Source: Betaproteobacteria bacterium (GTDB taxonomy: Bacteria; Pseudomonadota; Gammaproteobacteria; Burkholderiales; SG8-39). Taken from it: 64,000 bases of DNA. A model generated the notes under the pieces. The model did not search any database, had not been told where the DNA came from, and saw only the letters and a program-made list of their open reading frames with translations. The stretch is taken from positions 8,561 through 72,560 of the forward strand of contig JBBINV010000009.1 in assembly GCA_037443705.1 (NCBI GenBank), in the 5' to 3' direction. A program made the position numbers and the translations under genes. Shown here piece after piece: positions 1 through 64,000 of the stretch (position 1 is the stretch's first letter; every line of letters begins with the position of its first letter).

Positions 1-129
1 CCTCTCGTCGCCCTCGCCGAACGCGAGCTTCTCCACCGCGGCCGCATCCAGCGCGGCCGCGGGGAGCGAAATCAGGACGGCGAGCGCGCCGATGAGCGCG
101 CCCGCCGCGGCCCGGATTCCCGGGATCAC
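1..129 (-). CDS. urtB: 5' end of urea ABC transporter permease (partial, runs off window)
   Basis: GTG start overlaps the urtA stop (GTGA); reads MIPGIRAAAGALIGALAVLISLPAAALDAAAVEKLAFGEGDER, signal-peptide-like; position directly after urtA. Confidence 0.65.
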   Translation of the reverse strand, partial: MIPGIRAAAGALIGALAVLISLPAAALDAAAVEKLAFGEGDER

Positions 130-1409
130 TTCTTCTCCGCCATGAGGGCGGGCCCGTCCTTCTTCTTCTCGTTGCCCGCGATGAACGGGCTCCAGGGCTG
201 GGCTTTCACCGGGCCCTTGGTCTTCCACACGACGTTGAACTGGCCGTCGGCCTTCACCTCGCCGATGAACACCGCCTTGTGCAGGTGGTGGTTCTTCTCG
301 TCCATCTTCGAGACGATGCCCGAGGGTGCCTTGAAGGTCTGGCCGTACACGGCCGGACGCACCTTGTCGACCTCGAAGCTCTTCGCCTTCTCGACGGCCT
401 GCTTCCACATGTGCACGCCGATGTAGGTCGCCTCCATCGGGTCGTTGGTGAGCGGCTTGTCCTTGTGGCCGGCGATGTTCTTCATCCTGGCGTAGCCGGC
501 CCACTTCTTAATGAATTCGTCGTTCGCCGGCGCCTTGATCGACATGAAGTAGTTCCACGCCGCGAGGTGGCCGACCAGCGGCTTGGTGTCGACACCGCGC
601 AGCTCCTCCTCGCCGACCGAGAACGCGACCACCGGGACGTCGGTCGCCTTCAGCCCCTGGTTGCCGAGTTCCTTGTAGAACGGCACGTTGGAATCGCCGT
701 TGATCGTCGAGACCACCGCCGTGCGCTTGCCCTCGGAGGCGAACTTCTTGATCTTGGCGATGATCGTCTGGTAGTCGGAGTGACCGAACGGCGTGTACTC
801 CTCCATGATGTCGGACTCCGCGACGCCCTTCTTTTTCAGGAACGCGCGCAGGATCTTGTTGGTGGTGCGCGGATAGACGTAGTCGGTACCGAGAAGCACC
901 CAGCGCTTGGCGGCGCCGCCGTCCTTCGACATCAGGTACTCGACCGCCGGGATCGCCTGCTGATTGGGCGCGGCGCCGGTGTAGAACACGTTCTTCGAGA
1001 TTTCCTCGCCCTCGTACTGCACCGGGTAGAAGAGAAGCCCGTTCAGCTCCTCGAACACCGGCAGCACCGACTTCCTCGACACCGAGGTCCAGCAGCCGAA
1101 CACGACCGCGACCTTGTCCTGGGTGAGGAGCTGGCGCGCCTTTTCGGCGAACAGCGGCCAGTTCGAGGCCGGGTCGACCACCACCGGCTCGATCTTGTAG
1201 CCCATCACCCCGCCCTTGGCGTTGATCTCGTCGATCGCCATGAGCGCCGTGTCCTTGAGCACGGTCTCGCTGATCGCCATCGTGCCCGAGAGCGAGTGCA
1301 GGATTCCGACCTTGACCGTCTTCTGCTGGGCGTACAGGCTCGTAGAGCCCAGCGCGGCCGCAACCGCGGCCGAGATTGCGAGCTGCTTGATGAAGGTGCG
1401 ACGTTTCAT
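126..1409 (-). CDS. urtA: urea ABC transporter substrate-binding protein
   Basis: VKVGILHSLSGTMAISE, FGCWTSVSRKSVLP, LFYPVQYEG motifs; start moved to MKRRTFIK (Tat-like signal). Confidence 0.95.
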   Translation of the reverse strand: MKRRTFIKQLAISAAVAAALGSTSLYAQQKTVKVGILHSLSGTMAISETVLKDTALMAIDEINAKGGVMGYKIEPVVVDPASNWPLFAEKARQLLTQDKVAVVFGCWTSVSRKSVLPVFEELNGLLFYPVQYEGEEISKNVFYTGAAPNQQAIPAVEYLMSKDGGAAKRWVLLGTDYVYPRTTNKILRAFLKKKGVAESDIMEEYTPFGHSDYQTIIAKIKKFASEGKRTAVVSTINGDSNVPFYKELGNQGLKATDVPVVAFSVGEEELRGVDTKPLVGHLAAWNYFMSIKAPANDEFIKKWAGYARMKNIAGHKDKPLTNDPMEATYIGVHMWKQAVEKAKSFEVDKVRPAVYGQTFKAPSGIVSKMDEKNHHLHKAVFIGEVKADGQFNVVWKTKGPVKAQPWSPFIAGNEKKKDGPALMAEKK

Positions 1410-1480
1410 TGCGGGGTCCCCTTGTGCGTTGGATTGGTGCATCCGCGGCGTCCTTCCGGCCGCCTCGGCAAAGGGCCGAC

Positions 1481-1496
1481 GCAACGACTGTGCCAA
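1481..1496 (-). promoter_or_regulatory. sigma54 (-24/-12) promoter of urt operon
   Basis: minus strand TTGGCACAGTCGTTGC matches TGGCAC-N5-TTGC, about 70 bp upstream of urtA. Confidence 0.85.
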
Positions 1497-1574
1497 TGGC
1501 GAAGCCTTGAAACAGCCGGATGATTCGTATGGCTTTTACCGCGGAATTCCGGACCCGGCGCGGCAGAGCCGTTC

Positions 1575-1620
1575 GCCTGAATTCGGTGCGGGCCCGATCA
1601 GGCGCGCACGATAATGAGGC
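1575..1620. promoter_or_regulatory. putative tandem NtrC enhancer sites
   Basis: GCCTGAATTCGGTGC (1575-1589) and GCACGATAATGAGGC (1606-1620) resemble GCACCAWWWTGGTGC, 31 bp apart, 80-125 bp upstream of the sigma54 promoter. Confidence 0.5.
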
Positions 1621-2293
1621 GTGCCTCGCCGATACCCGGGAAACGCGCCACGACCGTGCTTCCCGGTGCGGCCGCCTGCATCCCGCCCCACGAGCCGGTC
1701 GTCACGATATCTCCCGCGCGCAAGCCGCAGCCTCGGTTCGCGCAGTGCGCGGCGAGCCACGGCACCAGCCGGAAGGGGTCGCCGTAGGGGTGGCTCGCTT
1801 TCGAAACGACGACCCTTCCGTCCACGAGCATTTCGACTTCCTGCGCGGAAAAGTCGATTCTCCGCCACTCGCGCCTGCCGCTGCCTGCCACGAGGCATCC
1901 GTTGCTCTGGAAATCGGCGAGCTTCCAGAGCTCGGGCGCCTCGTTCCAGTTCGCGAGCCGCGTGGCGCAGACCTCGATCGCCACGAGCGCCTCGCCGACG
2001 GCAGAAGCGATCCGTTCTTCCGAAAAATTGTCTTCGACGTCCCGGACGAAGCGATAGGCGAGTTCCGCCTCTACCCCGAGGATCGGACCCTCGACCCGCG
2101 CGGGGCTGCGCAGCAGATCGAGTATCGGCGAAGCGGCTGGCTCGACACGGTCGCTCGGGCCGCCGACTTTCCAGGCGCCCGGACGCCGCCCGCGACGGAT
2201 CTCGGCGTACACCCGGTCCTGGATCGCGTAGGCTTGCGCGGCATCGCGCGGCGCTGCCTCCGCGAGGAGCGAAGCCATCCGGGCGAGGCTCAC
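1598..2293 (-). CDS. 2-keto-4-pentenoate hydratase / fumarylacetoacetate hydrolase family protein
   Basis: AYAIQ, GAWKVG, GVEAELA, ADFQSNG, LRAGDIVTTGSW motifs; GTG start coupled to the upstream stop. Confidence 0.85.
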   Translation of the reverse strand: MSLARMASLLAEAAPRDAAQAYAIQDRVYAEIRRGRRPGAWKVGGPSDRVEPAASPILDLLRSPARVEGPILGVEAELAYRFVRDVEDNFSEERIASAVGEALVAIEVCATRLANWNEAPELWKLADFQSNGCLVAGSGRREWRRIDFSAQEVEMLVDGRVVVSKASHPYGDPFRLVPWLAAHCANRGCGLRAGDIVTTGSWGGMQAAAPGSTVVARFPGIGEARLIIVRA

Positions 2294-3456
2294 GCAAGCG
2301 CCCGCTTCAGGCGCGCGACGCCGTCGGCGAGACGCTGCTCGGATGCGGCGAAGCACCATCGCACGAACCCCTCGCCCTGCGGACCGAAAGCCGATCCGGG
2401 CGCAAGGCCCAGCCCCGTCTCGCGCACGAGGCGCCTGCAGAACGCCAGGCTGTCGGTGACCCCGGCGATCCCGATGAAGCAGTACATCGTTCCTGCCGGA
2501 CGCGCGACCTCGATCCGCGAAATTCCCGAATGACCTTCGACGAGGAAATCCCTCGCCCTGCGCAACCGCTCGAGCCGGCGCGCGATCCCCGGCTCGCCCT
2601 CGCGCAGCGCCGCCACTGCGGCGCGCTGCACGAACACCGGCGAGCACGAGGTGTTGTATTCGATGAGCTTGCCGAGGTCGCGCGTCAGCGGCGCGGGCAC
2701 GACGAGCCAGCCCAGGCGCCATCCTGTCATGCACCAGGACTTGGAGAAGGTGTTGGCGACCACGAGCCGGTCCTCCGGCTCGCACAGGTCGAGGAAAGAG
2801 GGCGCCACCCCGCCCGCGCCGTAATAGAGCCGCTCGTAGGCGTCGTCGGCGAGGATCCAGATGCCGTGGCGCCGGCAGTGCGCGAGCAGCGCTTCCTGGT
2901 CGGGGCGCGTGATCGACCAGCCCGTGGGATTGTTCGGCGAATTGAGGATGAGCGCCCGCGTTCCCGGGGTGAGCTTCTCCAGGAGTTTTCCGACGTCCAG
3001 CGTCCAGCCCGAAGGAGAAAACGCGAGCGCCACCGTCTCGACCTGCGCCCCGAGGATCTTCGGGATCTCCTGCAGGTTCGGCCAGAGCGGCACCACCGTG
3101 ACCACGCGGTCGCCCGGCTCAAGCAGCAGCTGCGCGGCGAGCATGAGCGCATTCACGCCCGCGCTGGTCACCGCAATTCGAGATGAATCCACGTGGCCGT
3201 GGAGCCGGTCGAGGTACTTCCCCAACCCGTCGCGCAGCTCGGGGATCCCCAGGTTGTGCGTATAGAGGGTCTCCCCCGCGGCGAGCGACTCGATCGCGGC
3301 GCGGCGCACCGGCTCCGGGGTCGGCTCGTCGGGCTCGCCCACCCAGAACGCCAGCACGTCGGAGCGGCCGAGGCCCTCGTTGAACAGCTCGCGGATCTTC
3401 GATGCGACGAGCGCGCGGACCGCGGGCCGCGCCGCAACCGGCGTCTCGGGCTTCAT
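2290..3456 (-). CDS. PLP-dependent aminotransferase class I/II
   Basis: GEPD, LNSPNNPTG, ADDAY, NTFSKSWCMTGWRLG motifs. Confidence 0.92.
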   Translation of the reverse strand: MKPETPVAARPAVRALVASKIRELFNEGLGRSDVLAFWVGEPDEPTPEPVRRAAIESLAAGETLYTHNLGIPELRDGLGKYLDRLHGHVDSSRIAVTSAGVNALMLAAQLLLEPGDRVVTVVPLWPNLQEIPKILGAQVETVALAFSPSGWTLDVGKLLEKLTPGTRALILNSPNNPTGWSITRPDQEALLAHCRRHGIWILADDAYERLYYGAGGVAPSFLDLCEPEDRLVVANTFSKSWCMTGWRLGWLVVPAPLTRDLGKLIEYNTSCSPVFVQRAAVAALREGEPGIARRLERLRRARDFLVEGHSGISRIEVARPAGTMYCFIGIAGVTDSLAFCRRLVRETGLGLAPGSAFGPQGEGFVRWCFAASEQRLADGVARLKRALA

Positions 3457-3484
3457 GAGGGCGCTTATTCTAGACTGCCGACCC

Positions 3485-4654
3485 ATGAGGCCGCTTCCCC
3501 GGACCGTCTGGCTGCTCGGCGCCGTGTCGCTCTTCATGGACTTCTCCTCGGAGCTCGTGCACGCGCTGCTTCCCGTGTTCCTCACCGCGGTGCTCGGCGC
3601 GAGCATGGTCGCGGTGGGAATCGTGGAAGGCGTCGCGGAGGCGACCGCGTCGGTGCTGAAGGTATTCTCCGGGGTGCTTTCGGACCGCCTCGGCCGCAGG
3701 AAGCCGCTCGTGGTGCTCGGCTACGGCCTCGCGGCGCTTTCCAAGCCGCTTTTCCCGCTGGCGCCTTCCGTGCCGCTCGTGCTCGCCGCGCGCTTCATCG
3801 ACCGCGTCGGCAAGGGCATCCGCGGCGCGCCGCGCGACGCGCTGATCGCCGACGTGACTTCGCCCGGCGAGCGGGGCGCAGCCTACGGGCTTCGCCAGGC
3901 GCTCGACACGGTCGGCGCGGTGCTCGGGCCGCTCGCCGCGATCGGCCTGATGCTGCTGCTGGCAAGCGACATCCGCGCCGTGCTCTGGATCGCGGCGATC
4001 CCGGCGGTTCTCGCGGTGATCGTGCTCGTCGCCTTTGTTCGGGAACCCGATCACAAGGAAGGTCATTCAAAGAACGAAAACGCCCTCGCACTTTCGTCGC
4101 TCAAGTCCCTGGGCGCGCGCTACTGGATCGTCGTATCCCTCGGCGCGGTGCTGACGCTCGCACGATTTTCGGAAGCCTTCCTCGTGATCCGCGCGCAGGA
4201 GCTCGGGGTCGCGCTCGCCGCGGTGCCCGCGGTGCTTGTGGCGATGAACGTGGCCTACACCGCGGTCGCCTATCCCGCCGGCCTCGCCGCCGACCGCGGC
4301 GGCGCGCGCGCGTTGCTGCTCTGGGGCCTGGCCGCGCTTGCCGCCGCCGACCTCCTGATCGCCGCCAGCGCGCATGTCGCGTTCCTGTTCGCGGGAGTGC
4401 TCCTGTGGGGCGCGCACATGGGTCTCACCCAGGGACTGCTCTCGGCGCTGGTGGCGGAAGCCGCGCCGCCCGGGCTGCGCGGCACCGCGTTCGGGGCGTT
4501 CCACCTCGTGTCGGGAGCGGCGCTCCTTGCGGCGAGCGTGCTCGCCGGAGGGCTCTGGAGCGCCTTCGGGGCGCCGGCCACGTTCTACGCCGGCGCCGCG
4601 TTCACGGGGCTCGCGATGCTGGGCTTCGCGCGCGTAGAATTCCGCGCCCGGTAA
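3485..4654 (+). CDS. MFS transporter
   Basis: 12 hydrophobic segments; GVLSDRLGRRK motif A; DRVGKGIRGAPRDALIAD. Confidence 0.92.
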   Translation: MRPLPRTVWLLGAVSLFMDFSSELVHALLPVFLTAVLGASMVAVGIVEGVAEATASVLKVFSGVLSDRLGRRKPLVVLGYGLAALSKPLFPLAPSVPLVLAARFIDRVGKGIRGAPRDALIADVTSPGERGAAYGLRQALDTVGAVLGPLAAIGLMLLLASDIRAVLWIAAIPAVLAVIVLVAFVREPDHKEGHSKNENALALSSLKSLGARYWIVVSLGAVLTLARFSEAFLVIRAQELGVALAAVPAVLVAMNVAYTAVAYPAGLAADRGGARALLLWGLAALAAADLLIAASAHVAFLFAGVLLWGAHMGLTQGLLSALVAEAAPPGLRGTAFGAFHLVSGAALLAASVLAGGLWSAFGAPATFYAGAAFTGLAMLGFARVEFRAR

Positions 4655-4677
4655 CCGAACAGGAGGCAGCGAAACCC

Positions 4678-5223
4678 ATGTCCGCCGGACACGGCCACGT
4701 CGACCCGCACAACAAGGAGATCGCGCTCCTCATCTCGATCCTCGCGCTCGTGCTCGCGTTCTCCGAAACGCTCGGCAAGGCCTCGCAGACCGAGGCGATC
4801 AGCCGCAACATCGAGGCCTCGAACCTGTGGGCCTTCTACCAGTCGAAGACGATTCGCCGCGCCGCGCTGCGCACGGCGGCGGAGCAGACCGCGCTGCTCA
4901 CCGAGAACCCGAAGGCCAGGGAGCAGATCACGGCCTGGAAGAAGACCGCCGAGCGCTACCAGAACGAGCCCGACACCGGAGAGGGCCGCGACCAGCTCGA
5001 GGCGCGCGCCCGGGCGGCCGAGAAGAAGCGCGACGCGGCGTACGCCGCCTACCATCACTACGAGATCGCTTCGGCGGCCGTGCAGATCGCGATCGTGCTC
5101 GCCTCGGCCTCGATCATCACGACGATGCCCGCGCTCGCCTGGATCGCCGGTGCGCTCGGCGTGGCCGGGGTCGCGTTCTGCGTGATCGGGTTTTTCTTCC
5201 CCACGGCCGTGCACCTCTTCTAG
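4678..5223 (+). CDS. DUF4337 family membrane protein
   Basis: NKEIALLISILALVLA, ASNLWAFYQSKTIR, YHHYEIASAAVQIAIVLAS; GGAGG RBS. Confidence 0.8.
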   Translation: MSAGHGHVDPHNKEIALLISILALVLAFSETLGKASQTEAISRNIEASNLWAFYQSKTIRRAALRTAAEQTALLTENPKAREQITAWKKTAERYQNEPDTGEGRDQLEARARAAEKKRDAAYAAYHHYEIASAAVQIAIVLASASIITTMPALAWIAGALGVAGVAFCVIGFFFPTAVHLF

Positions 5224-5237
5224 GGAACCGGCGGCGC

Positions 5238-5309
5238 TGTCGTCCCCGCGAAGGCGGGGACCCATTGAACAGTCCATGAAGCTGGGTTCCCGCTTTCGCG
5301 GGAACGACA
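5238..5309. repeat. palindromic repeat family A (GTC..CCCGCGAA.GCGGG..CCA doublet)
   Basis: 27-bp inverted arms TGTCGTCCCCGCGAAGGCGGGGACCCA / TGGGTTCCCGCTTTCGCGGGAACGACA between convergent genes; REP/dRS3/RPE-like. Confidence 0.85.
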
Positions 5310-5331
5310 ACCGTTATTGAACTGATCCCGT

Positions 5332-8300
5332 TCAAGCGGCGCGCGCGGCCTCGCGCAGCCCGGCGCCGGTCTCGCCGCCGATGCGGAAGAAGAACGTCGC
5401 GCCCCTGTCCGGGGCGGAATCGGCCCAGATGCGGCCGTCGTGGCGCTCCACGATCCGGCGCACGAGCGCGAGGCCGACGCCGTTGCCCTCGAACTCCGAG
5501 GGCGAGTGCAGGCGCTGGAACATGCCGAAGAGCTTGCCGACGTAGGCCATGTCGAAGCCTGCGCCGTTGTCGCGCACGTAATAGACCGGCCCGAGACCCA
5601 TCGCGATCGAGCCGATCTCGATCCGGGCGTTCGGCCGGCGCGCAGTGTACTTGATCGCATTGCCGACGAGGTTCGCGAACACCTGCTTGAGCAGCACGCG
5701 GTCTGCGAGGCAGGACGGCAGCTCGCCGACCCGCAGGTCGATCTCGCGCCCTTGGCGCGCGGGCGCGAGCTCGTCGAACACCTCGTGCACCAGCGCCGCG
5801 GGCTGGATCGGCTCCTTGCGCAGCGGCTGGCGCGACAGGCGCCCGAATTCCAGCAGCCCGTCGATCAGCGCGCCCATGCGCTCGGCATTCTGCGCCACGC
5901 GCGCAAGCAGGCGATGCGCCTCGGGCGGCACCTCGCCTCGGAAATCCTCCATCAGGATGTGCGAGAAGCCCGAGATCGCGCGCAGCGGTGCGCGCAGGTC
6001 GTGCGACACCGAGTACGAGAACGCCTCCATCTCGCGGTATGCCGCGGTGAGCTCGGCGGTGCGTGCTTCGACCCGCTGCTCGAGGTCGGCGTTGAGCTTG
6101 GTGATTTCGCGCTCGTGCTCGGCGATCTTTCGCGAGGCCTCCTCGCGCTCGGTGACGTCGCGGTAGAACGCGAACACGCGCCCGCCCTCGATCGGAAGGA
6201 ACGTCGCGGTGAGCTCGACCACGATCACCGAACCGTCCTTGCGCCGCCGCCGCGCCTTCGCCAGGCCGTGGCCCTGTTCGCGCAGGCGCTGAATGCGCGC
6301 GAAGAACTCCTGCGGCGACTCGTCGACCAGCGTGTCGGTGACCGACATGCGAAGCAGCTCTTCCTCCGCATAGCCGAGCATCTCGCACATCGCGCGGTTC
6401 ACTTCGAGGACGTGACCGTCCATGTCGGCCATCAGGTAGCCGTCACGTGCCTTCGCGAGAAAGAGCTTCAGTCGCCCTTCCGCGCGCACGCGCTCGGTGA
6501 CGTCCTCGAAGGTCGCGACCACCCCGGCGAATCCGCCCTTTGCGTCCTCGAGGCGCGCGGCGTGGTGCGAGAGGATCCGCTGCAGACCGTCCGCGCGCTG
6601 CAACACGTAGACTGCCGGGCCGAGGATCGTCTCGCCGCCGGCGCGCAGCCGCTCGTAGACATCCTGAGGAAGCCCCGTGTCCGCGCCCGCGAGCGGCAGC
6701 CGCTGCCAGGGCACGTCGAGGTAGTGCCGTCCCATCAGCCAGGCGCGGCGCGCGCCGAGGATGCGCTCGGCCGCGGCGTTGACGAGCACGTAGCGCCCCT
6801 GCGCGTCGAGGATCGCGAGTCCCTCGGCCATGGTCTCGAGGATGCGCGAGAGCCGGTCGCGCTCGGCGCGAAGCGCGGTCTCCGCCTCGACCTGCGCGGT
6901 GACGTCGTGGCCTACGCCGCGGTAGCCGCGGAACGCGCCCGCGCCGTCGAACATCGGGCGGCCGGTGATCGACTGGTAGGTGACGCGCCCGGCGCGGTTG
7001 CGGCGCGCAAGGCGCAGGTCGCGGAAGGGCTGCCGCGCCTCGAGCACCGCGCGGTGCGCCGCCCAGTCGGCCTCGCTCATGTCGAGGTAGTCCATCTCCC
7101 AGCGCGCCTTGCCGATCAGCCCCACGATCGAAATATCGAGGCTTCGCTCGACGCCCGGCGAGATGTAGCTGAAGCGGTGCGCGGCGTCGGTTTCCCAATA
7201 CCAGTCGGTCGAAAGCTCGGCGAGCTCGCGGTAGCGCGTCTCGCTCTCCTCCAGCGTCCGCTGCACGTTCTTGAGCTCGCTCACGTCGCTCACAAGGCCC
7301 ACGATCCCGCGCACCCGCCCCGAGGGCGTGCGGTCGGGAACGTACTGGATGCGAAGATCCATCACGCTGCCGTCGTCCCGGCGCCGGCGCGCGAGCTCCA
7401 CGGTCTCTCCCGCGAGCGCCCGCTCCATGTACGGCGAGATCTCGGCATAGACCGCGTCGCCCAGAACCTCGCGTACCGTGCGCCCCACGGTTTCGCGCGG
7501 AGCGAGGCCGGTGATCCGCTCGTAGGCCGAGTTCACGAACACGAAGCGCTGGTCGCGATCGACGTAGGCGATCATCGCGGGTACCGCGTCCATCACCAGA
7601 CGCAGGCGCTCGCGCGCGCGCCGCACCTTCGCTTCCATGCGATTCGCCTCGGTCACGTCGCGCGCCACGCCCCGGTAACCGAGCCAGGCTCCGTCCCCGC
7701 CGAAGCGCGGCTCGCCGCTGATGACCAGGACCTGCGCGATCTCACCGGCCGCGTCCAGCCGCACGAACTCGACGTTGCGGAACGGCTCGCGCCGCTCGAC
7801 GAGCGCGGCCTGCGCCGCGCGCTCGCCGCTCACGCGTATCCCGAGCTCGCGCAGCGTCCTTCCTTCGGGAGGCGGGGCGAGCACGCCGCTGAAATCACCC
7901 TCGATCTTGGTGACGCGGTGCTCCGCGTCGGTTTCCCAGTACCAGTCCGAAGACAGCGCGGCGAGGCTGCGGAAGCGCGCCTCGGACTCCTGCAGGCTGC
8001 GCCGGCTCGCTTCCAGACGCTCGGCCATCGCGTTGATGTCCGCGGCGAGTTCGCCGATCTCGCCGCCGCCATCGATCTGCACGCGCTGCGCGCGCCCGGT
8101 GCGCGCGAGCGCTGTGACGCCGCGCTGCAGGCGCCGGATTGGCAGCGCGAGGCTGCGCCCGATCCACGCTGCGGCCGCCGCCGCGGCGGCGAGCATCAGC
8201 GCCGCGAAGAGAATTTGCCGCCTCAGTTCCTCCCGGGCGGGCGCGAGCGCGCTCTCGACCGGCGTGGAGACGAACACCTGCCACGGCGCGTTCGGCACGG

Positions 8301-9093
8301 GGACGCTCGCGCCGAACCGGCGCACGCCGTCCGGCGTCGTCAGCTCGCCCCGGAAGACGCTCCCCGCGCGCGCCGCCTGCACGAGCGGATCGTCCCGCGA
8401 ATCCGAAATGAGGTCGCGCGCGTCAGGCGGCGATGCGGCCACGGCGAGGCCGCGATCCGTAACCAGGAGCACGGCGCCGTCGGCGTCCGCCTTCCCGGCC
8501 GACAGCGCTTCCTCCAGCGTCATCAGGTGCACGCTGGCGACGATGGCCCCCCGCACCGACCCGGCGCCGTCCGCGATCGGACGCGCCGCCGGAACCGCCC
8601 ACTCTCCGGTCGTGCGCAACGCGATGGGCGGACCGATCGCGAACGACCGCGTCGCGATCGCGCGGCGAAAGTGCTCGCGATCCGAGATGTTGATTGCCGC
8701 GGTGTCCGGAGTCGTCGGCGAGGTGGTCGCGATCAGCGCACCGTCGGGCCGGAACACGGCGAGCGTCGTGGCCCAGGAGGAAACCTCGGGAAGAATCCGG
8801 CGAAGGCGCGAGCGCACCAGCCCGGGGCGCTCGAGGTCGTCGGCGACCGCGACCTCGACCGACGCGAGCAGCGCGCCGAGCCGTCTGACCTGCTCTTCGA
8901 GCCGCACTGCGATCCGCGACGCGGCGGACTCGTTCCCCTCGAGCGCGCGCCGCTCGGCGTCGCGCAGATCGTGGTAACCGACGAGCGCGGCGAACAGCGC
9001 ATAGGGCAGCACCATTGCGGCTACAAGCAGCAGCAGCCGGCCGCGAATCGTCATTGTTCCGAGCCAGCTGCCGCCGCTCGCGTTCTCCGACAC
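5332..9093 (-). CDS. sensor histidine kinase (Cache-HAMP-multi-PAS-HisKA-HATPase)
   Basis: two TM segments around a Cache-like domain, HAMP, five PAS repeats, FSYSVSHDLRAPL H-box, NLVGNAIKY, RDNGAGF, GVGLA. Confidence 0.93.
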   Translation of the reverse strand: MSENASGGSWLGTMTIRGRLLLLVAAMVLPYALFAALVGYHDLRDAERRALEGNESAASRIAVRLEEQVRRLGALLASVEVAVADDLERPGLVRSRLRRILPEVSSWATTLAVFRPDGALIATTSPTTPDTAAINISDREHFRRAIATRSFAIGPPIALRTTGEWAVPAARPIADGAGSVRGAIVASVHLMTLEEALSAGKADADGAVLLVTDRGLAVAASPPDARDLISDSRDDPLVQAARAGSVFRGELTTPDGVRRFGASVPVPNAPWQVFVSTPVESALAPAREELRRQILFAALMLAAAAAAAAWIGRSLALPIRRLQRGVTALARTGRAQRVQIDGGGEIGELAADINAMAERLEASRRSLQESEARFRSLAALSSDWYWETDAEHRVTKIEGDFSGVLAPPPEGRTLRELGIRVSGERAAQAALVERREPFRNVEFVRLDAAGEIAQVLVISGEPRFGGDGAWLGYRGVARDVTEANRMEAKVRRARERLRLVMDAVPAMIAYVDRDQRFVFVNSAYERITGLAPRETVGRTVREVLGDAVYAEISPYMERALAGETVELARRRRDDGSVMDLRIQYVPDRTPSGRVRGIVGLVSDVSELKNVQRTLEESETRYRELAELSTDWYWETDAAHRFSYISPGVERSLDISIVGLIGKARWEMDYLDMSEADWAAHRAVLEARQPFRDLRLARRNRAGRVTYQSITGRPMFDGAGAFRGYRGVGHDVTAQVEAETALRAERDRLSRILETMAEGLAILDAQGRYVLVNAAAERILGARRAWLMGRHYLDVPWQRLPLAGADTGLPQDVYERLRAGGETILGPAVYVLQRADGLQRILSHHAARLEDAKGGFAGVVATFEDVTERVRAEGRLKLFLAKARDGYLMADMDGHVLEVNRAMCEMLGYAEEELLRMSVTDTLVDESPQEFFARIQRLREQGHGLAKARRRRKDGSVIVVELTATFLPIEGGRVFAFYRDVTEREEASRKIAEHEREITKLNADLEQRVEARTAELTAAYREMEAFSYSVSHDLRAPLRAISGFSHILMEDFRGEVPPEAHRLLARVAQNAERMGALIDGLLEFGRLSRQPLRKEPIQPAALVHEVFDELAPARQGREIDLRVGELPSCLADRVLLKQVFANLVGNAIKYTARRPNARIEIGSIAMGLGPVYYVRDNGAGFDMAYVGKLFGMFQRLHSPSEFEGNGVGLALVRRIVERHDGRIWADSAPDRGATFFFRIGGETGAGLREAARAA

Positions 9094-9196
9094 GCCTTCC
9101 CCCCGGAATCGGGCCTATTTCAGCACGCACCGAGCCTACCGGAAACGCCGGGCGGGTTAAACATTGCAAGGCCCGGAACAGAGCCGCAAAAGGGCT

Positions 9197-10351
9197 CTAC
9201 TTCTGCGCGCCGGGCACCTTCGGCCCGGGGGCGGTCCTTGCCGCCGCGACGCGCTCGGTGAAATCGAGGTTGATCAGGTCGCCGAGCTGGTCCGAGAAGG
9301 ATTCCCGCACCTTGCGCATCGCGGGCAGCGCGCGCTGGAACGCCTCGACCAGCGCCGGCTCGTACTTGGTGCCGCTTCCGGCGGCGATCTCGCGCGCCGC
9401 CTGCTCGACCGGGAGCGCGGCGCGGTAGAACTGCGTCGTGGTCATCGACTCGAACGCGTCGGCGATCGCCATGACGCGCCCCGGCCACGGGATCGCCTCA
9501 CCCTTCAGGCCCTGCGGGTAGCCCCTGCCGTCCCAGCGCTCGTGGTGCGTGAGCGCGAGCAGGCGCGCGAGCTTGAGGAGCGGGTCCTCGTACTTTCCGA
9601 TGATCTCGGCGCCGACCTCGGGGTGGCGCCGCACCCGCTCCCAGTCGGGCGCCGAGAGCTTCTCGGGCTTGCGCAGGATTTCGGCGGGAACCGAGAGCTT
9701 TCCGACGTCGTGCAGCGGCGCGGCGTGCTCCATCAGCTCGGCGAGGCCGGGCTTCGCGCCCGCGGCCACCGACAGCAGCTTCGCGTACTGTGCGAGGCGC
9801 AGCGCGCGATTCCCCGCGGCGGCGCTCTCGTGGTACTCCATCGCGCGCGCGAGGCGGTAGATGATCTGCAGCCGGGTGTGCTCGAGCTGCGCCGTGCGCT
9901 CGCGCACCAGGCGCTCCAGCTCGTGCTGCCGGTTCACGAGCGCGACGTGGTTGCGCACGCGCGCGAGCAGCAGCCGCGCGTTGATCGGCTTGGCGAGGTA
10001 GTCGACCGCGCCCATCTCGAAGCCCTCGAGCTGGTCGTGCGCATCGGTCTTGCCCGAAAGAAACACCACCGGGATCGGCGCGGTCGCGGGATCGTCCTTG
10101 AGCACGCGGCACACCCCGAACCCGCTCGCCCCCGGCATCTCCACGTCGAGCAGGATCAGGTCCGGCTTCGGGTCGTCGCCCGCCAGATGCAGCGCCGTTC
10201 CGCCGTCGGGCGCGAGCTTGACTCGATACTCGCGCCCGAGGACCTTGGCGGCGAGCGCGAGCACGTCCGGCGAGTCGTCGACCACCAGGATGACCGGCGC
10301 CCCCGGAGGCGCGTGCGCACCGGCTCCCGGCTTTGCAGGAACTTCGCTCAT
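9197..10351 (-). CDS. response regulator with HD-GYP domain (RpfG-like)
   Basis: ILVVDD, LLDVEMP receiver; LHDVGK and HHERWDGRGYP. Confidence 0.92.
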   Translation of the reverse strand: MSEVPAKPGAGAHAPPGAPVILVVDDSPDVLALAAKVLGREYRVKLAPDGGTALHLAGDDPKPDLILLDVEMPGASGFGVCRVLKDDPATAPIPVVFLSGKTDAHDQLEGFEMGAVDYLAKPINARLLLARVRNHVALVNRQHELERLVRERTAQLEHTRLQIIYRLARAMEYHESAAAGNRALRLAQYAKLLSVAAGAKPGLAELMEHAAPLHDVGKLSVPAEILRKPEKLSAPDWERVRRHPEVGAEIIGKYEDPLLKLARLLALTHHERWDGRGYPQGLKGEAIPWPGRVMAIADAFESMTTTQFYRAALPVEQAAREIAAGSGTKYEPALVEAFQRALPAMRKVRESFSDQLGDLINLDFTERVAAARTAPGPKVPGAQK

Positions 10352-10371
10352 TGCGCGCAAAGTCTACCGCT

Positions 10372-11613
10372 TCATGCGGCGGCGGGTACCGGAGCTCCGG
10401 TGCGCTGCCGCGCCTCGGGCGGCCGGTCGTCCATGAGCCATTGAAGCGTGAACGCCGCCAGCCCGATCACGATCAGCGCGCCCCAGCCGAAATCGTAGTT
10501 GCCGAAGCGGTCGAACACGACCCCGCCCATCCAGGCGCCCGCGAACGAGCCGACCTGGTGCGACAGGAACACGACGCCGTAGAGCGTGTTGAAGTGCGTG
10601 AGCCCGAACACGCGCGCGATGATCCCGGTGACGAGCGGCGCCACACCGAGCCAGAGGAACCCCATCGCGGCCGCGAACACCAGGGTCGAGGCCGCGCTCA
10701 CCGGGACGAGAAGAAACGCTGCGATGAAGAGCGTGCGCAGGAGGTAGATCAGGGCGAGCAGGCGCTTCTGACTGTAGCGCGCGCCGAGCAGCCCGAAAAT
10801 GTAGGTGCCCACCGTGTTGAAGAGCCCGATCAGCGCGAGCGCGCTCGCGCCCACCCCGGGCGCGACCCCGCACAGCTGAAGATACTGCGGCAAGTGCGTC
10901 GTGAGGAACACGAGCTGGAAGCCGCAGGCGAAGAACGCGAGCGTCATGAAGAGGTAGCCGCGGTGCCCCGTCGCCTCGCGCAGGGCGGCGGAAAGGGGTT
11001 GTGATGATGGGACGGGAAATCCCGGGGTCGCCCCGGCAGCCCCCTCGCGCTGCTCCCTGATCGGAATGGCAAGCACCGCCATGGAAGCCGCGATGGCGGC
11101 GAAGGCGACGAGCGCGCCCTGCCAGCCGATGCCGCCGATCAGCGACTGGCCGAGCGGCGCGAGCACCATCGTTCCGAGAGACCCGGCGGCGGCCACCGCG
11201 CCGACCGCCTGGCTGCGCTTCTCGGCCGGGACCGCACGCGACACCGTGCCGATCAGCACGCCGAAGCCCGTGCCCGCGGTGCCGATGCCGGTGAGGAACC
11301 CGGCGACCTCGAGCGCCCCGGCGCCCTTTGCCGCCGTCATGAGCAGCAGCCCCGCGGCGTAGCAGAGCGCCGTGGCGACCAGCACCGGCCGCGGCCCGAA
11401 GCGGTCGGCGAGCGCGCCCACGAACGGCTGCGAGAGGCCCCACACGATGTTCTGCAGCGCGAGCGAGAAGCCGAAGGTCGCCGCCGAGATCCCGAGCTCG
11501 AGCGTCATCGGCGCCATGAAAAGGCCCAGGCTCTGCCGCAGCCCCATGCAGATCGAGATGAGGATCCCGCTGAGGATCAGAAGTGCCCACACGGAGCGGT
11601 GCACCTTGGTCAT
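10372..11613 (-). CDS. MFS transporter
   Basis: GLRQSLGLF, GALADRFG, FFACGFQLVFLTTHLP, FLSHQVGSF. Confidence 0.92.
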   Translation of the reverse strand: MTKVHRSVWALLILSGILISICMGLRQSLGLFMAPMTLELGISAATFGFSLALQNIVWGLSQPFVGALADRFGPRPVLVATALCYAAGLLLMTAAKGAGALEVAGFLTGIGTAGTGFGVLIGTVSRAVPAEKRSQAVGAVAAAGSLGTMVLAPLGQSLIGGIGWQGALVAFAAIAASMAVLAIPIREQREGAAGATPGFPVPSSQPLSAALREATGHRGYLFMTLAFFACGFQLVFLTTHLPQYLQLCGVAPGVGASALALIGLFNTVGTYIFGLLGARYSQKRLLALIYLLRTLFIAAFLLVPVSAASTLVFAAAMGFLWLGVAPLVTGIIARVFGLTHFNTLYGVVFLSHQVGSFAGAWMGGVVFDRFGNYDFGWGALIVIGLAAFTLQWLMDDRPPEARQRTGAPVPAAA

Positions 11614-11624
11614 GCTTTCTCCGG

Positions 11625-11661
11625 AAAGAAAACGCCCCGGTCCGCTCGCGCGGCCGGGGCG
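11625..11661 (-). terminator. intrinsic terminator immediately upstream of the MFS start
   Basis: minus strand CGCCCCGG-CCG..CGG-A-CCGGGGCG stem followed by TTTTCTTT. Confidence 0.7.
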
Positions 11662-11683
11662 CATGGTGCAAAGGCTTGCCGGC

Positions 11684-11767
11684 TTACGTGCCGGCGAAGC
11701 TCCTCGTCCCGCGAGTTGATCCGTTGGAAGAGCCCCGCCTGCCGGTACAGCCTCGATCGCCTCTCAC
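11684..11767 (-). CDS. 27-aa small ORF MRGDRGCTGRRGSSNGSTRGTRSFAGT (possible leader peptide)
   Basis: GTG preceded by GAAAGGAGGTGATCCA; extended -10 TGGTAGACT at 11800-11808; followed by a terminator. Confidence 0.5.
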   Translation of the reverse strand: MRGDRGCTGRRGSSNGSTRGTRSFAGT

Positions 11768-11771
11768 TGGA

Positions 11772-11987
11772 TCACCTCCTTTCGTGGTTGCCAGGCCTCA
11801 GTCTACCAGAGACGCTCGAGACCTCCGCCAGCAGCTCGCCCATGGTGCGGTCGGCCCACTGCTCGGGGTCATCGTCGATCCGCGCATTGCCGCGCGCGAC
11901 CAGCTCCGGCGCGACCTTGTGCCGCCCGCAGTAGTCCTGCCAGTACTGCTTGACCTCCTCCGAGCTCATCTTCATGCGGATCTCCAT
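11772..11987 (-). CDS. small hypothetical protein
   Basis: 71-aa ORF with host-like codon usage and helical composition (EEVKQYWQDYC...DDPEQWAD). Confidence 0.55.
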   Translation of the reverse strand: MEIRMKMSSEEVKQYWQDYCGRHKVAPELVARGNARIDDDPEQWADRTMGELLAEVSSVSGRLRPGNHERR

Positions 11988-11990
11988 GCT

Positions 11991-12473
11991 CTATCGCGCC
12001 CGCGCGCCCGAGGAGCGCGCGCTGCCGCGCGAGATGCGCCGAGCCGATGCAGCCCCCTGCTCGCCCACGGCAAGGACGAGGACGATTCCAGGGGTATTCG
12101 TCAATTTCCCGGCAAAGCTTCGGGCGGCCGTCAGTACTGCGGCCACCCCTGCTTTCATGCCGGAGGAGCCGCGTCCGTAGGGCCGGCCGCCGTCGGTCTC
12201 GCCCGCGAACGGGTCCTTCGTCCAGGGGCGCGAGCCCAGCGGCACCACGTCCAGGTGCCCGGTGAGGCAGAGCGGCGCGCGGTCCTCGCGTCCGCCCGGC
12301 CGGGCGATGACGCTGGTTCTGCTCTCTTCGAAATCGAAAAACCCGACGAAAAAACCCCATTCCTGCAGCATCGCCCCGGCATGGCGCGCGCAATCCCGTT
12401 CGCGGCCCGGGGGGTTCACGGTTTCGAAACGGAGCAGCGATTTCGTGAGGGCGACGGCGTCGGGGGTGTCCAT
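11991..12473 (-). pseudogene. truncated M20 (ArgE/DapE-like) peptidase
   Basis: TVNPPGRE, LTGHLDVVP, WTKDPF, YGRGSSGMKAG; similarity ends at the GEE motif (GEQ); about 160 aa instead of about 370. Confidence 0.8.
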
Positions 12474-12506
12474 GGGTGCGATGATACGGCCTCCAAAGGA
12501 GGTGGT

Positions 12507-12559
12507 AATTGGGGTCAGACTCGACTTTGTGGGACGTAAAGTCGAGTCTGACCCCAATT
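12507..12559. repeat. palindromic repeat family B (GGGGTCAGA.TCGA)
   Basis: perfect 22-bp inverted repeat AATTGGGGTCAGACTCGACTTT with 9-nt loop. Confidence 0.9.
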
Positions 12560-12577
12560 TCCCACAAGGAGGAGACC

Positions 12578-12871
12578 ATGGCCAAAGCCTACTGGGTGGT
12601 GTGCTATCACGCGATCAGGGACCCCGAAAAGCTCGCCGCGTACGCGAAGATCGCCGGGCCCGCGATCCAGGCTGCGGGAGGGAAGTTCCTCGTGCGCGGC
12701 AGTCCCGCGAAGACCTACGAAAAAGGGCTGATGCAGCGCACGGTGGTGACCGAGTACGAGAGCCTCGAAAAGGCGATCGCCGCGCATGACAGCCCCGGGT
12801 ACCAGGAGGCGCTGCGCGTGCTCGGCGACGCCGTCGACCGGGACCTCCGCATCGTGGAAGGCGTGTCCTAG
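12578..12871 (+). CDS. DUF1330 family protein
   Basis: MAKAYWV, AGGKFLVRG, YESLEKA, SPGYQEA, RDLRIVEG; AGGAG RBS. Confidence 0.9.
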   Translation: MAKAYWVVCYHAIRDPEKLAAYAKIAGPAIQAAGGKFLVRGSPAKTYEKGLMQRTVVTEYESLEKAIAAHDSPGYQEALRVLGDAVDRDLRIVEGVS

Positions 12872-12887
12872 GCCGCAGGCCGCGTCC

Positions 12888-13183
12888 GTGAGAATCGCCG
12901 CAATCGAAACCTGCGTCCTCACGGTTCCCACGCCGAAGCCGGTGGCGCCCGATTTTCCGCACCACAAGCTCGTGGTGGCGCAGATCGCAACCGGCGAGGC
13001 CGAGCCCCCGGCGTGCGCCTGATGGTCGACGTCAAGCAGAAGCTCGATGTCCCCGGCAATGTCCGCCAAGCCGCGTTCCTCGAGGAATTCGACCTCCTCG
13101 GGTACGAAGGGCCCGTGCTCGCCGGCGACATTGCCGCATGCGCCGAAGTCGCAAGGTCGATAGAGAAGTACCGCAGCGCCTGA
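12888..13183 (+). pseudogene. collapsed remnant of a mandelate racemase/enolase-family gene
   Basis: N-terminus VRIAAIETCVLTVPTPKP..KLVVAQIAT, internal LMVDVKQKLD, C-terminus IEKYRSA* in different frames within 300 bp. Confidence 0.6.
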
Positions 13184-13198
13184 CCCAGAAAGGACCCG

Positions 13199-13975
13199 AT
13201 GGACGAACTTCTTTACGAGGTACGCGACGGCATCGCGACGATCACCTTCAACCGCCCGCACGCGAGGAACGCGCTCACCTTCGCGATGTACGATCGCCTC
13301 GCGGACATCTGCGCGGCCGCGAACGAGAACCGGTCGCTGCGCGCGATCGTGCTCACCGGCGCGGGCGACAAGGCGTTCGCCGCGGGCACCGACATCTCGC
13401 AGTTCCGCACGTTCCAAAAGGACCGGGACGCGCTCGACTACGAAGCACGGATCGACCGGTCGCTCGGCGCGCTCGAGCGCTGCCGCGTGCCCACGATCGC
13501 CGCGATCCAGGGCGCGTGCACCGGCGGCGGCGCAGGGATCGCCGCGTGCTGCGACCTGCGAATCGCCGCGAAGGGAGCGCGCTTCGGCTTTCCGGTGGCG
13601 CGCACGCTCGGCAACTGCCTCTCGATGTCCAACTACGCGCGCCTCGCCGCGCTGCTCGGGCCCGCGCGGGTCAAGGACATCATCTTCCGCGCGCGGCTGG
13701 TGCAAGCCGAGGAAGCGCTCCGGATCGGCCTCGTGACCGAGCTGGTGGAGGACGGCGCCGCGCTCGCGAGCCGCGCCGCCGCCCTTGCGGCCGAAGTCGC
13801 GGGCCACGCGCCGCTCACGCTCCAGGCGACCAAGGAAGCGCTCTACCGCCTTCGCCCGAAGATCCCGCACGGCGAAGGCGACGACCTCGTCCTCATGTGC
13901 TACATGAGCGAGGACTTCCGCGAGGGGATGGACGCGTTCCTCGCCAAGCGCAACCCCGTCTGGAAGGGCCGCTAG
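13199..13975 (+). CDS. enoyl-CoA hydratase/isomerase family protein
   Basis: TFNRPHARNAL, AFAAGTDISQF, GACTGGG, SEDFREG. Confidence 0.93.
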   Translation: MDELLYEVRDGIATITFNRPHARNALTFAMYDRLADICAAANENRSLRAIVLTGAGDKAFAAGTDISQFRTFQKDRDALDYEARIDRSLGALERCRVPTIAAIQGACTGGGAGIAACCDLRIAAKGARFGFPVARTLGNCLSMSNYARLAALLGPARVKDIIFRARLVQAEEALRIGLVTELVEDGAALASRAAALAAEVAGHAPLTLQATKEALYRLRPKIPHGEGDDLVLMCYMSEDFREGMDAFLAKRNPVWKGR

Positions 13976-13986
13976 GAAAACAGAGC

Positions 13987-14013
13987 TGTCGCCCCCGCGA
14001 AAGCGGAGACCCA
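13987..14013. repeat. family A palindrome, single arm
   Basis: TGTCGCCCCCGCGAAAGCGGAGACCCA, near-identical to the arm at 5238; between convergent genes. Confidence 0.75.
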
Positions 14014-14015
14014 GC

Positions 14016-14516
14016 TCACGTTTTCGGTTTCCAAAGCCCCGTCATCCGCCCCTCGGGGTCGGTGAAGAGCGAGAACCAGCCCATGCCGGGAACTTCCTGC
14101 TCTTGCACGTGGATCTTCCCTCCGGCGGCTACGATCTTCTTGCGGTATGCGGCGAGGTCGTCGACGGCGACGTAGAAGAGCATGTTCCCGGGCCAAGGCC
14201 CCTCGCGTTGCGGCTTCAGGATCCCGCCCCCGATGCCCATTGCGCTGCCTGTATCGACGAGGCGGTAATCGAGTTCGACATTGTGCCGGAAACAGGACCC
14301 GGTCGGCGGCGAGGCCGGGCGCGATGCGGCCGCGATCCCGATGCCGCAGTTGCCGAGCACGACCGAGGTCACGCCGTGCCGGCTCGAGGGCGTCGCCACT
14401 CCGTCCCAGCAGATCTGCGCGCGCTGGTGCGTGTGCGGGTCGATGAATCCCGGCGCTACCGCCAGGCCGTCGGCGTCGATGACGGTGCCGTGGCGGATCA
14501 GAGGATCGGGCGCCAT
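14016..14516 (-). pseudogene. in-frame chimera of D-aminoacylase N-terminus and VOC/glyoxalase C-terminus
   Basis: IDADGLAVAPGFIDPHTH..HGVTSVVLGNCG joined to GIGGGI..FYVAVDDL..GGKI..FTDPEG. Confidence 0.7.
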
Positions 14517-14554
14517 GGCAAAATCATACCGTCACGCGCGAAACGGGAGACCGA

Positions 14555-15421
14555 GTGGACGAATGGTCGGAGCACGGCGATCGGCCTTTGCTGAGACCCG
14601 AGGAGCGCTCGTACCTCTGGCCCGCGGTGGCGCTCGTGGCCGCGCTGGTTCTCGCGGGGATCGGCGTCTGGTACCTGCGCCAGGGCGCGCCGGAGACGCC
14701 TGCGCAGGTCAAAGCCCCGCCTTCACCCCCGCCGCCCATGGCGGAAACCGCTCCGCCACCGAAGCCGGCGATCCGGTTCCCGCTCCCCGGGCTCGAGCCG
14801 GAGGCCGCGAAGTCGCTCCCCACGCTCGAGAACAGCGACTCGCAGCTCAGGCAATGGCTCGCCGAGCTGATCGGCGAGAAGGCGTTCGCCGATCTTTTCG
14901 TCGCCGAAGGGATCGTGCGGCGGATCGTGGCGACCGTTGACAACCTGCCGCGCGAAAAGGCGCCGCGGCGCACGTTTCCGCTCGACCCGGTCAAGGGCGC
15001 GTTCGCATCGAGCGGAAGCGGCGAAACGCTCATGGTCGGCCCGGCGAATTCGGCGCGCTACGCGGCGCACGTGCGCGTGATGGAAGCGCTCGATGCGCGC
15101 GCGCTCGTCCGGATCTATGTGCGCGCGTATCCGCTCTTCCAGCGCGCCTACGAGGAGCTCGGCTTCCCCGGCAGGCACTTCAACGATCGCCTGATGGAAG
15201 CGATCGACGACCTCCTCGCCGCGCCGGAGCCGAAGGACCCGCCCAAGCTCCTGCGGCCGAAGGTGCTCTACGAGTACGCCGATCCGGACCTCGAGACGCG
15301 CTCCGCCGGGCAGAAGATCCTGATCCGCATCGGCGCCGGGAACGCCGCGCGCGTGAAGAAGAAGCTCGCCGAGATCCGGCGCGAGCTTCTCGCGGCAAGC
15401 GGGGGCGGCGCCGCCCGGTAG
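14555..15421 (+). CDS. DUF3014 family membrane-anchored protein
   Basis: N-terminal TM, Pro-rich linker, RRIVATVDNL, YPLFQRAYEELG, YADPDLE..SAGQKILIR. Confidence 0.85.
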   Translation: MDEWSEHGDRPLLRPEERSYLWPAVALVAALVLAGIGVWYLRQGAPETPAQVKAPPSPPPPMAETAPPPKPAIRFPLPGLEPEAAKSLPTLENSDSQLRQWLAELIGEKAFADLFVAEGIVRRIVATVDNLPREKAPRRTFPLDPVKGAFASSGSGETLMVGPANSARYAAHVRVMEALDARALVRIYVRAYPLFQRAYEELGFPGRHFNDRLMEAIDDLLAAPEPKDPPKLLRPKVLYEYADPDLETRSAGQKILIRIGAGNAARVKKKLAEIRRELLAASGGGAAR

Positions 15422-15445
15422 GCTGACTTGTGGGAACATGGGTCT

Positions 15446-15679
15446 GTGAAGACCACCGTGGAACTCCCCGATATCCTCCTGGAGCGCATCAAGCTGCGCG
15501 CCGTGCACCACAGGCGCGAGCTCAAGGACGAGATCGCTACGCTGCTGGAAGCTGCGCTCGCACAGGCAAGCACGCACGACGCAGCAGCGCGCCAGCCGCC
15601 GAAACCGGTGCGCCTGCGCGGCCGTAAGCCCCTCACGCTGCGCGAAATCGAATCCGCAATCCGCGGGGGCTGTGCGTAA
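15446..15679 (+). CDS. orphan ribbon-helix-helix antitoxin-like protein
   Basis: MKTTVELPDILLERIKLRAVHHRRELKDEI; no toxin gene follows. Confidence 0.7.
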   Translation: MKTTVELPDILLERIKLRAVHHRRELKDEIATLLEAALAQASTHDAAARQPPKPVRLRGRKPLTLREIESAIRGGCA

Positions 15680-15691
15680 CCCCAGCCTCGA

Positions 15692-16726
15692 ATGGCGCTG
15701 AAGCGACCCCGAGGCCCCGCCGGCACGCTGGTCGTGCTCGAGCACGACTCCAGGATCCTGCGCGGCAACCCGCTCGGCGACCCGCACGTGCGCAGGCTCG
15801 GCGTGTGGCTGCCCCCGCAATACAGCCTGGTCCCGTACCGCCGCTTTCCGGTTCTCTACGATCTCGTGGGCTTCACCGGCTCGGGCCTCTCGCACACGGG
15901 CTGGAAGCCCTTCGGCGACAACGTGCCCGAGCGCGCCGCGCGCCTCATCCGCGAAGGAAAGATGGGGCCGGCGATCCTCGTCTTCCCCGACTGCTTCACC
16001 GCGCTCGGCGGCAACCAGTACGTCAACTCCTCCGCGATCGGCGACTACGCCGACTACCTCACGCGCGAGCTGATTCCGTTCGTGGACCGCGAGTTCCGCA
16101 CCCTCGCCTCGCGCGAGCACCGCGGCTGCTTCGGCAAGTCCTCGGGCGGCTACGGCGCGATGCTGCACGGCATGAAGTACGCGCGCTACTGGGGCGCGAT
16201 CGCCAACCACTCGGGCGACGCCTACTTCGAGTTCGTCTACGGGCACGACTGGCCGAACACGCTCAACGAGCTTGCGAAATACAAGAGCAAGGGAGACCGC
16301 ATCCGCGCGTTCCTCAAGGCGGTCTGGAAGAAGGAAAAACTCTCCGGCGCGGAGACGCACTGCCTCATGAACCTGTGCATGGCGGCGACCTACGATCCGG
16401 ATCCGCGTGCGCCGAACGGCTTCCGGGTGCCGTTCGATCTCGACACGGGCGAGCGGATCCCGGAACGCTGGCGCGCCTGGCGGCGCCACGATCCGATCAA
16501 CCTCGTCTCGCGATACCGGGCGAATCTGAGGAACCTGCGCGGCATCTACATCGACTGCGGCTCGCGCGACCAGTACCACATCCACTACGGCAGCCGGATC
16601 CTCTCCCGGCGACTCGCGCAGGCGCGCATCCGGCACACCTACGAGGAGTTCGACGACAACCACTCCGACATCGACTACCGGATGGACCGGAGCCTGCCGT
16701 TCCTGTACCGGGCCTTGAAGCCCTGA
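15692..16726 (+). CDS. alpha/beta hydrolase, enterochelin esterase-like
   Basis: GNPLGDP, GKSSGG nucleophile, IDCG..D, DDNH. Confidence 0.88.
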   Translation: MALKRPRGPAGTLVVLEHDSRILRGNPLGDPHVRRLGVWLPPQYSLVPYRRFPVLYDLVGFTGSGLSHTGWKPFGDNVPERAARLIREGKMGPAILVFPDCFTALGGNQYVNSSAIGDYADYLTRELIPFVDREFRTLASREHRGCFGKSSGGYGAMLHGMKYARYWGAIANHSGDAYFEFVYGHDWPNTLNELAKYKSKGDRIRAFLKAVWKKEKLSGAETHCLMNLCMAATYDPDPRAPNGFRVPFDLDTGERIPERWRAWRRHDPINLVSRYRANLRNLRGIYIDCGSRDQYHIHYGSRILSRRLAQARIRHTYEEFDDNHSDIDYRMDRSLPFLYRALKP

Positions 16727-16743
16727 TTCGCGGAGCCGCCCGC

Positions 16744-17520
16744 ATGCCGCTGACCCGCCGCACCTCCCTCACCCTCTTCCTCGCCGCGCTCCTCGCCCCC
16801 GCGTTCGCGCAGGCCCCCGCGCGGTCCGCCTTCGAGCCGAAGTCCGGCCAGGCGGGCAAGGACGTCGTCTGGGTGCCGACTCCGCAAAAACTCGTCGACA
16901 CGATGCTCGACATGGCGAAGGTGACCCGGCGAGACTACGTCATCGACCTCGGCTCCGGCGACGGCCGCATGGTGATCACCGCCGCGAAGCGCGGCGCGCG
17001 CGCGCTCGGCGTCGAGTACAACCCGGACATGGTGAAGCTCTCCCGGCAGAACGCCGAAAAGGAAGGCGTCGCCGCGAAGGCCCGGTTCGCAAAGGCGGAC
17101 CTCTTCGAGACCGACCTCTCCGAGGCGAGCGTCGTCACCCTGTTCCTGCTGCCGGACATCAACCTGAAGCTGCGCCCGAAGCTGCTCGCCCTCAGGCCCG
17201 GCACGCGCGTCGTCTCCAACACCTTCACCATGGGCGACTGGAAAGCCGACCGGGAGACCACGCTCGAGAGCGAAGACTGCGCCGGCTCGTGGTGCACGGC
17301 GCTGCTGTGGATCGTGCCCGCCAGGGTCGCGGGCACCCACAGCGTGCCGCAGGGCGAGCTGACGCTGGAGCAGCAGTACCAGATGCTCACCGGTACTCTG
17401 CGCACCGATGGCAAGACCGTGCCGGTACGAGGCAAGGTGCGCGGCGAAGAGGTCGTCCTCGTCGCTGGCGGTCACCGGTATCGCGGCCGCGTGAACGGCG
17501 GGACGCTGGAACTTCGCTAG
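16744..17520 (+). CDS. exported class I SAM-dependent methyltransferase
   Basis: signal peptide; GKDVVWVPTP, IDLGSGDGR, LRPGTRVVSNTF. Confidence 0.88.
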   Translation: MPLTRRTSLTLFLAALLAPAFAQAPARSAFEPKSGQAGKDVVWVPTPQKLVDTMLDMAKVTRRDYVIDLGSGDGRMVITAAKRGARALGVEYNPDMVKLSRQNAEKEGVAAKARFAKADLFETDLSEASVVTLFLLPDINLKLRPKLLALRPGTRVVSNTFTMGDWKADRETTLESEDCAGSWCTALLWIVPARVAGTHSVPQGELTLEQQYQMLTGTLRTDGKTVPVRGKVRGEEVVLVAGGHRYRGRVNGGTLELR

Positions 17521-17525
17521 CAATC

Positions 17526-18590
17526 ATGCCTGCCTTGGATTGGTCCGGCGCCGAAGCGGTGCTCCGTATCGCCCTCGCCGCGCTCGGGATATTCGTGGCG
17601 CTCCTTTCGGGCTTCGCGCTGCGCGCGCGGCCTGCCGCGCGCGCGTTTGCGGCGCTCTGCGCGCTCTGCACCGCTGCGTACGCGATCTGCACCGGCGGAG
17701 CGTTTCCTTCTGTCATTCTGCTCTTTCTCTGCGCCGCGCTCCCCGCCGCCTTCTGGGCGTTCGCCAACGCGTGGTTCGACGACGAGTTCCCTGCGGACGC
17801 ACGCGCCTGGCCGGTGATCGCGGCCACGGGCGCACTGGGCCTCGCCGGCGGCCCGTTCGACATCGCGCGGCGCCTGATTGCCCTCGCACTGGCCGCGCAC
17901 GCGCTGTTCGTTCTCTGGCGCGGGCGACGCAGCGATCTTGTGGAAGAGCGCCTTGGCGCGCGCCGCGCGGCGCTCTGGATCGCCGGCGCGTACGTGATCG
18001 GCGTGCTCGCGGTGGAGCTCTGGACCGGCGGCGCGCAGGTTCCGGCGTGGGTGCAGGCGCTCAACCTCGGCGCGATCTGGCTCGTAACCGCGGCTGCTGC
18101 GATCACGCTGACGCGGTGGGACTTGAGGGAACCCGCGGAGCCGTCATTCCTGCGAAAGCGGGAATCCATGGATCTGGGTCCCCGATTGAATCGCTCGGGG
18201 GCGACGACCGTTCGCGGGAATGACGAAGCAGCGGCCACACGGCCCATACCCGCGGACGAAAAGCTCCTCGCCGCCCTCGAGCGCACGATGCGCGAGGAGC
18301 ACCTGTACCGGCAGGAAGGGCTCACGATCGCCGCGCTCGCGAAGCACCTCGGGACGCAGGAGCATCGCCTGCGGCACGCGATCAACAAGGGCCTCGGGTA
18401 CCGCAATTTCAACGAGTATCTGCACCGCTACCGGCTGGAGGAGGTCGCCGAGCGGCTGAAGCGCGCGGAGGACGCGCACCTGCCGATCCTCACGCTCGCG
18501 CTGGAAGCCGGCTACGCCTCGATCGGGCCGTTCAACCGCGCCTTCAAGGCACGCTACGGGGTGACGCCGAGCGCTTTCCGGTCCGGCTGA
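17526..18590 (+). CDS. membrane-anchored AraC family regulator
   Basis: about 6 TM segments then HTH (GLTIAALA..INKGLGYRNFNEY..GYASIGPFNRAFK..TPSAFR). Confidence 0.9.
   Translation: MPALDWSGAEAVLRIALAALGIFVALLSGFALRARPAARAFAALCALCTAAYAICTGGAFPSVILLFLCAALPAAFWAFANAWFDDEFPADARAWPVIAATGALGLAGGPFDIARRLIALALAAHALFVLWRGRRSDLVEERLGARRAALWIAGAYVIGVLAVELWTGGAQVPAWVQALNLGAIWLVTAAAAITLTRWDLREPAEPSFLRKRESMDLGPRLNRSGATTVRGNDEAAATRPIPADEKLLAALERTMREEHLYRQEGLTIAALAKHLGTQEHRLRHAINKGLGYRNFNEYLHRYRLEEVAERLKRAEDAHLPILTLALEAGYASIGPFNRAFKARYGVTPSAFRSG
18142..18225. repeat. family A palindrome inserted in frame in the AraC gene
   Basis: CGTCATTCCTGCGAAAGCGGGAATCCA ... TTCGCGGGAATGACG, 84 bp. Confidence 0.8.
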
Positions 18591-18593
18591 TTT

Positions 18594-18647
18594 CGAATTC
18601 GGCCGCAGTCTTTCGGAATCGGCGCGGTTTCGCGCGGAATCGGCGCG
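18594..18647 (+). promoter_or_regulatory. three direct repeats CG(G/A)A(A/T)TCGGC, likely AraC binding sites
   Basis: copies at 18594, 18614 and 18635 (20-21 bp period) upstream of the desaturase gene. Confidence 0.6.
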
Positions 18648-18709
18648 CCGGGACGCGCGCAGGCCGGCACCGTGAGGGCTCCTTTTTCTTTCTGCCTTGG
18701 GAGCACCCG

Positions 18710-19465
18710 ATGCCTTCCGATTGGACCATCCTCGCCTCGATCCTCGCCGCCGACTTCCTGCGCTACGCGATCCCCGCAGCGCTCGCCTGGGGGCTCCTGT
18801 GGGTGGCGTGGCGCGACTGGGCGCCCGAGCGGCGCCTCGCGCCCCAGCCGCCCGGGCCGGAGCAGCGGCGGCGCGAGATCGCCTGTTCGCTGTCAACGGT
18901 AACGATTTTCGCCCTCAACGGCTATGGCATTTACCTCCTCGCGCGCGCCGGGGTCTTCGATATCTACACGGAGGTCGGAACCCGCGGCTGGACGTACTGG
19001 TGGGCGAGCCTCGCGGGGCTCATCCTCGCGCACGACGCATATTTCTACGCGGTGCACCGGCTGCTGCACCGGCCGTGGTGGTTCGCGCGCGTGCACGCCT
19101 GGCACCACCGGTCCGTCCACCCGAGCCCGTGGGCGGCGTACGCGTTCCATCCGGTGGAGGCCGTGCTGATGGCCGTGTTCCTGCCGCTCGCGCTCGCGCT
19201 GGCGCCGCTTCATCCCGGCGCGATCTTCGTGTTTCTCGCGCACATGATCCTCCGGAACGTGCTCGGACACTGCGGCGTGGCGCTCACGGCGAAGAACGCG
19301 CTCGGGCGCTGGTACGCGCGTCACTTCACCACGACGCTGCATCACCACCTGCACCACGCCGGCTCGCGCGGCAACCACGGCCTGTACTTCGCCTGGCTCG
19401 ACCGCTGGCTGGGCACCGAGATCCCCGCCTATCGCGAGCGCTTGAAGGGGTTTTTCGCGTCATGA
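18710..19465 (+). CDS. sterol desaturase / fatty acid hydroxylase family protein
   Basis: His boxes HRLLH, HAWHH, HHHLHH; PWAAYAFHP. Confidence 0.92.
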   Translation: MPSDWTILASILAADFLRYAIPAALAWGLLWVAWRDWAPERRLAPQPPGPEQRRREIACSLSTVTIFALNGYGIYLLARAGVFDIYTEVGTRGWTYWWASLAGLILAHDAYFYAVHRLLHRPWWFARVHAWHHRSVHPSPWAAYAFHPVEAVLMAVFLPLALALAPLHPGAIFVFLAHMILRNVLGHCGVALTAKNALGRWYARHFTTTLHHHLHHAGSRGNHGLYFAWLDRWLGTEIPAYRERLKGFFAS

Positions 19466-19866
19466 CTCGCCTTGTCTCTGTTCTTTTCACGGCGATTGCC
19501 TCCTCTGCCCTGTCCGCAAACGACAGTCCCCTCGGCGAGTGGTGGACGCCGGGATTCCGCGGGCGTGTGGCGATCGAGCGTTGCGGAGGGTCGCTCTGCG
19601 GGCGCGTGGTCTGGACCTGGGACCCGCGCACTGTGGCGGTCGGCCGCGAGGTGCTGAAGGACCTGCGGCCCGACGGGCGCGGCGGATTCAACGGCGGACG
19701 CGCCTTCAATCCCGACGACGGAAACGACTACGCGGCCTCGCTCCGGATGCTCGACCCGGACCGGCTGATCGTGGAGGGGTGCCTTGCGTTCCTTTGCCGC
19801 GAGCAGGTGTGGCTGCGCGTGGGCTCGCCGCCCGTCCTGCCCGCCCATGCGCGCGGCATGCGATGA
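19462..19866 (+). CDS. DUF2147 family exported protein
   Basis: signal peptide, PLGEWWT, CGGSLCGRVVW, NPDDG, GCLAFLCREQVW. Confidence 0.85.
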   Translation: MTRLVSVLFTAIASSALSANDSPLGEWWTPGFRGRVAIERCGGSLCGRVVWTWDPRTVAVGREVLKDLRPDGRGGFNGGRAFNPDDGNDYAASLRMLDPDRLIVEGCLAFLCREQVWLRVGSPPVLPAHARGMR

Positions 19867-19913
19867 ATCAATATACTGGCGCTGTCCGCACCGATCGAGC
19901 GAGGGTGAACGCC

Positions 19914-20888
19914 ATGGCCTTCACCGCCAAGTACGACGATTTCCGGTTTCCGCCCGAGTACGCCGCCGCGTTCAGGGGCAAGCGCGTCTTCATCACGGGC
20001 TCCGGAAAAGACCGCGGCATCGGCCAGGCGCTCGCGCTGGCGGCGGCCGCGAACGGCGCGGCGCACGTGGGCGTGCACTTCCATCGCAGCTACCGCGACG
20101 GCTTCGACCTGGTTGCGGCACTGCGCAAGGAGGGCGCACAAGCCTTCGCCGTGCAGGCCGATGTCACGAGCACCAAGGACCTGTGGGCGGCACGCGCCTT
20201 CATGATCGAGCAGATGGGCGGCAAGGGCCCCGACCTCGTGATCTGCAACTCCGGCCTCACCGAGAAGGGCTACCGCTTCGGGCGTGCGCTCCCGGAGGTC
20301 GAAGGCGAGAGCCGCGCCGAGCGCCGCGCGCGCGTGCGCCAGGCGTTCCTCGACGACCTGGCGGAATCGCGCGAGGTGATGAGCACCAAGATCGACGGCT
20401 TCTTCGCCCTCACCCACCTCTGGGCGGGCGAGGCGGTGTACCACAACCAGCCGCTCCAGCTCCTGTACATCTCCTCGATGCAGGCGATCGAGCCCGGCGT
20501 CGCGGTGCCCGGCTACGTGATCGCGAACTGGGCGGTGCTGCGGCTTCCCGAGATCCTGCGCGTCAACCTCGGCAAGGCCTCGAACATGGCGAGCGCCGCG
20601 TGCCTCATGCTCCCCTTCATCCGCACCGGCATGACCGAGGAATACGCCGACAATCCGAAGGTATTCGGCCGCTGGCAGCCGCGCATGCTCGAGCCCTTCG
20701 AGGCCGCGCAGTGCATCGCGCAGCTCCTCTGCCGCCCCGCCGCCGAGCTCAACCTCGGCAACTTCAAGCTCGCCGCCGCCGGCACCGCCGAGAACCTGAA
20801 GCTCACCTGGCGCCAGGTCAGGCTCGAGGCGAGCGACTCACCGCTCGACTGGAGCGAAGCGCAGCCGGTCACGCGCCAGCGGCAATAA
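19914..20888 (+). CDS. atypical SDR family oxidoreductase
   Basis: ITGSGKDRGIG, ADV, CNSG; active-site motif reads YVIAN. Confidence 0.8.
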   Translation: MAFTAKYDDFRFPPEYAAAFRGKRVFITGSGKDRGIGQALALAAAANGAAHVGVHFHRSYRDGFDLVAALRKEGAQAFAVQADVTSTKDLWAARAFMIEQMGGKGPDLVICNSGLTEKGYRFGRALPEVEGESRAERRARVRQAFLDDLAESREVMSTKIDGFFALTHLWAGEAVYHNQPLQLLYISSMQAIEPGVAVPGYVIANWAVLRLPEILRVNLGKASNMASAACLMLPFIRTGMTEEYADNPKVFGRWQPRMLEPFEAAQCIAQLLCRPAAELNLGNFKLAAAGTAENLKLTWRQVRLEASDSPLDWSEAQPVTRQRQ

Positions 20889-20929
20889 GGCACTTGTAAT
20901 ATTCACCCATCGGGGTTCACGTCGGGGCC

Positions 20930-21274
20930 ATGGACCTCGACGACACCCTGCTCGCGCTCGCGGACGAAACGCGCCGCAGCATCCTGCAGCGGCTCGCGGG
21001 GGGCGAGGCGCGCGTCACTGAAGTCGCCGCGCCGTTCGACATCTCGCTCAACTCGGTGTCCAAGCACGTCCGGATCCTTGAGCGCGCGGGGCTTGTTCGC
21101 CGGCGCATCGCGGGGCGCGACCACTTCCTCGCGCTCGAGCCCGGGCCGTTCGACGAGCTCGCGCGCTGGATGCAGCAGACCCGCCACTTCTGGACCCGGC
21201 GCCTCGACCGGCTCGAAGCCGCGCTGCGCGCCGAGGACGCGATCGCCAAAGCCAAACAAAGGAGCAAAAAATGA
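20930..21274 (+). CDS. ArsR/SmtB family regulator
   Basis: ALADETRRSILQRL..SKHVRILERAGLV. Confidence 0.92.
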   Translation: MDLDDTLLALADETRRSILQRLAGGEARVTEVAAPFDISLNSVSKHVRILERAGLVRRRIAGRDHFLALEPGPFDELARWMQQTRHFWTRRLDRLEAALRAEDAIAKAKQRSKK

Positions 21275-21805
21275 AACAGGCTCACGCCACCCTGATCAAG
21301 CCCTCCACCATCCGCTTTCGAGCGCCTGCTGCCCGGGCCGATCGAGCGCGTGTGGGCCTACCTCGTCGAGTCCGACAAGCGCGCCACCTGGCTCGCCGCG
21401 GGCGAGTTCGAATTGCGCGTGGGGGGCCGGATCGAGCTGATCTTCGACAACGACAAGCTCTCCGACGAGTGCGCGCCCGCCGGCGCGCGCGGCTCGGGCC
21501 GGCACAGCTTCGAGGGCCGCATCACGCGCCTCGAGCCCCTGCGCGCGCTCGCCCACACCTGGAGCTGGGACGGCAAGGAGTCGGAAGTGCTCTACGAGCC
21601 GGAAAAGCGCGGCAAGGACGTGCTCCTCACCATCCACCACCGCCTGCCCGACGACGCCGAGCTCAAGACCGCGGTCGGCGGCGGGTGGGAAGCGCACACC
21701 GGCATCCTCGCCGACCAGCTCAACGGCGTGAAGCCGCGCGGCTTCTGGAGCACGCACGCGCGCGCGATGAAGGCGTTCGCCGAGTCGCTCAAACAGATCG
21801 CCTGA
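21271..21805 (+). pseudogene. SRPBCC/AHSA1 family protein with a frameshift near 21317
   Basis: TIRF then ERLLPGPIERVWAYL in another frame (CGCTTTCGAG has one extra T); could be a sequencing error. Confidence 0.75.
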
Positions 21806-21816
21806 GGCGCGCGGCC

Positions 21817-22571
21817 ATGACCACCCACACCACCGGAACGCGCGAACAGTGGCTCGCCGCCCGCCTCGACCTGCTCGCGGCGGAAAAGGACCTGACGCGC
21901 AAGAGCGACGAGCTGGCGCGGCGGCGCCAGGCGCTGCCGTGGGTCCGCATCGAGAAGGACTACCGCTTCGAGACCGACGCGGGAAGCGCCTCGCTCGCCG
22001 AGCTCTTGCTCGGGCGCTCGCAGCTCCTCGTCTACCACTTCATGTTCGGGCCCGACTACACGCGGGCTGCCCGCCGTGCTCCGCGATCGCGGACGGCTTC
22101 AACGGAGTCGCGGTGCACCTCGCCAACCACGACGTGATGCTCTGGGCGGTTTCGCGCGCGCCGCTCGCGAAGCTGCAGGCGTACCGCAAGCGCATGGGCT
22201 GGACCTTCCCCTGGGCGTCCTCGCACGGCGGCGACTTCAACTTCGACTTCAACGTCCAGCTCACCGAGGAGCAGCAGCGCAAGGGCGGCGCCGAATACAA
22301 CTACCGGCGCGAGTCGGCGTGGTTCCCGCAGGGCAACGAAGGGCCCGTAGGCGAAATGGCAGCCATGACCGGGACCGACTCGGCCACCTACACGCGCGAG
22401 CGGCCGGGCATGAGCGCCTTCGCGCTCGAGGGCGGCGCCGTCTACCACACCTACTCCGCCTACGCGCGCGGGCTGGACGGCCTCTGGGGCATGTACCAGT
22501 GGCTCGACCGCGCGCCCCGCGGGCGCAACGAGACCGGCGTCTGGTGGCGCCGGCACGACGAGTACGCGTAA
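21817..22571 (+). pseudogene. DUF899 thioredoxin-like protein with a frameshift near 22060
   Basis: WLAARLDLLAAEK..YHFMFGPDYT then AGCPPCS..LDRAPRGRNE in another frame (one base missing). Confidence 0.75.
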
Positions 22572-22595
22572 CGTTCGAAGGCTGGCGGGCGCCGC

Positions 22596-22624
22596 TTGTC
22601 AAAAGACGTCTGGACGTCTAATAT
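22596..22624 (+). promoter_or_regulatory. sigma70 promoter of the DNA methyltransferase gene
   Basis: TTGTCA-17bp-TAATAT; spacer contains GACGTC twice. Confidence 0.7.
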
Positions 22625-22654
22625 GGTCATGTACTGGATATCCGTCCATATCAC

Positions 22655-23863
22655 GTGGCCAAGAGAACCAAGAAGCGCCCCGGCGAAGTTCGCGATGCCA
22701 TCGTTGAATTCCTCCGCGTCCGGGGCGCAGGCGCGAGCGTCCAGGAAATCGAGTCCGGCGTGCACGACCGGCTCGGCCCGGTACCCTCCTCGTCGATTCG
22801 ATCGTATCTGCGGCTCAATACCCCGGTGCTTTTCGCGCGGATGGACCGCGCCCAATACACGCTCACCGACTCGCTCAAAGGAATCGAGGAGGCGAAGCAG
22901 CGATTGTCTCCGCCCGCGAAGCGGCTGGCTCCATTCGAATTCGGCAATACACACCTGATTCATGACGACTGCCTAATTTGGCTTCGCGAGCGCGACCCGC
23001 AGACCGTTCACGCGGTGGTCACCGACCCTCCGTATGGGCTTTTCGAGTACTCGGACGAGCAGCAGGAAAAACTCCGCAACGGCAAGGGTGGCGTCTGGCG
23101 CATTCCGCCGTCCTTCGACGGCGTCAAACGCTCGCCTCTCCCGCGTTTTACTGTCCTGAAGCCGACCGATCTGCGGTACCTGGAGGAGTTCTTCCTCGAT
23201 TGGGCGCGCCTCCTCGTTCCCGTCCTGGTGCCCGGCGCCAACGTGGTGGTTGCGAGCAATCCCCTGCTGTCCCACGTAGTTTCCGGATCGCTTGCTCGCG
23301 CCGGACTCGAGCGGCGCGGCGAGATCGTGCGCCTCGTCATGACCATGCGCGGTGGCGACCGACCGAAGCACGCGCACGACGAGTTCAACATGGTGAGCGT
23401 CATGCCGCGCTCAATGTGGGAGCCGTGGCTCGTGTTCCGAAAGCCGATCGAAGGCCGCGTACAGGACAATCTTCGCAAGTGGAAGACCGGCGGTTTCCGC
23501 CGCCCCTCGGCGGACAAACCGTTCGGCGACGTGATCGCGTCTGCGCCGACACGAAAGCAGGAACGGGCGCTTGCCCCTCACCCGAGCCTGAAGCCGCAGG
23601 CGTTCTTGCGCCAGCTCGTGCGGGGCGTGCTGCCGCTCGGTGAAGGTGTCGTGCTCGATCCGTTCGCGGGCTCGGGTTCGACGCTGGCGGCGGCGAACGC
23701 GGTCGGCTACAAGAGCATCGGAATCGAGAAGGACGCGCGCTATTTCCAGATCGCGAAAACCGCGATCCCGCGACTGTCCAACCTCAAGCTCGGCGCGATT
23801 TCGTCTAAAGACGATAAATCCAGTTCTGCCGAAGCTTCGCTATTCCCTCTTTATGAAGCGTAG
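22655..23863 (+). CDS. beta-class N6A/N4C DNA methyltransferase with N-terminal winged-helix-like domain
   Basis: VVTDPPY precedes HPSLKP and VLDPFAGSGST; extra ~70-aa N-terminal domain. Confidence 0.92.
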   Translation: MAKRTKKRPGEVRDAIVEFLRVRGAGASVQEIESGVHDRLGPVPSSSIRSYLRLNTPVLFARMDRAQYTLTDSLKGIEEAKQRLSPPAKRLAPFEFGNTHLIHDDCLIWLRERDPQTVHAVVTDPPYGLFEYSDEQQEKLRNGKGGVWRIPPSFDGVKRSPLPRFTVLKPTDLRYLEEFFLDWARLLVPVLVPGANVVVASNPLLSHVVSGSLARAGLERRGEIVRLVMTMRGGDRPKHAHDEFNMVSVMPRSMWEPWLVFRKPIEGRVQDNLRKWKTGGFRRPSADKPFGDVIASAPTRKQERALAPHPSLKPQAFLRQLVRGVLPLGEGVVLDPFAGSGSTLAAANAVGYKSIGIEKDARYFQIAKTAIPRLSNLKLGAISSKDDKSSSAEASLFPLYEA

Positions 23864-24407
23864 CGGTGCGGGTGCCCAGCTCGCCGCGCGGATTCTTCCG
23901 GAAGTCTGCCACCGTTACCTGCCCAAGATAGACCTCCGTGAACGTCAGCGGCCTGCGCTCAACGGCGGGCTCTGATTCGTTGTCGACCTCGTACACGAAT
24001 ACGCACATCCACTGATTCCGCGCGCCGTGCGTATCCACCGCGCCACCTGCCTTGCGCGTCGTCTTCACCTCTACACCCTTGTCGCCGGCTCTTGCCGCGT
24101 TGTCAGGGTAGACGCCTTTGACGATCAGATCCGGATGCCCGTTGTGATAGCCGTTCTCGACGAGGGACCGCGAATGCTTGGCGAGGCTCGCGGTGAGCAT
24201 GTCGGAAAGAATTCCCGACGTAATCGCGGGTCGGAGCATGTCGTCCAGGCGGCTCAGACTCTTGTTGACGAGCCACTGGTTCACGTCGAAGAAGAAATCG
24301 TAGACATCCTGCATTGCGATTTCGAAATCTTTCAGGCGCAGCTCGAACGGCAGCGCGGCCTTCGGGTTGAACTTCGACGTGTCGACGGAGTTTCGCTGCA
24401 GCGCCAT
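23805..24407 (-). CDS. putative type II restriction endonuclease (PD-(D/E)xK)
   Basis: HPDL...GVEVK motif; 200 aa; convergent with and overlapping the MTase; lower GC than flanks. Confidence 0.7.
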   Translation of the reverse strand: MALQRNSVDTSKFNPKAALPFELRLKDFEIAMQDVYDFFFDVNQWLVNKSLSRLDDMLRPAITSGILSDMLTASLAKHSRSLVENGYHNGHPDLIVKGVYPDNAARAGDKGVEVKTTRKAGGAVDTHGARNQWMCVFVYEVDNESEPAVERRPLTFTEVYLGQVTVADFRKNPRGELGTRTATLHKEGIAKLRQNWIYRL

Positions 24408-24457
24408 CCCTGATCCAGCCGGCGGCAAGGGCCGGTCACTTGTTGTGTCTGGCGACA

Positions 24458-24486
24458 AAGATACCGGGACTCGCCGCGGTCCGCAA
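24458..24486 (-). promoter_or_regulatory. putative sigma70 promoter of the nuclease gene
   Basis: minus strand TTGCGG-17bp-TATCTT. Confidence 0.4.
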
Positions 24487-24500
24487 AACCGCGCCAAGAA

Positions 24501-25556
24501 CTACCGCAGTGCTGCGTTAATCCTTTCCAGCATCCCCGCCCCCGGGCAAAGATCCTTCTCGCCGAGGGTGTTGAACGGCGCGTCGAAGGTGTTGAGGTGC
24601 GCGTGGAGGTCCTGGGCGTCGGGCGAGAGGTAGAGAAGGCCGGTGAGGACTTCACCCTTGGCGGCGGCGGTGGCGATGCGGGTCTGGGCGTTGATGCGGT
24701 CGCTCGGATCGTAGCCGGCGTCGAGCTTGCGGAGCTTGAGGATGGAGCCGTCGTGCTGCGCGACTTCGATGACGCCGCCTTCGGAGTAATCCACGGTGAT
24801 CGCTTCGCGGCTCGGCCAGAAATCGAGCCGGTTGACGGCTTCGTTGTGCTCGCGGATGTAGTCGTAGCTCTTGGTGCTGCCGGCGTGGTTGTTGAACGCC
24901 ACGCACGGGCTGATGACGTCGAGGAAAGCCGCGCCGGGGTGGGCGATCGCCGCCTTGATGAGGGGCACGAGCTGCTTTTTGTCGCCGCTGAAGCTGCGCG
25001 CGACGAAGGTGGCGCCCATGAGGAGCGCGAGGCTCACGGTGTCCACGGCGGCGTCGGCGTTGACCGCGCCGCGCTTGGATTTCGAGCCTGCGTCGGCGGT
25101 GGCGGAGAACTGGCCTTTGGTGAGGCCGTAGACGCCGTTGTTCTCCAGTATGTAGGTCATGTTGACGCCGCGGCGCATGACGTGCGCAAACTGGCCGATG
25201 CCGATGGAGGCCGAGTCGCCGTCGCCCGAGACGCCGATGTAGATGAGGTCGCGGTTGGCGAGGTTGGCGCCGGTGAGCACGGAGGGCATGCGCCCGTGCA
25301 CGGTGTTGAAGCCGTGCGACTGCCCCAGGAAATAGTCCGGGGTCTTGGACGAGCAGCCGATCCCCGAGAGCTTCGCCACCCGGTGCGGCTCGATCGCGAG
25401 GTCGTAGAAGGCCTGGATGAGCGCGGCGCTGATGGAATCGTGCCCGCAGCCGGCGCAGAGCGTGCTGACCTTGCCCTCGTAGTCGCGGCGCGTGAAGCCG
25501 AGCTTGTTCCTGGGAAGCGTCGGGTGGTGGAGACGGGGCTTGGCGAGGTAGGTCAT
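24501..25556 (-). CDS. korB: 2-oxoacid:ferredoxin oxidoreductase beta subunit
   Basis: CAGCG, SGIGCSS, HGR, SGDGD..NN TPP motif. Confidence 0.92.
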   Translation of the reverse strand: MTYLAKPRLHHPTLPRNKLGFTRRDYEGKVSTLCAGCGHDSISAALIQAFYDLAIEPHRVAKLSGIGCSSKTPDYFLGQSHGFNTVHGRMPSVLTGANLANRDLIYIGVSGDGDSASIGIGQFAHVMRRGVNMTYILENNGVYGLTKGQFSATADAGSKSKRGAVNADAAVDTVSLALLMGATFVARSFSGDKKQLVPLIKAAIAHPGAAFLDVISPCVAFNNHAGSTKSYDYIREHNEAVNRLDFWPSREAITVDYSEGGVIEVAQHDGSILKLRKLDAGYDPSDRINAQTRIATAAAKGEVLTGLLYLSPDAQDLHAHLNTFDAPFNTLGEKDLCPGAGMLERINAALR

Positions 25557-27394
25557 GCGGCTTTGTCTTTTCTGAGCGGCCGCACGTTCAGCGCGGCTAC
25601 GATCTGCGCGATCTCGCGCGCGATGAAGCGCGCGGTGATCGGCGTGCCGTCGTAGTGCAGCACCGAGATGAGCGAGGCGGGGTTGATGCCGGCGTCGTTG
25701 ACCAGCAGCGTCTTCAGCTGCGCATCGCGGTTTTGCTCCACGACGAACACCTTGGAGTGCGAGGCGACGAAGTCGAAGATTTCGTCCTGGAACGGGAAGC
25801 CGCGGACCCGGAGCGCATTTACATGAATCTCCTGGTTTGAAAGAGATTCCAAGGCTTCATGCATGGCCGGGCTCGTCGAGCCGTAATAGATGCAGCCGAA
25901 GCGCGCCGGGTACTTGGCGGGCGTGAGGACGGGCCTGGGGACGAGCGTTTTCGCGGTCTCGAATTTCTTTTGCAGCCGCTGCATGTTGTAGACGTAGTCG
26001 GGCCCGGCCTCGGAGTAGGTGGCGTAGGCATTCTTGCTCGTGCCGCGCGTGAAATAGGCGCCGCGCTTCGCATGCGTGCCGGGATAGGTGCGGTAGGGGA
26101 TGCCGTCGCCGTCCACGTCGAGGTAGCGCCCGAACTCCCTGCCCTCCTCCAGCTCTTGCGCGGTCATCACCTTGCCGCGGTCGTACGTGCGCGAGTCGTC
26201 CCATTTGAAGGGAGCTGTAAGGCGCTGGTTCATGCCGATGTCCAGATCGGTCATGACGAAGATCGGCGTCTGCAGGCGCTCCGCGAGGTCGAGCGCCTGC
26301 GCGGCAAACTCGAAGCACTCGTTCGGATCCTCGGGGAAGAGGAGCACGTGCCTGGTGTCGCCGTGCGAGGCGTAGGCACAGGCGAGGACGTCCGACTGCT
26401 GCGTGCGCGTGGGCATCCCGGTGGATGGCCCGCCGCGCTGCACGTCGATGATCGTCACCGGAATCTCGGCGAAGTACGCGAGGCCGATGAACTCGCTCAT
26501 GAGCGAGATCCCCGGGCCCGAGGTGGCGGTGAAGGCGCGCGCGCCGTTCCAGCCCGCGCCCACCACGATCCCCACCGAGGCCAGCTCGTCCTCGGCCTGG
26601 ATGATGGCGAACTTGTTCTTGCCGGTTTCCTTATCGACTCTCAGGCGAGAGCAATACCTTTGAAAGGCTTCGGCCAATGACGACGAAGGCGTGATCGGGT
26701 ACCAGGCGCAGACGGTGGCGCCGCCGTACACGCACCCGAGCGCCGCGGCGGAGTTGCCGTCGATGAAGATCCTGTCGCCCACCGCGTAGGCGCGCCTCGC
26801 CTTCAGGCCGCACGCGTCCTTGAGGTTCTCCTTGGCGAAGTTGAGGCCCATCTGGAGCGCGTTGAGATTCGGCTTGAGGAGCTTCTCCTTTCCCTTGTAC
26901 TGCTCGCCGATCAGCTCGGCGATCACGCCCGGCTCCATGTCGAGCAGCGCGGCGAGCGCGCCCACGTAGATGATGTTCTTGAAAAGCTGGCGCTCGCGCG
27001 AGTCGGTGTAGCTGGCGTTGCAGATGTCCGTCAGCGGCATGCCGATCACGTGGATGTCGTCGCGGAACTTCGACTTCGGCAGCACCTTGGTGTTGTCGTA
27101 GAAGAGGTACCCGCCCGGCTCGATCTCCTTCAGGTCCGAGTCCCAGGTCTGCGGGTTCATCGCGACCATGAGGTCCACGCCGCCGCGCCGGCCGAGCCAG
27201 CCCTTCTCGGTCACTCTGACTTCATACCAGGTGGGCAGCCCCTGGATGTTCGAGGGGAAGATGTTGCGCGGGCTGACCGGAATGCCCATGCGCAGGAAGC
27301 TCTTCGCGAAGAGCTCGTTCGCCGAGGCCGACCCGGAGCCGTTCACGTTCGCGAACTTGACGACGAAATCGTTGACCGCTTCGATCCGCTTCAT
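25553..27394 (-). CDS. korA: 2-oxoacid:acceptor oxidoreductase alpha subunit
   Basis: WYPITPSS, QAEDE, TATSGPG, QRGGPSTGMPT. Confidence 0.92.
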   Translation of the reverse strand: MKRIEAVNDFVVKFANVNGSGSASANELFAKSFLRMGIPVSPRNIFPSNIQGLPTWYEVRVTEKGWLGRRGGVDLMVAMNPQTWDSDLKEIEPGGYLFYDNTKVLPKSKFRDDIHVIGMPLTDICNASYTDSRERQLFKNIIYVGALAALLDMEPGVIAELIGEQYKGKEKLLKPNLNALQMGLNFAKENLKDACGLKARRAYAVGDRIFIDGNSAAALGCVYGGATVCAWYPITPSSSLAEAFQRYCSRLRVDKETGKNKFAIIQAEDELASVGIVVGAGWNGARAFTATSGPGISLMSEFIGLAYFAEIPVTIIDVQRGGPSTGMPTRTQQSDVLACAYASHGDTRHVLLFPEDPNECFEFAAQALDLAERLQTPIFVMTDLDIGMNQRLTAPFKWDDSRTYDRGKVMTAQELEEGREFGRYLDVDGDGIPYRTYPGTHAKRGAYFTRGTSKNAYATYSEAGPDYVYNMQRLQKKFETAKTLVPRPVLTPAKYPARFGCIYYGSTSPAMHEALESLSNQEIHVNALRVRGFPFQDEIFDFVASHSKVFVVEQNRDAQLKTLLVNDAGINPASLISVLHYDGTPITARFIAREIAQIVAALNVRPLRKDKAA

Positions 27395-29214
27395 GCCGCT
27401 TTCCTCGTTTTCTCGTGGGTCCGGCAGCCGGGGCCGGCGTGGGTCAGCTCGAGGAGGAACTTCTGCATGTCCCAGGCTCCGGTGGGGCAGCGCTCGGCGC
27501 ACAGGCCGCAGTGAAGGCACACGTCCTCGTCCTTTACCATGACGCGCGTGGTTTTCAGGGGACCGGAGACGTAGAGTTCCTGGCTCCTGTTCGTCGCAGG
27601 AGCGGAAAGGCTCTTTCTCAGGACTTCTTCCTCGGCGTTCCGAGTGAACGTGATGCAGTCCATCGGGCAGATGTCGGCGCAGGCGTCGCACTCGATGCAG
27701 AGCCTGGCGGTGAACACGGTCTGCACGTCGCAGTTGAGGCAGCGCTGCGCCTCCTTCCACGCCGTGGCGGCATCGAAGCCGAGCTCGACCTCCATTTTCA
27801 CGTTCTTCAGCGTCGCCTTCACGTCCGCCCAGGGCACCTTGTAGCGCGCGTCCCCCGCGATCTCGTTGTCGTAGCTCCACTCATGGATGCCCATCTTCTG
27901 CGAGAGAAGCGAGACACCCGGGGCGGGGCGTTCCCCGATGTTCTCGTCGTTCAGGAGCTTGTCGATCGAAACCGCGGCGTCGTGGCCGTGCGCCACCGCC
28001 CAGATGATGTTCTTCGGCCCGAACGCCGCGTCGCCGCCGAAGAAAACGTGCTTTTGAGACGACTGGAGAGTGGTCCGGTCCAGGAGGGGCAGACCGTACC
28101 TGTCGAACTCGATCCCGGAATCCCTCTCGATCCAGGGAAACGCGTTCTCCTGACCCACCGCGACGAGCACGTCGTCGCACTCGAAGCTCTGGTCGGGCTC
28201 TCCGGTTCTTACGAGATCCCGTTTCCCGCGGGAGTCGTAGACGGCCTTCACCTTCTCGAAGGTCATCCCGACCAGCTTTCCATCCTTCAGGTCGAACGAT
28301 TTCGGAACCAGGTAGTTCAGGATCGGAATGCCCTCGTGCTGGGCGTCTTCCTTTTCCCACGGGCTCGCCTTCATCTCCTCGAACCCGGAGCGCACGATCA
28401 CCTTCACATCCTCGCCGCCGAGGCGCCGGCTGGTGCGGCAGCAGTCCATCGCGGTGTTGCCGCCGCCGAGCACGATCACGCGCTTGCCGATCTCCGCGGT
28501 GTGGCCGAAGGAGACGGAAGCGAGCCAGTCGATCCCGATGTGGATGTTCTTCGCGGCTTCTTTTCTCCCGGGGATATTCAGATCCCTTCCTCTCGGGGCC
28601 CCGGTCCCTACGAAGATCGCGTCCCAGCCCTCGGAGAGGAGGGCTTTCATCGACTCCACCTTCCGTTGAACGAAGGAAACACCCAGGTCCAGGACGTAGC
28701 CCACCTCCTCGTCGATGACTTCCAGCGGCAGGCGGAACCTCGGGATCTGCGACCAGATCATGCCGCCGGCGCGCGGGTCCTGGTCGAACACCGTGACCTC
28801 GTAGCCGAGCGGCGCGAGATCGCGCGCCACCGTGAGCGAGGCGGGGCCTGCGCCCACGCAGGCGATCTTTTTCCCGTTCTTTTTCTTCGCGGGTCTGGGG
28901 AGTTTGTCCCGCACATCCGCTTTCAGGTCGGCGGCCACGCGCTTCAAGCGGCAGATCGCTACCGGCTCGGGGCGCGCCTGGTTCGCCTGCTCGACGCGCC
29001 CGCGTCGGCAGGCGGGCTCGCACGGCCGGTCGCAGGTGCGCCCGAGGATTCCGGGAAAGACGTTCGACTGCCAGTTCACCATGTAGGCGTCGGAATAGCG
29101 CCCCGCGGCGATCAGGCGGATGTATTCGGGAACGGGAGTGTGGGCGGGGCACGCCCACTGGCAATCGACGACTTTGTGGAAGTAGTCGGGGTTCCGGATG
29201 TCAGTGGGCTGCAA
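27391..29214 (-). CDS. FAD/Fe-S oxidoreductase, GltD-like with C-terminal ferredoxin domain
   Basis: CQWACP, GRTCDRPCE, VGAGPA, GGGNTAMDC, CIECDAC..CP, CLHCGLC..CP; TTG start. Confidence 0.9.
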   Translation of the reverse strand: MQPTDIRNPDYFHKVVDCQWACPAHTPVPEYIRLIAAGRYSDAYMVNWQSNVFPGILGRTCDRPCEPACRRGRVEQANQARPEPVAICRLKRVAADLKADVRDKLPRPAKKKNGKKIACVGAGPASLTVARDLAPLGYEVTVFDQDPRAGGMIWSQIPRFRLPLEVIDEEVGYVLDLGVSFVQRKVESMKALLSEGWDAIFVGTGAPRGRDLNIPGRKEAAKNIHIGIDWLASVSFGHTAEIGKRVIVLGGGNTAMDCCRTSRRLGGEDVKVIVRSGFEEMKASPWEKEDAQHEGIPILNYLVPKSFDLKDGKLVGMTFEKVKAVYDSRGKRDLVRTGEPDQSFECDDVLVAVGQENAFPWIERDSGIEFDRYGLPLLDRTTLQSSQKHVFFGGDAAFGPKNIIWAVAHGHDAAVSIDKLLNDENIGERPAPGVSLLSQKMGIHEWSYDNEIAGDARYKVPWADVKATLKNVKMEVELGFDAATAWKEAQRCLNCDVQTVFTARLCIECDACADICPMDCITFTRNAEEEVLRKSLSAPATNRSQELYVSGPLKTTRVMVKDEDVCLHCGLCAERCPTGAWDMQKFLLELTHAGPGCRTHEKTRKAA

Positions 29215-29339
29215 CGACTTGCTCCTCGAGGGTACGCGGGGCCATCAGAAATCTGAATAAAGGTATGACCGCGCAGTTTACTCCGGGTGTCCACCCGGGG
29301 AAAGGCTTTGTTTTCAAAACCCTAGGGCTTTTGCGCGGC

Positions 29340-29757
29340 TCCGGCGACGCCGCGGTGATCGTCCAGCGCCTGAAACAGCGTCGCGCAGTGGTTCACCCGC
29401 CCCTCGGCGTCGCGCATCGCGTATCGCGCTCACGCTGCGCCACTCGCGGCTGGCGGTGCCGTTGTTGCGCCGGCCCCGGGCGGTACCGCTCCAGTGGCCC
29501 GAACATTCGGCACCGGCGTACATCCCGGCGTAGAAGGCGTCGGGCTGGAGGCCCGAGCCGAAATCCGTTTCGGACGAGCCGATCACTTCACTCGCACCGT
29601 ACCCGCTGATGCGGCGGAAGGCGTGCGCCGCGAGCTCGAACTCCTCCTCGCGTGCGTGCAGCTGTGCAGCCCGACCACCGCAAAGCTGCAGGCGAACGAA
29701 AACGCGCGCCCGGCGCAGTCGATCCGGGCGACCGGATGGATCCCCTGCCGTTCCATG
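29340..29757 (-). pseudogene. degenerate PAS-domain gene remnant
   Basis: AFRRISGYGASEVIG..FYAGM..GHWSG..RRNNG..EWRSVSAIRD resembles a PAS/PAC domain, broken by frameshifts. Confidence 0.5.
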
Positions 29758-29825
29758 GCCGTCGCCGCTTCCCCTGCGCTATCTTACGCTACAGGCTTAC
29801 ACCGCGCTGACAGGGAGGATCGGCA

Positions 29826-30590
29826 ATGGGCGTTCGAACGGAACTGGAAGAGCGCGGCGGCGCGCTGGTGGCGCGCCTCACGCTCGACAACCCGAAGAAG
29901 CTCAACATCCTGCGGCGAACCGCGCTCGTGAAGATCGTGGAAGCGATGCGCGAGATCGAGCTCAACGCGCGCGTGCGCGCCGTCGTGCTCACGGGCGCGG
30001 GCGAGCGCGCGTTCGCGGGCGGCGCGGACGTCGCCGAGCTCGCGGCGCTCAATCCGGCGAGCGCGCGCGACTACATCGCGCTCGTGCACGAGGCATGCGA
30101 GGCGATGCGCGAGTGCGCGCTGCCCGTGATCGCGCGCATCAGCGGCTGGTGCCTGGGGGCGGGGCTGGAGCTCGCCGCCTCGTGCGATCTGCGCATCGCC
30201 GCCTCCACCGCGCGCTTCGGCATGCCCGAGGTGCGGCTCGGCATTCCCTCGGTGGTGGAAGCGGCGCTGATCCCGCGGCTCACGGGTGCCGGGCGCGCGC
30301 GCTGGCTCGTGATGACTGGCGAGACGATCGGCGCGCACGAGGCGCTCGAGTGGGGCCTGGTGGAAAAGGTCTTCGAGGAAAAAGATATGGATAACGGAGT
30401 CAACCAGACCCTCGACGCGATCCTCGCCGGCGACGCGGGAGCGATGAGCGCGCAGAAGCGCCTGTGCAAGCTCTGGGAGGAGGCGCCGCTCGAAGCCGCG
30501 GTGCGCGCGAGCATCGACGAGTTCGCGCGCGCCTACGAGTCCGGCGAGCCGGCGCGGCGCATCGAGGCTTTCCGACGGCGCAAGAAATGA
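29826..30590 (+). CDS. enoyl-CoA hydratase/isomerase family protein
   Basis: AFAGGADV, CLGAGLE, FGMPEVRLGIPSVVEAAL. Confidence 0.92.
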   Translation: MGVRTELEERGGALVARLTLDNPKKLNILRRTALVKIVEAMREIELNARVRAVVLTGAGERAFAGGADVAELAALNPASARDYIALVHEACEAMRECALPVIARISGWCLGAGLELAASCDLRIAASTARFGMPEVRLGIPSVVEAALIPRLTGAGRARWLVMTGETIGAHEALEWGLVEKVFEEKDMDNGVNQTLDAILAGDAGAMSAQKRLCKLWEEAPLEAAVRASIDEFARAYESGEPARRIEAFRRRKK

Positions 30591-30591
30591 T

Positions 30592-31266
30592 TCATTTCGC
30601 GTCGCCCTGCCAAGCGCACCCCAAGAGCTTCCGGCCGTCGAGATCGGCGAGGGCGCGCAGCGTCGTGAGCCCGAGCAGCGGATCGCGGCAGCGCTCCGCG
30701 CGGACCGTGACGTGCAGGACCGATTTTCCGGTAGAGGCTTCAAGCGACCAGCCCGTGTCCTTCACGCTCCACGTGCCGGAAGCAAACCTCATCGGAGTCG
30801 CGCCGCCGCGCGTTCGGATGAACACCCCGTCCTCGCGCGCCTCGAGCTGCCAGAGCGGATCCGATCCTTGCGCGCGAAGCCGCACGCGCTCGAGGTCCTC
30901 GCGGCAGCCGGGCCCCTCGGCGCTGGCGCGCACGAGGCGCTCCGCCATCAGGGTTTTCGCTTCGAGCCTTCCCTGCAATTCGACGAAGATCGCCCGGCCG
31001 GGCCGCTGCGCGATCTCACGATAGACCGCCTCGAGGTCGCGCTCGGGCGTGCGGTCCGCCACCGCGAGCCGCTCGCCGCTGCGGCAGGGGCTCATCTGCA
31101 GGCCGTGCTTTCCGGCGACGAAGTTGCCGCGCCAGGTCTGCGCCTGCGCCGCGAGGCACGCCGCGAGCAGCGCGATCGCTACGACTGCCTGAATGACAGC
31201 AGCTCCCGGCGCTGCGCGCTCACCACGCGCGCCGGGCCCTTGGGCGGCACGAGGCGGCGCGTCCAT
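30592..31266 (-). CDS. exported hypothetical protein (COG3650-like), start uncertain
   Basis: signal-like VVAIALLAACLAAQA, RAQGSDPLW, ERCRD, GCA; nearest in-frame ATG lies in the caspase-like remnant. Confidence 0.55.
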   Translation of the reverse strand: MDAPPRAAQGPGARGERAAPGAAVIQAVVAIALLAACLAAQAQTWRGNFVAGKHGLQMSPCRSGERLAVADRTPERDLEAVYREIAQRPGRAIFVELQGRLEAKTLMAERLVRASAEGPGCREDLERVRLRAQGSDPLWQLEAREDGVFIRTRGGATPMRFASGTWSVKDTGWSLEASTGKSVLHVTVRAERCRDPLLGLTTLRALADLDGRKLLGCAWQGDAK

Positions 31267-31400
31267 CTGCGAGAGGCCCTTCGGCGCGTCGCGGAAGTCG
31301 CGCGCGAACGGGTTGTCGCGGCAGGCGTCCAGGAAGATCAGATTCGTAGCTCCGGATCGACGCGAGCGTATCGTCCTCTCGCCAATCGAGGCCCTGCGTC
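31252..31400 (-). pseudogene. caspase (C14) family fragment
   Basis: NLIFLDACRDNPF..KGLSQMDAP. Confidence 0.6.
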
Positions 31401-31632
31401 GCCCCGAAGCGGATGTCCTTGAGCGTCCCGGCGATCCCCACGCGGAGGACTCTGCACCGCTTCCAAGGAAAAGGCTCTCCCCGGCCTCATCTACCCCATC
31501 CTGTCTAGCACGTTTGCGGGATGGACGGCGAAGGCGCGGCGCGCGACGCTTGGACCGCTGCGACAGCAGCGGCCCGCAGCGCGAAGCGGCGGGCATGGGA
31601 TGCGCAGATCCTCCTCCGCGCATCCGAGGCTT

Positions 31633-31670
31633 GTCCCCGGCGCGTGCCGCGACCGGGGATCTTTTTTTTC
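31633..31670. terminator. hairpin downstream of tRNA-Glu
   Basis: TCCCCGG..CCGGGGA stem; the T8 tract is on the plus strand. Confidence 0.5.
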
Positions 31671-31676
31671 CGTCCG

Positions 31677-31752
31677 TGGCGTCCCCATGGGGATTCGAAC
31701 CCCAGTTACCGCCGTGAAAGGGCGATGTCCTAGGCCTCTAGACGATGGGGAC
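31677..31752 (-). tRNA. tRNA-Glu(TTC)
   Basis: GTCCCCATCGTCTAGAGGCCTAGGAC..CTTTCAC..GGTTCGAATCC..CCA, 76 nt. Confidence 0.97.
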
Positions 31753-31756
31753 TCCG

Positions 31757-31831
31757 AAATGGGGTCAGACCCGACTTTTCGAGCCTATGTCGTCGTGCGG
31801 CGAGCCCGAAAAGTCGAGTCTGACCCCATTT
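31757..31831. repeat. family B palindrome in the tRNA spacer
   Basis: AAATGGGGTCAGACCCGACTTTTCG ... CGAAAAGTCGAGTCTGACCCCATTT. Confidence 0.88.
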
Positions 31832-31836
31832 GCATG

Positions 31837-31912
<76 letters not shown>

Positions 31913-31926
31913 ACGCAAGGGGGCGA

Positions 31927-31955
31927 ATTATAGCGGCAAGTCCCTGCAACCGCAA
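31927..31955 (-). promoter_or_regulatory. sigma70 promoter of the tRNA pair
   Basis: TTGCGG-17bp-TATAAT with GC-rich discriminator. Confidence 0.8.
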
Positions 31956-32077
31956 AGATTTTTCCCTTCTAGCCGCAGGGCCCGGCGCGGTACGCGCGGA
32001 TCGTGGAGCACATCGCGATGGCGATCCGAGCGCCCGCGCCGCCGGCGGGTGCGAAAATCGCGAGCGCGGCTCTCCTC

Positions 32078-33505
32078 TCAGTCGCCGCGCAGATGATGCG
32101 CAAGGCGCGCGAGCACCAGCTCGCGCCCGAGGAGCTCGAGCACCGCGTCGAGCGAAGGCGTCTGCGCGCGCCCGGTGACGAGCAGACGCACGGGCATCGC
32201 GAGCTCGGGCATCCTGAGCCCGCTCGCCTTCGCCACGGAGGAGACCGCGGCACCGAGCGCCTGCCGGCTCCATTCGCACGCGAGCAGTTTCGCCTCGAGC
32301 ATCTTGAGCGCGGGCCGCGTCTTCTCGTTCACCATTTCCGCAACCCGCTCCGGCGCCGGCGTCTCGTAGCGGTAGAAGAAGTGCGCGGCTTCCGCAAGAT
32401 GCGCGAGCGTGGTGGCGCGGTCCTTGAGCAGCGCAACGACCTTGGCCAGGTCCGGCCCGTTCTCGATGCTCACCCCGAGCTTTTTCAGTTCAGGCTCAAG
32501 CAGAACCGAAAGACGCTCGTCCGATGCCTGCTTCAGGTGCTGCTGGTTGAGCCAGGCGAGCTTCCCGGGATTGAATTGCGCCGCGGATTTCGAGACGTGC
32601 GCGAGATCGAACCACTCGACGAACTTCCCGATCGCGAAGCACTCGTCGTTGCCGTGCGACCAGCCCAGGCGCGCCAGGTAGTTGACGAGCGCCTCCGGCA
32701 GATATCCTTCGTCGCGGTACTGCGCGACGCTCACGGCACCGTGGCGCTTGGACAGGCGCTCGCCGTCGGCCCCGAGGATCATCGGCACGTGGGCGAATTG
32801 CGGAAGCTTCAGGCCTTTACCCCGATTTCCGCCCTTCAAAAGAGCCTCGAAAATATGGATCTGCCGCGGCGTGTTATTGACGTGGTCGTCGCCGCGGATG
32901 ACGTGCGTGATCGCCATGTCGAGGTCGTCCACGACCACGCCGAAGTTGTACGTGGGCACGCCGTCGGCACGCAGCAGCACGAGGTCGTCGAGCTCCGCGT
33001 TCGGGAACTCGATCGGGCCCTTCACGAGGTCGTTCCACCCCACCGTGCCCTCCTCGGGCGTGCGGAAGCGCACCACCGGCGCGCGATCGCCCGGCGGCAC
33101 GAGCCCCGCGGCCTTCGCGCGCTCGGGCCGCCAGCGTCCGTCGTAGCGGGGCTTGAGGCCCCTGGCCCTCTGAGTGGTCCGAAGCTCTTCAAGCTCCTCC
33201 TTCGTGGCCCAGCAGCGATAGGCGTGGCCCGACGCGATGAGCTGCTCGGCAACCTCGCGGTATCGATCGAGCCGCTTCATCTGGAAGAACGGGCCCTCGT
33301 CCCAGTCGAGGCCGAGCCATCGCAGGCTCTCCAGGATCGCACGCTCCGATTCCTGCGTGGAGCGCTCGAGGTCGGTGTCCTCGATGCGCAGGACGAATTT
33401 CCCGCCGTGCCGGCGCGCGTAGGCCCAGGAGAAAAGTGCGGTGCGCGCGCCGCCGATGTGAAGGTAGCCGGTCGGGCTGGGCGCGAAGCGGGTACGGACG
33501 CTCAT
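32078..33505 (-). CDS. gltX: glutamate--tRNA ligase
   Basis: RFAPSPTGYLHIGG, RIEDTD, RGDDH, RLSKRHG. Confidence 0.98.
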   Translation of the reverse strand: MSVRTRFAPSPTGYLHIGGARTALFSWAYARRHGGKFVLRIEDTDLERSTQESERAILESLRWLGLDWDEGPFFQMKRLDRYREVAEQLIASGHAYRCWATKEELEELRTTQRARGLKPRYDGRWRPERAKAAGLVPPGDRAPVVRFRTPEEGTVGWNDLVKGPIEFPNAELDDLVLLRADGVPTYNFGVVVDDLDMAITHVIRGDDHVNNTPRQIHIFEALLKGGNRGKGLKLPQFAHVPMILGADGERLSKRHGAVSVAQYRDEGYLPEALVNYLARLGWSHGNDECFAIGKFVEWFDLAHVSKSAAQFNPGKLAWLNQQHLKQASDERLSVLLEPELKKLGVSIENGPDLAKVVALLKDRATTLAHLAEAAHFFYRYETPAPERVAEMVNEKTRPALKMLEAKLLACEWSRQALGAAVSSVAKASGLRMPELAMPVRLLVTGRAQTPSLDAVLELLGRELVLARLAHHLRGD

Positions 33506-33567
33506 CGAGAGCCGGATTTTCTCACGGAGTGATAAGCTAGCGGTTCTTCAACAAGGAGGGGAACAGG

Positions 33568-34587
33568 ATGAGAATCGTTCGCTTGGCCGGCGTTGCCGCG
33601 CTCGCGGCGTGCGCACCGGCCGCCGCACAGGTCACGCTGAACGCCAGCTCCTGGGTGCCGCCCGCGCACCCGATCACCGCGACCATGCTCGTGCCGCTGT
33701 GCGACGACATCGCCAAGGCGACCGCGGGCCGCGTCAAGTGCAACGTGCTGCCGAAGGCGCCGGTGGCGCCGCCGCAGACCTTCGACGCGGTGAAGGACGG
33801 CGTGATCGACCTCTCGTACACGGTGCACGGCTACACGCCCGGGCGCTTTGCGCTGACCGACGCGCCCGAGTTCCCGTTTTCCAGCGGTGACAGCGCAGAG
33901 GTGACCTGCGTCGCCTGGCAGCGCATCTACGAGCGCATGCTCGCCAAGGTCGACGAGCACAAGGGCAATGTCACGCTCTCGGTGTTCACGCACGGCCCCG
34001 GCCAGATGTACAACACCAAGCGCGCGATCAACGCTCTCAAGGACCTCGAGGGCCTGAAGATCCGGATCGGCGGAGGACTGGTGAACGACATCACCAAGGC
34101 GCTCGGCGCAGTGCCGATGCTCAAGCCCGCGCCCGAATCCTACGAGCTGCTGTCCTCGGGCGTCGCCGACGGCGTGTTCTTCCCGAAGGAGTCGCCGCTC
34201 TCGTTCAAGCTGATTCCGCTGATCAAGCACGCCACCTACGTGCCCGGGGGCCTGTACAACGTGAGCTTCGTCTGGATCGCGAACCCGGCCAAGTGGAACT
34301 CGATCCCGGCGGCGGACCGCAAGCTGATCGAGCCGCTGCTCGGCGAGGCGCTCGCGCGCCGCTCGGGCAAGGCCTGGGACGCCGCCGACGCCAAGGGGGA
34401 GGCCGCGCTGCGCGAGGCCAAGGTCCCGATCGTGGTCGCGAGCCCGCAGATGATCGCCGAGATCAAGGCGAAGACCGCGCCGCTCGAGCAGCAGTGGATC
34501 GAAACCAAGGCGAAATCGAAGGGTGTTGACGGCGCCGCGGTGCTGAAGGCCCTGCGCGCCGAGATCGCGTCGCTACAGAAGAAGTAA
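33568..34587 (+). CDS. dctP: TRAP transporter substrate-binding protein
   Basis: signal peptide, HGYTPGRF, DLEGLKIR, ESYELLSSGVADG. Confidence 0.9.
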   Translation: MRIVRLAGVAALAACAPAAAQVTLNASSWVPPAHPITATMLVPLCDDIAKATAGRVKCNVLPKAPVAPPQTFDAVKDGVIDLSYTVHGYTPGRFALTDAPEFPFSSGDSAEVTCVAWQRIYERMLAKVDEHKGNVTLSVFTHGPGQMYNTKRAINALKDLEGLKIRIGGGLVNDITKALGAVPMLKPAPESYELLSSGVADGVFFPKESPLSFKLIPLIKHATYVPGGLYNVSFVWIANPAKWNSIPAADRKLIEPLLGEALARRSGKAWDAADAKGEAALREAKVPIVVASPQMIAEIKAKTAPLEQQWIETKAKSKGVDGAAVLKALRAEIASLQKK

Positions 34588-34592
34588 GGGCG

Positions 34593-35093
34593 TTGCGCGA
34601 GCCGTTGCAGCGGTTCGACCGCGCGGTCGAGCCCGCGCTGGGCTACGTCGCGGCGGCGGTGCTATTCGCGATGATGGTGCTCACCTGCGCGGACGTGATC
34701 GGGCGGTACTTCCTGAACGCGCCGATCTGGGGCGCGTTCGAGGTCACCGAGATGCTCCTCGCGGCGCTGATCTTCGCGGGGTTGCCGCTCGTCACGCTGC
34801 GCGGGGGCCACGTGACCGTGGACCTTTTCGACGCGGTAATCCCCGACTGGCTGCTCCGGATACAGCACATCGCGGCGTGCGTCATCGGGTTCGCCTGCAC
34901 CGCGTACCTCGCCTGGCGCCTGTGGCTGCGTGCCGACACGCTCTACGCGGCGGGCGAGACGACTGCGCAGCTGAAGCTCCGGCTCGCCTGGCTCTGCTAC
35001 GCGATGAGCGGGCTGATGGGACTGACCGCCGCCGCGCTCGCCGTGCTCGCCGCGCGCCGGCCGCACCGGCACGTCGCCGGATCGGAACAGTAG
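34593..35093 (+). CDS. dctQ: TRAP transporter small permease
   Basis: 4 TM, DVIGRY..APIWGAFE, HVTVD. Confidence 0.9.
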   Translation: MREPLQRFDRAVEPALGYVAAAVLFAMMVLTCADVIGRYFLNAPIWGAFEVTEMLLAALIFAGLPLVTLRGGHVTVDLFDAVIPDWLLRIQHIAACVIGFACTAYLAWRLWLRADTLYAAGETTAQLKLRLAWLCYAMSGLMGLTAAALAVLAARRPHRHVAGSEQ

Positions 35094-35097
35094 CCCG

Positions 35098-36390
35098 ATG
35101 GCCGAGGCGCTCGCCGGATTCGCGGCGTTCCTCGCGCTCGCGTTCCTGCGCGTCCCGCTCGCATTCGCGATGGGCCTGGTCGGGTTCGTCGGCGTCGCGT
35201 GGAAGGTGAACCTCGCGGCCGCCGGAGCGATGGTCGCGCAGACGACCTACGAGACCGGGCTCGCGTACACCCTGTCGGTGATCCCGCTCTTCATACTGAT
35301 GGGGAACCTCGTCGTGCGCGCGCGCATGTCCGAGGAGCTCTTTCACGCCGCCTACACCTTTCTCGGCCACCGGCGCGGGGGGCTCGCGATGTCCACGGTG
35401 ATCGCGAGCGCGGGCTTCGGCTCGATCTGCGGCTCCTCGATCGCGACCGCGGCGACCTTCTCCAAGGTCTCGTACCCGTCGATGAAGCGCTACCGCTATC
35501 GCGATGCGCTCGCCGCAGGCGCGATTTCGGCCGGGGGCACGCTCGGGATCCTGATCCCGCCCTCGGTCGTGTTCGTGATCTACGGCATCCTGACCGAATC
35601 GAACATCGGCAAGCTCTTCATCGCCGGGATCCTGCCCGGGCTCGTGATGACGCTGCTGCTGTGCACGGCGGTGGCATGGATCGCCTGGCGCGACCCGCAA
35701 GCGGGCCCGCCCGCCGACCCGCACGGCTGGGACGAGCGGCTCGAGGCGCTGCAGCACGTCTGGCCGGTGGTCGTGCTCTTCATCGGCGTGATCGGCGGGA
35801 TCTACGGCGGCGCGTTCACCGCTGCCGAGGGCGCCGGCATCGGCGCCGGCGGCGCGTTCCTCTTCGCGCTCGCGAGGCGCACGCTCACCTTCAGGATCCT
35901 CGTGGAGATCCTGGTGGAGAGCGCACGCACCACCTCGATGATCTTCATGATCCTGATCGGCGCGTTCCTGTTCGCCAATTTCCTCAATTACACGACGCTC
36001 CCCGGCGATCTGCGCGATTTCGTGGCGCAGTTCAGGGACCGCCCGGTGCTCGTAATCGCGGCGATGTGCGTCATCTACATCGTTCTCGGAATGGTGATGG
36101 AGGAGCTCGCCATCGTGCTTCTCACCGTGCCGCTCTTCTTCCCGGTCGTCATCTCGCTCGGCTACGATCCCCTCTGGTTCGGCGTGATTGTCGTGATCGT
36201 GGTGCAGATCGGACTGATCAGCCCTCCGGTGGGCCTCAACCTGTTCGTCGTCAAGAGCCTGCTCCCTCACATCTCGCTTCGCACCATGTACGGCGGCATC
36301 TGGCCGTTCGTCGTGGCGCAGATCGTCGTTCTCGCGCTCGTGATCGCCGCGCCCGGGCTCGCCACCTGGCTCCCGCAGTTCATGAAGTGA
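35098..36390 (+). CDS. dctM: TRAP transporter large permease
   Basis: IPLFILMG, GSSIAT, GGTLGILIPPS, ISPPVGLNLF. Confidence 0.93.
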   Translation: MAEALAGFAAFLALAFLRVPLAFAMGLVGFVGVAWKVNLAAAGAMVAQTTYETGLAYTLSVIPLFILMGNLVVRARMSEELFHAAYTFLGHRRGGLAMSTVIASAGFGSICGSSIATAATFSKVSYPSMKRYRYRDALAAGAISAGGTLGILIPPSVVFVIYGILTESNIGKLFIAGILPGLVMTLLLCTAVAWIAWRDPQAGPPADPHGWDERLEALQHVWPVVVLFIGVIGGIYGGAFTAAEGAGIGAGGAFLFALARRTLTFRILVEILVESARTTSMIFMILIGAFLFANFLNYTTLPGDLRDFVAQFRDRPVLVIAAMCVIYIVLGMVMEELAIVLLTVPLFFPVVISLGYDPLWFGVIVVIVVQIGLISPPVGLNLFVVKSLLPHISLRTMYGGIWPFVVAQIVVLALVIAAPGLATWLPQFMK

Positions 36391-36415
36391 GGTAGAATCG
36401 GCGCCTCGCCGGCGC

Positions 36416-36490
36416 GGGTGGTTAGCTCAGCGGTAGAGCACTGCTCTCACACAGCAGGGGCCACTGGTTCGATCCCAGTACCACCCACCA
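36416..36490 (+). tRNA. tRNA-Val(CAC)
   Basis: GGGTGGTTAGCTCAGCGGTAGAGC..CTCACAC..GGTTCGATCC..CCA; TAGAAT -10 at 36393. Confidence 0.95.
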
Positions 36491-36599
36491 GGATCCCCCT
36501 CCCGGCAAACCGCTTTCCTCGTCTATGGGCGAGAGCTCTTCCGGTCGCGCGTCAACCGGACCGGATAGGACAAATGCCTTACGCCGTCGCTTCGTGCGC

Positions 36600-36947
36600 G
36601 TGTACCCTTCTGCTTCGGCGCGCCGCGCGCCCGTTTGCAGCGACAAGGATCCGCAGCCCTGACGCATGATGTCAGCGTCCTGCGAGCGCTTCTCGCCTGC
36701 CGTTAGCAGGATCACTACCGTCTTTCCGTCGCGGCCGAAATGAACGCGGTAGCCAGGCCCGCGGTCGATGCGCCACTCGAACACTCCATCGCCCATGGGC
36801 TTCCAGTCCCCCGGCGTTTCAGCGCGAACGCGGTTGATGCGAGGCGATCGTGGCCGCTACGACCTTGTCTTTGACCGAATCGATCCACTCCCGGAACGGG
36901 CAACTGCCTGTCGCTGTCACGCAGTGCAGGACGGCGATCTCCGTCAT
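36600..36947 (-). pseudogene. frameshifted RelE/ParE-family addiction module toxin
   Basis: GSCPFREW..INRV..GDWKPMGDGVFEWRIDRGPGYRVHF..ILLTAGEKRSQDADI across two frames; no antitoxin. Confidence 0.75.
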
Positions 36948-37040
36948 CCGCCGTTGGTGCAGCTTATGAGAGTCATATGGTCAATCGCCTGCGCCCCCGC
37001 CTCAAGAATTAACGCATCCGCCGTTGATCGGATGACGACG

Positions 37041-37310
37041 TCAGGCGCCGAAAAACGCGAGGAGCCCGACGACGGCGAACGACGCGGCCGCGAACGCGCG
37101 CACGATTCGCGCGGGAACGAGGGTGAGCACCCGATCGCCCAGAAGCACCGCAGGAATGTTGGCGATCAGCATTCCGAGCGTGGTGCCGGCGACGATCGCG
37201 GGGATGGTGGCGTAGCGCGCGGCGAGGACGAGGGACAGGAGCTGCGTCTTGTCGCCGACCTCGGCGAGCGCGACGACTCCGGTGGAGACGAGGAGCGCTT
37301 CCGGCGTCAA
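37041..37310 (-). CDS. half-size UPF0016 (TMEM165/GDT1) membrane protein
   Basis: one EVGDKTQL motif, 89 aa; TTG start coupled to the RND stop. Confidence 0.65.
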   Translation of the reverse strand: MTPEALLVSTGVVALAEVGDKTQLLSLVLAARYATIPAIVAGTTLGMLIANIPAVLLGDRVLTLVPARIVRAFAAASFAVVGLLAFFGA

Positions 37311-40300
37311 GCCGCCGTCTCGACGCGCTTGCGATATGCCACGTAGTACAGGACCGGGATCACGACGAGCGTCAGCGCCGTCGAGACCAGGATCCCGAAG
37401 ATGAGCGAGATCGCGAGGCCGTTGAAGATCGGGTCGTCGAGGATGAAGGTGGCGCCGATCATGGCGGCGAGCGCAGTGAGCGCGATCGGTCGCGCGCGCG
37501 CGGCGGCCGAGTGCAGGATCGCGTCGCGGAACGCCATGCCCTCGGCCACCTTCTGATCCACGAAGTCCACGAGCAGGATCGAGTTCCTCACGATGATGCC
37601 GGCCAGCGCGATCATGCCGATCATCGAGGTCGCAGTGAAGTTCGCGCCGAGGAGCGCGTGCCCCGGCATCACGCCGATCACGGTGAGCGGGATGGGCGCC
37701 ATGATGACGAGCGGCACCAGATACGAGCCGAACTGCGCGACCACCAGCAGGTAGATGAGGACGAGCCCCACCGCGTAGGCGAGACCCATGTCTCGGAAGG
37801 TTTCGTAGGTAACCTGCCACTCGCCGTCCCACTTCACCGCGTAGCCGCGATAGGGGTCGGAAGGCTGGGCGACGAAGTGCTCGCCGAGCCGCCCTCCTTC
37901 CTCGAGCACGGCGCCTGCCACCTTGCCGCGCGCCGCAAACATGCCGTAGAGCGGGCTGTCGACGCGCCCGGCCTGGTCGCCGACCACGTACACCACCGGC
38001 AGCAGGTCCTTGTGGTGGATCGGGCGGTCGCGCTCGTCCGATACCGGCGTGACGAGTTCCGAGAGCGGCACCAGCGCACCCGCGCCGGTGCGAAGCCCGA
38101 GCTTCATCAGCTCGTCGAGGCCGCCCTGGCGCTTCGCAGGAAGCGTCACGCGCACCGGAACCTCGTACTTCGAGAAGCCGTCGTGCAGCGGCGTCGCGTC
38201 CACGCCCGCGAGGCCCATGCGCATCGTTTCCACCACGTCGCGCCGCGTGACCCCCGCGAGCGCGGCCTTCGCCTGGTCGACGCGCAGCCGGATGCGGGGC
38301 GCCGGGTCCTCCACCGAGTCGTCGATCGCGACCACGCCGGGCGTGGCGGCGAAGGCCTCGCGCACCTTTTTCGCGACGCGGATCCTCCCGGCCTCGTCCG
38401 GGCCATAGACCTCGGCGACGATCGGCGAGAGCACCGGCGGGCCCGGCGGCACCTCTACAACCTTGACTTTCGCGTTCCAGCGCGCCGCGATGCGCTCGAG
38501 GTCGGGGCGAAGCGCTTGCGCGATCTCGTGGCTCTTGCGGCTGCGCTCGGCCTTGTCCTTGAGGTTCACCTGGAGGTCGCCATGCTCCGGCTCGGACCGC
38601 AGGTAGTACTGCCGCACCAGGCCGTTGAAGTTGATCGGCGCCGCCGTGCCCGCATAGGCCTGGTAGTCGGTCACCTCGGGCTCCGCCGCGAGCCGCGCGC
38701 CCAGGTCGTGCAACGCCGCCGCGGTCAGCTCGAGCGGCGTTCCCGCCGGCATGTCCACCACCACCTGGAATTCCGACTTGTTGTCGAACGGCAGCATCTT
38801 CAGCACCACGAGCCTGAACCCCGCGAGCGACACCGATCCGAGGATCAGCGCGAGCACGGCGAGGACAAGCGTGCGGCGATTCCTCGAAGAGCGGATGAAC
38901 GGCTCGAGGACCCGTTCGAGAAACGCCTCGATCCTTCCTCGGTGGCGCTCAGCGGCTCCGTGGCCTTTGAGCAGCTTCAAGGCGAGCCACGGAGTCACGG
39001 AGAAGGCAATCGCGAGCGAGATCAGCATCCCCATGCTCGCATTGATCGGGATCGGGCTCATGTAGGGCCCCATCAGGCCGGTGACGAAGGCCATCGGCAG
39101 GAGCGCGGCTATCACGGTGAAGGTGGCGAGGATGGTGGGCCCGCCGACCTCGTCGACCGCGGCCGGGATAACTTCGGCCAGCGGCTTGCCCTCGAGCGTC
39201 ATCCGGCGATGGATGTTCTCGACCACCACGATCGCGTCGTCGACCAGGATCCCGATCGAGAAAATCAGCGCGAAGAGCGAAACCCGGTTCAGGGTGAAGC
39301 CCCAGGCCCAGGAGGCGAACAGCGTGGTGGCAAGCGTGAGCAGCACTGCCGCGCCTACGATCAGCGCCTCGCGCCGCCCGAGCGCCGCGAGCACCAGCAG
39401 CACCACCGAGAGCGTGGCGAAAACGAGTTTCTTGATGAGCTGCTGCGCCTTGTCGTTCGCAGTGGCGCCGTAGTTGCGCGTCACCTCCACGCGCACGTCC
39501 GCCGGGATCACCGCGCCCCTCAGCTCGTTCACGCGCCGGAGCACGCGCCCGGCTACGTCGACCGCGTTCTCGCCCGGCTTCTTCGTGATCTGGATCGTCA
39601 CCGCCGGCTGCTCGCCGCCGCGGCTTCCGAACCAGGCGTAGCGCGCCGGTTGCGCGGGGCCGTCGCGCACCTCGGCGACGTCGGCCACGGTCACGGGCCG
39701 GCCCTCGAAGGCGCCGACCACGAGCGAGGCCACCTCGGCGGCCGACTCGAGGAAACTGCCGGTCTCCACCACGACCTCGCGGTTCTCGCTCACGGTGCGG
39801 CCGGCCGGCGCGGCGACGTTGCCGAGCCGAAGCGCGTTGCGCACGTCGAGCGCCGATACCCCGTGCGCGGCGAGACGGTCCGGATCGAGCAGCACGCGCA
39901 CGGCGCGCCCCGGCCCTCCGATCGTGTGCACTTCGCGCGTTCCGGGCACGCGCTTGAGCTCGGCTTCGGCGGCGTGCGCCACGCGCTCGAGCTCGAAGGC
40001 GCCGGCGGTGCGGTCTTCGCTCCAGAGCGTGAGCGTCACCACCGGCACATCGTCGATGCCCTTGGGCTTGATCACGGGCTCCCCCACGCCCAGCTCGGGC
40101 GCGACCCAGTCGCGATTGGACTGGATCGTGTCGTGAAGCCTGACCAGCGCGTCGATCCGCGGCACGCCGACCTTGAACTGCACGGTGAGAACCGCCATGC
40201 CGGGGCGCGATACGGAGTAGACGTGTTCTACGCCGGTCATCTGCGCGAGCACCTGCTCGGCGGGTGTGGCCACGAGCGACTCCACGTCCTTCGCCGAGGC

Positions 40301-40468
40301 GCCCGGGAACGGCACCAGGACGTTCGCCATCGTGACGTTGATCTGCGGCTCCTCCTCGCGCGGGGTCACCGCGACCGCGAACAGCCCCAGCAGGAACGAA
40401 AGCGCCGCGAGCAGCGGCGTGAGCTGCGAGGCCTGGAAATAGCGCGCGATGCGCCCCGAGAGCCCCAT
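37307..40468 (-). CDS. RND efflux permease (AcrB/CusA family)
   Basis: PREEEPQI, GILVDDAIVVVEN, GIIVRNSILLVDF, RARPI. Confidence 0.95.
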   Translation of the reverse strand: MGLSGRIARYFQASQLTPLLAALSFLLGLFAVAVTPREEEPQINVTMANVLVPFPGASAKDVESLVATPAEQVLAQMTGVEHVYSVSRPGMAVLTVQFKVGVPRIDALVRLHDTIQSNRDWVAPELGVGEPVIKPKGIDDVPVVTLTLWSEDRTAGAFELERVAHAAEAELKRVPGTREVHTIGGPGRAVRVLLDPDRLAAHGVSALDVRNALRLGNVAAPAGRTVSENREVVVETGSFLESAAEVASLVVGAFEGRPVTVADVAEVRDGPAQPARYAWFGSRGGEQPAVTIQITKKPGENAVDVAGRVLRRVNELRGAVIPADVRVEVTRNYGATANDKAQQLIKKLVFATLSVVLLVLAALGRREALIVGAAVLLTLATTLFASWAWGFTLNRVSLFALIFSIGILVDDAIVVVENIHRRMTLEGKPLAEVIPAAVDEVGGPTILATFTVIAALLPMAFVTGLMGPYMSPIPINASMGMLISLAIAFSVTPWLALKLLKGHGAAERHRGRIEAFLERVLEPFIRSSRNRRTLVLAVLALILGSVSLAGFRLVVLKMLPFDNKSEFQVVVDMPAGTPLELTAAALHDLGARLAAEPEVTDYQAYAGTAAPINFNGLVRQYYLRSEPEHGDLQVNLKDKAERSRKSHEIAQALRPDLERIAARWNAKVKVVEVPPGPPVLSPIVAEVYGPDEAGRIRVAKKVREAFAATPGVVAIDDSVEDPAPRIRLRVDQAKAALAGVTRRDVVETMRMGLAGVDATPLHDGFSKYEVPVRVTLPAKRQGGLDELMKLGLRTGAGALVPLSELVTPVSDERDRPIHHKDLLPVVYVVGDQAGRVDSPLYGMFAARGKVAGAVLEEGGRLGEHFVAQPSDPYRGYAVKWDGEWQVTYETFRDMGLAYAVGLVLIYLLVVAQFGSYLVPLVIMAPIPLTVIGVMPGHALLGANFTATSMIGMIALAGIIVRNSILLVDFVDQKVAEGMAFRDAILHSAAARARPIALTALAAMIGATFILDDPIFNGLAISLIFGILVSTALTLVVIPVLYYVAYRKRVETAA

Positions 40469-40472
40469 CGCT

Positions 40473-41519
40473 TCAGGCTCCCGCGGCGCCGATGCCTGCC
40501 TTGACCGGCTCGAGCGCGACGCGCTCGCCCGCCTTGAGGCCCGCGAGCACCTCCACCGCGTGCTCGTCGCCCGCCGCGCCCAGGCGAACCTGGCGAAGGC
40601 GCGGCGCGCCCTTGTCATCGAGCACGTACACCGCGGTCACTTCGCTCCGCTGGAGCACCGCCGCGCGCGGCACGAGCAGCCGCGGCGCGCGCCCGGTGAC
40701 GAAATGCGCGCGCGCGAATACGCCCGGGTACACTCCGCGCGCGTCCTCCGGCAGGTCGAGCCGCACGCGCGTGGTGTGGGTGCGCGGGTCGGCGGCGGGC
40801 ACGACGGTGACCGAGCGAGCCTCGATCCAGCGGCCGAGTGCCGGAACTTCGATGCGCGCCCGGGCCCCGGCCTGGATCTCCGGGACCCTCGCCGGCGGCA
40901 CGTTCGCCACGGCGCGCAGCGACCCCGGGTCGAAGCCGGTCATCAGCGGCTTGCCCGGCGCCGCCATCTCGCCGAGCTCGACGTGGCGTGCCGATACTAC
41001 GCCCGAGTACGGCGCGACGATCGTGGCGAAGCTGCGCTCGGTCGCCGCGGCACCGGCGCCCGCGAGCATCGCGGTGAGGCGCGCCTGCGCCTGGCGGAAA
41101 TCGGCCTCGGCCCTGTCCAGGCCCGCCTGGCTGATGAACTTCTGCGCGCTCAGCTCCTTCGAGCGCTCGTACTGCGCGCGCGCGTTGGCGAGCGCGGCCT
41201 GCGCCTCGCGAACCTGAGCCTCGGTGGCGGCGAGCGCCTGGGTCGCGGCGCGCTCGTCGATCCGCACGATGACCTCGCCCTTGCGAACGAAGTCGCCCAC
41301 GTCGAAGCGGATGTCCACGATGCGGCCCGCGATCTGCGCCGACACCGTCGACTGGCGCACCGCCTCGAGCACCGCTTCGGCGGAGTACGTGAGATCGATC
41401 TCGCGCAGCTCGACCGGGGCCCAGGGCAATGGGGCGGAAGGCTTGACGGTTCGGGCTTCCTCCTGGCCGCAGGAGGCCAGGGCCCCCGAAAGAATCAGGA
41501 TCGCGAAAAACCGCTTCAT
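40473..41519 (-). CDS. RND membrane fusion protein (lipoprotein)
   Basis: LASC lipobox, SAQIAGRI, APYSGVV, PGVFAR. Confidence 0.93.
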   Translation of the reverse strand: MKRFFAILILSGALASCGQEEARTVKPSAPLPWAPVELREIDLTYSAEAVLEAVRQSTVSAQIAGRIVDIRFDVGDFVRKGEVIVRIDERAATQALAATEAQVREAQAALANARAQYERSKELSAQKFISQAGLDRAEADFRQAQARLTAMLAGAGAAATERSFATIVAPYSGVVSARHVELGEMAAPGKPLMTGFDPGSLRAVANVPPARVPEIQAGARARIEVPALGRWIEARSVTVVPAADPRTHTTRVRLDLPEDARGVYPGVFARAHFVTGRAPRLLVPRAAVLQRSEVTAVYVLDDKGAPRLRQVRLGAAGDEHAVEVLAGLKAGERVALEPVKAGIGAAGA

Positions 41520-41526
41520 TCGCCCC

Positions 41527-41868
41527 CTACAGCGCCTGCTCGACCCAGTCCACGAGGGAGCTCGCGCTCATCGCGCCGGCCGAACGCTCGAACTCGCGCG
41601 CGCCCTTGAACAGGACGATCGTGGGGATCGCGCGGATGCCGTAGCGCATCGCGAGCCGCGGCGACTCGTCCACGTTCACCTTCGCGAGGCGCGCGCGGCC
41701 GTGCAGCTCGCCCGCCGCCTGCTCGAACGCCGGCGCCATCACGCGGCAGGGACCGCACCACGGGGCCCAGAAATCGACCACCACCGGGAGGCCGTCCGCC
41801 CCGAGGAACGAATCGAAGCTCGACTCGTCGAGGGAAACCGGCCTTACGTTCTCGAGAACGGCACTCAT
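41527..41868 (-). CDS. thioredoxin
   Basis: DFWAPWCGPC. Confidence 0.95.
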   Translation of the reverse strand: MSAVLENVRPVSLDESSFDSFLGADGLPVVVDFWAPWCGPCRVMAPAFEQAAGELHGRARLAKVNVDESPRLAMRYGIRAIPTIVLFKGAREFERSAGAMSASSLVDWVEQAL

Positions 41869-41877
41869 GACCGTTCC

Positions 41878-42096
41878 TCAGGCGCAGGCGCCGGCGCTCT
41901 TCACGCCGATCCTGCGCAGGATGGATTCGAGCGGGCACAGGCGCGTGAAGCCGCTCTGGAACAGGTTCGCGCCCACGAATGCGGTGAACCAAAGGAAATG
42001 CGCGCTCGCGAAGAGCGGGCTCGCCTCGACGCCGAGCGCGAGGGAGGCGAGAACGAAGAAGCCGGCGAAGATCCGGATCAGCCTTTCCGACGACAT
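41878..42096 (-). CDS. DUF2892 (YgaP-like) membrane protein
   Basis: FVGANLFQSGFT..CP. Confidence 0.88.
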   Translation of the reverse strand: MSSERLIRIFAGFFVLASLALGVEASPLFASAHFLWFTAFVGANLFQSGFTRLCPLESILRRIGVKSAGACA

Positions 42097-42156
42097 GTTT
42101 TCTCCAGGGTTGGGTTACCGAACGGCGCCAGCGTAGCCCGCAGTCATGTTGCAGTC

Positions 42157-42227
42157 TGTGACCGTGGTCCCATTGATGAAAGTCAAATGCGGCTCGCGCT
42201 GCGGCGCGCTCGGTGACCTCGGTCACA
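42157..42227. promoter_or_regulatory. two CRP-type boxes and one FNR-type box in a divergent promoter
   Basis: TGTGA-N6-TCCCA 42157-42172; TTGAT-N4-GTCAA 42173-42186; GGTGA-N6-TCACA 42212-42227. Confidence 0.65.
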
Positions 42228-42282
42228 GACCCCGGCCGGGATCGTGCACAGACTTTCGCTTCCTTCAACCCTGGAGAACGTG

Positions 42283-42489
42283 ATGACTGCAAACGTCGGT
42301 GGTGTGGACCGGTTGCTCCGGATCCTCGTGGGAATCGGGCTGCTCGCCCTGGTGCTGGTGCTGGAAGGAAACGCGCGCTGGTGGGGCCTGATCGGGATCG
42401 TGCCGCTCGCCACCGGCCTGCTGCGCTTGTGCCCGGCGTACACGCTCTTCGGCCTGTCCACCTGCCCGCTCGAGAAGAAGAGCGCCTGA
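42283..42489 (+). CDS. DUF2892 membrane protein
   Basis: NVGGVDRLLRI..PLATGL..CPAY..GLSTCP; GGAG RBS. Confidence 0.9.
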   Translation: MTANVGGVDRLLRILVGIGLLALVLVLEGNARWWGLIGIVPLATGLLRLCPAYTLFGLSTCPLEKKSA

Positions 42490-42505
42490 GCCGGTTCGGT
42501 TAGAC

Positions 42506-43219
42506 TTGGACGGTCGGAAATCGCCGGCCGTTCCGGTGCCTGACACTCAGGAAAACGAAAAGCAGCCCCTCCACAAGCGCCTGCTCGAGCGCTTCCCGGT
42601 GTTCGCGGCGCTGCCCGCGGCGCGGCTCGAGGCGCTGCTGGGCGAGGCTCAGCTGCTGCGCGCGCCGCGCGGCGGGATCCTGTTCGACGCGAACCAGCCC
42701 TGCCGCGGCTTCCCGCTGCTGCTCGAAGGCAGCGTCCGGGTGGCGAAAACCGCGCCGAACGGCCGCGAGATCCTGCTCTATCGCGTGGAGCCGGGCCAGG
42801 GATGCATCCTCTCGGGCGGGTGCCTGCTCGGCCACTCCGACTATTCGGCGACCGGAATCGCCGAAAGCGACGTGGAGCTCGTCGCGATCCCGCCGGCGCG
42901 GTTCGAGGAGCTGATGCTCGGCTTCGAGCCCTTCCGCCGGTTCGTGTTCGCGATGTACGGCGAGCGTCTCTCGGAGATGATGGAGCTGGTCGAGGAGGTG
43001 GCGTTTCGAAGACTGGACGAGCGGCTCGCGCGGCTGCTCGTTCAGCGGGGCCCGGTGATTGCCGCTACGCACCAGAAGCTCGCCGACGAGCTCGGCAGCG
43101 TGCGCGAGATCGTGAGCCGGCTGCTCCGGAGCTTCGAGGAGCGCGGCTGGGTGCGCCTGGAGCGCGAGCGCGTGACCGTGCTCGACGCGAAGGCCCTGTC
43201 CGGACCTCAGAAAGACTAG
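42506..43219 (+). CDS. Crp/Fnr family regulator
   Basis: GREILLYRV..CILS, THQKLADELGSVREIVSRLL; start uncertain. Confidence 0.9.
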   Translation: MDGRKSPAVPVPDTQENEKQPLHKRLLERFPVFAALPAARLEALLGEAQLLRAPRGGILFDANQPCRGFPLLLEGSVRVAKTAPNGREILLYRVEPGQGCILSGGCLLGHSDYSATGIAESDVELVAIPPARFEELMLGFEPFRRFVFAMYGERLSEMMELVEEVAFRRLDERLARLLVQRGPVIAATHQKLADELGSVREIVSRLLRSFEERGWVRLERERVTVLDAKALSGPQKD

Positions 43220-43321
43220 AAGAAAGACACCCGCGCCGCGAGGCTCGCGCGCGCGAGCGCCGGCCCCGATCCCTCCCCCTGCGATCAACACCTCCCTCGG
43301 AGCGATTCTATAGAATCGGGC

Positions 43322-44530
43322 ATGCCCCGGATTTCACTGGACGACGTCCGCTCGGCCGCCGAGCGCATCCGCGGCGCCGTGGAGCGCACGCCGTTCCTGC
43401 GCAGCCGCACGCTCTCGCAGCTCACCGGGGCCGAGGTCTGGCTCAAGTTCGAGAACCTGCAGTTCACCGCCTCGTTCAAGGAGCGCGGCGCGCTCAATCG
43501 CCTGCTCGCGCTGTCGGATGCCGAGCGGCGTCGCGGCGTGATCGCGATGAGCGCCGGCAACCATGCGCAGGGGGTCGCATACCACGCCGCGCGGCTCGGG
43601 ATCCGCGCCGTGATCGTGATGCCGCGCGGGACGCCCCACGGCAAGGTGAAGGGCACGCGCGTGCACGGCGCGGAGGTGATTCTGGAGGGCGACAGCCTCG
43701 CGCAAGCCTCGGGCCACGCGCACGAGCTGGCGGCACGCGAGGGGCTCGTTTTCGTCCACCCCTACGACGATCCGCTCGTCATCGCGGGCCAGGGCACGGT
43801 TGGCCTGGAAATGCTCGAGCAGCAGCCCGAGCTCGATGCGATCGTGGCTCCGGTCGGGGGCGGCGGGCTCCTCGCCGGGATGGCCGTGGCTGCCCGCGGC
43901 TTGAAGCCCGGGATCGAGATCTGCGGCGTGGAGTCGCGCCCGTACTGCGCGATGCATCAGCGCCTGCACGGCCTGGCGGTCGACGTCGGCGGCGACACGA
44001 TCGCCGAAGGCATCGCGGTCCGGGACGTCGGAGAATTGCCGCTCTCGATCCTGACGTCGCTTTCCCTCGACGTGCTCGTGGTCGAAGAGCCGACGATCGA
44101 GCGCGCGATCGTCGCGCTGATCGAGATCGAGAAGACGGTCGCGGAAGGCGCGGGCGCCGCGGGGCTCGCGGCGCTGATCGAATTTCCGGAGCGCTTCGCC
44201 GGCAGGCGCGTCGGCATCCCGATCACCGGCGGCAACATCGACCTGCGCCTGCTCTCGGCGGTGCTGATGCGCGGCCTGGTGCGCGACGGGCGCCTGATGC
44301 GGCTGCGCGTCACCATGCCGGACGTCGCGGGCAGCCTCGCCAGGGTCGCGGCGCTGATCGGCGAGGCCGGCGGCAACATCGTGGAAGTGCAGCACCAGCG
44401 GCTCTTCGGCACCGCGTCGGTCAAGTCGCCGGCGGTGGAATTCGTGATCGAGACGCGTGATCGCGATCAGGCGAAGACGCTCGTGGAAACCCTGCTTTCC
44501 CGGAATATCCGCGTCGAATTCGCGGGATAG
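43322..44530 (+). CDS. ilvA: threonine ammonia-lyase with ACT domain
   Basis: KFENLQFTASFKERGA, SAGNHAQG, PVGGGGL, EGAGA, GGNID. Confidence 0.92.
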   Translation: MPRISLDDVRSAAERIRGAVERTPFLRSRTLSQLTGAEVWLKFENLQFTASFKERGALNRLLALSDAERRRGVIAMSAGNHAQGVAYHAARLGIRAVIVMPRGTPHGKVKGTRVHGAEVILEGDSLAQASGHAHELAAREGLVFVHPYDDPLVIAGQGTVGLEMLEQQPELDAIVAPVGGGGLLAGMAVAARGLKPGIEICGVESRPYCAMHQRLHGLAVDVGGDTIAEGIAVRDVGELPLSILTSLSLDVLVVEEPTIERAIVALIEIEKTVAEGAGAAGLAALIEFPERFAGRRVGIPITGGNIDLRLLSAVLMRGLVRDGRLMRLRVTMPDVAGSLARVAALIGEAGGNIVEVQHQRLFGTASVKSPAVEFVIETRDRDQAKTLVETLLSRNIRVEFAG

Positions 44531-44542
44531 AATTTCCTCTCT

Positions 44543-47500
44543 ATGCCCCGAAAAGCAAGCGCGGGCGAGGCCCTTCGGTGCGCGATCGAGCGCGTCGGAG
44601 AGGCGATCTGCCTGTGCGACGCGCAAGACCGCATCGTGTTCGCCAATCGGGCCTTCCGCAGCCTCAACCCGGGGGTCGAGCACCTGATCCGGCCCGGCTG
44701 CCGCTACGAGGAGCACATCCGCGCCGGGATCGCGCTCGGCAACTACCCCGACAAGACCGCCGACCCGGAGCACTGGATCGCCGAGCGCTTCGCGCTGCGG
44801 CGCGCGGGCGGCACGTTCGAGCTGCGCCGGCAGAACGACCGCTGGATCCAGGTGCGCGACGAGCGGCTCCCGGACGGCGGCGTGATCACCGTCTGCATGG
44901 ACGTCACCGAGCGCAAGCGCGCCGAGCAGCGCCTGGCCGAGAGCGAGGCGCGCTTCCGCCAGCTCACCGCGCTCTCCTCTGACTGGTATTGGGAGCAGGA
45001 CGCGCAATTCCGGTTCACCTTCATATCGCAGGAGGTCGGCGAAAAGAGCGGCGTCGGCCACGAGGTGCACCTCGGAAAGGCGCGCTGGGACATCCCGGCG
45101 CTGAACCTCTCCGCCGAGGACTGGGCGAAGCATCGCGCCGCGCTCGAGCGGCACGAGCCGTTCCGCGACTTCGTGATGCGCCGTCCGGATTGCGGCGGGC
45201 GCGAGCGATGGGTCTCCATCAGCGGCGATCCGGTGTTCGACGCGGGCGGGCACTTCACCGGCTACCGAGGCACCGGGCGCGACATCACGGAACAGGTGCT
45301 GCTGGAGCGCACGCTGCGCGAGGCGCAGGCGCGGCTGAGGCTGATCATGGACTCCGTCCCGGCTGGAATGGCCTACGTGGATCGTGACGAGCGGTACCTC
45401 GTCGTGAGCCGCGGTTACGCGGAGATCTACGAGAAGCCCTTCGACGAGATCGTCGGTCGCACGATCCGCGAGTTCGTGGGCGACGAGGTGTACGCGCTCT
45501 CCAGGCCGTACCTGGAGGCCGCCTTCGCGGGGAAGGTGGCACGCTACGAAAGGCAGCTTCGTCGCGGGGACGGCTCGCTGCGCGACATTCGCGTCGAGTA
45601 TGTGGCGCACCGTGATTTCTCCGGGGCGGTGGCGGGGGTATTCGGCCTGATCACCGACCTCACGGAACAGAAGTCCGCGCAGCGCGCGCTCGAGCGCAGC
45701 GAGGCGCGCTTCCGCGACTTTGCGCGCGCCTCGGGCGAATGGTTCTGGGAAACCGACGCCGAGGGCCGGTACACCTGGTTCTCGGAGGAGGTCGAGCGCG
45801 TCACCGGCTTTCCGCGCGAGTGGCACTACGGGAAGTCGCGCGTGGAGCTGGCGACAGCGGCCGGCGCGGATCTGGCGGCCGAGCCGTGGCGCTCGCACCT
45901 CGCGCAGCTTGCGCGGCGCGAGCCGTTTCGCGACTTCGAATTCGTGCGCCGGGCACCCGACGGGCTGCGCTGGATCCGCTCGAGCGGCGTTCCGGTGTTC
46001 GGCGAGAAGGGCGAATTCCGCGGCTACCGCGGCTCGGGCATCGACATCACGGCCCGCGTCGGGCTCGAGCAGCGCCTGCGCGAGGCCGGCGACGAGATCC
46101 GCCGGGCCAAGGCTCGGCTCGACGTGGCGCTTGCCGGGGCGCAGGCGAGCAGCTGGGACATCGACGTGCGCACGGGCGAATGCGTCCTGAGCGAAGGCTG
46201 GGCGGAGCTGCTCGGGCTGCCGCGCCAGCCTACGCGCACGACGGTCGAGGCGCTGCGCGCGCTGCTCGAGCCGGAGGATCGCGAGAGGGCCGGGCGCATC
46301 TCCACGGAAACGATCCGGGGCCTGCGCGAAGACTACACGGTGGAGCACCGCGTGCGCGCCGCCGCCGGCGAGTGGCGCTGGGTGCTCTCGCACGGCCGCA
46401 TCACGGAACGCGACCCGGCGACGGGCCGGGCGCTGCGCATGAGCGGTATCAACCTCGACATCACCGAGCGCAAGCGTGCCGAGGAGCTGCTGCGCGCGGC
46501 CGAGGAGCGGCTGCACCTGGTCGTAGACGGCGTGCCGGTGATGATCTCGCAGTTCGACCGCGACGAGCGCGTGCTCTTCGTCAACCGAGCCGTGTCGCAG
46601 ACCTTCGAGCGCGCGCCCGAGGATTTTGTCGGCAGCACGCTGCGCGAGGCGATCGGCGCGGAGGCCTACGCGGAGGTGCAGCCTCACATCGCGCGCGTGC
46701 TCGCGGGTGAGACGGTCGCCTACGAGCGCGTTCACCGGCGCTCGGACGCAAGCGTGCGCCACCTCGACTTCCGCTTCGTGCCGCAGCGCGACGGCGCGGG
46801 CGCGGTGATCGGCTGGTTCAGCCTCGGGCGCGACGTAACCGAGGAGCGCAGGGCGCTCGAGGCGCTGCGCGAGTCCGAGGCGCGCTACCGGGTGGTGAGC
46901 GAGAGCATGACCGACGGGATCCTGATCCTGCAGGAAGGCCGCTTCCGGCACGTGAACCCCGCCGCGCTCAAGCTCCTCGGCTACGCGCGCGAGGAGCTGA
47001 TCGGCCGCGAGTTCGGGCCGCTGATCCATCCGGACTGGCGCGCGCTCGTCGCCGAGCGCCACCGGCGCAGGAGCGCCGGCGAGACGCCCGAGTCGCGCTA
47101 CGACATCCAGGTGCTGACGCGTGCCGGGGCCGCGCTCTGGGTGCAGATCTCGAGCGAGCGCATCGAATGGGAAGGGCGCCCGGCGGTCCTCACCCTCCTT
47201 TCCGACATCGGCGCGCGCAAGAAGGCCGAGGAGGAGATCCGCGCGCTCAACGAGTCGCTCGAGCAGCGCGTTCGCAGCCGCACCGCCGAGCTCGAGGCGG
47301 CGCTGAGCGAGCTGGAGGCGTTCTCGTACTCGGTGTCGCACGACCTGAGGGCGCCGCTGCGGGCGATCAGCGGATTTGCGCGCATGGTGAACGAGGACGA
47401 GGGCGAGCGCCTGAGCGCAGAGGGCCGGCGCAAGCTCGGCGTGGTCGAGGCGAACGCGCGCAAGATGGGGATCCTGGTCGACGACCTGCTCGCGCTCGCG

Positions 47501-47965
47501 CGGCTGAGCCAGGCCAAGCTGCGGCGCGAGCGCCTGGACATGCAGGCGCTCGCGGTCTCGGTCGCGGAGGAGCTCGGTCCCGCCTCGCCGCGCGCGCGCG
47601 TCGACGTGGCCGGCCTTCCTCCGGCGCAGGGCGACGCGACGCTGGTGCGCCAGGCGCTCTTCAACCTCGTGGACAACGCGCTCAAGTACTCGTCGCGCGC
47701 GGCCGAGCCGCGGGTGGAGATCGGCTGGAGCGAGGAGGCGCGCGCGTACTTCGTGCGCGACAACGGCGTCGGCTTCGACATGGCGTACGCGGGCAAGCTC
47801 TTCGGCACCTTCGAGCGGCTGCACCCCGAGACCGAGTTTCCGGGGAGCGGGATCGGGCTCGCGATCGTGAAGCGCGTGCTCGAGCGCCACGGCGGCCGCG
47901 TGTGGGCCGAGGGCGCCCCCGAGGCGGGCGCCACGTTCTACTTCACGTTGCCTTCGCAGCCCTGA
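44543..47965 (+). CDS. cytoplasmic multi-PAS sensor histidine kinase
   Basis: about seven PAS repeats, FSYSVSHDLRAPL, NLVDNALKY, RDNGVGF, GIGLA. Confidence 0.93.
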   Translation: MPRKASAGEALRCAIERVGEAICLCDAQDRIVFANRAFRSLNPGVEHLIRPGCRYEEHIRAGIALGNYPDKTADPEHWIAERFALRRAGGTFELRRQNDRWIQVRDERLPDGGVITVCMDVTERKRAEQRLAESEARFRQLTALSSDWYWEQDAQFRFTFISQEVGEKSGVGHEVHLGKARWDIPALNLSAEDWAKHRAALERHEPFRDFVMRRPDCGGRERWVSISGDPVFDAGGHFTGYRGTGRDITEQVLLERTLREAQARLRLIMDSVPAGMAYVDRDERYLVVSRGYAEIYEKPFDEIVGRTIREFVGDEVYALSRPYLEAAFAGKVARYERQLRRGDGSLRDIRVEYVAHRDFSGAVAGVFGLITDLTEQKSAQRALERSEARFRDFARASGEWFWETDAEGRYTWFSEEVERVTGFPREWHYGKSRVELATAAGADLAAEPWRSHLAQLARREPFRDFEFVRRAPDGLRWIRSSGVPVFGEKGEFRGYRGSGIDITARVGLEQRLREAGDEIRRAKARLDVALAGAQASSWDIDVRTGECVLSEGWAELLGLPRQPTRTTVEALRALLEPEDRERAGRISTETIRGLREDYTVEHRVRAAAGEWRWVLSHGRITERDPATGRALRMSGINLDITERKRAEELLRAAEERLHLVVDGVPVMISQFDRDERVLFVNRAVSQTFERAPEDFVGSTLREAIGAEAYAEVQPHIARVLAGETVAYERVHRRSDASVRHLDFRFVPQRDGAGAVIGWFSLGRDVTEERRALEALRESEARYRVVSESMTDGILILQEGRFRHVNPAALKLLGYAREELIGREFGPLIHPDWRALVAERHRRRSAGETPESRYDIQVLTRAGAALWVQISSERIEWEGRPAVLTLLSDIGARKKAEEEIRALNESLEQRVRSRTAELEAALSELEAFSYSVSHDLRAPLRAISGFARMVNEDEGERLSAEGRRKLGVVEANARKMGILVDDLLALARLSQAKLRRERLDMQALAVSVAEELGPASPRARVDVAGLPPAQGDATLVRQALFNLVDNALKYSSRAAEPRVEIGWSEEARAYFVRDNGVGFDMAYAGKLFGTFERLHPETEFPGSGIGLAIVKRVLERHGGRVWAEGAPEAGATFYFTLPSQP

Positions 47966-49691
47966 GCAGCTCGAGGATTCCTTCGCCGAGCACGATCGCG
48001 ACGCGGTCGCCGTAGCGCGCCAGCGCGCGCTGCAGGCGCTCCAGCTCGCGATGTTCGCACTCGCGCAGGTTCTCTATCGCGAGCACGAGCCGCGTCTGCG
48101 GCCGCACGAGGAGCCCGCGCACCCTGCGCCGCAGGCGGCGCGCGAGCGCCCGGTCGAGCGGCTGCGTGACCCTTACGGGGATACGCTCGCCGGGCTCCGC
48201 GGCGAGGGAGCGGAAATGCCGGTCCGCGTAGTCGCGCATCGCGAGGCCCGCGATCCAGTCGTTCATCGCCTGCGCGAGCAGCCTCGGCCGCCCGAGCGGA
48301 AGGCTGCGCGCGAAATGCCAGGCCCGGCCGAGACCGCCGCGCACGATGCCGCGGCGAAGGAGGTTCCAGACCAGCTGCGCCGCTTCACCGGCGGACTCGC
48401 GCTCGAGGCGCGCCGCGGCGCCGAAATGGCGGAGCTTCCTGCGGATCCGCTCGGCGATCGCCCCGTCCGCGAGCAGGTCGCGGTACAGGCGCTGCAAGCC
48501 CTCGATCATCTCCGCCGCGGTCATGCCCTTCGGAACGATATTGGTGCGCAGCTTCGTGTTGTCGCCGTGCGGCGCGCCCTCGATCAGGCGTCCTTCCTTC
48601 TTCAGGCGCTCGAACAGCGGGGTGCGTGGCAGCGCGGTGAGCAGGCCCACCATCGCCACCATGATTCCCGAGTCGAGGATGAAGCGCTTCTGCGCGCCGA
48701 AGGTGCGCGGCGTATCCCGGTCGAACCCCACGATGAAGCCGGCGAGGATGTCGATGCCGTGGGCATAGATGCGGCGCACCGCCGCCAGCATGTCGCGGCC
48801 GCAGTTCTGGGTCTTTTTCGCCTCGCGCAGCGCCTCGGGATCGGGCGTCTCGAGGCCGAGGAACACCCACTCGAACCCCGCCTCGCGCATCAGCCGCATC
48901 AGCTCCTCGTCCGCCGCGAGGTTGAGCGAGGCCTCGGTGCCGAAGCGAAGGCGCCGCCCGTGGCGCGCCTGGTAATCGGCGAGATACCGCAGCGTCTCCT
49001 TCGCGCGCGCGGGGTTGCCGATGAAGTTGTCGTCCACGAAGAACACCTTGCGCGCGCCCTGCCGCCTGAGCGCGTCGAGCTCCCGGCCGATCTGTGCCGT
49101 GCCCTTGTAGCGCGGCCGCCGGCCGAACATGACGACGATGTCGCAGAACTCGCACCGGTAGGGGCAGCCGCGCGAGAGCTGCAGCGTCGCGGTCGCGTAG
49201 CGATCGAGCCTGAGCAGGTCGAAGCGCGGAACCGGCGAATCGGCAAGATCGACGTGCCCGGTCTCGCGGTAGAGCGGCTGCGCGGCGCCGCGCTCGAGAT
49301 CGGCGCAAAAGCGCCGCCAGATGTACTCGGCCTCGCCGGCGACCACAGCGTCGGCGATCCCGGCGTACTCTTCCGGACAGAGCGAGGCATAGCTGCCGCC
49401 CGCGACCGTGAAATATCCGGCGTCGCGGTAGTAGCGCAGCAGCTGCTTCTGGCGCGCCGACTGCACGCCCATGCCGCAGATGCCGACCAGGTCCGCTTCC
49501 GGCCTGAGCGGCAGCGGCTCCACGTTCTCGTCCACGATCGTCACCTGCCAGTGCGGCGGGCAGAGCGCGGCGAGCGTCGCGAGACCGAGAGGCGGATTGA
49601 GTGCGCGCTTGCCCGGCAGCACCTCCTCCACGGCCCAGCGGAAGCTCCAGAAGCTCTCGGGCAGCCTCGGGTTGACGAGCAGGAGGCGCAT
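47943..49691 (-). CDS. B12-binding radical SAM protein (DUF4070-type C-terminus)
   Basis: PPLGLATLA, AGGSYAS, SRGCPYRCEFC, FFVDDNF. Confidence 0.92.
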   Translation of the reverse strand: MRLLLVNPRLPESFWSFRWAVEEVLPGKRALNPPLGLATLAALCPPHWQVTIVDENVEPLPLRPEADLVGICGMGVQSARQKQLLRYYRDAGYFTVAGGSYASLCPEEYAGIADAVVAGEAEYIWRRFCADLERGAAQPLYRETGHVDLADSPVPRFDLLRLDRYATATLQLSRGCPYRCEFCDIVVMFGRRPRYKGTAQIGRELDALRRQGARKVFFVDDNFIGNPARAKETLRYLADYQARHGRRLRFGTEASLNLAADEELMRLMREAGFEWVFLGLETPDPEALREAKKTQNCGRDMLAAVRRIYAHGIDILAGFIVGFDRDTPRTFGAQKRFILDSGIMVAMVGLLTALPRTPLFERLKKEGRLIEGAPHGDNTKLRTNIVPKGMTAAEMIEGLQRLYRDLLADGAIAERIRRKLRHFGAAARLERESAGEAAQLVWNLLRRGIVRGGLGRAWHFARSLPLGRPRLLAQAMNDWIAGLAMRDYADRHFRSLAAEPGERIPVRVTQPLDRALARRLRRRVRGLLVRPQTRLVLAIENLRECEHRELERLQRALARYGDRVAIVLGEGILELLRAAKAT

Positions 49692-49737
49692 GAAGCGGCC
49701 ACCCTAGGCGCGCGCGCGCCGGTGCGCCAGCGCGCCT

Positions 49738-49751
49738 TTGACCCAGGTCAA
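49738..49751. promoter_or_regulatory. FNR-type box
   Basis: TTGAC-CCAG-GTCAA about 50 bp upstream of the radical SAM gene. Confidence 0.7.
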
Positions 49752-49790
49752 TTCAGAGCAGCCGAAGGAATCGCTTCATGACGCCCCTGC

Positions 49791-50177
49791 TCAGCCCGGA
49801 ACCGAAATTTCTATCAGATTCAGGTCCGGGTCGCGGACGTAGACCGAGCGGATCGGCCCGGTGGCGCCCGTTTTCATGACCGGCCCCTCGACGATCGCCA
49901 CGCCTCGCTCTTCGAGCCGCTCGATGACTTCTTCCAGCGGAACTCCGGCGATGAAGCACAGGTCGAGCGTTCCCGGCGCCGCGACGTGCGCGCGCGGGCT
50001 GAACTCCCGGCCCCACTCGTGGAGGTTGATCTTCTGGTTGCCGAACTTGAGCGCCCAGCGCGTCTCGGTGGGCGTCTCGAACGATTCCAGCTTCATGCCG
50101 AGGACCTCGGAATAAAAGCGGACGCACCCCTCGCGGTCGCGCGTCGTGAGAACGATGTGGTCGATGCGGTCGATCAT
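49791..50177 (-). CDS. VOC family protein
   Basis: IDHIVLT, FGNQKINLH, DLCFI, SVYVRDPDLNLIE. Confidence 0.93.
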   Translation of the reverse strand: MIDRIDHIVLTTRDREGCVRFYSEVLGMKLESFETPTETRWALKFGNQKINLHEWGREFSPRAHVAAPGTLDLCFIAGVPLEEVIERLEERGVAIVEGPVMKTGATGPIRSVYVRDPDLNLIEISVPG

Positions 50178-50189
50178 TGCGGTCCTTCC

Positions 50190-50324
50190 TCAAGCCGCTG
50201 CCGCGAGCAGCTCTTCCGGCAGCGCGATCACTTTCCTGCCGAGCGAGCGGCGGTGCGCTTCGGCCCGCCGCTTCAGCCAGCGGTGAAGGTCGCGGGGGAG
50301 GTCTCGAAGGGTAACGGCAGGCAC
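50190..50324 (-). CDS. 44-aa Arc/FitA-like RHH antitoxin remnant (below the ORF track cutoff)
   Basis: MPAVTLRDLPRDLHRWLKRRAEAHRRSLGRKVIAL; upstream palindrome GATGTCA-CAA-TGATATC at 50346-50362. Confidence 0.65.
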   Translation of the reverse strand: MPAVTLRDLPRDLHRWLKRRAEAHRRSLGRKVIALPEELLAAAA

Positions 50325-50385
50325 GTCCCGGTCCTCTTCCGAGAGATGTCACAATGATATCGCCTCGACATCACCGGTCGAACCG

Positions 50386-51573
50386 CTACACCACTCCCTC
50401 CCTGCGGAGCTCCGAAATGTCCGAAGCGGTATAGCCCAGCTCGCGCAGAACCTCGTCCGTATGCTCGCCGAGCTTCGGTGCGGGCGAGCGCAGCCCCCCG
50501 GGCGTGGCGGAGAGCTTCGGCACGATGCCCGGCTGCCTGAGCGGCTCGCCGTCGCCCGCGATCGAATCCACGAGCATGCCGCGCGCCGCGTAGTGCGGAT
50601 CCGCCGCGATGTCGGCGGCGCTGTAGATACGCCCCGCGGGGACTTCGGCTTTTTCCATTTCACGAAGAACGTGCTCCTGCGAAAACCGGGAAGTCCATTG
50701 CGCTATCGCCGTGTCTATCCGCTCCATCTGCGCCGCGCGGCCATCGTTGCGCGCGAGCGCCGGGTCGTCGCGCAGGTCTGTCCGCCCGATCGCGGTCATG
50801 AGCCTCCGGTAGAGGCTGTCGGCGTTGCCCGCGATCAGCACCCAGCTCCCGTCCTCGCAGGGATAGATGTTCGAGGGCGCGATCCCGGGGAGCGCGCTGC
50901 CCGAGCGCTCGCGCACGAACCGCTGCGCGTCGTATTCCGGAAGGAGGCTCTCCATTCAATTGAACATCGCTTCATACAGCGCGACGTCCACCACCTGCCC
51001 GCGTCCGGTCTTGTCGGCCTCGCGCAGCGCGAGCAGCGCGCCGAGCGCGCCGTGCAGCGAAGCGATCGTGTCGCCGATCGAGAGGTTCGGGCGCGCCGGC
51101 GGCCGGTCGGGAAACCCGGTGATGTAGCGAAAGCCGGCGAACGCTTCCGCGATCGCGGCGAATCCGGGCCGGTCGCGGTAGGGCCCGCTCTGTCCATAGC
51201 CCGAGATGCGCACCAGCACCAGCCCCGGATTCTCGCGCGAGAGCGCCTCCCAGCCGAGGTTCCAGCGCTCCAGCGCCCCGGGGCGGAAGTTCTCGACCAC
51301 GATGTGCGAGCGCCGCGCAAGCCGCCGCACGATCTCCTGGCCTTCGGGCTTGCGCAGATCCGCGGTGACCGAGCGCTTGTTGCGCGACTGCACCTGCCAC
51401 CACAGCGACGTGCCGTTGCGCAGCTTGCGCCAGCGGCGCAGCGGATCGCCCTCGCCCGGCGGCTCGATCTTCACGACGTCGGCGCCGAAGTCGGCCAGCG
51501 TCTTCGCGCAGAACGGGCCCGCGACCAGCGTGCCGAGCTCGAGCACGCGCACGCCGCGAAGCGGCGCATTCAT
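50386..51573 (-). pseudogene. CaiB/BaiF CoA transferase interrupted by an in-frame TGA at 50956-50958
   Basis: two abutting ORFs in the same frame: ..YEAMFN*MESLLPEY. Confidence 0.8.
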
Positions 51574-52025
51574 TTTCGCCTCAACAATCTCAAGGGGTTG
51601 TATTCGAGGACGGTCTCGCCGCGCTGGTTGATCACCTTGTTGCCGAAGCGCACGAGGCCGCGGTCGCCCTTCGAGGTGAGGCGCGCCTCCAGCACCTCGA
51701 CCTCGACGTGGATCGTGTCGCCTACCAGCGTAGGTCCCCTGACGTCGAGAGTGGCGTTGAGGAACGCGAGCCCCGTGTCCTGCATGGCGGGCAGCAGCAG
51801 CCCCTCGGCGAACGCGTAGACGAGCGCTCCGGGCACGGCGCGACCCTTGATCGCGCGCCCCGTGTCGTCCGCGACCGCGAACAGCTCCTCGGTTAGCCAG
51901 GTGAGGTTGACGAAATTCGAGAGATCGGCCTCGCCGATCGTGCGGCGGTGAGTGCGGAAGCGAAAGCCGGGCTTCAGGTCCTCGTAGGCGAAGCCCCGCC
52001 CCACCACCGGAACGGACTCGCTCAT
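51570..52025 (-). CDS. MaoC-like dehydratase
   Basis: RRTIGEAD..F, GRAVPG, VGDTIHV, VINQRGE. Confidence 0.85.
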   Translation of the reverse strand: MSESVPVVGRGFAYEDLKPGFRFRTHRRTIGEADLSNFVNLTWLTEELFAVADDTGRAIKGRAVPGALVYAFAEGLLLPAMQDTGLAFLNATLDVRGPTLVGDTIHVEVEVLEARLTSKGDRGLVRFGNKVINQRGETVLEYNPLRLLRRK

Positions 52026-52276
52026 GCGAGCACCAGAAACCGGGACAGACCCGGATTTCGGCCGATCACATGCCCAATGCTGGAAATCCGGGTCTGTCCC
52101 GTTTTTTCCGGTTTTTCCATGATGGCGCCACCGTGCAGCACGCCGCCTTCGGTGCAGAGCTGCTGCTTCACCTCGAGCCTCGCCTTGACGCACTCCGGCG
52201 TGACCTCCACGAGCTCCGGCCCGATCAGATCCGGGAACAATCCCTTCATCCGTTCCTGCAGCGTCGCGGCGTTCAT
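52022..52276 (-). pseudogene. PaaI thioesterase truncated by a palindromic element
   Basis: homology ends right after GGVLHGGAIM where the repeat begins. Confidence 0.75.
52041..52101. repeat. palindrome (family B-related, CGGGACAGACCC)
   Basis: perfect 19-bp arms CGGGACAGACCCGGATTTC / GAAATCCGGGTCTGTCCCG. Confidence 0.85.
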
Positions 52277-52285
52277 TCTTGCTCC

Positions 52286-53425
52286 TCAATACGATTTCGG
52301 AAGCCCGAGCGCGCGCTCGGCGATGTAGCACAGGATCATCTGCGGGCTCACCGGCGCGATCCGGCCCACGAGCGATTCCCTGAGGTAGCGCTCGACGTGG
52401 TACTCCTTCGCGTAGCCGAAGCCGCCGTGCGTCATCACCGCCTGCTGGCAGGCATCGAACGCCGCCTCGGCCGCGAGGTACTTGGCCGCGTTCGCCTCCG
52501 CGCCGCAGGGCTTGTCGCGATCGTAGAGCCAGGCGGCCTTGAACACCATGAGGTTGGCCGCCTCGAGCGCCATCCAGTTCGCGGCAAGCGGATGCTGAAT
52601 GCCCTGGTTCCGGCCGATCGGGCGGTCGAACACGACACGCTCCCGGGCGTACTTCGCGGCGCGCGCGAGCGCGCAGCGCCCCAGCCCCACCGACTCGGCG
52701 GCGATCAGGATGCGCTCCGGATTCATGCCGTGCAGGATGCACTCGAAGCCCCTGCCTTCCTCGCCGATGCGGTCGGCCTCCGGCACCGGCAGTCCGTCGA
52801 AGAACACCTGGTTCGAGTCGACCGCGTGCCGGCCCATCTTCTCGATCTCGCGCACCTCGATGTAGCGCCGGTCGAAGTCGGTGTAAAAGAGCGTCAGCCC
52901 GGCCTCGGCGCGCGCGAGCAGCAGCACTTTCTCCGCGACCTGCGCGGTGGAGATCCACACCTTTTGCCCGGAGACGACGTAGGTGTCGCCGCGCTTCTCG
53001 GCCTTCACCTTTATCTTTCTCGTATTGAGGCCGGTGTCCGGCTCGGTGACGGCGAAGCAGGCGCGCTCCCTTCCCGCGATCAGCGGCGGAAGCATTCTTT
53101 GTTTCTGACTCTCGCTTCCGAAGACCACGACCGGATTCAGGCCGAAGATGTTCATGTGAACGGCAGACGCCCCGGAAAAGCCCGCGCCCGACTCGGCGAT
53201 CGCCTGCATCATCACCGCGGCCTCGCTGATGCCCAGGCCGGCGCCGCCGTAGCGCTCGGGCATCGCGATCCCGAGCCAGCCGTCGCGCGCGAGCGCCTGG
53301 TGGAGCTCCGCCGGGAAGCCGCCTTCCCTGTCCTTCTTCAGCCAGTAGTCGTCGCCGAAGCGTTCGCAGAGCCTGGCGACGGCCTCACGGATGCGCTCCT
53401 GCTCGGGGGTGAACGCGAAGTCCAT
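52286..53425 (-). CDS. acyl-CoA dehydrogenase
   Basis: FAVTEPDTG, GQKVWIS, RVVFDRPIG, HGGFGY. Confidence 0.95.
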   Translation of the reverse strand: MDFAFTPEQERIREAVARLCERFGDDYWLKKDREGGFPAELHQALARDGWLGIAMPERYGGAGLGISEAAVMMQAIAESGAGFSGASAVHMNIFGLNPVVVFGSESQKQRMLPPLIAGRERACFAVTEPDTGLNTRKIKVKAEKRGDTYVVSGQKVWISTAQVAEKVLLLARAEAGLTLFYTDFDRRYIEVREIEKMGRHAVDSNQVFFDGLPVPEADRIGEEGRGFECILHGMNPERILIAAESVGLGRCALARAAKYARERVVFDRPIGRNQGIQHPLAANWMALEAANLMVFKAAWLYDRDKPCGAEANAAKYLAAEAAFDACQQAVMTHGGFGYAKEYHVERYLRESLVGRIAPVSPQMILCYIAERALGLPKSY

Positions 53426-54576
53426 CAGTTCGCCACCGCGCCGCAGCGAACGAGATCCGAGATCCCGGCGTCGTCGAAGCCGAGCTCGACCAGGATCTCG
53501 CGCGTGTGCTCGCCCCGGGCCGGCGCCCCGCGGCGGATGCAGCTGCCGGGGCGGCCCTCGGCGTGCACCGGAAAGCGCGCGAAGCGCTCGCGGCCGGCCG
53601 CGGCCACGTCCGCGCGCGCGCGGATCTGCTCGAGCTCCGCCGCCTGCGCCGGCGTGAGGCACAGATCCACGGGCACGTCATTTGCCTCGAGCAGCCGCAC
53701 CCACTCCTGCGCGCTTTTCCCGCGAATCACTTCCGCGAGGCGCGCGGAAAGCGCGTCGCCGTTCGCGCGCCGGAGCGCGTCCGTCGCATACGTCTCCCCG
53801 GCGAGATCGGAGGCGAAGCCCGCCACGCAGCGTACGAACTTCTCCCAGAAGTGCTGCTCGAGGATCCCGAGCGTGATGCGGGCGCCGTCGGCGGTCTCGA
53901 AGACGTCGTTCACCGGGAAGATGTGCGCGCGCGGGTCCACGCCCGGGTCCAGGCCGTGGCGCATCGCCGCCCAGAAGAACGCCGCCTCGAAAAGAGAGAG
54001 ATCCACCGCGGTTCCGCGGCCCGTCCGTTCCCTTTCGTACAGTCCGGCCAGCACCGCGATCGCCGCGAACGATCCGCCTCCCATGTCGGCGATCGGGAGC
54101 GACGAGCGCACCGGCGGCCTGAGCCACTGGCCGGGGAACGCGAGCCCGCCTGCGGCGGCCACGTAGTTCACGTCGTGCCCCGGCCGCTCGCGCCACGGCC
54201 CGGTCTGGCCGTAGCCCGAGATCGAGCAGCACACGAGCGCGCCGTTGTAGGCGCGCAGCGTCTCGGCGTCGATCCCGAGGCGCTTCGCCACGCCCGGCCG
54301 AAAGCCCTCGATCACGACGTCGGACTGCCGGGAGAGTTTTTCCACTATCGACCGGGAGGAAGGGTTCTTGAGATCCAGGGCAAGGCTCCTCTTGTTCCGG
54401 TTCTCGTTCCGGAACTGCACCGGAATGTACGTGCGCCCCGGGTCGCCGCCGATCGCCTCGACCTTGATCACGTCCGCGCCCAGGTCGGCGAGGATCGCAG
54501 AGCAGAAAGGCCCGGGCACGAACATCGAGAAGTCCACGACGCGGACGCCGGCGAGCGGCTGCCAGGGCTCACGCAT
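53425..54576 (-). CDS. CaiB/BaiF CoA transferase
   Basis: PGPFCS..LADLGADVIKVE, NRNKRS, EGFRPG, GHDVNY. Confidence 0.93.
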   Translation of the reverse strand: MREPWQPLAGVRVVDFSMFVPGPFCSAILADLGADVIKVEAIGGDPGRTYIPVQFRNENRNKRSLALDLKNPSSRSIVEKLSRQSDVVIEGFRPGVAKRLGIDAETLRAYNGALVCCSISGYGQTGPWRERPGHDVNYVAAAGGLAFPGQWLRPPVRSSLPIADMGGGSFAAIAVLAGLYERERTGRGTAVDLSLFEAAFFWAAMRHGLDPGVDPRAHIFPVNDVFETADGARITLGILEQHFWEKFVRCVAGFASDLAGETYATDALRRANGDALSARLAEVIRGKSAQEWVRLLEANDVPVDLCLTPAQAAELEQIRARADVAAAGRERFARFPVHAEGRPGSCIRRGAPARGEHTREILVELGFDDAGISDLVRCGAVAN

Positions 54577-54931
54577 GCTTTTCGAGATAAGGGGGTGAAT
54601 AGACGACGAGAACGCGTGCGAAGGGGCTGGTAACCCGGAACGAATGCGTCGCGTTGGCCGGGAAGAAGCACGCCTCGCCGGGCTTCATCTCGAATTCCTC
54701 TCCGCCCACCTCGACGTGCGCTTCGCCCTCGAGGAGATAACAGACCTGCTCGATTCCCGGATGCGAGTGCGGGATCGCCCCCTTGCCGCGCTCGATCTCG
54801 CCGACGAGCACCTCCACCTGCTTCGCTCCCACGGTCTCCGGCCCGATCAGGCGGAAGTTCCTCGTCCCGGTGTGGCGGGCGGGCGAATATGGCGCGACGT
54901 CGGACTGGCGGACGAGAAATCGCGGCTTCAT
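54569..54931 (-). CDS. cupin domain protein
   Basis: PHSHPGIEQVCYLLEG, PGE..FP..HSF. Confidence 0.88.
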   Translation of the reverse strand: MKPRFLVRQSDVAPYSPARHTGTRNFRLIGPETVGAKQVEVLVGEIERGKGAIPHSHPGIEQVCYLLEGEAHVEVGGEEFEMKPGEACFFPANATHSFRVTSPFARVLVVYSPPYLEKHA

Positions 54932-55629
54932 GCGGGCGGGTCGATCCAGTTGTACAAGTCTAGCCCTCCGTCGACCACGACCGAAGCCCCTGTCACGTAG
55001 CCGCCGAAACGCTCGGAGAGCACCGCTACCGCCATCGACGCGATGTCGGCCGGCGTGCCGAGCCGCTGCAGCGCGATCTTCTTCTCGAGCCCCGGGCTGC
55101 CCGCGAAGCCCGCCCCCGGAACCGCGCCCGGCACGATCGCGTTGACCCGGATGCCGCAGGGCCCGAGCGCGCGCGCGAGCTCCTTCATCACCATGGTCTG
55201 CCCCGCCTTCGATGCGCTGTAGTGCGGGAGGTTGCGCGGCGTGCTGGCATGCAGCGACGTCACGAACAGCATCCGGCCGCGAATGCCCTGCTCTCGCATG
55301 TGCTGCCCGATCGCCTGGCCAAGCAGAAAACCCGCGTTCAGGTTCACTTCGAGCATCTCGCGCCACTCGGCTTCGGTCACCGCGAGCGCGGTCCGGGCTT
55401 CCCGCCGCCGCGGGCTCGCGCTGTGAACGAAGATCGAGACGGTCCGAAGGGTCTGGATGGCATGGTGGGCGAGGCTTTCGGCCGCCCCGGGGCGGGACAG
55501 GTCGAATTCGCGGTCAACCCCCAGGACCCGCGCCCCCTCGCCCTCGATCGCGCGCGCGATGGCCTGCCCGATGCCCTGCGCGGCGCCGGTGACCAGAGCG
55601 GTTTCGCCCTCAAGCAGCCTGGAAGCCAT
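54928..55629 (-). CDS. SDR family oxidoreductase
   Basis: TGAAQGIG, YSASK, IRVNAIVPG, VVDGG. Confidence 0.92.
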   Translation of the reverse strand: MASRLLEGETALVTGAAQGIGQAIARAIEGEGARVLGVDREFDLSRPGAAESLAHHAIQTLRTVSIFVHSASPRRREARTALAVTEAEWREMLEVNLNAGFLLGQAIGQHMREQGIRGRMLFVTSLHASTPRNLPHYSASKAGQTMVMKELARALGPCGIRVNAIVPGAVPGAGFAGSPGLEKKIALQRLGTPADIASMAVAVLSERFGGYVTGASVVVDGGLDLYNWIDPPA

Positions 55630-58600
55630 GGCGCGCCTCCTTTGCCCGCGTGCCGCGCACGAGCAGCACGTAGGCCGTGGGAATCACGAACAGCGTCAAG
55701 AGCGTCCCCGCCAGCAGTCCTCCCACGATCACCCAGCCGATCGCCTGGCGCGCCTCCGCTCCCGCGCCGGTCGCTGCCGCGAGCGGCCCCGCGCCGAGCA
55801 CCATGGCACCGGTGGTCATCAGGATCGGGCGAAGCCGCAGCGTCGCCGCCTCCACGACGGCCTCGACTCTCTCCATCCCGCGAGCGCGCAGCTGGTTGGC
55901 GAACTCCACGATGAGTATCCCGTGCTTGGTGATCAGCCCGATCAGCATCACCAGCCCGATCTGGGAGTACACGTTGAGCGTTCCGCCCGAGAGCCGCACC
56001 GCCGCGAGCGCGCCGGTCATCGCGAGCGGCACCGTGAGCATGATGACCAGGGGCGAGAGGAAGCTCTCGAACTGCGCCGCGAGCACGAGATAGATGAACG
56101 CGAGCGCCAGAAGGAACGTAACCCAGAGCGTGGCGCCCGACTCGCGGAACTCGCGCGATACGCCGTCGAGCTCGGTGCGCGCCGACTTGTCCAGCAGCTC
56201 GCGGGAGGCGGTCTCGAGGAACTCGAGCGCTTCGCTGAGGGTGTAGCCGGGAGCGACGTTCGCCGACAGGATCGCCGCGCGAAGGCGATTGAAGTGGTTG
56301 AGCTCCTTCGGGCCGACCGTTTCCCGCACCCGGACGAGGTTCGAGAGCTGCACGAGGCGCCCGTCCCTCGCCCGCACGAAGATCGCGGTGAGGTCGGCGG
56401 GCGTCTCGCGGTCTCCGGCCTCGAGCTGCACGATCACGTCGTACTGCTTGCCCTCGCGCTTGAAACGCGTCACCTGCCGCCCGCCGAGCAGCGTCTCCAG
56501 GGTCCGGCCGATCGTCTCGACGTCGATGCCGAGCACGGCGGCCTTCTCGCGGTCTATTTCGACCGAGAGCTGCGGCTTGTTCAGGCGCAGGTCCACGTCC
56601 GGATTCGCGATCGCCTTCGATTCGCGCGCCTTCGCGAGCAGCGCGTTCGTCATGCGCTCGAGATCCTCGTAGGAGTTCGCCTGGATCACGAACTGGACCG
56701 GCGGGTTGCGGAAGCTCTGGCCGAGCGAGGGCGGGTTCACCGGGAACGCGAGCACGCCGGGCAGCATTCCGAACATCCGCGGTCCGAGCTCGGCCGTCAC
56801 GGCCTGGGTCTTGCGGCCGCGCTCTTCCCAGGGCGCGAGCTGGCTGAACGCGATGCCGAGGTTCACCGGGTTGGGACGCTCCAGGCCCGGCGCCACCACG
56901 GTGAAATAGGAGCGGATCTCGGGAACCTTCGAGAACATGTCCTCGATCCGGCGCATGTAGGCGTCGGTGTAATCGAGCGAGGCGCCCTCGGGCGCGATCA
57001 CGAGCGAGATAAAGAAGCCGCGGTCCTCGAGCGGCGAGAGCTCGGACTTGAGCGACCTGTAGAGCCCGAACACGATTCCGAAGGTGAGGACGAAGAGCGT
57101 CACGACGATCCATTTCCGCCCGAGCGCACTCCGCAGGGTCCTCCGGTAACCGCCGGTCATGCCGTGGAACAAGCGCTCCATGGCGAGGTACAGGCCGCCG
57201 TGCTTCTCGTGCTCCTTGAGGATGCGCGAGCACATCATGGGCGTGAGCGTGAGCGCGACCACGCCCGAGACGATGACCGCCGCGGCGACGGTGAGCGCGA
57301 ACTCGGTGAACAGGCGACCGGTGTTGCCGGTCATGAAGCCGAGCGGCGCGAACACCGCGGCGAGCGTGAGCGACATCGCGACCACCGCGAACGCGATCTC
57401 GCGCGAGCCGTCGATCGAGGCGCGCATCGGGTCTTTTCCGAGCTCCACGTGGCGGTGGCAGTTCTCGAGCACGACGATCGCGTCGTCGACCACGAGGCCG
57501 ATCGCGAGCACCAGGCCGAGGAGCGTGAGCACGTTGACCGTGAAGCCCATCAGGTAAAGGAAGAAGAACGCGCCCACGAGCGACACCGGGATCGTGACGA
57601 ACGGAATGAGCGTGGAGCGGAACGAGCGCAGGAACACGAAGATCACCGCCACCACGAGCAGCACGGCTTCGGCCATCGTGCGGTACACCGACTCGATCGA
57701 GCGCTCGATGAAGATCGAGGAATCGAACGCCACCGCGATCTGCATGCCGGGCGGCAGCGTGCCCGAGAGGCGTGCGACCTCCGCCTTCACGGCCTGCGCG
57801 ACCGAGAGCGTGTTCGCGGTGGACTGCTTGACGACGCCGAGGCCCACCGCCGGGTTGCCGTTGACGCGCACGATGTTGCGCTCGTCGAGCGCGCCCACTT
57901 GCGCGTGGCCCACGTCCTTCAGCCGCACCGGGTAGCCGCGCGCCTCCGAGAGGATCATGTCGTCGAACTGGGCGCGGCTCCGGAGATCGGCTTCGGTCAG
58001 CACGGTGAATTCGCGCTGGCGCGACTCGATCCGGCCCGAGGGGATCTCGACGTTCTGGCGCCTGAGCGCGCTCTCCACGTCCTGCGGCGTCAGACCGTAG
58101 GCCGCGAGCCGGTCCCGGTCGATCCAGAGTCGCATGGCGTAGCGGCGCTCGCCGCCGATGATGACGGAGGCCACGCCCGGGAGCGTCTTGAGGCGGTCCG
58201 CCACGTAGCGGTCGGCGTAGTCGGAGACCTCGAGCGCGGCGTGCCGGGTGGACGAAAGGCGCAGCCAGATGATCGCCTGCGCGTCGGCCTCGATCTTCGA
58301 GACCACCGACTCGTCGGCGGCCTCCGGAAGGCGGTCGCGCACGCGCGCCACGCGGTCGCGCACGTCGTTCGCCGCCGCGTCGACGTTCCTCTCGAGCACG
58401 AACTCGATCGTGATCTGCGAGACCTCCTCGCGCGACACCGACTTGATCGTGCGCACGCCCTCGATCCCGGCGAGCGAGTCCTCGAGCGGCTGCGTGATCT
58501 GCGACTCGATCACCTGCGGGCTCGCGCCCTTGTACACGGTGCGCACCGAGACGACCGGAGTATCGATCTTCGGGTACTCCCGAACCGACAGGCGCTGGAA

Positions 58601-58684
58601 CGAGATCACGCCGAGCAGCACGATCATCAGGCTCATGACCGTGGCAAGCACGGGGCGGCGGATGCAGAGCTCGGGGAGCTGCAC
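55610..58684 (-). CDS. RND efflux permease (MexW-like)
   Basis: IRRPV, VREYP, GLVVDDAIVVLEN, GLITKHGILIVEFANQ, RLRPILMTT. Confidence 0.95.
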   Translation of the reverse strand: MQLPELCIRRPVLATVMSLMIVLLGVISFQRLSVREYPKIDTPVVSVRTVYKGASPQVIESQITQPLEDSLAGIEGVRTIKSVSREEVSQITIEFVLERNVDAAANDVRDRVARVRDRLPEAADESVVSKIEADAQAIIWLRLSSTRHAALEVSDYADRYVADRLKTLPGVASVIIGGERRYAMRLWIDRDRLAAYGLTPQDVESALRRQNVEIPSGRIESRQREFTVLTEADLRSRAQFDDMILSEARGYPVRLKDVGHAQVGALDERNIVRVNGNPAVGLGVVKQSTANTLSVAQAVKAEVARLSGTLPPGMQIAVAFDSSIFIERSIESVYRTMAEAVLLVVAVIFVFLRSFRSTLIPFVTIPVSLVGAFFFLYLMGFTVNVLTLLGLVLAIGLVVDDAIVVLENCHRHVELGKDPMRASIDGSREIAFAVVAMSLTLAAVFAPLGFMTGNTGRLFTEFALTVAAAVIVSGVVALTLTPMMCSRILKEHEKHGGLYLAMERLFHGMTGGYRRTLRSALGRKWIVVTLFVLTFGIVFGLYRSLKSELSPLEDRGFFISLVIAPEGASLDYTDAYMRRIEDMFSKVPEIRSYFTVVAPGLERPNPVNLGIAFSQLAPWEERGRKTQAVTAELGPRMFGMLPGVLAFPVNPPSLGQSFRNPPVQFVIQANSYEDLERMTNALLAKARESKAIANPDVDLRLNKPQLSVEIDREKAAVLGIDVETIGRTLETLLGGRQVTRFKREGKQYDVIVQLEAGDRETPADLTAIFVRARDGRLVQLSNLVRVRETVGPKELNHFNRLRAAILSANVAPGYTLSEALEFLETASRELLDKSARTELDGVSREFRESGATLWVTFLLALAFIYLVLAAQFESFLSPLVIMLTVPLAMTGALAAVRLSGGTLNVYSQIGLVMLIGLITKHGILIVEFANQLRARGMERVEAVVEAATLRLRPILMTTGAMVLGAGPLAAATGAGAEARQAIGWVIVGGLLAGTLLTLFVIPTAYVLLVRGTRAKEARHGFQAA

Positions 58685-58691
58685 CTGAGAC

Positions 58692-59744
58692 TCAGCCCTT
58701 CCGGTCCGGCACCGCCGCCGCGGGCTTCGCCGGCGAGTCGTCGATCACGACCACCGGCGATCCCGGCCCGACCTTCTGCACGCCTTCGGTGATCACGAGA
58801 TCCCCGGCCGCGACGCCGCTCGCGATCTCGACCTCGCCGGGCCGCCGCAGCCCGGTGCGCACCTTCGCGAGCTGCGCCTTTCCGTCGGCGACACGGTAGA
58901 CGAAGCTCTCCTGCCCGCGCGGCACGATCGCCGCTTCCGGCACCCAGACCGCTTTTTCGCGCACGCCGAGCTCCACGCGCACGCGCGCGAACATGCCGGG
59001 CCGGAGCCTGAGCTCGGGGTTGGCGACCCGCGCGCGCGCGAGCACCGTGCGCGTCTGCTCGTCCACCGCCGGCTCGATCGCGTAGATCGCCCCTTCGAAG
59101 CCCTGCCCGGCATAGGCGTCCACCGCGATGCGCACCACCTGCCCCGCGCGCACGCGCGCGAGGTAAACCTCGGGGACGCGGAAGTCCAGCTTGAGCTGGT
59201 CGATCTTCTCCAGGCGCGCGATGTCGGTGCCCGCCGCGACGACCGCCCCGGCGCTCACCTGGCGCAGCCCCGCGACGCCGGCGAACGGCGCGCGCATCTC
59301 GGTCTTGGCGAGCTTCGCCTCGTCCTCGGCGAGCCTGGCGCGAGCGCGCGCCAGGCTCGTGCGCTGATCGTCGAGCGCCTGCTGGCTGATGAAGCCCTTC
59401 TGGTGCAGATCGACCGCGCGCTCGAGGCGCTGCTCGTCCCACCGGAGCTGCGCGCGGCTCGAGGCGACCACGGCGGCGAGCTCGGCCTGGTCGAGGCGCA
59501 CCAGCACCGCGCCCTTGGCGACGCGCTGGCCCTCCTCGAAGCGGATTTCGGCCACGCGCCCCGCGATCTCCGGCCGTATCGTCACCGACTCGTCGGCACG
59601 CAGCGTGCCGACGGCGCTGGTCTCCTCGAGCGCGGGCGCGAGCTTCGCGGCTACCGCCTTGACGGGCGTCGCCGGCGGGGGCTTTTGCTGCGGGAATGCA
59701 TGAAGCGGCGCGAGCACGGCCAGCGCCGCGAGAACGAATCGCAT
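58692..59744 (-). CDS. RND membrane fusion protein
   Basis: VGTLRADESV, APFAG, DFRVPE, LRPGMF. Confidence 0.93.
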   Translation of the reverse strand: MRFVLAALAVLAPLHAFPQQKPPPATPVKAVAAKLAPALEETSAVGTLRADESVTIRPEIAGRVAEIRFEEGQRVAKGAVLVRLDQAELAAVVASSRAQLRWDEQRLERAVDLHQKGFISQQALDDQRTSLARARARLAEDEAKLAKTEMRAPFAGVAGLRQVSAGAVVAAGTDIARLEKIDQLKLDFRVPEVYLARVRAGQVVRIAVDAYAGQGFEGAIYAIEPAVDEQTRTVLARARVANPELRLRPGMFARVRVELGVREKAVWVPEAAIVPRGQESFVYRVADGKAQLAKVRTGLRRPGEVEIASGVAAGDLVITEGVQKVGPGSPVVVIDDSPAKPAAAVPDRKG

Positions 59745-59761
59745 TCCCGCAGTTTACTCGA

Positions 59762-60154
59762 TCAGAGAAACCAGGCCGGGTCGCGTGTAAGCGCCACGGA
59801 CACGATGTAGCCGACGGCGAGGAGCGCGAGGATGAAGCTCGCCGCGCGCAACGCCTTCGTCCGCCCGCGCCGCAGCGCCACGCTCCCGAGCACAATGTAG
59901 GCGATGAGCGCCAGCACCTTCGCGGTGACCCAGCCGTGCACGAACGGGTACTGCCCGATCCGCCACGTGAGCCAGAGCGCGCTCACAAGCAGCAGCGTGT
60001 CCACGACGTGCGGCGCCACGCGCACGAAGCGCGCCTGGAGCAGCGGCGAGCCGCGCAGCATCAGGACTCCGCGCGCCATGAAGCCCGCGATGCTCGCCAC
60101 GGCGCAGCCCACGTGCACGGACTTCGCGAACAGGTAGGCCGCGGCCGCGCTCAT
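59762..60154 (-). CDS. SirB2 family membrane protein
   Basis: PHVVDTLLL, WVTAK..YIVLG. Confidence 0.88.
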   Translation of the reverse strand: MSAAAAYLFAKSVHVGCAVASIAGFMARGVLMLRGSPLLQARFVRVAPHVVDTLLLVSALWLTWRIGQYPFVHGWVTAKVLALIAYIVLGSVALRRGRTKALRAASFILALLAVGYIVSVALTRDPAWFL

Positions 60155-60615
60155 CGCTTCGCGCGTGCGCCCTTCTCCCTTTCGGGCTCCATGCCCTTTT
60201 CCCACGCCGCGCTGGGATCATCGAAGGGAAGGTAGACCTCGACCGCGCCCATGGCGGGAACCTTGAATTTGCGCTGGAGGGTTTTCTCCAGAAATTTCGC
60301 TTCAATCGCATACGTCCCTGCCGCGAGCTGCGCGTAGAGAAACGGCCCGTCCATCGTCGTAGCGAGGATCTCCTTCCCGCCCGCGTCGCGGATCGTCAGC
60401 GCCACGTCGGCGAGGTAGTTGCCGCCGCTTGGCACGAAGCTCGTGACGCGCACGTTGAACTGCGCGCGAAGCCCCGCCATCGCGGCGCGCTCGTCCTCGC
60501 CCACGCCGCCGGAAACGAATTTCACGCCGCCTTTGTCCTGCACCGCGGGTTGGGCGGCGGCGCCGAGCGCGACCACCAGTCCTCCGAGAATTGCGAGGTG
60601 TCTGAGTACTTGCAT
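60151..60615 (-). CDS. exported protein, carboxypeptidase-regulatory-like domain
   Basis: signal peptide, FVSGGVGEDE, YLADV, GPFL..L.AGTY. Confidence 0.8.
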   Translation of the reverse strand: MQVLRHLAILGGLVVALGAAAQPAVQDKGGVKFVSGGVGEDERAAMAGLRAQFNVRVTSFVPSGGNYLADVALTIRDAGGKEILATTMDGPFLYAQLAAGTYAIEAKFLEKTLQRKFKVPAMGAVEVYLPFDDPSAAWEKGMEPEREKGARAKR

Positions 60616-60671
60616 GGTTACCCCCGAATAACCGAATAACACCGAGTCTGACCCGCAGCGGACGAACCGGG

Positions 60672-60685
60672 TTGACCGTGGTCAA
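60672..60685. promoter_or_regulatory. FNR-type box
   Basis: TTGAC-CGTG-GTCAA upstream of the 60151-60615/sirB2 genes. Confidence 0.7.
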
Positions 60686-60742
60686 TTCGACCGGGCAGCC
60701 GTCCCGAAGGTTCAGGATTGCAGCGCTGAATGAGCGGCTGGC

Positions 60743-60770
60743 TTGACAGTGAGATCGCCACGACCATAAT
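60743..60770 (+). promoter_or_regulatory. sigma70 promoter of the TA operon
   Basis: TTGACA-16bp-CATAAT; ATG 7 nt after the -10 suggests a leaderless mRNA. Confidence 0.65.
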
Positions 60771-60777
60771 GACCGTT

Positions 60778-61083
60778 ATGATCAAGCAGACCAACGCAGT
60801 AGCCTTCCGGCAGAACCTCGGGGAGATGCTGAACCAGGTTCAGTACCGGCGCGACAGCATCGTCATCACCAAGGACGGACGGCCCGTCGCCGCCCTGATC
60901 GACGCCAAGCTCTTCGAACGGATTCGGCGCATGCAGGAACGATTCGACGAGCTTTCGGCGCGGATGGCTGCGGCGTACGCAAGCGTTCCCGAGGAAGAAG
61001 GGGTGGCCGAGATCAAGCGCGTCACCGCCCAGGTGCGGGCCGAGATGAAGGCCGAGCGTCGCAAGAAAAAAAAGAAGGCCTGA
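60778..61083 (+). CDS. Phd/YefM antitoxin
   Basis: AFRQNLGEMLNQV..IVITKDGRPVAALI. Confidence 0.9.
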   Translation: MIKQTNAVAFRQNLGEMLNQVQYRRDSIVITKDGRPVAALIDAKLFERIRRMQERFDELSARMAAAYASVPEEEGVAEIKRVTAQVRAEMKAERRKKKKKA

Positions 61084-61087
61084 CGCC

Positions 61088-61510
61088 TTGCCCACCTTGA
61101 GGGTGGTTCTCGACACGAACGTCCTCGTGTCCGGCCTCGCCTACCCGGCCAGCATCCCCGGAAAGATCGTGGACGCCTGGCGAATTCAGGGTTCCCTCGA
61201 GGCCGTGCTCTCCCGCCACATCCTCGACGAGCTCGCCCGTGTCCTGCCGCGACTGAACGACCGCCTCGACTGGCAACCGAACGACTTCGCGGACCTCATC
61301 GACATCCTCGCGAGCCAGACCGACGTCGTTGAACCCGCGCCCGTCGATCCCAACGCCGCCCGCGACCCGGAAAACCTTCCGGTCCTTGGCACCCTCGTCG
61401 CCTCCAAGGCCGACTATCTCATCACCGGGGATGGAGATCTGCTGGCGCTGGCGGCGCGATATCCGGCGATCATCGCGCCGGCGGATTTCTGGCGGAAGCA
61501 CGGAAGCTAG
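61088..61510 (+). CDS. PIN domain toxin
   Basis: VVLDTNVLVS, RDPEN, LITGDGDLL. Confidence 0.9.
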   Translation: MPTLRVVLDTNVLVSGLAYPASIPGKIVDAWRIQGSLEAVLSRHILDELARVLPRLNDRLDWQPNDFADLIDILASQTDVVEPAPVDPNAARDPENLPVLGTLVASKADYLITGDGDLLALAARYPAIIAPADFWRKHGS

Positions 61511-61516
61511 AAGCGC

Positions 61517-62641
61517 CTAACTCAACAGGTACGACACCAGGTCCCGCACCGGCCGGACCTCGGCGCCGAAGGGCAGCGGCTCGGAGCCGCGGAAGAAAAG
61601 CCCGCGCTCGGTGTCGCCCCGGAGCGCGGCGGCGAGATGATGGTCGATGCAGAACTGGCCCGCGCGGGGAAGGCCGTCGCGCAGCCCGCACTGCGCCAGA
61701 CAGTCCCAGCCGAGCGTGCACTGGCGGCGCCGGCCCGCGCGGCGCTGGAGCACCGCTTCCTTTTCGAGGTAATGCGCGAGCCAGTGCGTGCGCACGGCGC
61801 GCGCCGGCAGCCCCGCGACGCTCATGAACACCACGATGTCCTCGCGCTTCGCGCCGGCGAGCACGCGCTTGAAATTGGGGTGCGCGTCGCCCTCCTCCGC
61901 GACCGCGAACGGCGTCCCGACCTGTACCGCCGAGGCGCCGAGCGCGCCCAGCCGCCCGACCTGCGCCGGCGAGTTGATCCCGCCCGCCGGAATGAGGGGA
62001 ATCGCATCCGCGTCGAGCCCGAGCGCGTGGAGCGCGTCGCGGATCTCCGGCAGCACGCGCGCGAAGTCGAACCTCGCGTCGCCCACTTCCTCGACGCGCG
62101 CCGCGCCCAGGTGCCCGCCGGCGTAGCGCGGGTGCTCGATCACGATCGCATCGGGCGCGCGCCCGCGCCGGAGCCACCGGCGCGCGATGAGCGAGGCCGC
62201 GCGCGCTTCCGACACGATGGGAACGAGCGCGACCTGCGGCCAGTCGGCGGCGAGCTCGGGCAGGTCCATCGCGAGGCCCGCGCCGACCACGAGCGCGTCC
62301 GCCCCCGAGAGGCACGCCTGGCGGGCGTAGCCGGCGTACTGGGAAACCGCCCGCATCACGTTCACTGCGACGAGACCCTCGCCGCGCGCGAGCTCCTTCG
62401 CGGCGCGGATCTCGCGATCGAGCGCGACGAGGTTCGCCCGCTCGATCGCCGCCCTGTCGCGCGACCGCCCGGTGGCGCGCATGAGGTCGGGGTGGTGGCG
62501 GCGCAGGTCCACGCTCGAGATCGTGCCGACGCAACCCTCGCGCGCGACCGCGCCGGCGAGCCGGTGCGCCGACACGCCCACCCCCATCCCGCCCTGGACC
62601 AGGGCGCGCGCCTGCTTGCCTCGGATGCGAAGGGTTTTCAT
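61517..62641 (-). CDS. nitronate monooxygenase family flavoprotein
   Basis: VQGGMGVGVS, GAGL, AGGH, AGGI, VQVGT. Confidence 0.9.
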   Translation of the reverse strand: MKTLRIRGKQARALVQGGMGVGVSAHRLAGAVAREGCVGTISSVDLRRHHPDLMRATGRSRDRAAIERANLVALDREIRAAKELARGEGLVAVNVMRAVSQYAGYARQACLSGADALVVGAGLAMDLPELAADWPQVALVPIVSEARAASLIARRWLRRGRAPDAIVIEHPRYAGGHLGAARVEEVGDARFDFARVLPEIRDALHALGLDADAIPLIPAGGINSPAQVGRLGALGASAVQVGTPFAVAEEGDAHPNFKRVLAGAKREDIVVFMSVAGLPARAVRTHWLAHYLEKEAVLQRRAGRRRQCTLGWDCLAQCGLRDGLPRAGQFCIDHHLAAALRGDTERGLFFRGSEPLPFGAEVRPVRDLVSYLLS

Positions 62642-62723
62642 CGCCGAAGGGAAATTGATCAGTCTGCCCGGGGAGCACGGGCTCGTCTTTGACCTCCAAT
62701 AACCCGGCCGCGCGTCAATCCAG

Positions 62724-62737
62724 TTGATCTGCCTCAA
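62724..62737. promoter_or_regulatory. FNR-type box
   Basis: TTGAT-CTGC-CTCAA in the divergent promoter. Confidence 0.6.
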
Positions 62738-62771
62738 TTGCAGCAGGATCCGGCATGTCAGCATTTGACCC

Positions 62772-63482
62772 ATGGCAACCGGACTGCTCGAAGGCGTCAT
62801 CGCCAACATGCCGATGTTCCGGCAGGTGGCGCGTCCCAACCTCGCGGAGCTCGCGCGACACGCGCGCGTGCAGCACGTGCGCCGCGGCGGCACGGTGTGC
62901 CGGCGCGGCGAAATGATGAACTGCTTCTTCGGGCTCGCCTACGGGCTGGTGAAGCTCTCGCTTCGCGCCGACGGCGGCGACGAAAAAGTGCTGCGCCTGG
63001 TCGGTCCGGGCGAAACCTTCGGCGAGGCGCTGGTGTTTCGCGAGCGCCCCAACCCCCTGGACGCGGTCGCGCTCGCCGACACCATGCTGGTGGTGTTTCC
63101 GGCCCAGGCCGTGAACGCGCTGATCGAGCGCGATCCCAACTTCGCGCGCGGGCTGCTTTCGTCGCTTTCCGAGCGCCTGCACAACATGGTCGCCGAGGTC
63201 GAGGCGAGCACCCTGCTCTCGGCGCGCCAGCGCGTCGTCGCGTATCTGGACTCGCTCGCGGCCAACGGCGCCGCCGGCCGCGTGCGTCTGCCCGCGACCA
63301 AGACCGTGATCGCGGCGCGCCTCGGCGTCACCAAGGAGACCTTCTCGCGGCTGCTGCGCGAGCTCGCCAACCAGGGGCTGATCGCGGTGGACAAGCGCGA
63401 CATCGTGCTGCGCGACCGGCCGCGCCTGGCCGAGATCGCGCACCCCTCGGCGCCGGCGGCGCTCAGCGAAAGACGAGCGTAG
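62772..63482 (+). CDS. Crp/Fnr family regulator (DNR/NNR-like, no FNR Cys cluster)
   Basis: GETFGEA, LPATK..IAARLGVTKETFSR. Confidence 0.9.
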   Translation: MATGLLEGVIANMPMFRQVARPNLAELARHARVQHVRRGGTVCRRGEMMNCFFGLAYGLVKLSLRADGGDEKVLRLVGPGETFGEALVFRERPNPLDAVALADTMLVVFPAQAVNALIERDPNFARGLLSSLSERLHNMVAEVEASTLLSARQRVVAYLDSLAANGAAGRVRLPATKTVIAARLGVTKETFSRLLRELANQGLIAVDKRDIVLRDRPRLAEIAHPSAPAALSERRA

Positions 63483-63918
63483 GAATCCGGGAGGCCGCGA
63501 GCACGCCCCGGGTCTGGCTGCCGTGCACCAGGGCATGGAAGCGGGCCCCGAGCCCTTGGCCCGCCTGCGAGGCGAGGAAGATGAGGTCGCACCCGTGCGC
63601 CTCGGCGGCGCGCACGATCGCCTCGCAGGGGCGGTCGCCCGGCGCAAACGCGGTCTCGCACGGCACGCCCGCGGCCAGCGCACGCCGCGCGACCGGCTCG
63701 AGCAGGCATTCCGCGCGGCGCCGCACGCGCCGCTCGTGTTCCTCGAGCGAGATCGCGGTCCCCGCCATCAGCTCCGCGTGGCTCGGCGCCCGGTATTCCG
63801 GCACCGCGGTAAACCCGGTGATGCGCGCGCCGATCGAGCGCGCGAACGCGATGCCCGCCTCGACGGCCCGGTTCGCGAGCTCGGAGCCGTCCGTCGGGAT
63901 CAGGATGTGGCGGTACAT
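63463..63918 (-). CDS. universal stress protein
   Basis: MYRHILIPTDGSE, DLIFLAS, GSQT..VL..IPTLV. Confidence 0.9.
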   Translation of the reverse strand: MYRHILIPTDGSELANRAVEAGIAFARSIGARITGFTAVPEYRAPSHAELMAGTAISLEEHERRVRRRAECLLEPVARRALAAGVPCETAFAPGDRPCEAIVRAAEAHGCDLIFLASQAGQGLGARFHALVHGSQTRGVLAASRIPTLVFR

Positions 63919-63927
63919 CGAGGCTAC

Positions 63928-63941
63928 TTGACACAAGTCAA
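63928..63941. promoter_or_regulatory. FNR-type box
   Basis: TTGAC-ACAA-GTCAA between the usp gene and a divergent gene starting at 63995 (GGAGG..ATGTAC). Confidence 0.7.
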
Positions 63942-64000
63942 CCGGCGGGGCAATCGGCCGCCTTATTCTGAGTCAACCGAACGGAGGCGCGACAATGTAC

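Follow-up and report, generated by a model that had tools for sequence, protein, structure and literature searches.

The window, meaning the whole 64,000-nucleotide stretch of DNA analysed here, was found by direct reading to contain a Type II restriction-modification (R-M) system that is intact and whose two genes converge, the methyltransferase gene (M) lying on the plus strand and the endonuclease gene (R) on the minus strand. The coding features of this cassette are as follows:

22655..23863, plus strand: M gene of the beta-class N6A/N4C type, 402 aa from a GTG start (PF01555, 6.4e-18; PADLOC MTase_II PDLC03215, 4.3e-112)
22679..22864, plus strand: predicted N-terminal winged-helix (HARE-HTH-like) domain of M, aa 9-70 (AF2 model)
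22790-22819, plus strand: presumed recognition helix SSIRSYLRLN, within the N-terminal domain of M
23805..23863, no strand: overlap of the 3' ends of the M and R genes, 59 bp, tail-to-tail, leaving no room for a terminator
23805..24407, minus strand: R gene, 200 aa, predicted PD-ExK nuclease (D93, E113, K115; AF2 pLDDT 93.6 and structural matches)

Judged from its sequence, the cassette is a mobile Type IIP R-M system with predicted cleavage activity. An earlier sequence-only reading of the same DNA had described a beta-class amino-methyltransferase with a 200-aa HPDL..EVK partner, a 59-bp overlap of the 3' ends and no C protein. All of this holds: the motif order and residues of both proteins are as described, direct reading places the overlap at 23805-23863, and a check of the open reading frames in 22400-24700 revealed no separate ORF for a C protein and no small HTH gene ahead of either R or M. 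The M protein is encoded at all 80 of the 80 loci that we fetched via the R protein, and the 3' ends of the two genes overlap in 61 of 69 relatives, with a median of 13 bp.

The cassette had also been taken for a lower-GC insert between DUF899 and korB, and here the outcome was mixed. The G+C content of the cassette is indeed lower (0.62, against 0.70 in the left flank, 0.654 in the right flank and 0.687 in the whole window). The left neighbour is a DUF899 gene (PF05988, 2e-54), and the right neighbour has a TPP_enzyme_C domain, consistent with korB. Homology to same-genus genomes ends exactly at the korB stop, 24501. The left edge is only putative, DUF899 lying beside the korB stop in none of the same-genus genomes compared. 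Flanking direct repeats were looked for at the cassette edges, and none were found.

Methyltransferase and endonuclease

M carries DPPY (aa 124-127) before FAGSGST (aa 337-343), the motif order of the beta class. According to the AF2 model, its N-terminal domain has a winged-helix fold in the order helix-strand-helix-helix-hairpin, with helices at aa 9-23, 29-40 and 45-55, a hairpin at aa 60-70 and a pLDDT of approximately 90 over aa 11-70. The best rows of a Foldseek search with this domain were a model of RpoE, the RNA polymerase delta subunit, and DNA-binding winged helices, all of them weak (E 0.02-0.1). The Pfam HARE-HTH profile (PF05066) was not matched by the N-terminal domain of the window's own M; of the homologues, 4 out of 62 do match it at E <= 0.01, with 4.3e-7 as the lowest value, and the homologue L033 scores 30.8 bits where the cut-off is 25.9. 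Residues S46, S47, R49, S50, Y51, L52 and L54 are invariant among homologues, and the domain as a whole is better conserved than the linker after it. The sequence-only reading had not mentioned the domain. In the sections of PMC11037411 on which we draw, HARE-HTH domains are proposed to read modified DNA, with a bacterial role that has so far only been predicted, and none of the literature matches listed describes HARE-HTH as regulating R-M genes.

The guess that the partner of M would be a nuclease is borne out by the restriction-endonuclease fold that emerges from the AF2 model and its structural matches. R carries an HPDL motif (aa 91) followed by EVK (aa 113-115); P92, G111 and K115 are invariant among its homologues, and E113 is nearly so. 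Compared with known structures, the model is closest to NaeI (Z 9.4, with an rmsd of 3.6 across 147 residues), followed by SwaI (Z 7.1), 3ndh (7.1), SfiI (6.7), BglI (6.5) and EcoRV (6.2), and the ten best matches are all restriction endonucleases. As modelled, R is a PD-ExK endonuclease with an EcoRV/NaeI-type fold and predicted activity. Neither the single protein nor a 32-sequence profile gave a match to Pfam, NCBIfam or the PDB sequences; a weak match to REase_II of PADLOC (E 0.002) was the sole one in the four libraries scanned, and the ESM Atlas places R weakly (score 0.90) in a cluster where 21% of the members carry RE_ScaI.

In the records examined, members of the R family are named 'hypothetical protein' throughout. 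The family is unnamed, and it is large, with at least 8000 clusters at 90% identity; we confirmed relatives in 228 stretches of the collection. Members occur on small plasmids of Klebsiella and further bacteria, Citrobacter and Raoultella among them, and carriers of cassette relatives span many phyla.

A tandem GACGTC element over the M promoter

The region immediately upstream of M is organised as follows:

22596..22601, plus strand: -35 box TTGTCA of the M promoter
22602-22618, plus strand: spacer of 17 nt, of which two GACGTC sites take 12 bases
22604..22619, plus strand: candidate tandem operator of two 8-bp units, AGACGTCT and GGACGTCT, with GACGTC at 22605-22610 and 22613-22618
22619..22624, plus strand: -10 box TAATAT, immediately next to the second hexamer

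M is preceded by a near-consensus sigma-70 promoter, which is the sole sigma-70-like match in 22400-24700 (mean of 0.3 in the shuffled region); its arrangement TTGTCA-17-TAATAT with two GACGTC in the spacer had been described in the sequence-only reading, and the coordinates agree. In relatives, the -35 box is mostly TTGACA, at the same distance.

We compared 72 promoters, the window's included, of M genes from many phyla whose products have the N-terminal domain. NACGTN-N2-NACGTN lies over the core promoter in 71 of them, with the 8-bp unit spacing and the ACGT cores retained, and 62 of these 71 have a perfect GACGTC-N2-GACGTC. Exact GACGTC is absent from 4 of the 72, and in these the cores and the spacing are still kept. 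Conservation of the tandem sites upstream of homologous methyltransferases, which the sequence-only reading had named as a way of checking its proposal, is thus strong. The consensus element consists of two 8-bp palindromic units, AGACGTCT AGACGTCT, which fill the spacer between -35 and -10 in most copies; some have the first unit running into the -35 box. The base preceding the first hexamer is A or T in 65/71, 59/71 have a pyrimidine-purine step (TA, CA or TG) linking the hexamers, and the two positions after the second hexamer are T in 60/71 and A in 51/71, respectively. Beyond the element, the flanks on either side are not conserved among relatives.

In the 3.6-Mb genome to which the window belongs, RACGTY-N2-RACGTY occurs once, at the M promoter. 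This uniqueness is not significant alone, because the 1381 GACGTC sites of the genome would by simple arithmetic give approximately 0.5 tandem pairs; what raises the element above chance is its exact position on the promoter together with its conservation in relatives. GACGTC is not particularly depleted in this genome, the ratio of observed to expected sites being 0.87, mid-range among the 64 hexamer palindromes, an uninformative result. Of 81 sequences upstream of the R gene, a single one has GACGTC, and none has a tandem pair. When metagenomes were searched in reverse with the 16-mer, an M gene encoding the winged helix started within 150 nt at 34 of the 80 fetched loci; the other 46 do not adjoin such a gene, and part of them are unrelated 8-bp arrays.

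Presence of the sites follows presence of the domain to a large extent. The winged helix is fused to M behind 71/72 promoters, and a small RHH-like gene is found in one variant (L092/L127), which has the same operator next to an M homologue (50% identical) that lacks the winged helix. M proteins without the winged helix occur elsewhere in otherwise intact M/R pairs, and at 7 of 7 such loci, which represent two layouts, there is no tandem site within 400 nt upstream. Among plasmid relatives, winged helix and sites were found together in 5 of the 6 records examined out of 21 matches.

Possible routes to control of the M promoter

In our view, M probably represses its own promoter through predicted binding of its N-terminal winged helix to the tandem units. 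Once enough M had accumulated, the winged helix would occupy the units and exclude RNA polymerase, so that a new host would experience an early burst of M followed by a low maintenance level. Because the genes converge without a terminator between them, transcription of M could continue as antisense through the R gene; as gene geometry alone would suggest, early M transcription would then delay the endonuclease, and later repression of M would lift the antisense block. Support for self-repression comes from the tandem sites tracking the DNA-binding module (71/72 with the domain, 0/7 without it), and from the R gene not being under control of the element, as indicated by the single GACGTC in 81 upstream sequences. 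Both methyltransferase repressors with an N-terminal HTH and control by promoter methylation are known, in the sections cited (PMC3874152; PMC12707154).

Several points speak against this picture. Pfam gives no HARE-HTH match for the N-terminal domain of the window's own M, the Foldseek matches of the domain are weak, 46 of the 80 metagenome loci lie away from such an M gene, and GACGTC shows no particular depletion in the host genome. The winged helix and the promoter could be co-inherited as a single 5' module, operator binding being a prediction. A lone winged helix does not explain why the units are palindromic; their symmetry is better suited to a dimeric reader or to the target site of the methyltransferase itself. 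Moreover, in the L092/L127 variant the operator is retained although the winged helix is missing, a small RHH-like gene being there instead.

It is also rather likely that GACGTC is the recognition site, methylated and cut by the cassette itself. Both operator units would then be substrates, and how far they are methylated could tune binding of the repressor. That each operator unit is a palindrome agrees with GACGTC as the target, as does the fold of R, which is common to blunt and 3'-overhang cutters and fits the cut positions of ZraI and AatII. The DPPY motif of M agrees as well, since M.AatII methylates the A of GACGTC, as stated in the sections used of PMC3287169. Among the matches listed, ZraI appears in the literature only as a cloning enzyme, and for two further reports of GACGTC methylation we found no link to this M/R family. 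GACGTC is absent from the main text of a Klebsiella methylome paper (PMC9684165).

Tentatively, binding and methylation might be joined in one reader-writer circuit, where the HARE-HTH head would read the methylation state of two GACGTC sites that are at once substrates of M and part of its promoter. M would sense completed methylation in this way and switch itself off, and because the genes converge and overlap, its shutdown would also determine when the endonuclease is released. The tandem palindrome would on this account be a DNA shape reached convergently by a winged helix, an RHH-like protein and MetJ.

The sequence-only reading had suggested methylation feedback. In its pure form, resembling CfrBI, AhdI and LlaDII, methylated cognate GACGTC units would directly reduce use of the promoter by RNA polymerase, with no repressor involved, and we consider this unlikely for the present family. 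The promoter sites did prove conserved, and the mechanism is an established one in the sources at hand; both units are conserved 6-bp palindromes of the Type IIP kind, the same operator lies beside the 50%-identical M homologue without a winged helix, and the comparison of DPPY with M.AatII (PMC3287169) applies here too. Evidence against pure control by methylation of the CfrBI style is the co-occurrence of sites and module, the lack of sites at 7/7 loci with a domain-less M, and the 4/72 promoters that keep the element without exact GACGTC. The conservation extends to the bases flanking the hexamers, including the A/T before the first one (65/71). In addition, the sites are located mostly in the spacer between -35 and -10, which is little read by sigma-70 polymerase.

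Returning to the winged helix, it is rather improbable that it serves as an accessory module for target recognition or methyl reading instead of as a repressor, with the promoter sites being high-affinity substrates. The proposal that HARE-HTH reads modified DNA (in the cited sections of PMC11037411) and the better conservation of the domain than of the following linker would fit such a role. Intact pairs exist whose M has no domain, though, and methylation therefore does not require it; the tandem element is also tied to fixed positions on the core promoter and is single-copy in the host genome.

We regard as very unlikely an operator for a host factor. As the consensus amounts to two tandem met-boxes, the SAM-responsive MetJ or an analogue would couple M expression to the SAM pool. 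Two copies of AGACGTCT in a row match a tandem of the optimal met-box as published, going by the sections cited (PMC4239095; PMC3413123), and relatives of the cassette reside on plasmids of Klebsiella, Citrobacter and Raoultella, the enterobacteria being among the taxa whose MetJ regulons these sources describe. On the other hand, the carriers belong to many phyla, while the regulons in these sources are from gamma-proteobacteria only, and a search for MetJ (PF01340) gave no hit in the window's own genome (95% complete) or in five further host genomes, with a positive E. coli control. With 0/6 genomes, host MetJ as the general reader of the tandem sites was rejected. Lastly, functionless chance sites are refuted by the locus comparison, for although about half a pair per genome is expected from site frequency, the element recurs in 71/72 promoters from different phyla, always in the same place although the surrounding sequence is unrelated.

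Relation to known systems

Self-repression by M would, on the best reading, be analogous to that of the SsoII/EcoRII class, with another fold, enzyme class and gene layout. Shared with the systems of the SsoII, Ecl18kI, EcoRII, MspI and ScrFI type, as far as the sources describe them, are an N-terminal DNA-binding fusion on M, an operator over the M promoter and the lack of a C protein. Whereas the reviews in the parts used speak of a 'helix-turn-helix' only, the domain in the window is a HARE-HTH-like winged helix, and the predicted operator differs in having two tandem palindromes that are possibly substrate sites themselves. The well-known dual-function methyltransferase repressors of the SsoII type combine a C5-cytosine methyltransferase with an HTH at its N-terminus; the M of the window is a beta-class amino-methyltransferase and so falls outside that protein family. 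In Ecl18kI, the genes diverge, with competition between their promoters, unlike the convergent genes with overlapping ends in the window (PMC3874152 and PMC12707154, sections cited). If self-repression is true, it would constitute a fourth route to R-M timing, with M first and no C protein, in a compact case of two genes and a 16-bp operator, and the cassette would permit a direct test of the role of HARE-HTH.

The likeness to CfrBI, AhdI and LlaDII, as far as these are described in the sources, lies in recognition-site-like palindromes inside the M core promoter. In the family of the window, however, the sites accompany a DNA-binding module and vanish without it, their cognate status is putative, and the cassette has no divergent overlapping promoters. 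Control by promoter methylation needs no DNA-binding module, whereas the sites here were found only with the winged helix or the RHH-like gene. With AatII and ZraI, in the sources used, the cassette has the candidate sequence GACGTC in common, M.AatII being an adenine methylase and M of the window having DPPY. Should GACGTC be the specificity, R and its relatives would be naturally occurring AatII/ZraI isoschizomers, and a widespread family of them.

MetJ operators, as described in the parts of the papers cited above, are likewise tandem 8-bp palindromes, AGACGTCT, joined at a T-A step. The target gene in the window differs, being that of a DNA methyltransferase and not a methionine gene, and so does the likely reader, which is a winged helix, replaced in one variant by a small RHH-like protein. 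In the literature searched, no paper links AGACGTCT with restriction systems as here. C-protein systems such as PvuII and Esp1396I have the same task, which is to make the methyltransferase before the endonuclease, but the window has no C gene. A distant relative of R on Acidiphilium pACMV5 does have one, and at that locus there are no tandem sites and the C protein is accompanied by a C-box-like repeat.

Cassette layout and the methyltransferase promoter

In the window, the genes for an amino-methyltransferase (M) and an endonuclease (R) converge between a gene for a DUF899 protein and one for a TPP-binding subunit that fits korB:

22596-22601, + strand: -35 box TTGTCA, read from the sequence
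22605-22610 and 22613-22618: GACGTC, twice, within the 17-nt spacer, read from the sequence
22619-22624, + strand: -10 box TAATAT, read from the sequence
22655-23863, + strand: M gene, 402 aa, with DPPY at aa 124 before FAGSGST at aa 337
24407-23805, - strand: R gene, 200 aa, with HPDL and EVK

The order of DPPY and FAGSGST is that of the beta class, and the M protein matches both PF01555 (6.4e-18) and a PADLOC Type II methyltransferase model (4.3e-112, aa 99-378). The 3' ends of the two genes overlap by 59 bp, and the G+C content is 0.62 in the cassette, 0.70 in the left flank and 0.654 in the right flank. All that the sequence-only reading had described (promoter boxes, GACGTC pair, genes, overlap, lower G+C and neighbours) was indeed found in the sequence. 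The M promoter is the sole sigma-70-like match in 2.3 kb, compared with a mean of 0.3 in shuffled sequences. The 3.6-Mb genome has a single RACGTY-N2-RACGTY, and arithmetic from the 1381 GACGTC sites gives about 0.5 tandem GACGTC pairs expected per genome, so one genome cannot prove that the pair is non-random; it is the comparison with relatives that shows it to be more than chance.

Homology between the window and same-genus genomes breaks off exactly at the korB stop, and the cassette thus sits in a variable region. Left of it (window 20930-22571), genes for ArsR-type HTH, AHSA1/SRPBCC-domain and DUF899 proteins lie in a row; a search of 11 same-genus genomes did not find this stretch beside korB in any of them. 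The M gene of the window has a leader of about 25 nt ahead of its GTG start. The distance from the tandem element to the M start codon is 11-14 nt (6-9 nt from the -10 box) at 38 of 69 related loci, and many mRNAs of these loci are probably leaderless.

The tandem element and the winged-helix domain in related loci

We compared the window with 71 related loci (n = 72 promoters), after dropping from 80 loci seven whose M alignment starts at residue 89-102 and two that are cut by a contig end. NACGTN-N2-NACGTN lies over the core promoter in 71/72; the exception, L056, has a single hexamer there. Within these 71 elements the ACGT cores are invariant, GACGTC is the first hexamer in 65 and the second in 64, and both are perfect in 62 of the 72 promoters, the nine imperfect ones deviating solely to AACGTC, GACGTT or AACGTT. 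Conservation extends to the linker (TA, CA or TG in 59/71), to an A or T ahead of the first hexamer (65/71) and to a T right behind the second (60), and these bases together with the hexamers give the operator consensus AGACGTCT AGACGTCT. The operator mostly fills the 17-nt spacer and abuts the -10 box; some promoters have its first unit reaching into the -35 box. The surrounding DNA is unrelated among loci. The feature is real and well conserved, and the check named in the sequence-only reading, conservation of the tandem site ahead of homologous M genes, comes out clearly positive. Upstream of R, the tandem pair was found in 0/81 sequences and a single GACGTC in 1/81.

Residues 1 to about 95 of M form an extra domain, which the sequence-only reading had overlooked and which is the best-conserved part of the protein, with P9, G10, R13, D14, S46, S47, R49, S50, Y51, L52, L54, F60 and Y68 invariant in 62 M sequences. 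Its model is a winged helix (helices 9-23, 29-40 and 45-55, hairpin 60-70; pLDDT about 90 there). Pfam HARE-HTH matches 4/62 homologues, the best at 4.3e-7 and one above the curated cut-off, and does not match the domain of the window itself. Foldseek ranks an RpoE model and winged helices that bind DNA highest, each of these matches being weak.

Domain and tandem sites co-occur. No tandem site lies within 400 nt at any of the seven loci whose M lacks the domain, namely four from Dehalococcoidia, where the M start codon overlaps the stop codon of a preceding acetyltransferase gene, and three where R lies downstream of M in the same orientation. Relatives of R occur in 21 plasmid records, 4.9-kb Klebsiella plasmids among them, and in five of the six examined (Klebsiella, Ralstonia, Rhizobium, Gordonia, Iamia) domain and sites are found together. 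For the Iamia and Gordonia plasmids (L084, L085) the deposited M starts at an internal GTG that cuts off the winged helix, which is clearly encoded upstream of the annotated start, right behind the tandem sites. On the sixth, Acidiphilium multivorum pACMV5 (L083, 742-2612), R is just 35% identical, M lacks the winged helix and faces the R unit, and the tandem sites are absent; a 73-aa Xre-type HTH gene lies ahead of R, with a C-box-like repeat upstream. In P0206, another distant R relative, the endonuclease is fused to an HTH_3 domain, so several regulators have been tried within the R family.

The endonuclease and the recognition site

The R protein had no match in Pfam, NCBIfam or PDB sequence searches. 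An alignment of 32 sequences showed P92, G111 and K115 to be invariant and E113 nearly so. Its AlphaFold2 model is confident (pLDDT 93.6), and an all-against-all structure search with it placed restriction endonucleases in all top ten positions, led by NaeI (Z 9.4, rmsd 3.6, 147 residues) and followed by SwaI and 3ndh (7.1), then SfiI, BglI, EcoRV, NhoI, DpnI, NlaIV and MspI; in Foldseek the same enzymes lead, weakly. Since these neighbours are all restriction endonucleases, the model assigns R to the EcoRV-like branch of Type II enzymes, and the nuclease suspected from sequence has the fold of one. This branch consists mostly of blunt and 3'-overhang cutters. The family comprises at least 8000 clusters (90% identity), and 719 clusters at 50% identity (E <= 0.001). 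Among the former, the 120 best are 75-92% identical, their names, where given, all being 'hypothetical protein'. Of 286 stretches matched in a collection scan, 228 were confirmed to hold a relative. M is encoded at all 80 best R loci, which come from Chloroflexota, Nitrospirota, Binatia, Acidobacteriota, Verrucomicrobiota, Planctomycetota, Gemmatimonadota and several proteobacterial classes.

When metagenomes were scanned for AGACGTCYRGACGTCT, at least 120 stretches matched, and in 34 of the 80 whose DNA was examined a winged-helix M starts within 150 nt of the match; another two (L128, L136) resemble this promoter truncated where the contig ends. About 18, read by eye, are tandem arrays of at least three copies of TAGACGTC, the 8-bp unit common to the operator and the met-box of the repressor MetJ (L097, L120, L126, L129, L132, L155, L159 and about 11 more); tRNA genes adjoin or flank seven of these arrays, and one array sits within a cluster of seven tRNA genes. 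The remaining matches are isolated copies, several within open reading frames, and some are expected to be chance matches given the size of the collection. At the right end of one stretch (L150), Illumina-adapter-like AGATCGGAAGAGCGTC immediately follows the match and is probably an assembly artefact.

Two near-identical contigs (L092, 1391-1616, and L127) carry the operator 15 nt ahead of a 64-aa ORF. This ORF has no Pfam match; of the named ESM Atlas clusters, those of ParG and ribbon-helix-helix families come closest to it (scores 0.94-0.95), a lead only to a ribbon-helix-helix-like protein. It is followed by a 328-aa M, 50% identical to the catalytic part of that in the window and without the winged helix, and the readable part of the contigs holds no endonuclease; M may here be an orphan with regulation of its own. 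The operator thus accompanies two unrelated kinds of DNA-binding module, which argues that its sequence is fixed by something besides one regulator's preference, most obviously by the site that the enzyme itself targets.

We consider it fairly probable that GACGTC is the recognition site, as the sequence-only reading had proposed. Each unit is palindromic, a symmetry that a lone winged helix does not need, and the operator stays when the type of regulator is swapped; M has DPPY, M.AatII methylates the A of GACGTC, and the endonuclease fold fits. Against it speak the four promoters that lack an exact site (L006, L041, L049, L061) and the conservation of bases flanking the hexamers. The same reading had M regulate itself purely by methylating these sites, which we disfavour because the sites vanish wherever a DNA-binding module is absent. 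The operator consensus is identical to a tandem pair of met-boxes, which serve as operator for MetJ, a ribbon-helix-helix repressor that responds to SAM (PMC4239095, PMC3413123). Host MetJ is rejected as the general reader since it was not found in the cassette's own genome (95% complete) or in five host genomes of other phyla, with a positive E. coli control. MetJ could bind the operator in enterobacterial hosts of plasmid-borne relatives; the match may reflect convergence on DNA shape, or chance.

Proposed mode of control

We propose that M represses its own strong promoter through the winged-helix domain, a logic of self-repression that reviews describe for EcoRII, SsoII, Ecl18kI, ScrFI and MspI (PMC3874152, PMC12707154). 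The 3' ends of R and M overlap in 61 of 69 relatives (median 13 bp; two gaps exceed 50 bp), which leaves no space for a terminator between them. Transcription of M, as long as it is still unrepressed, should thus continue antisense across R and keep R in check early on. Once M represses itself, this block would be released, a step deduced from gene geometry alone; antisense precedents are described for EcoRI (PMC3874152).

The cassette would work like the dual-function methyltransferase repressors, yet it falls outside the protein family to which they belong, since its M is an amino-methyltransferase whereas theirs are C5-methyltransferases, its head is a HARE-HTH-like winged helix, unlike theirs, and its genes converge, in contrast to the divergent layout that reviews give for Ecl18kI (PMC3874152, PMC12707154). 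If the operator is made of cognate sites, the CfrBI/AhdI/LlaDII principle may be added too. Neither a HARE-HTH domain as a restriction-modification regulator nor AGACGTCT in a restriction context was found described in the literature searched.

Further sequences lie near the M promoter. AACGTT is found at window 22570-22575, 35 nt upstream of the tandem pair, and several relatives have one more GACGTC that precedes the pair by 22-54 nt: a 4.9-kb Klebsiella plasmid (L081, 4367-4402), a Ralstonia plasmid (L082, 1806-1873) and two other loci (L051, L056). These may be auxiliary sites, with varying spacing. In a betaproteobacterial subgroup, a LexA-box-like CTGT-N8-ACAG, which the window lacks, lies just past the -10 box, between promoter and start codon, perfect in L068 and as CTGT-N8-CCAG in L055 and L065; it hints at SOS control there.
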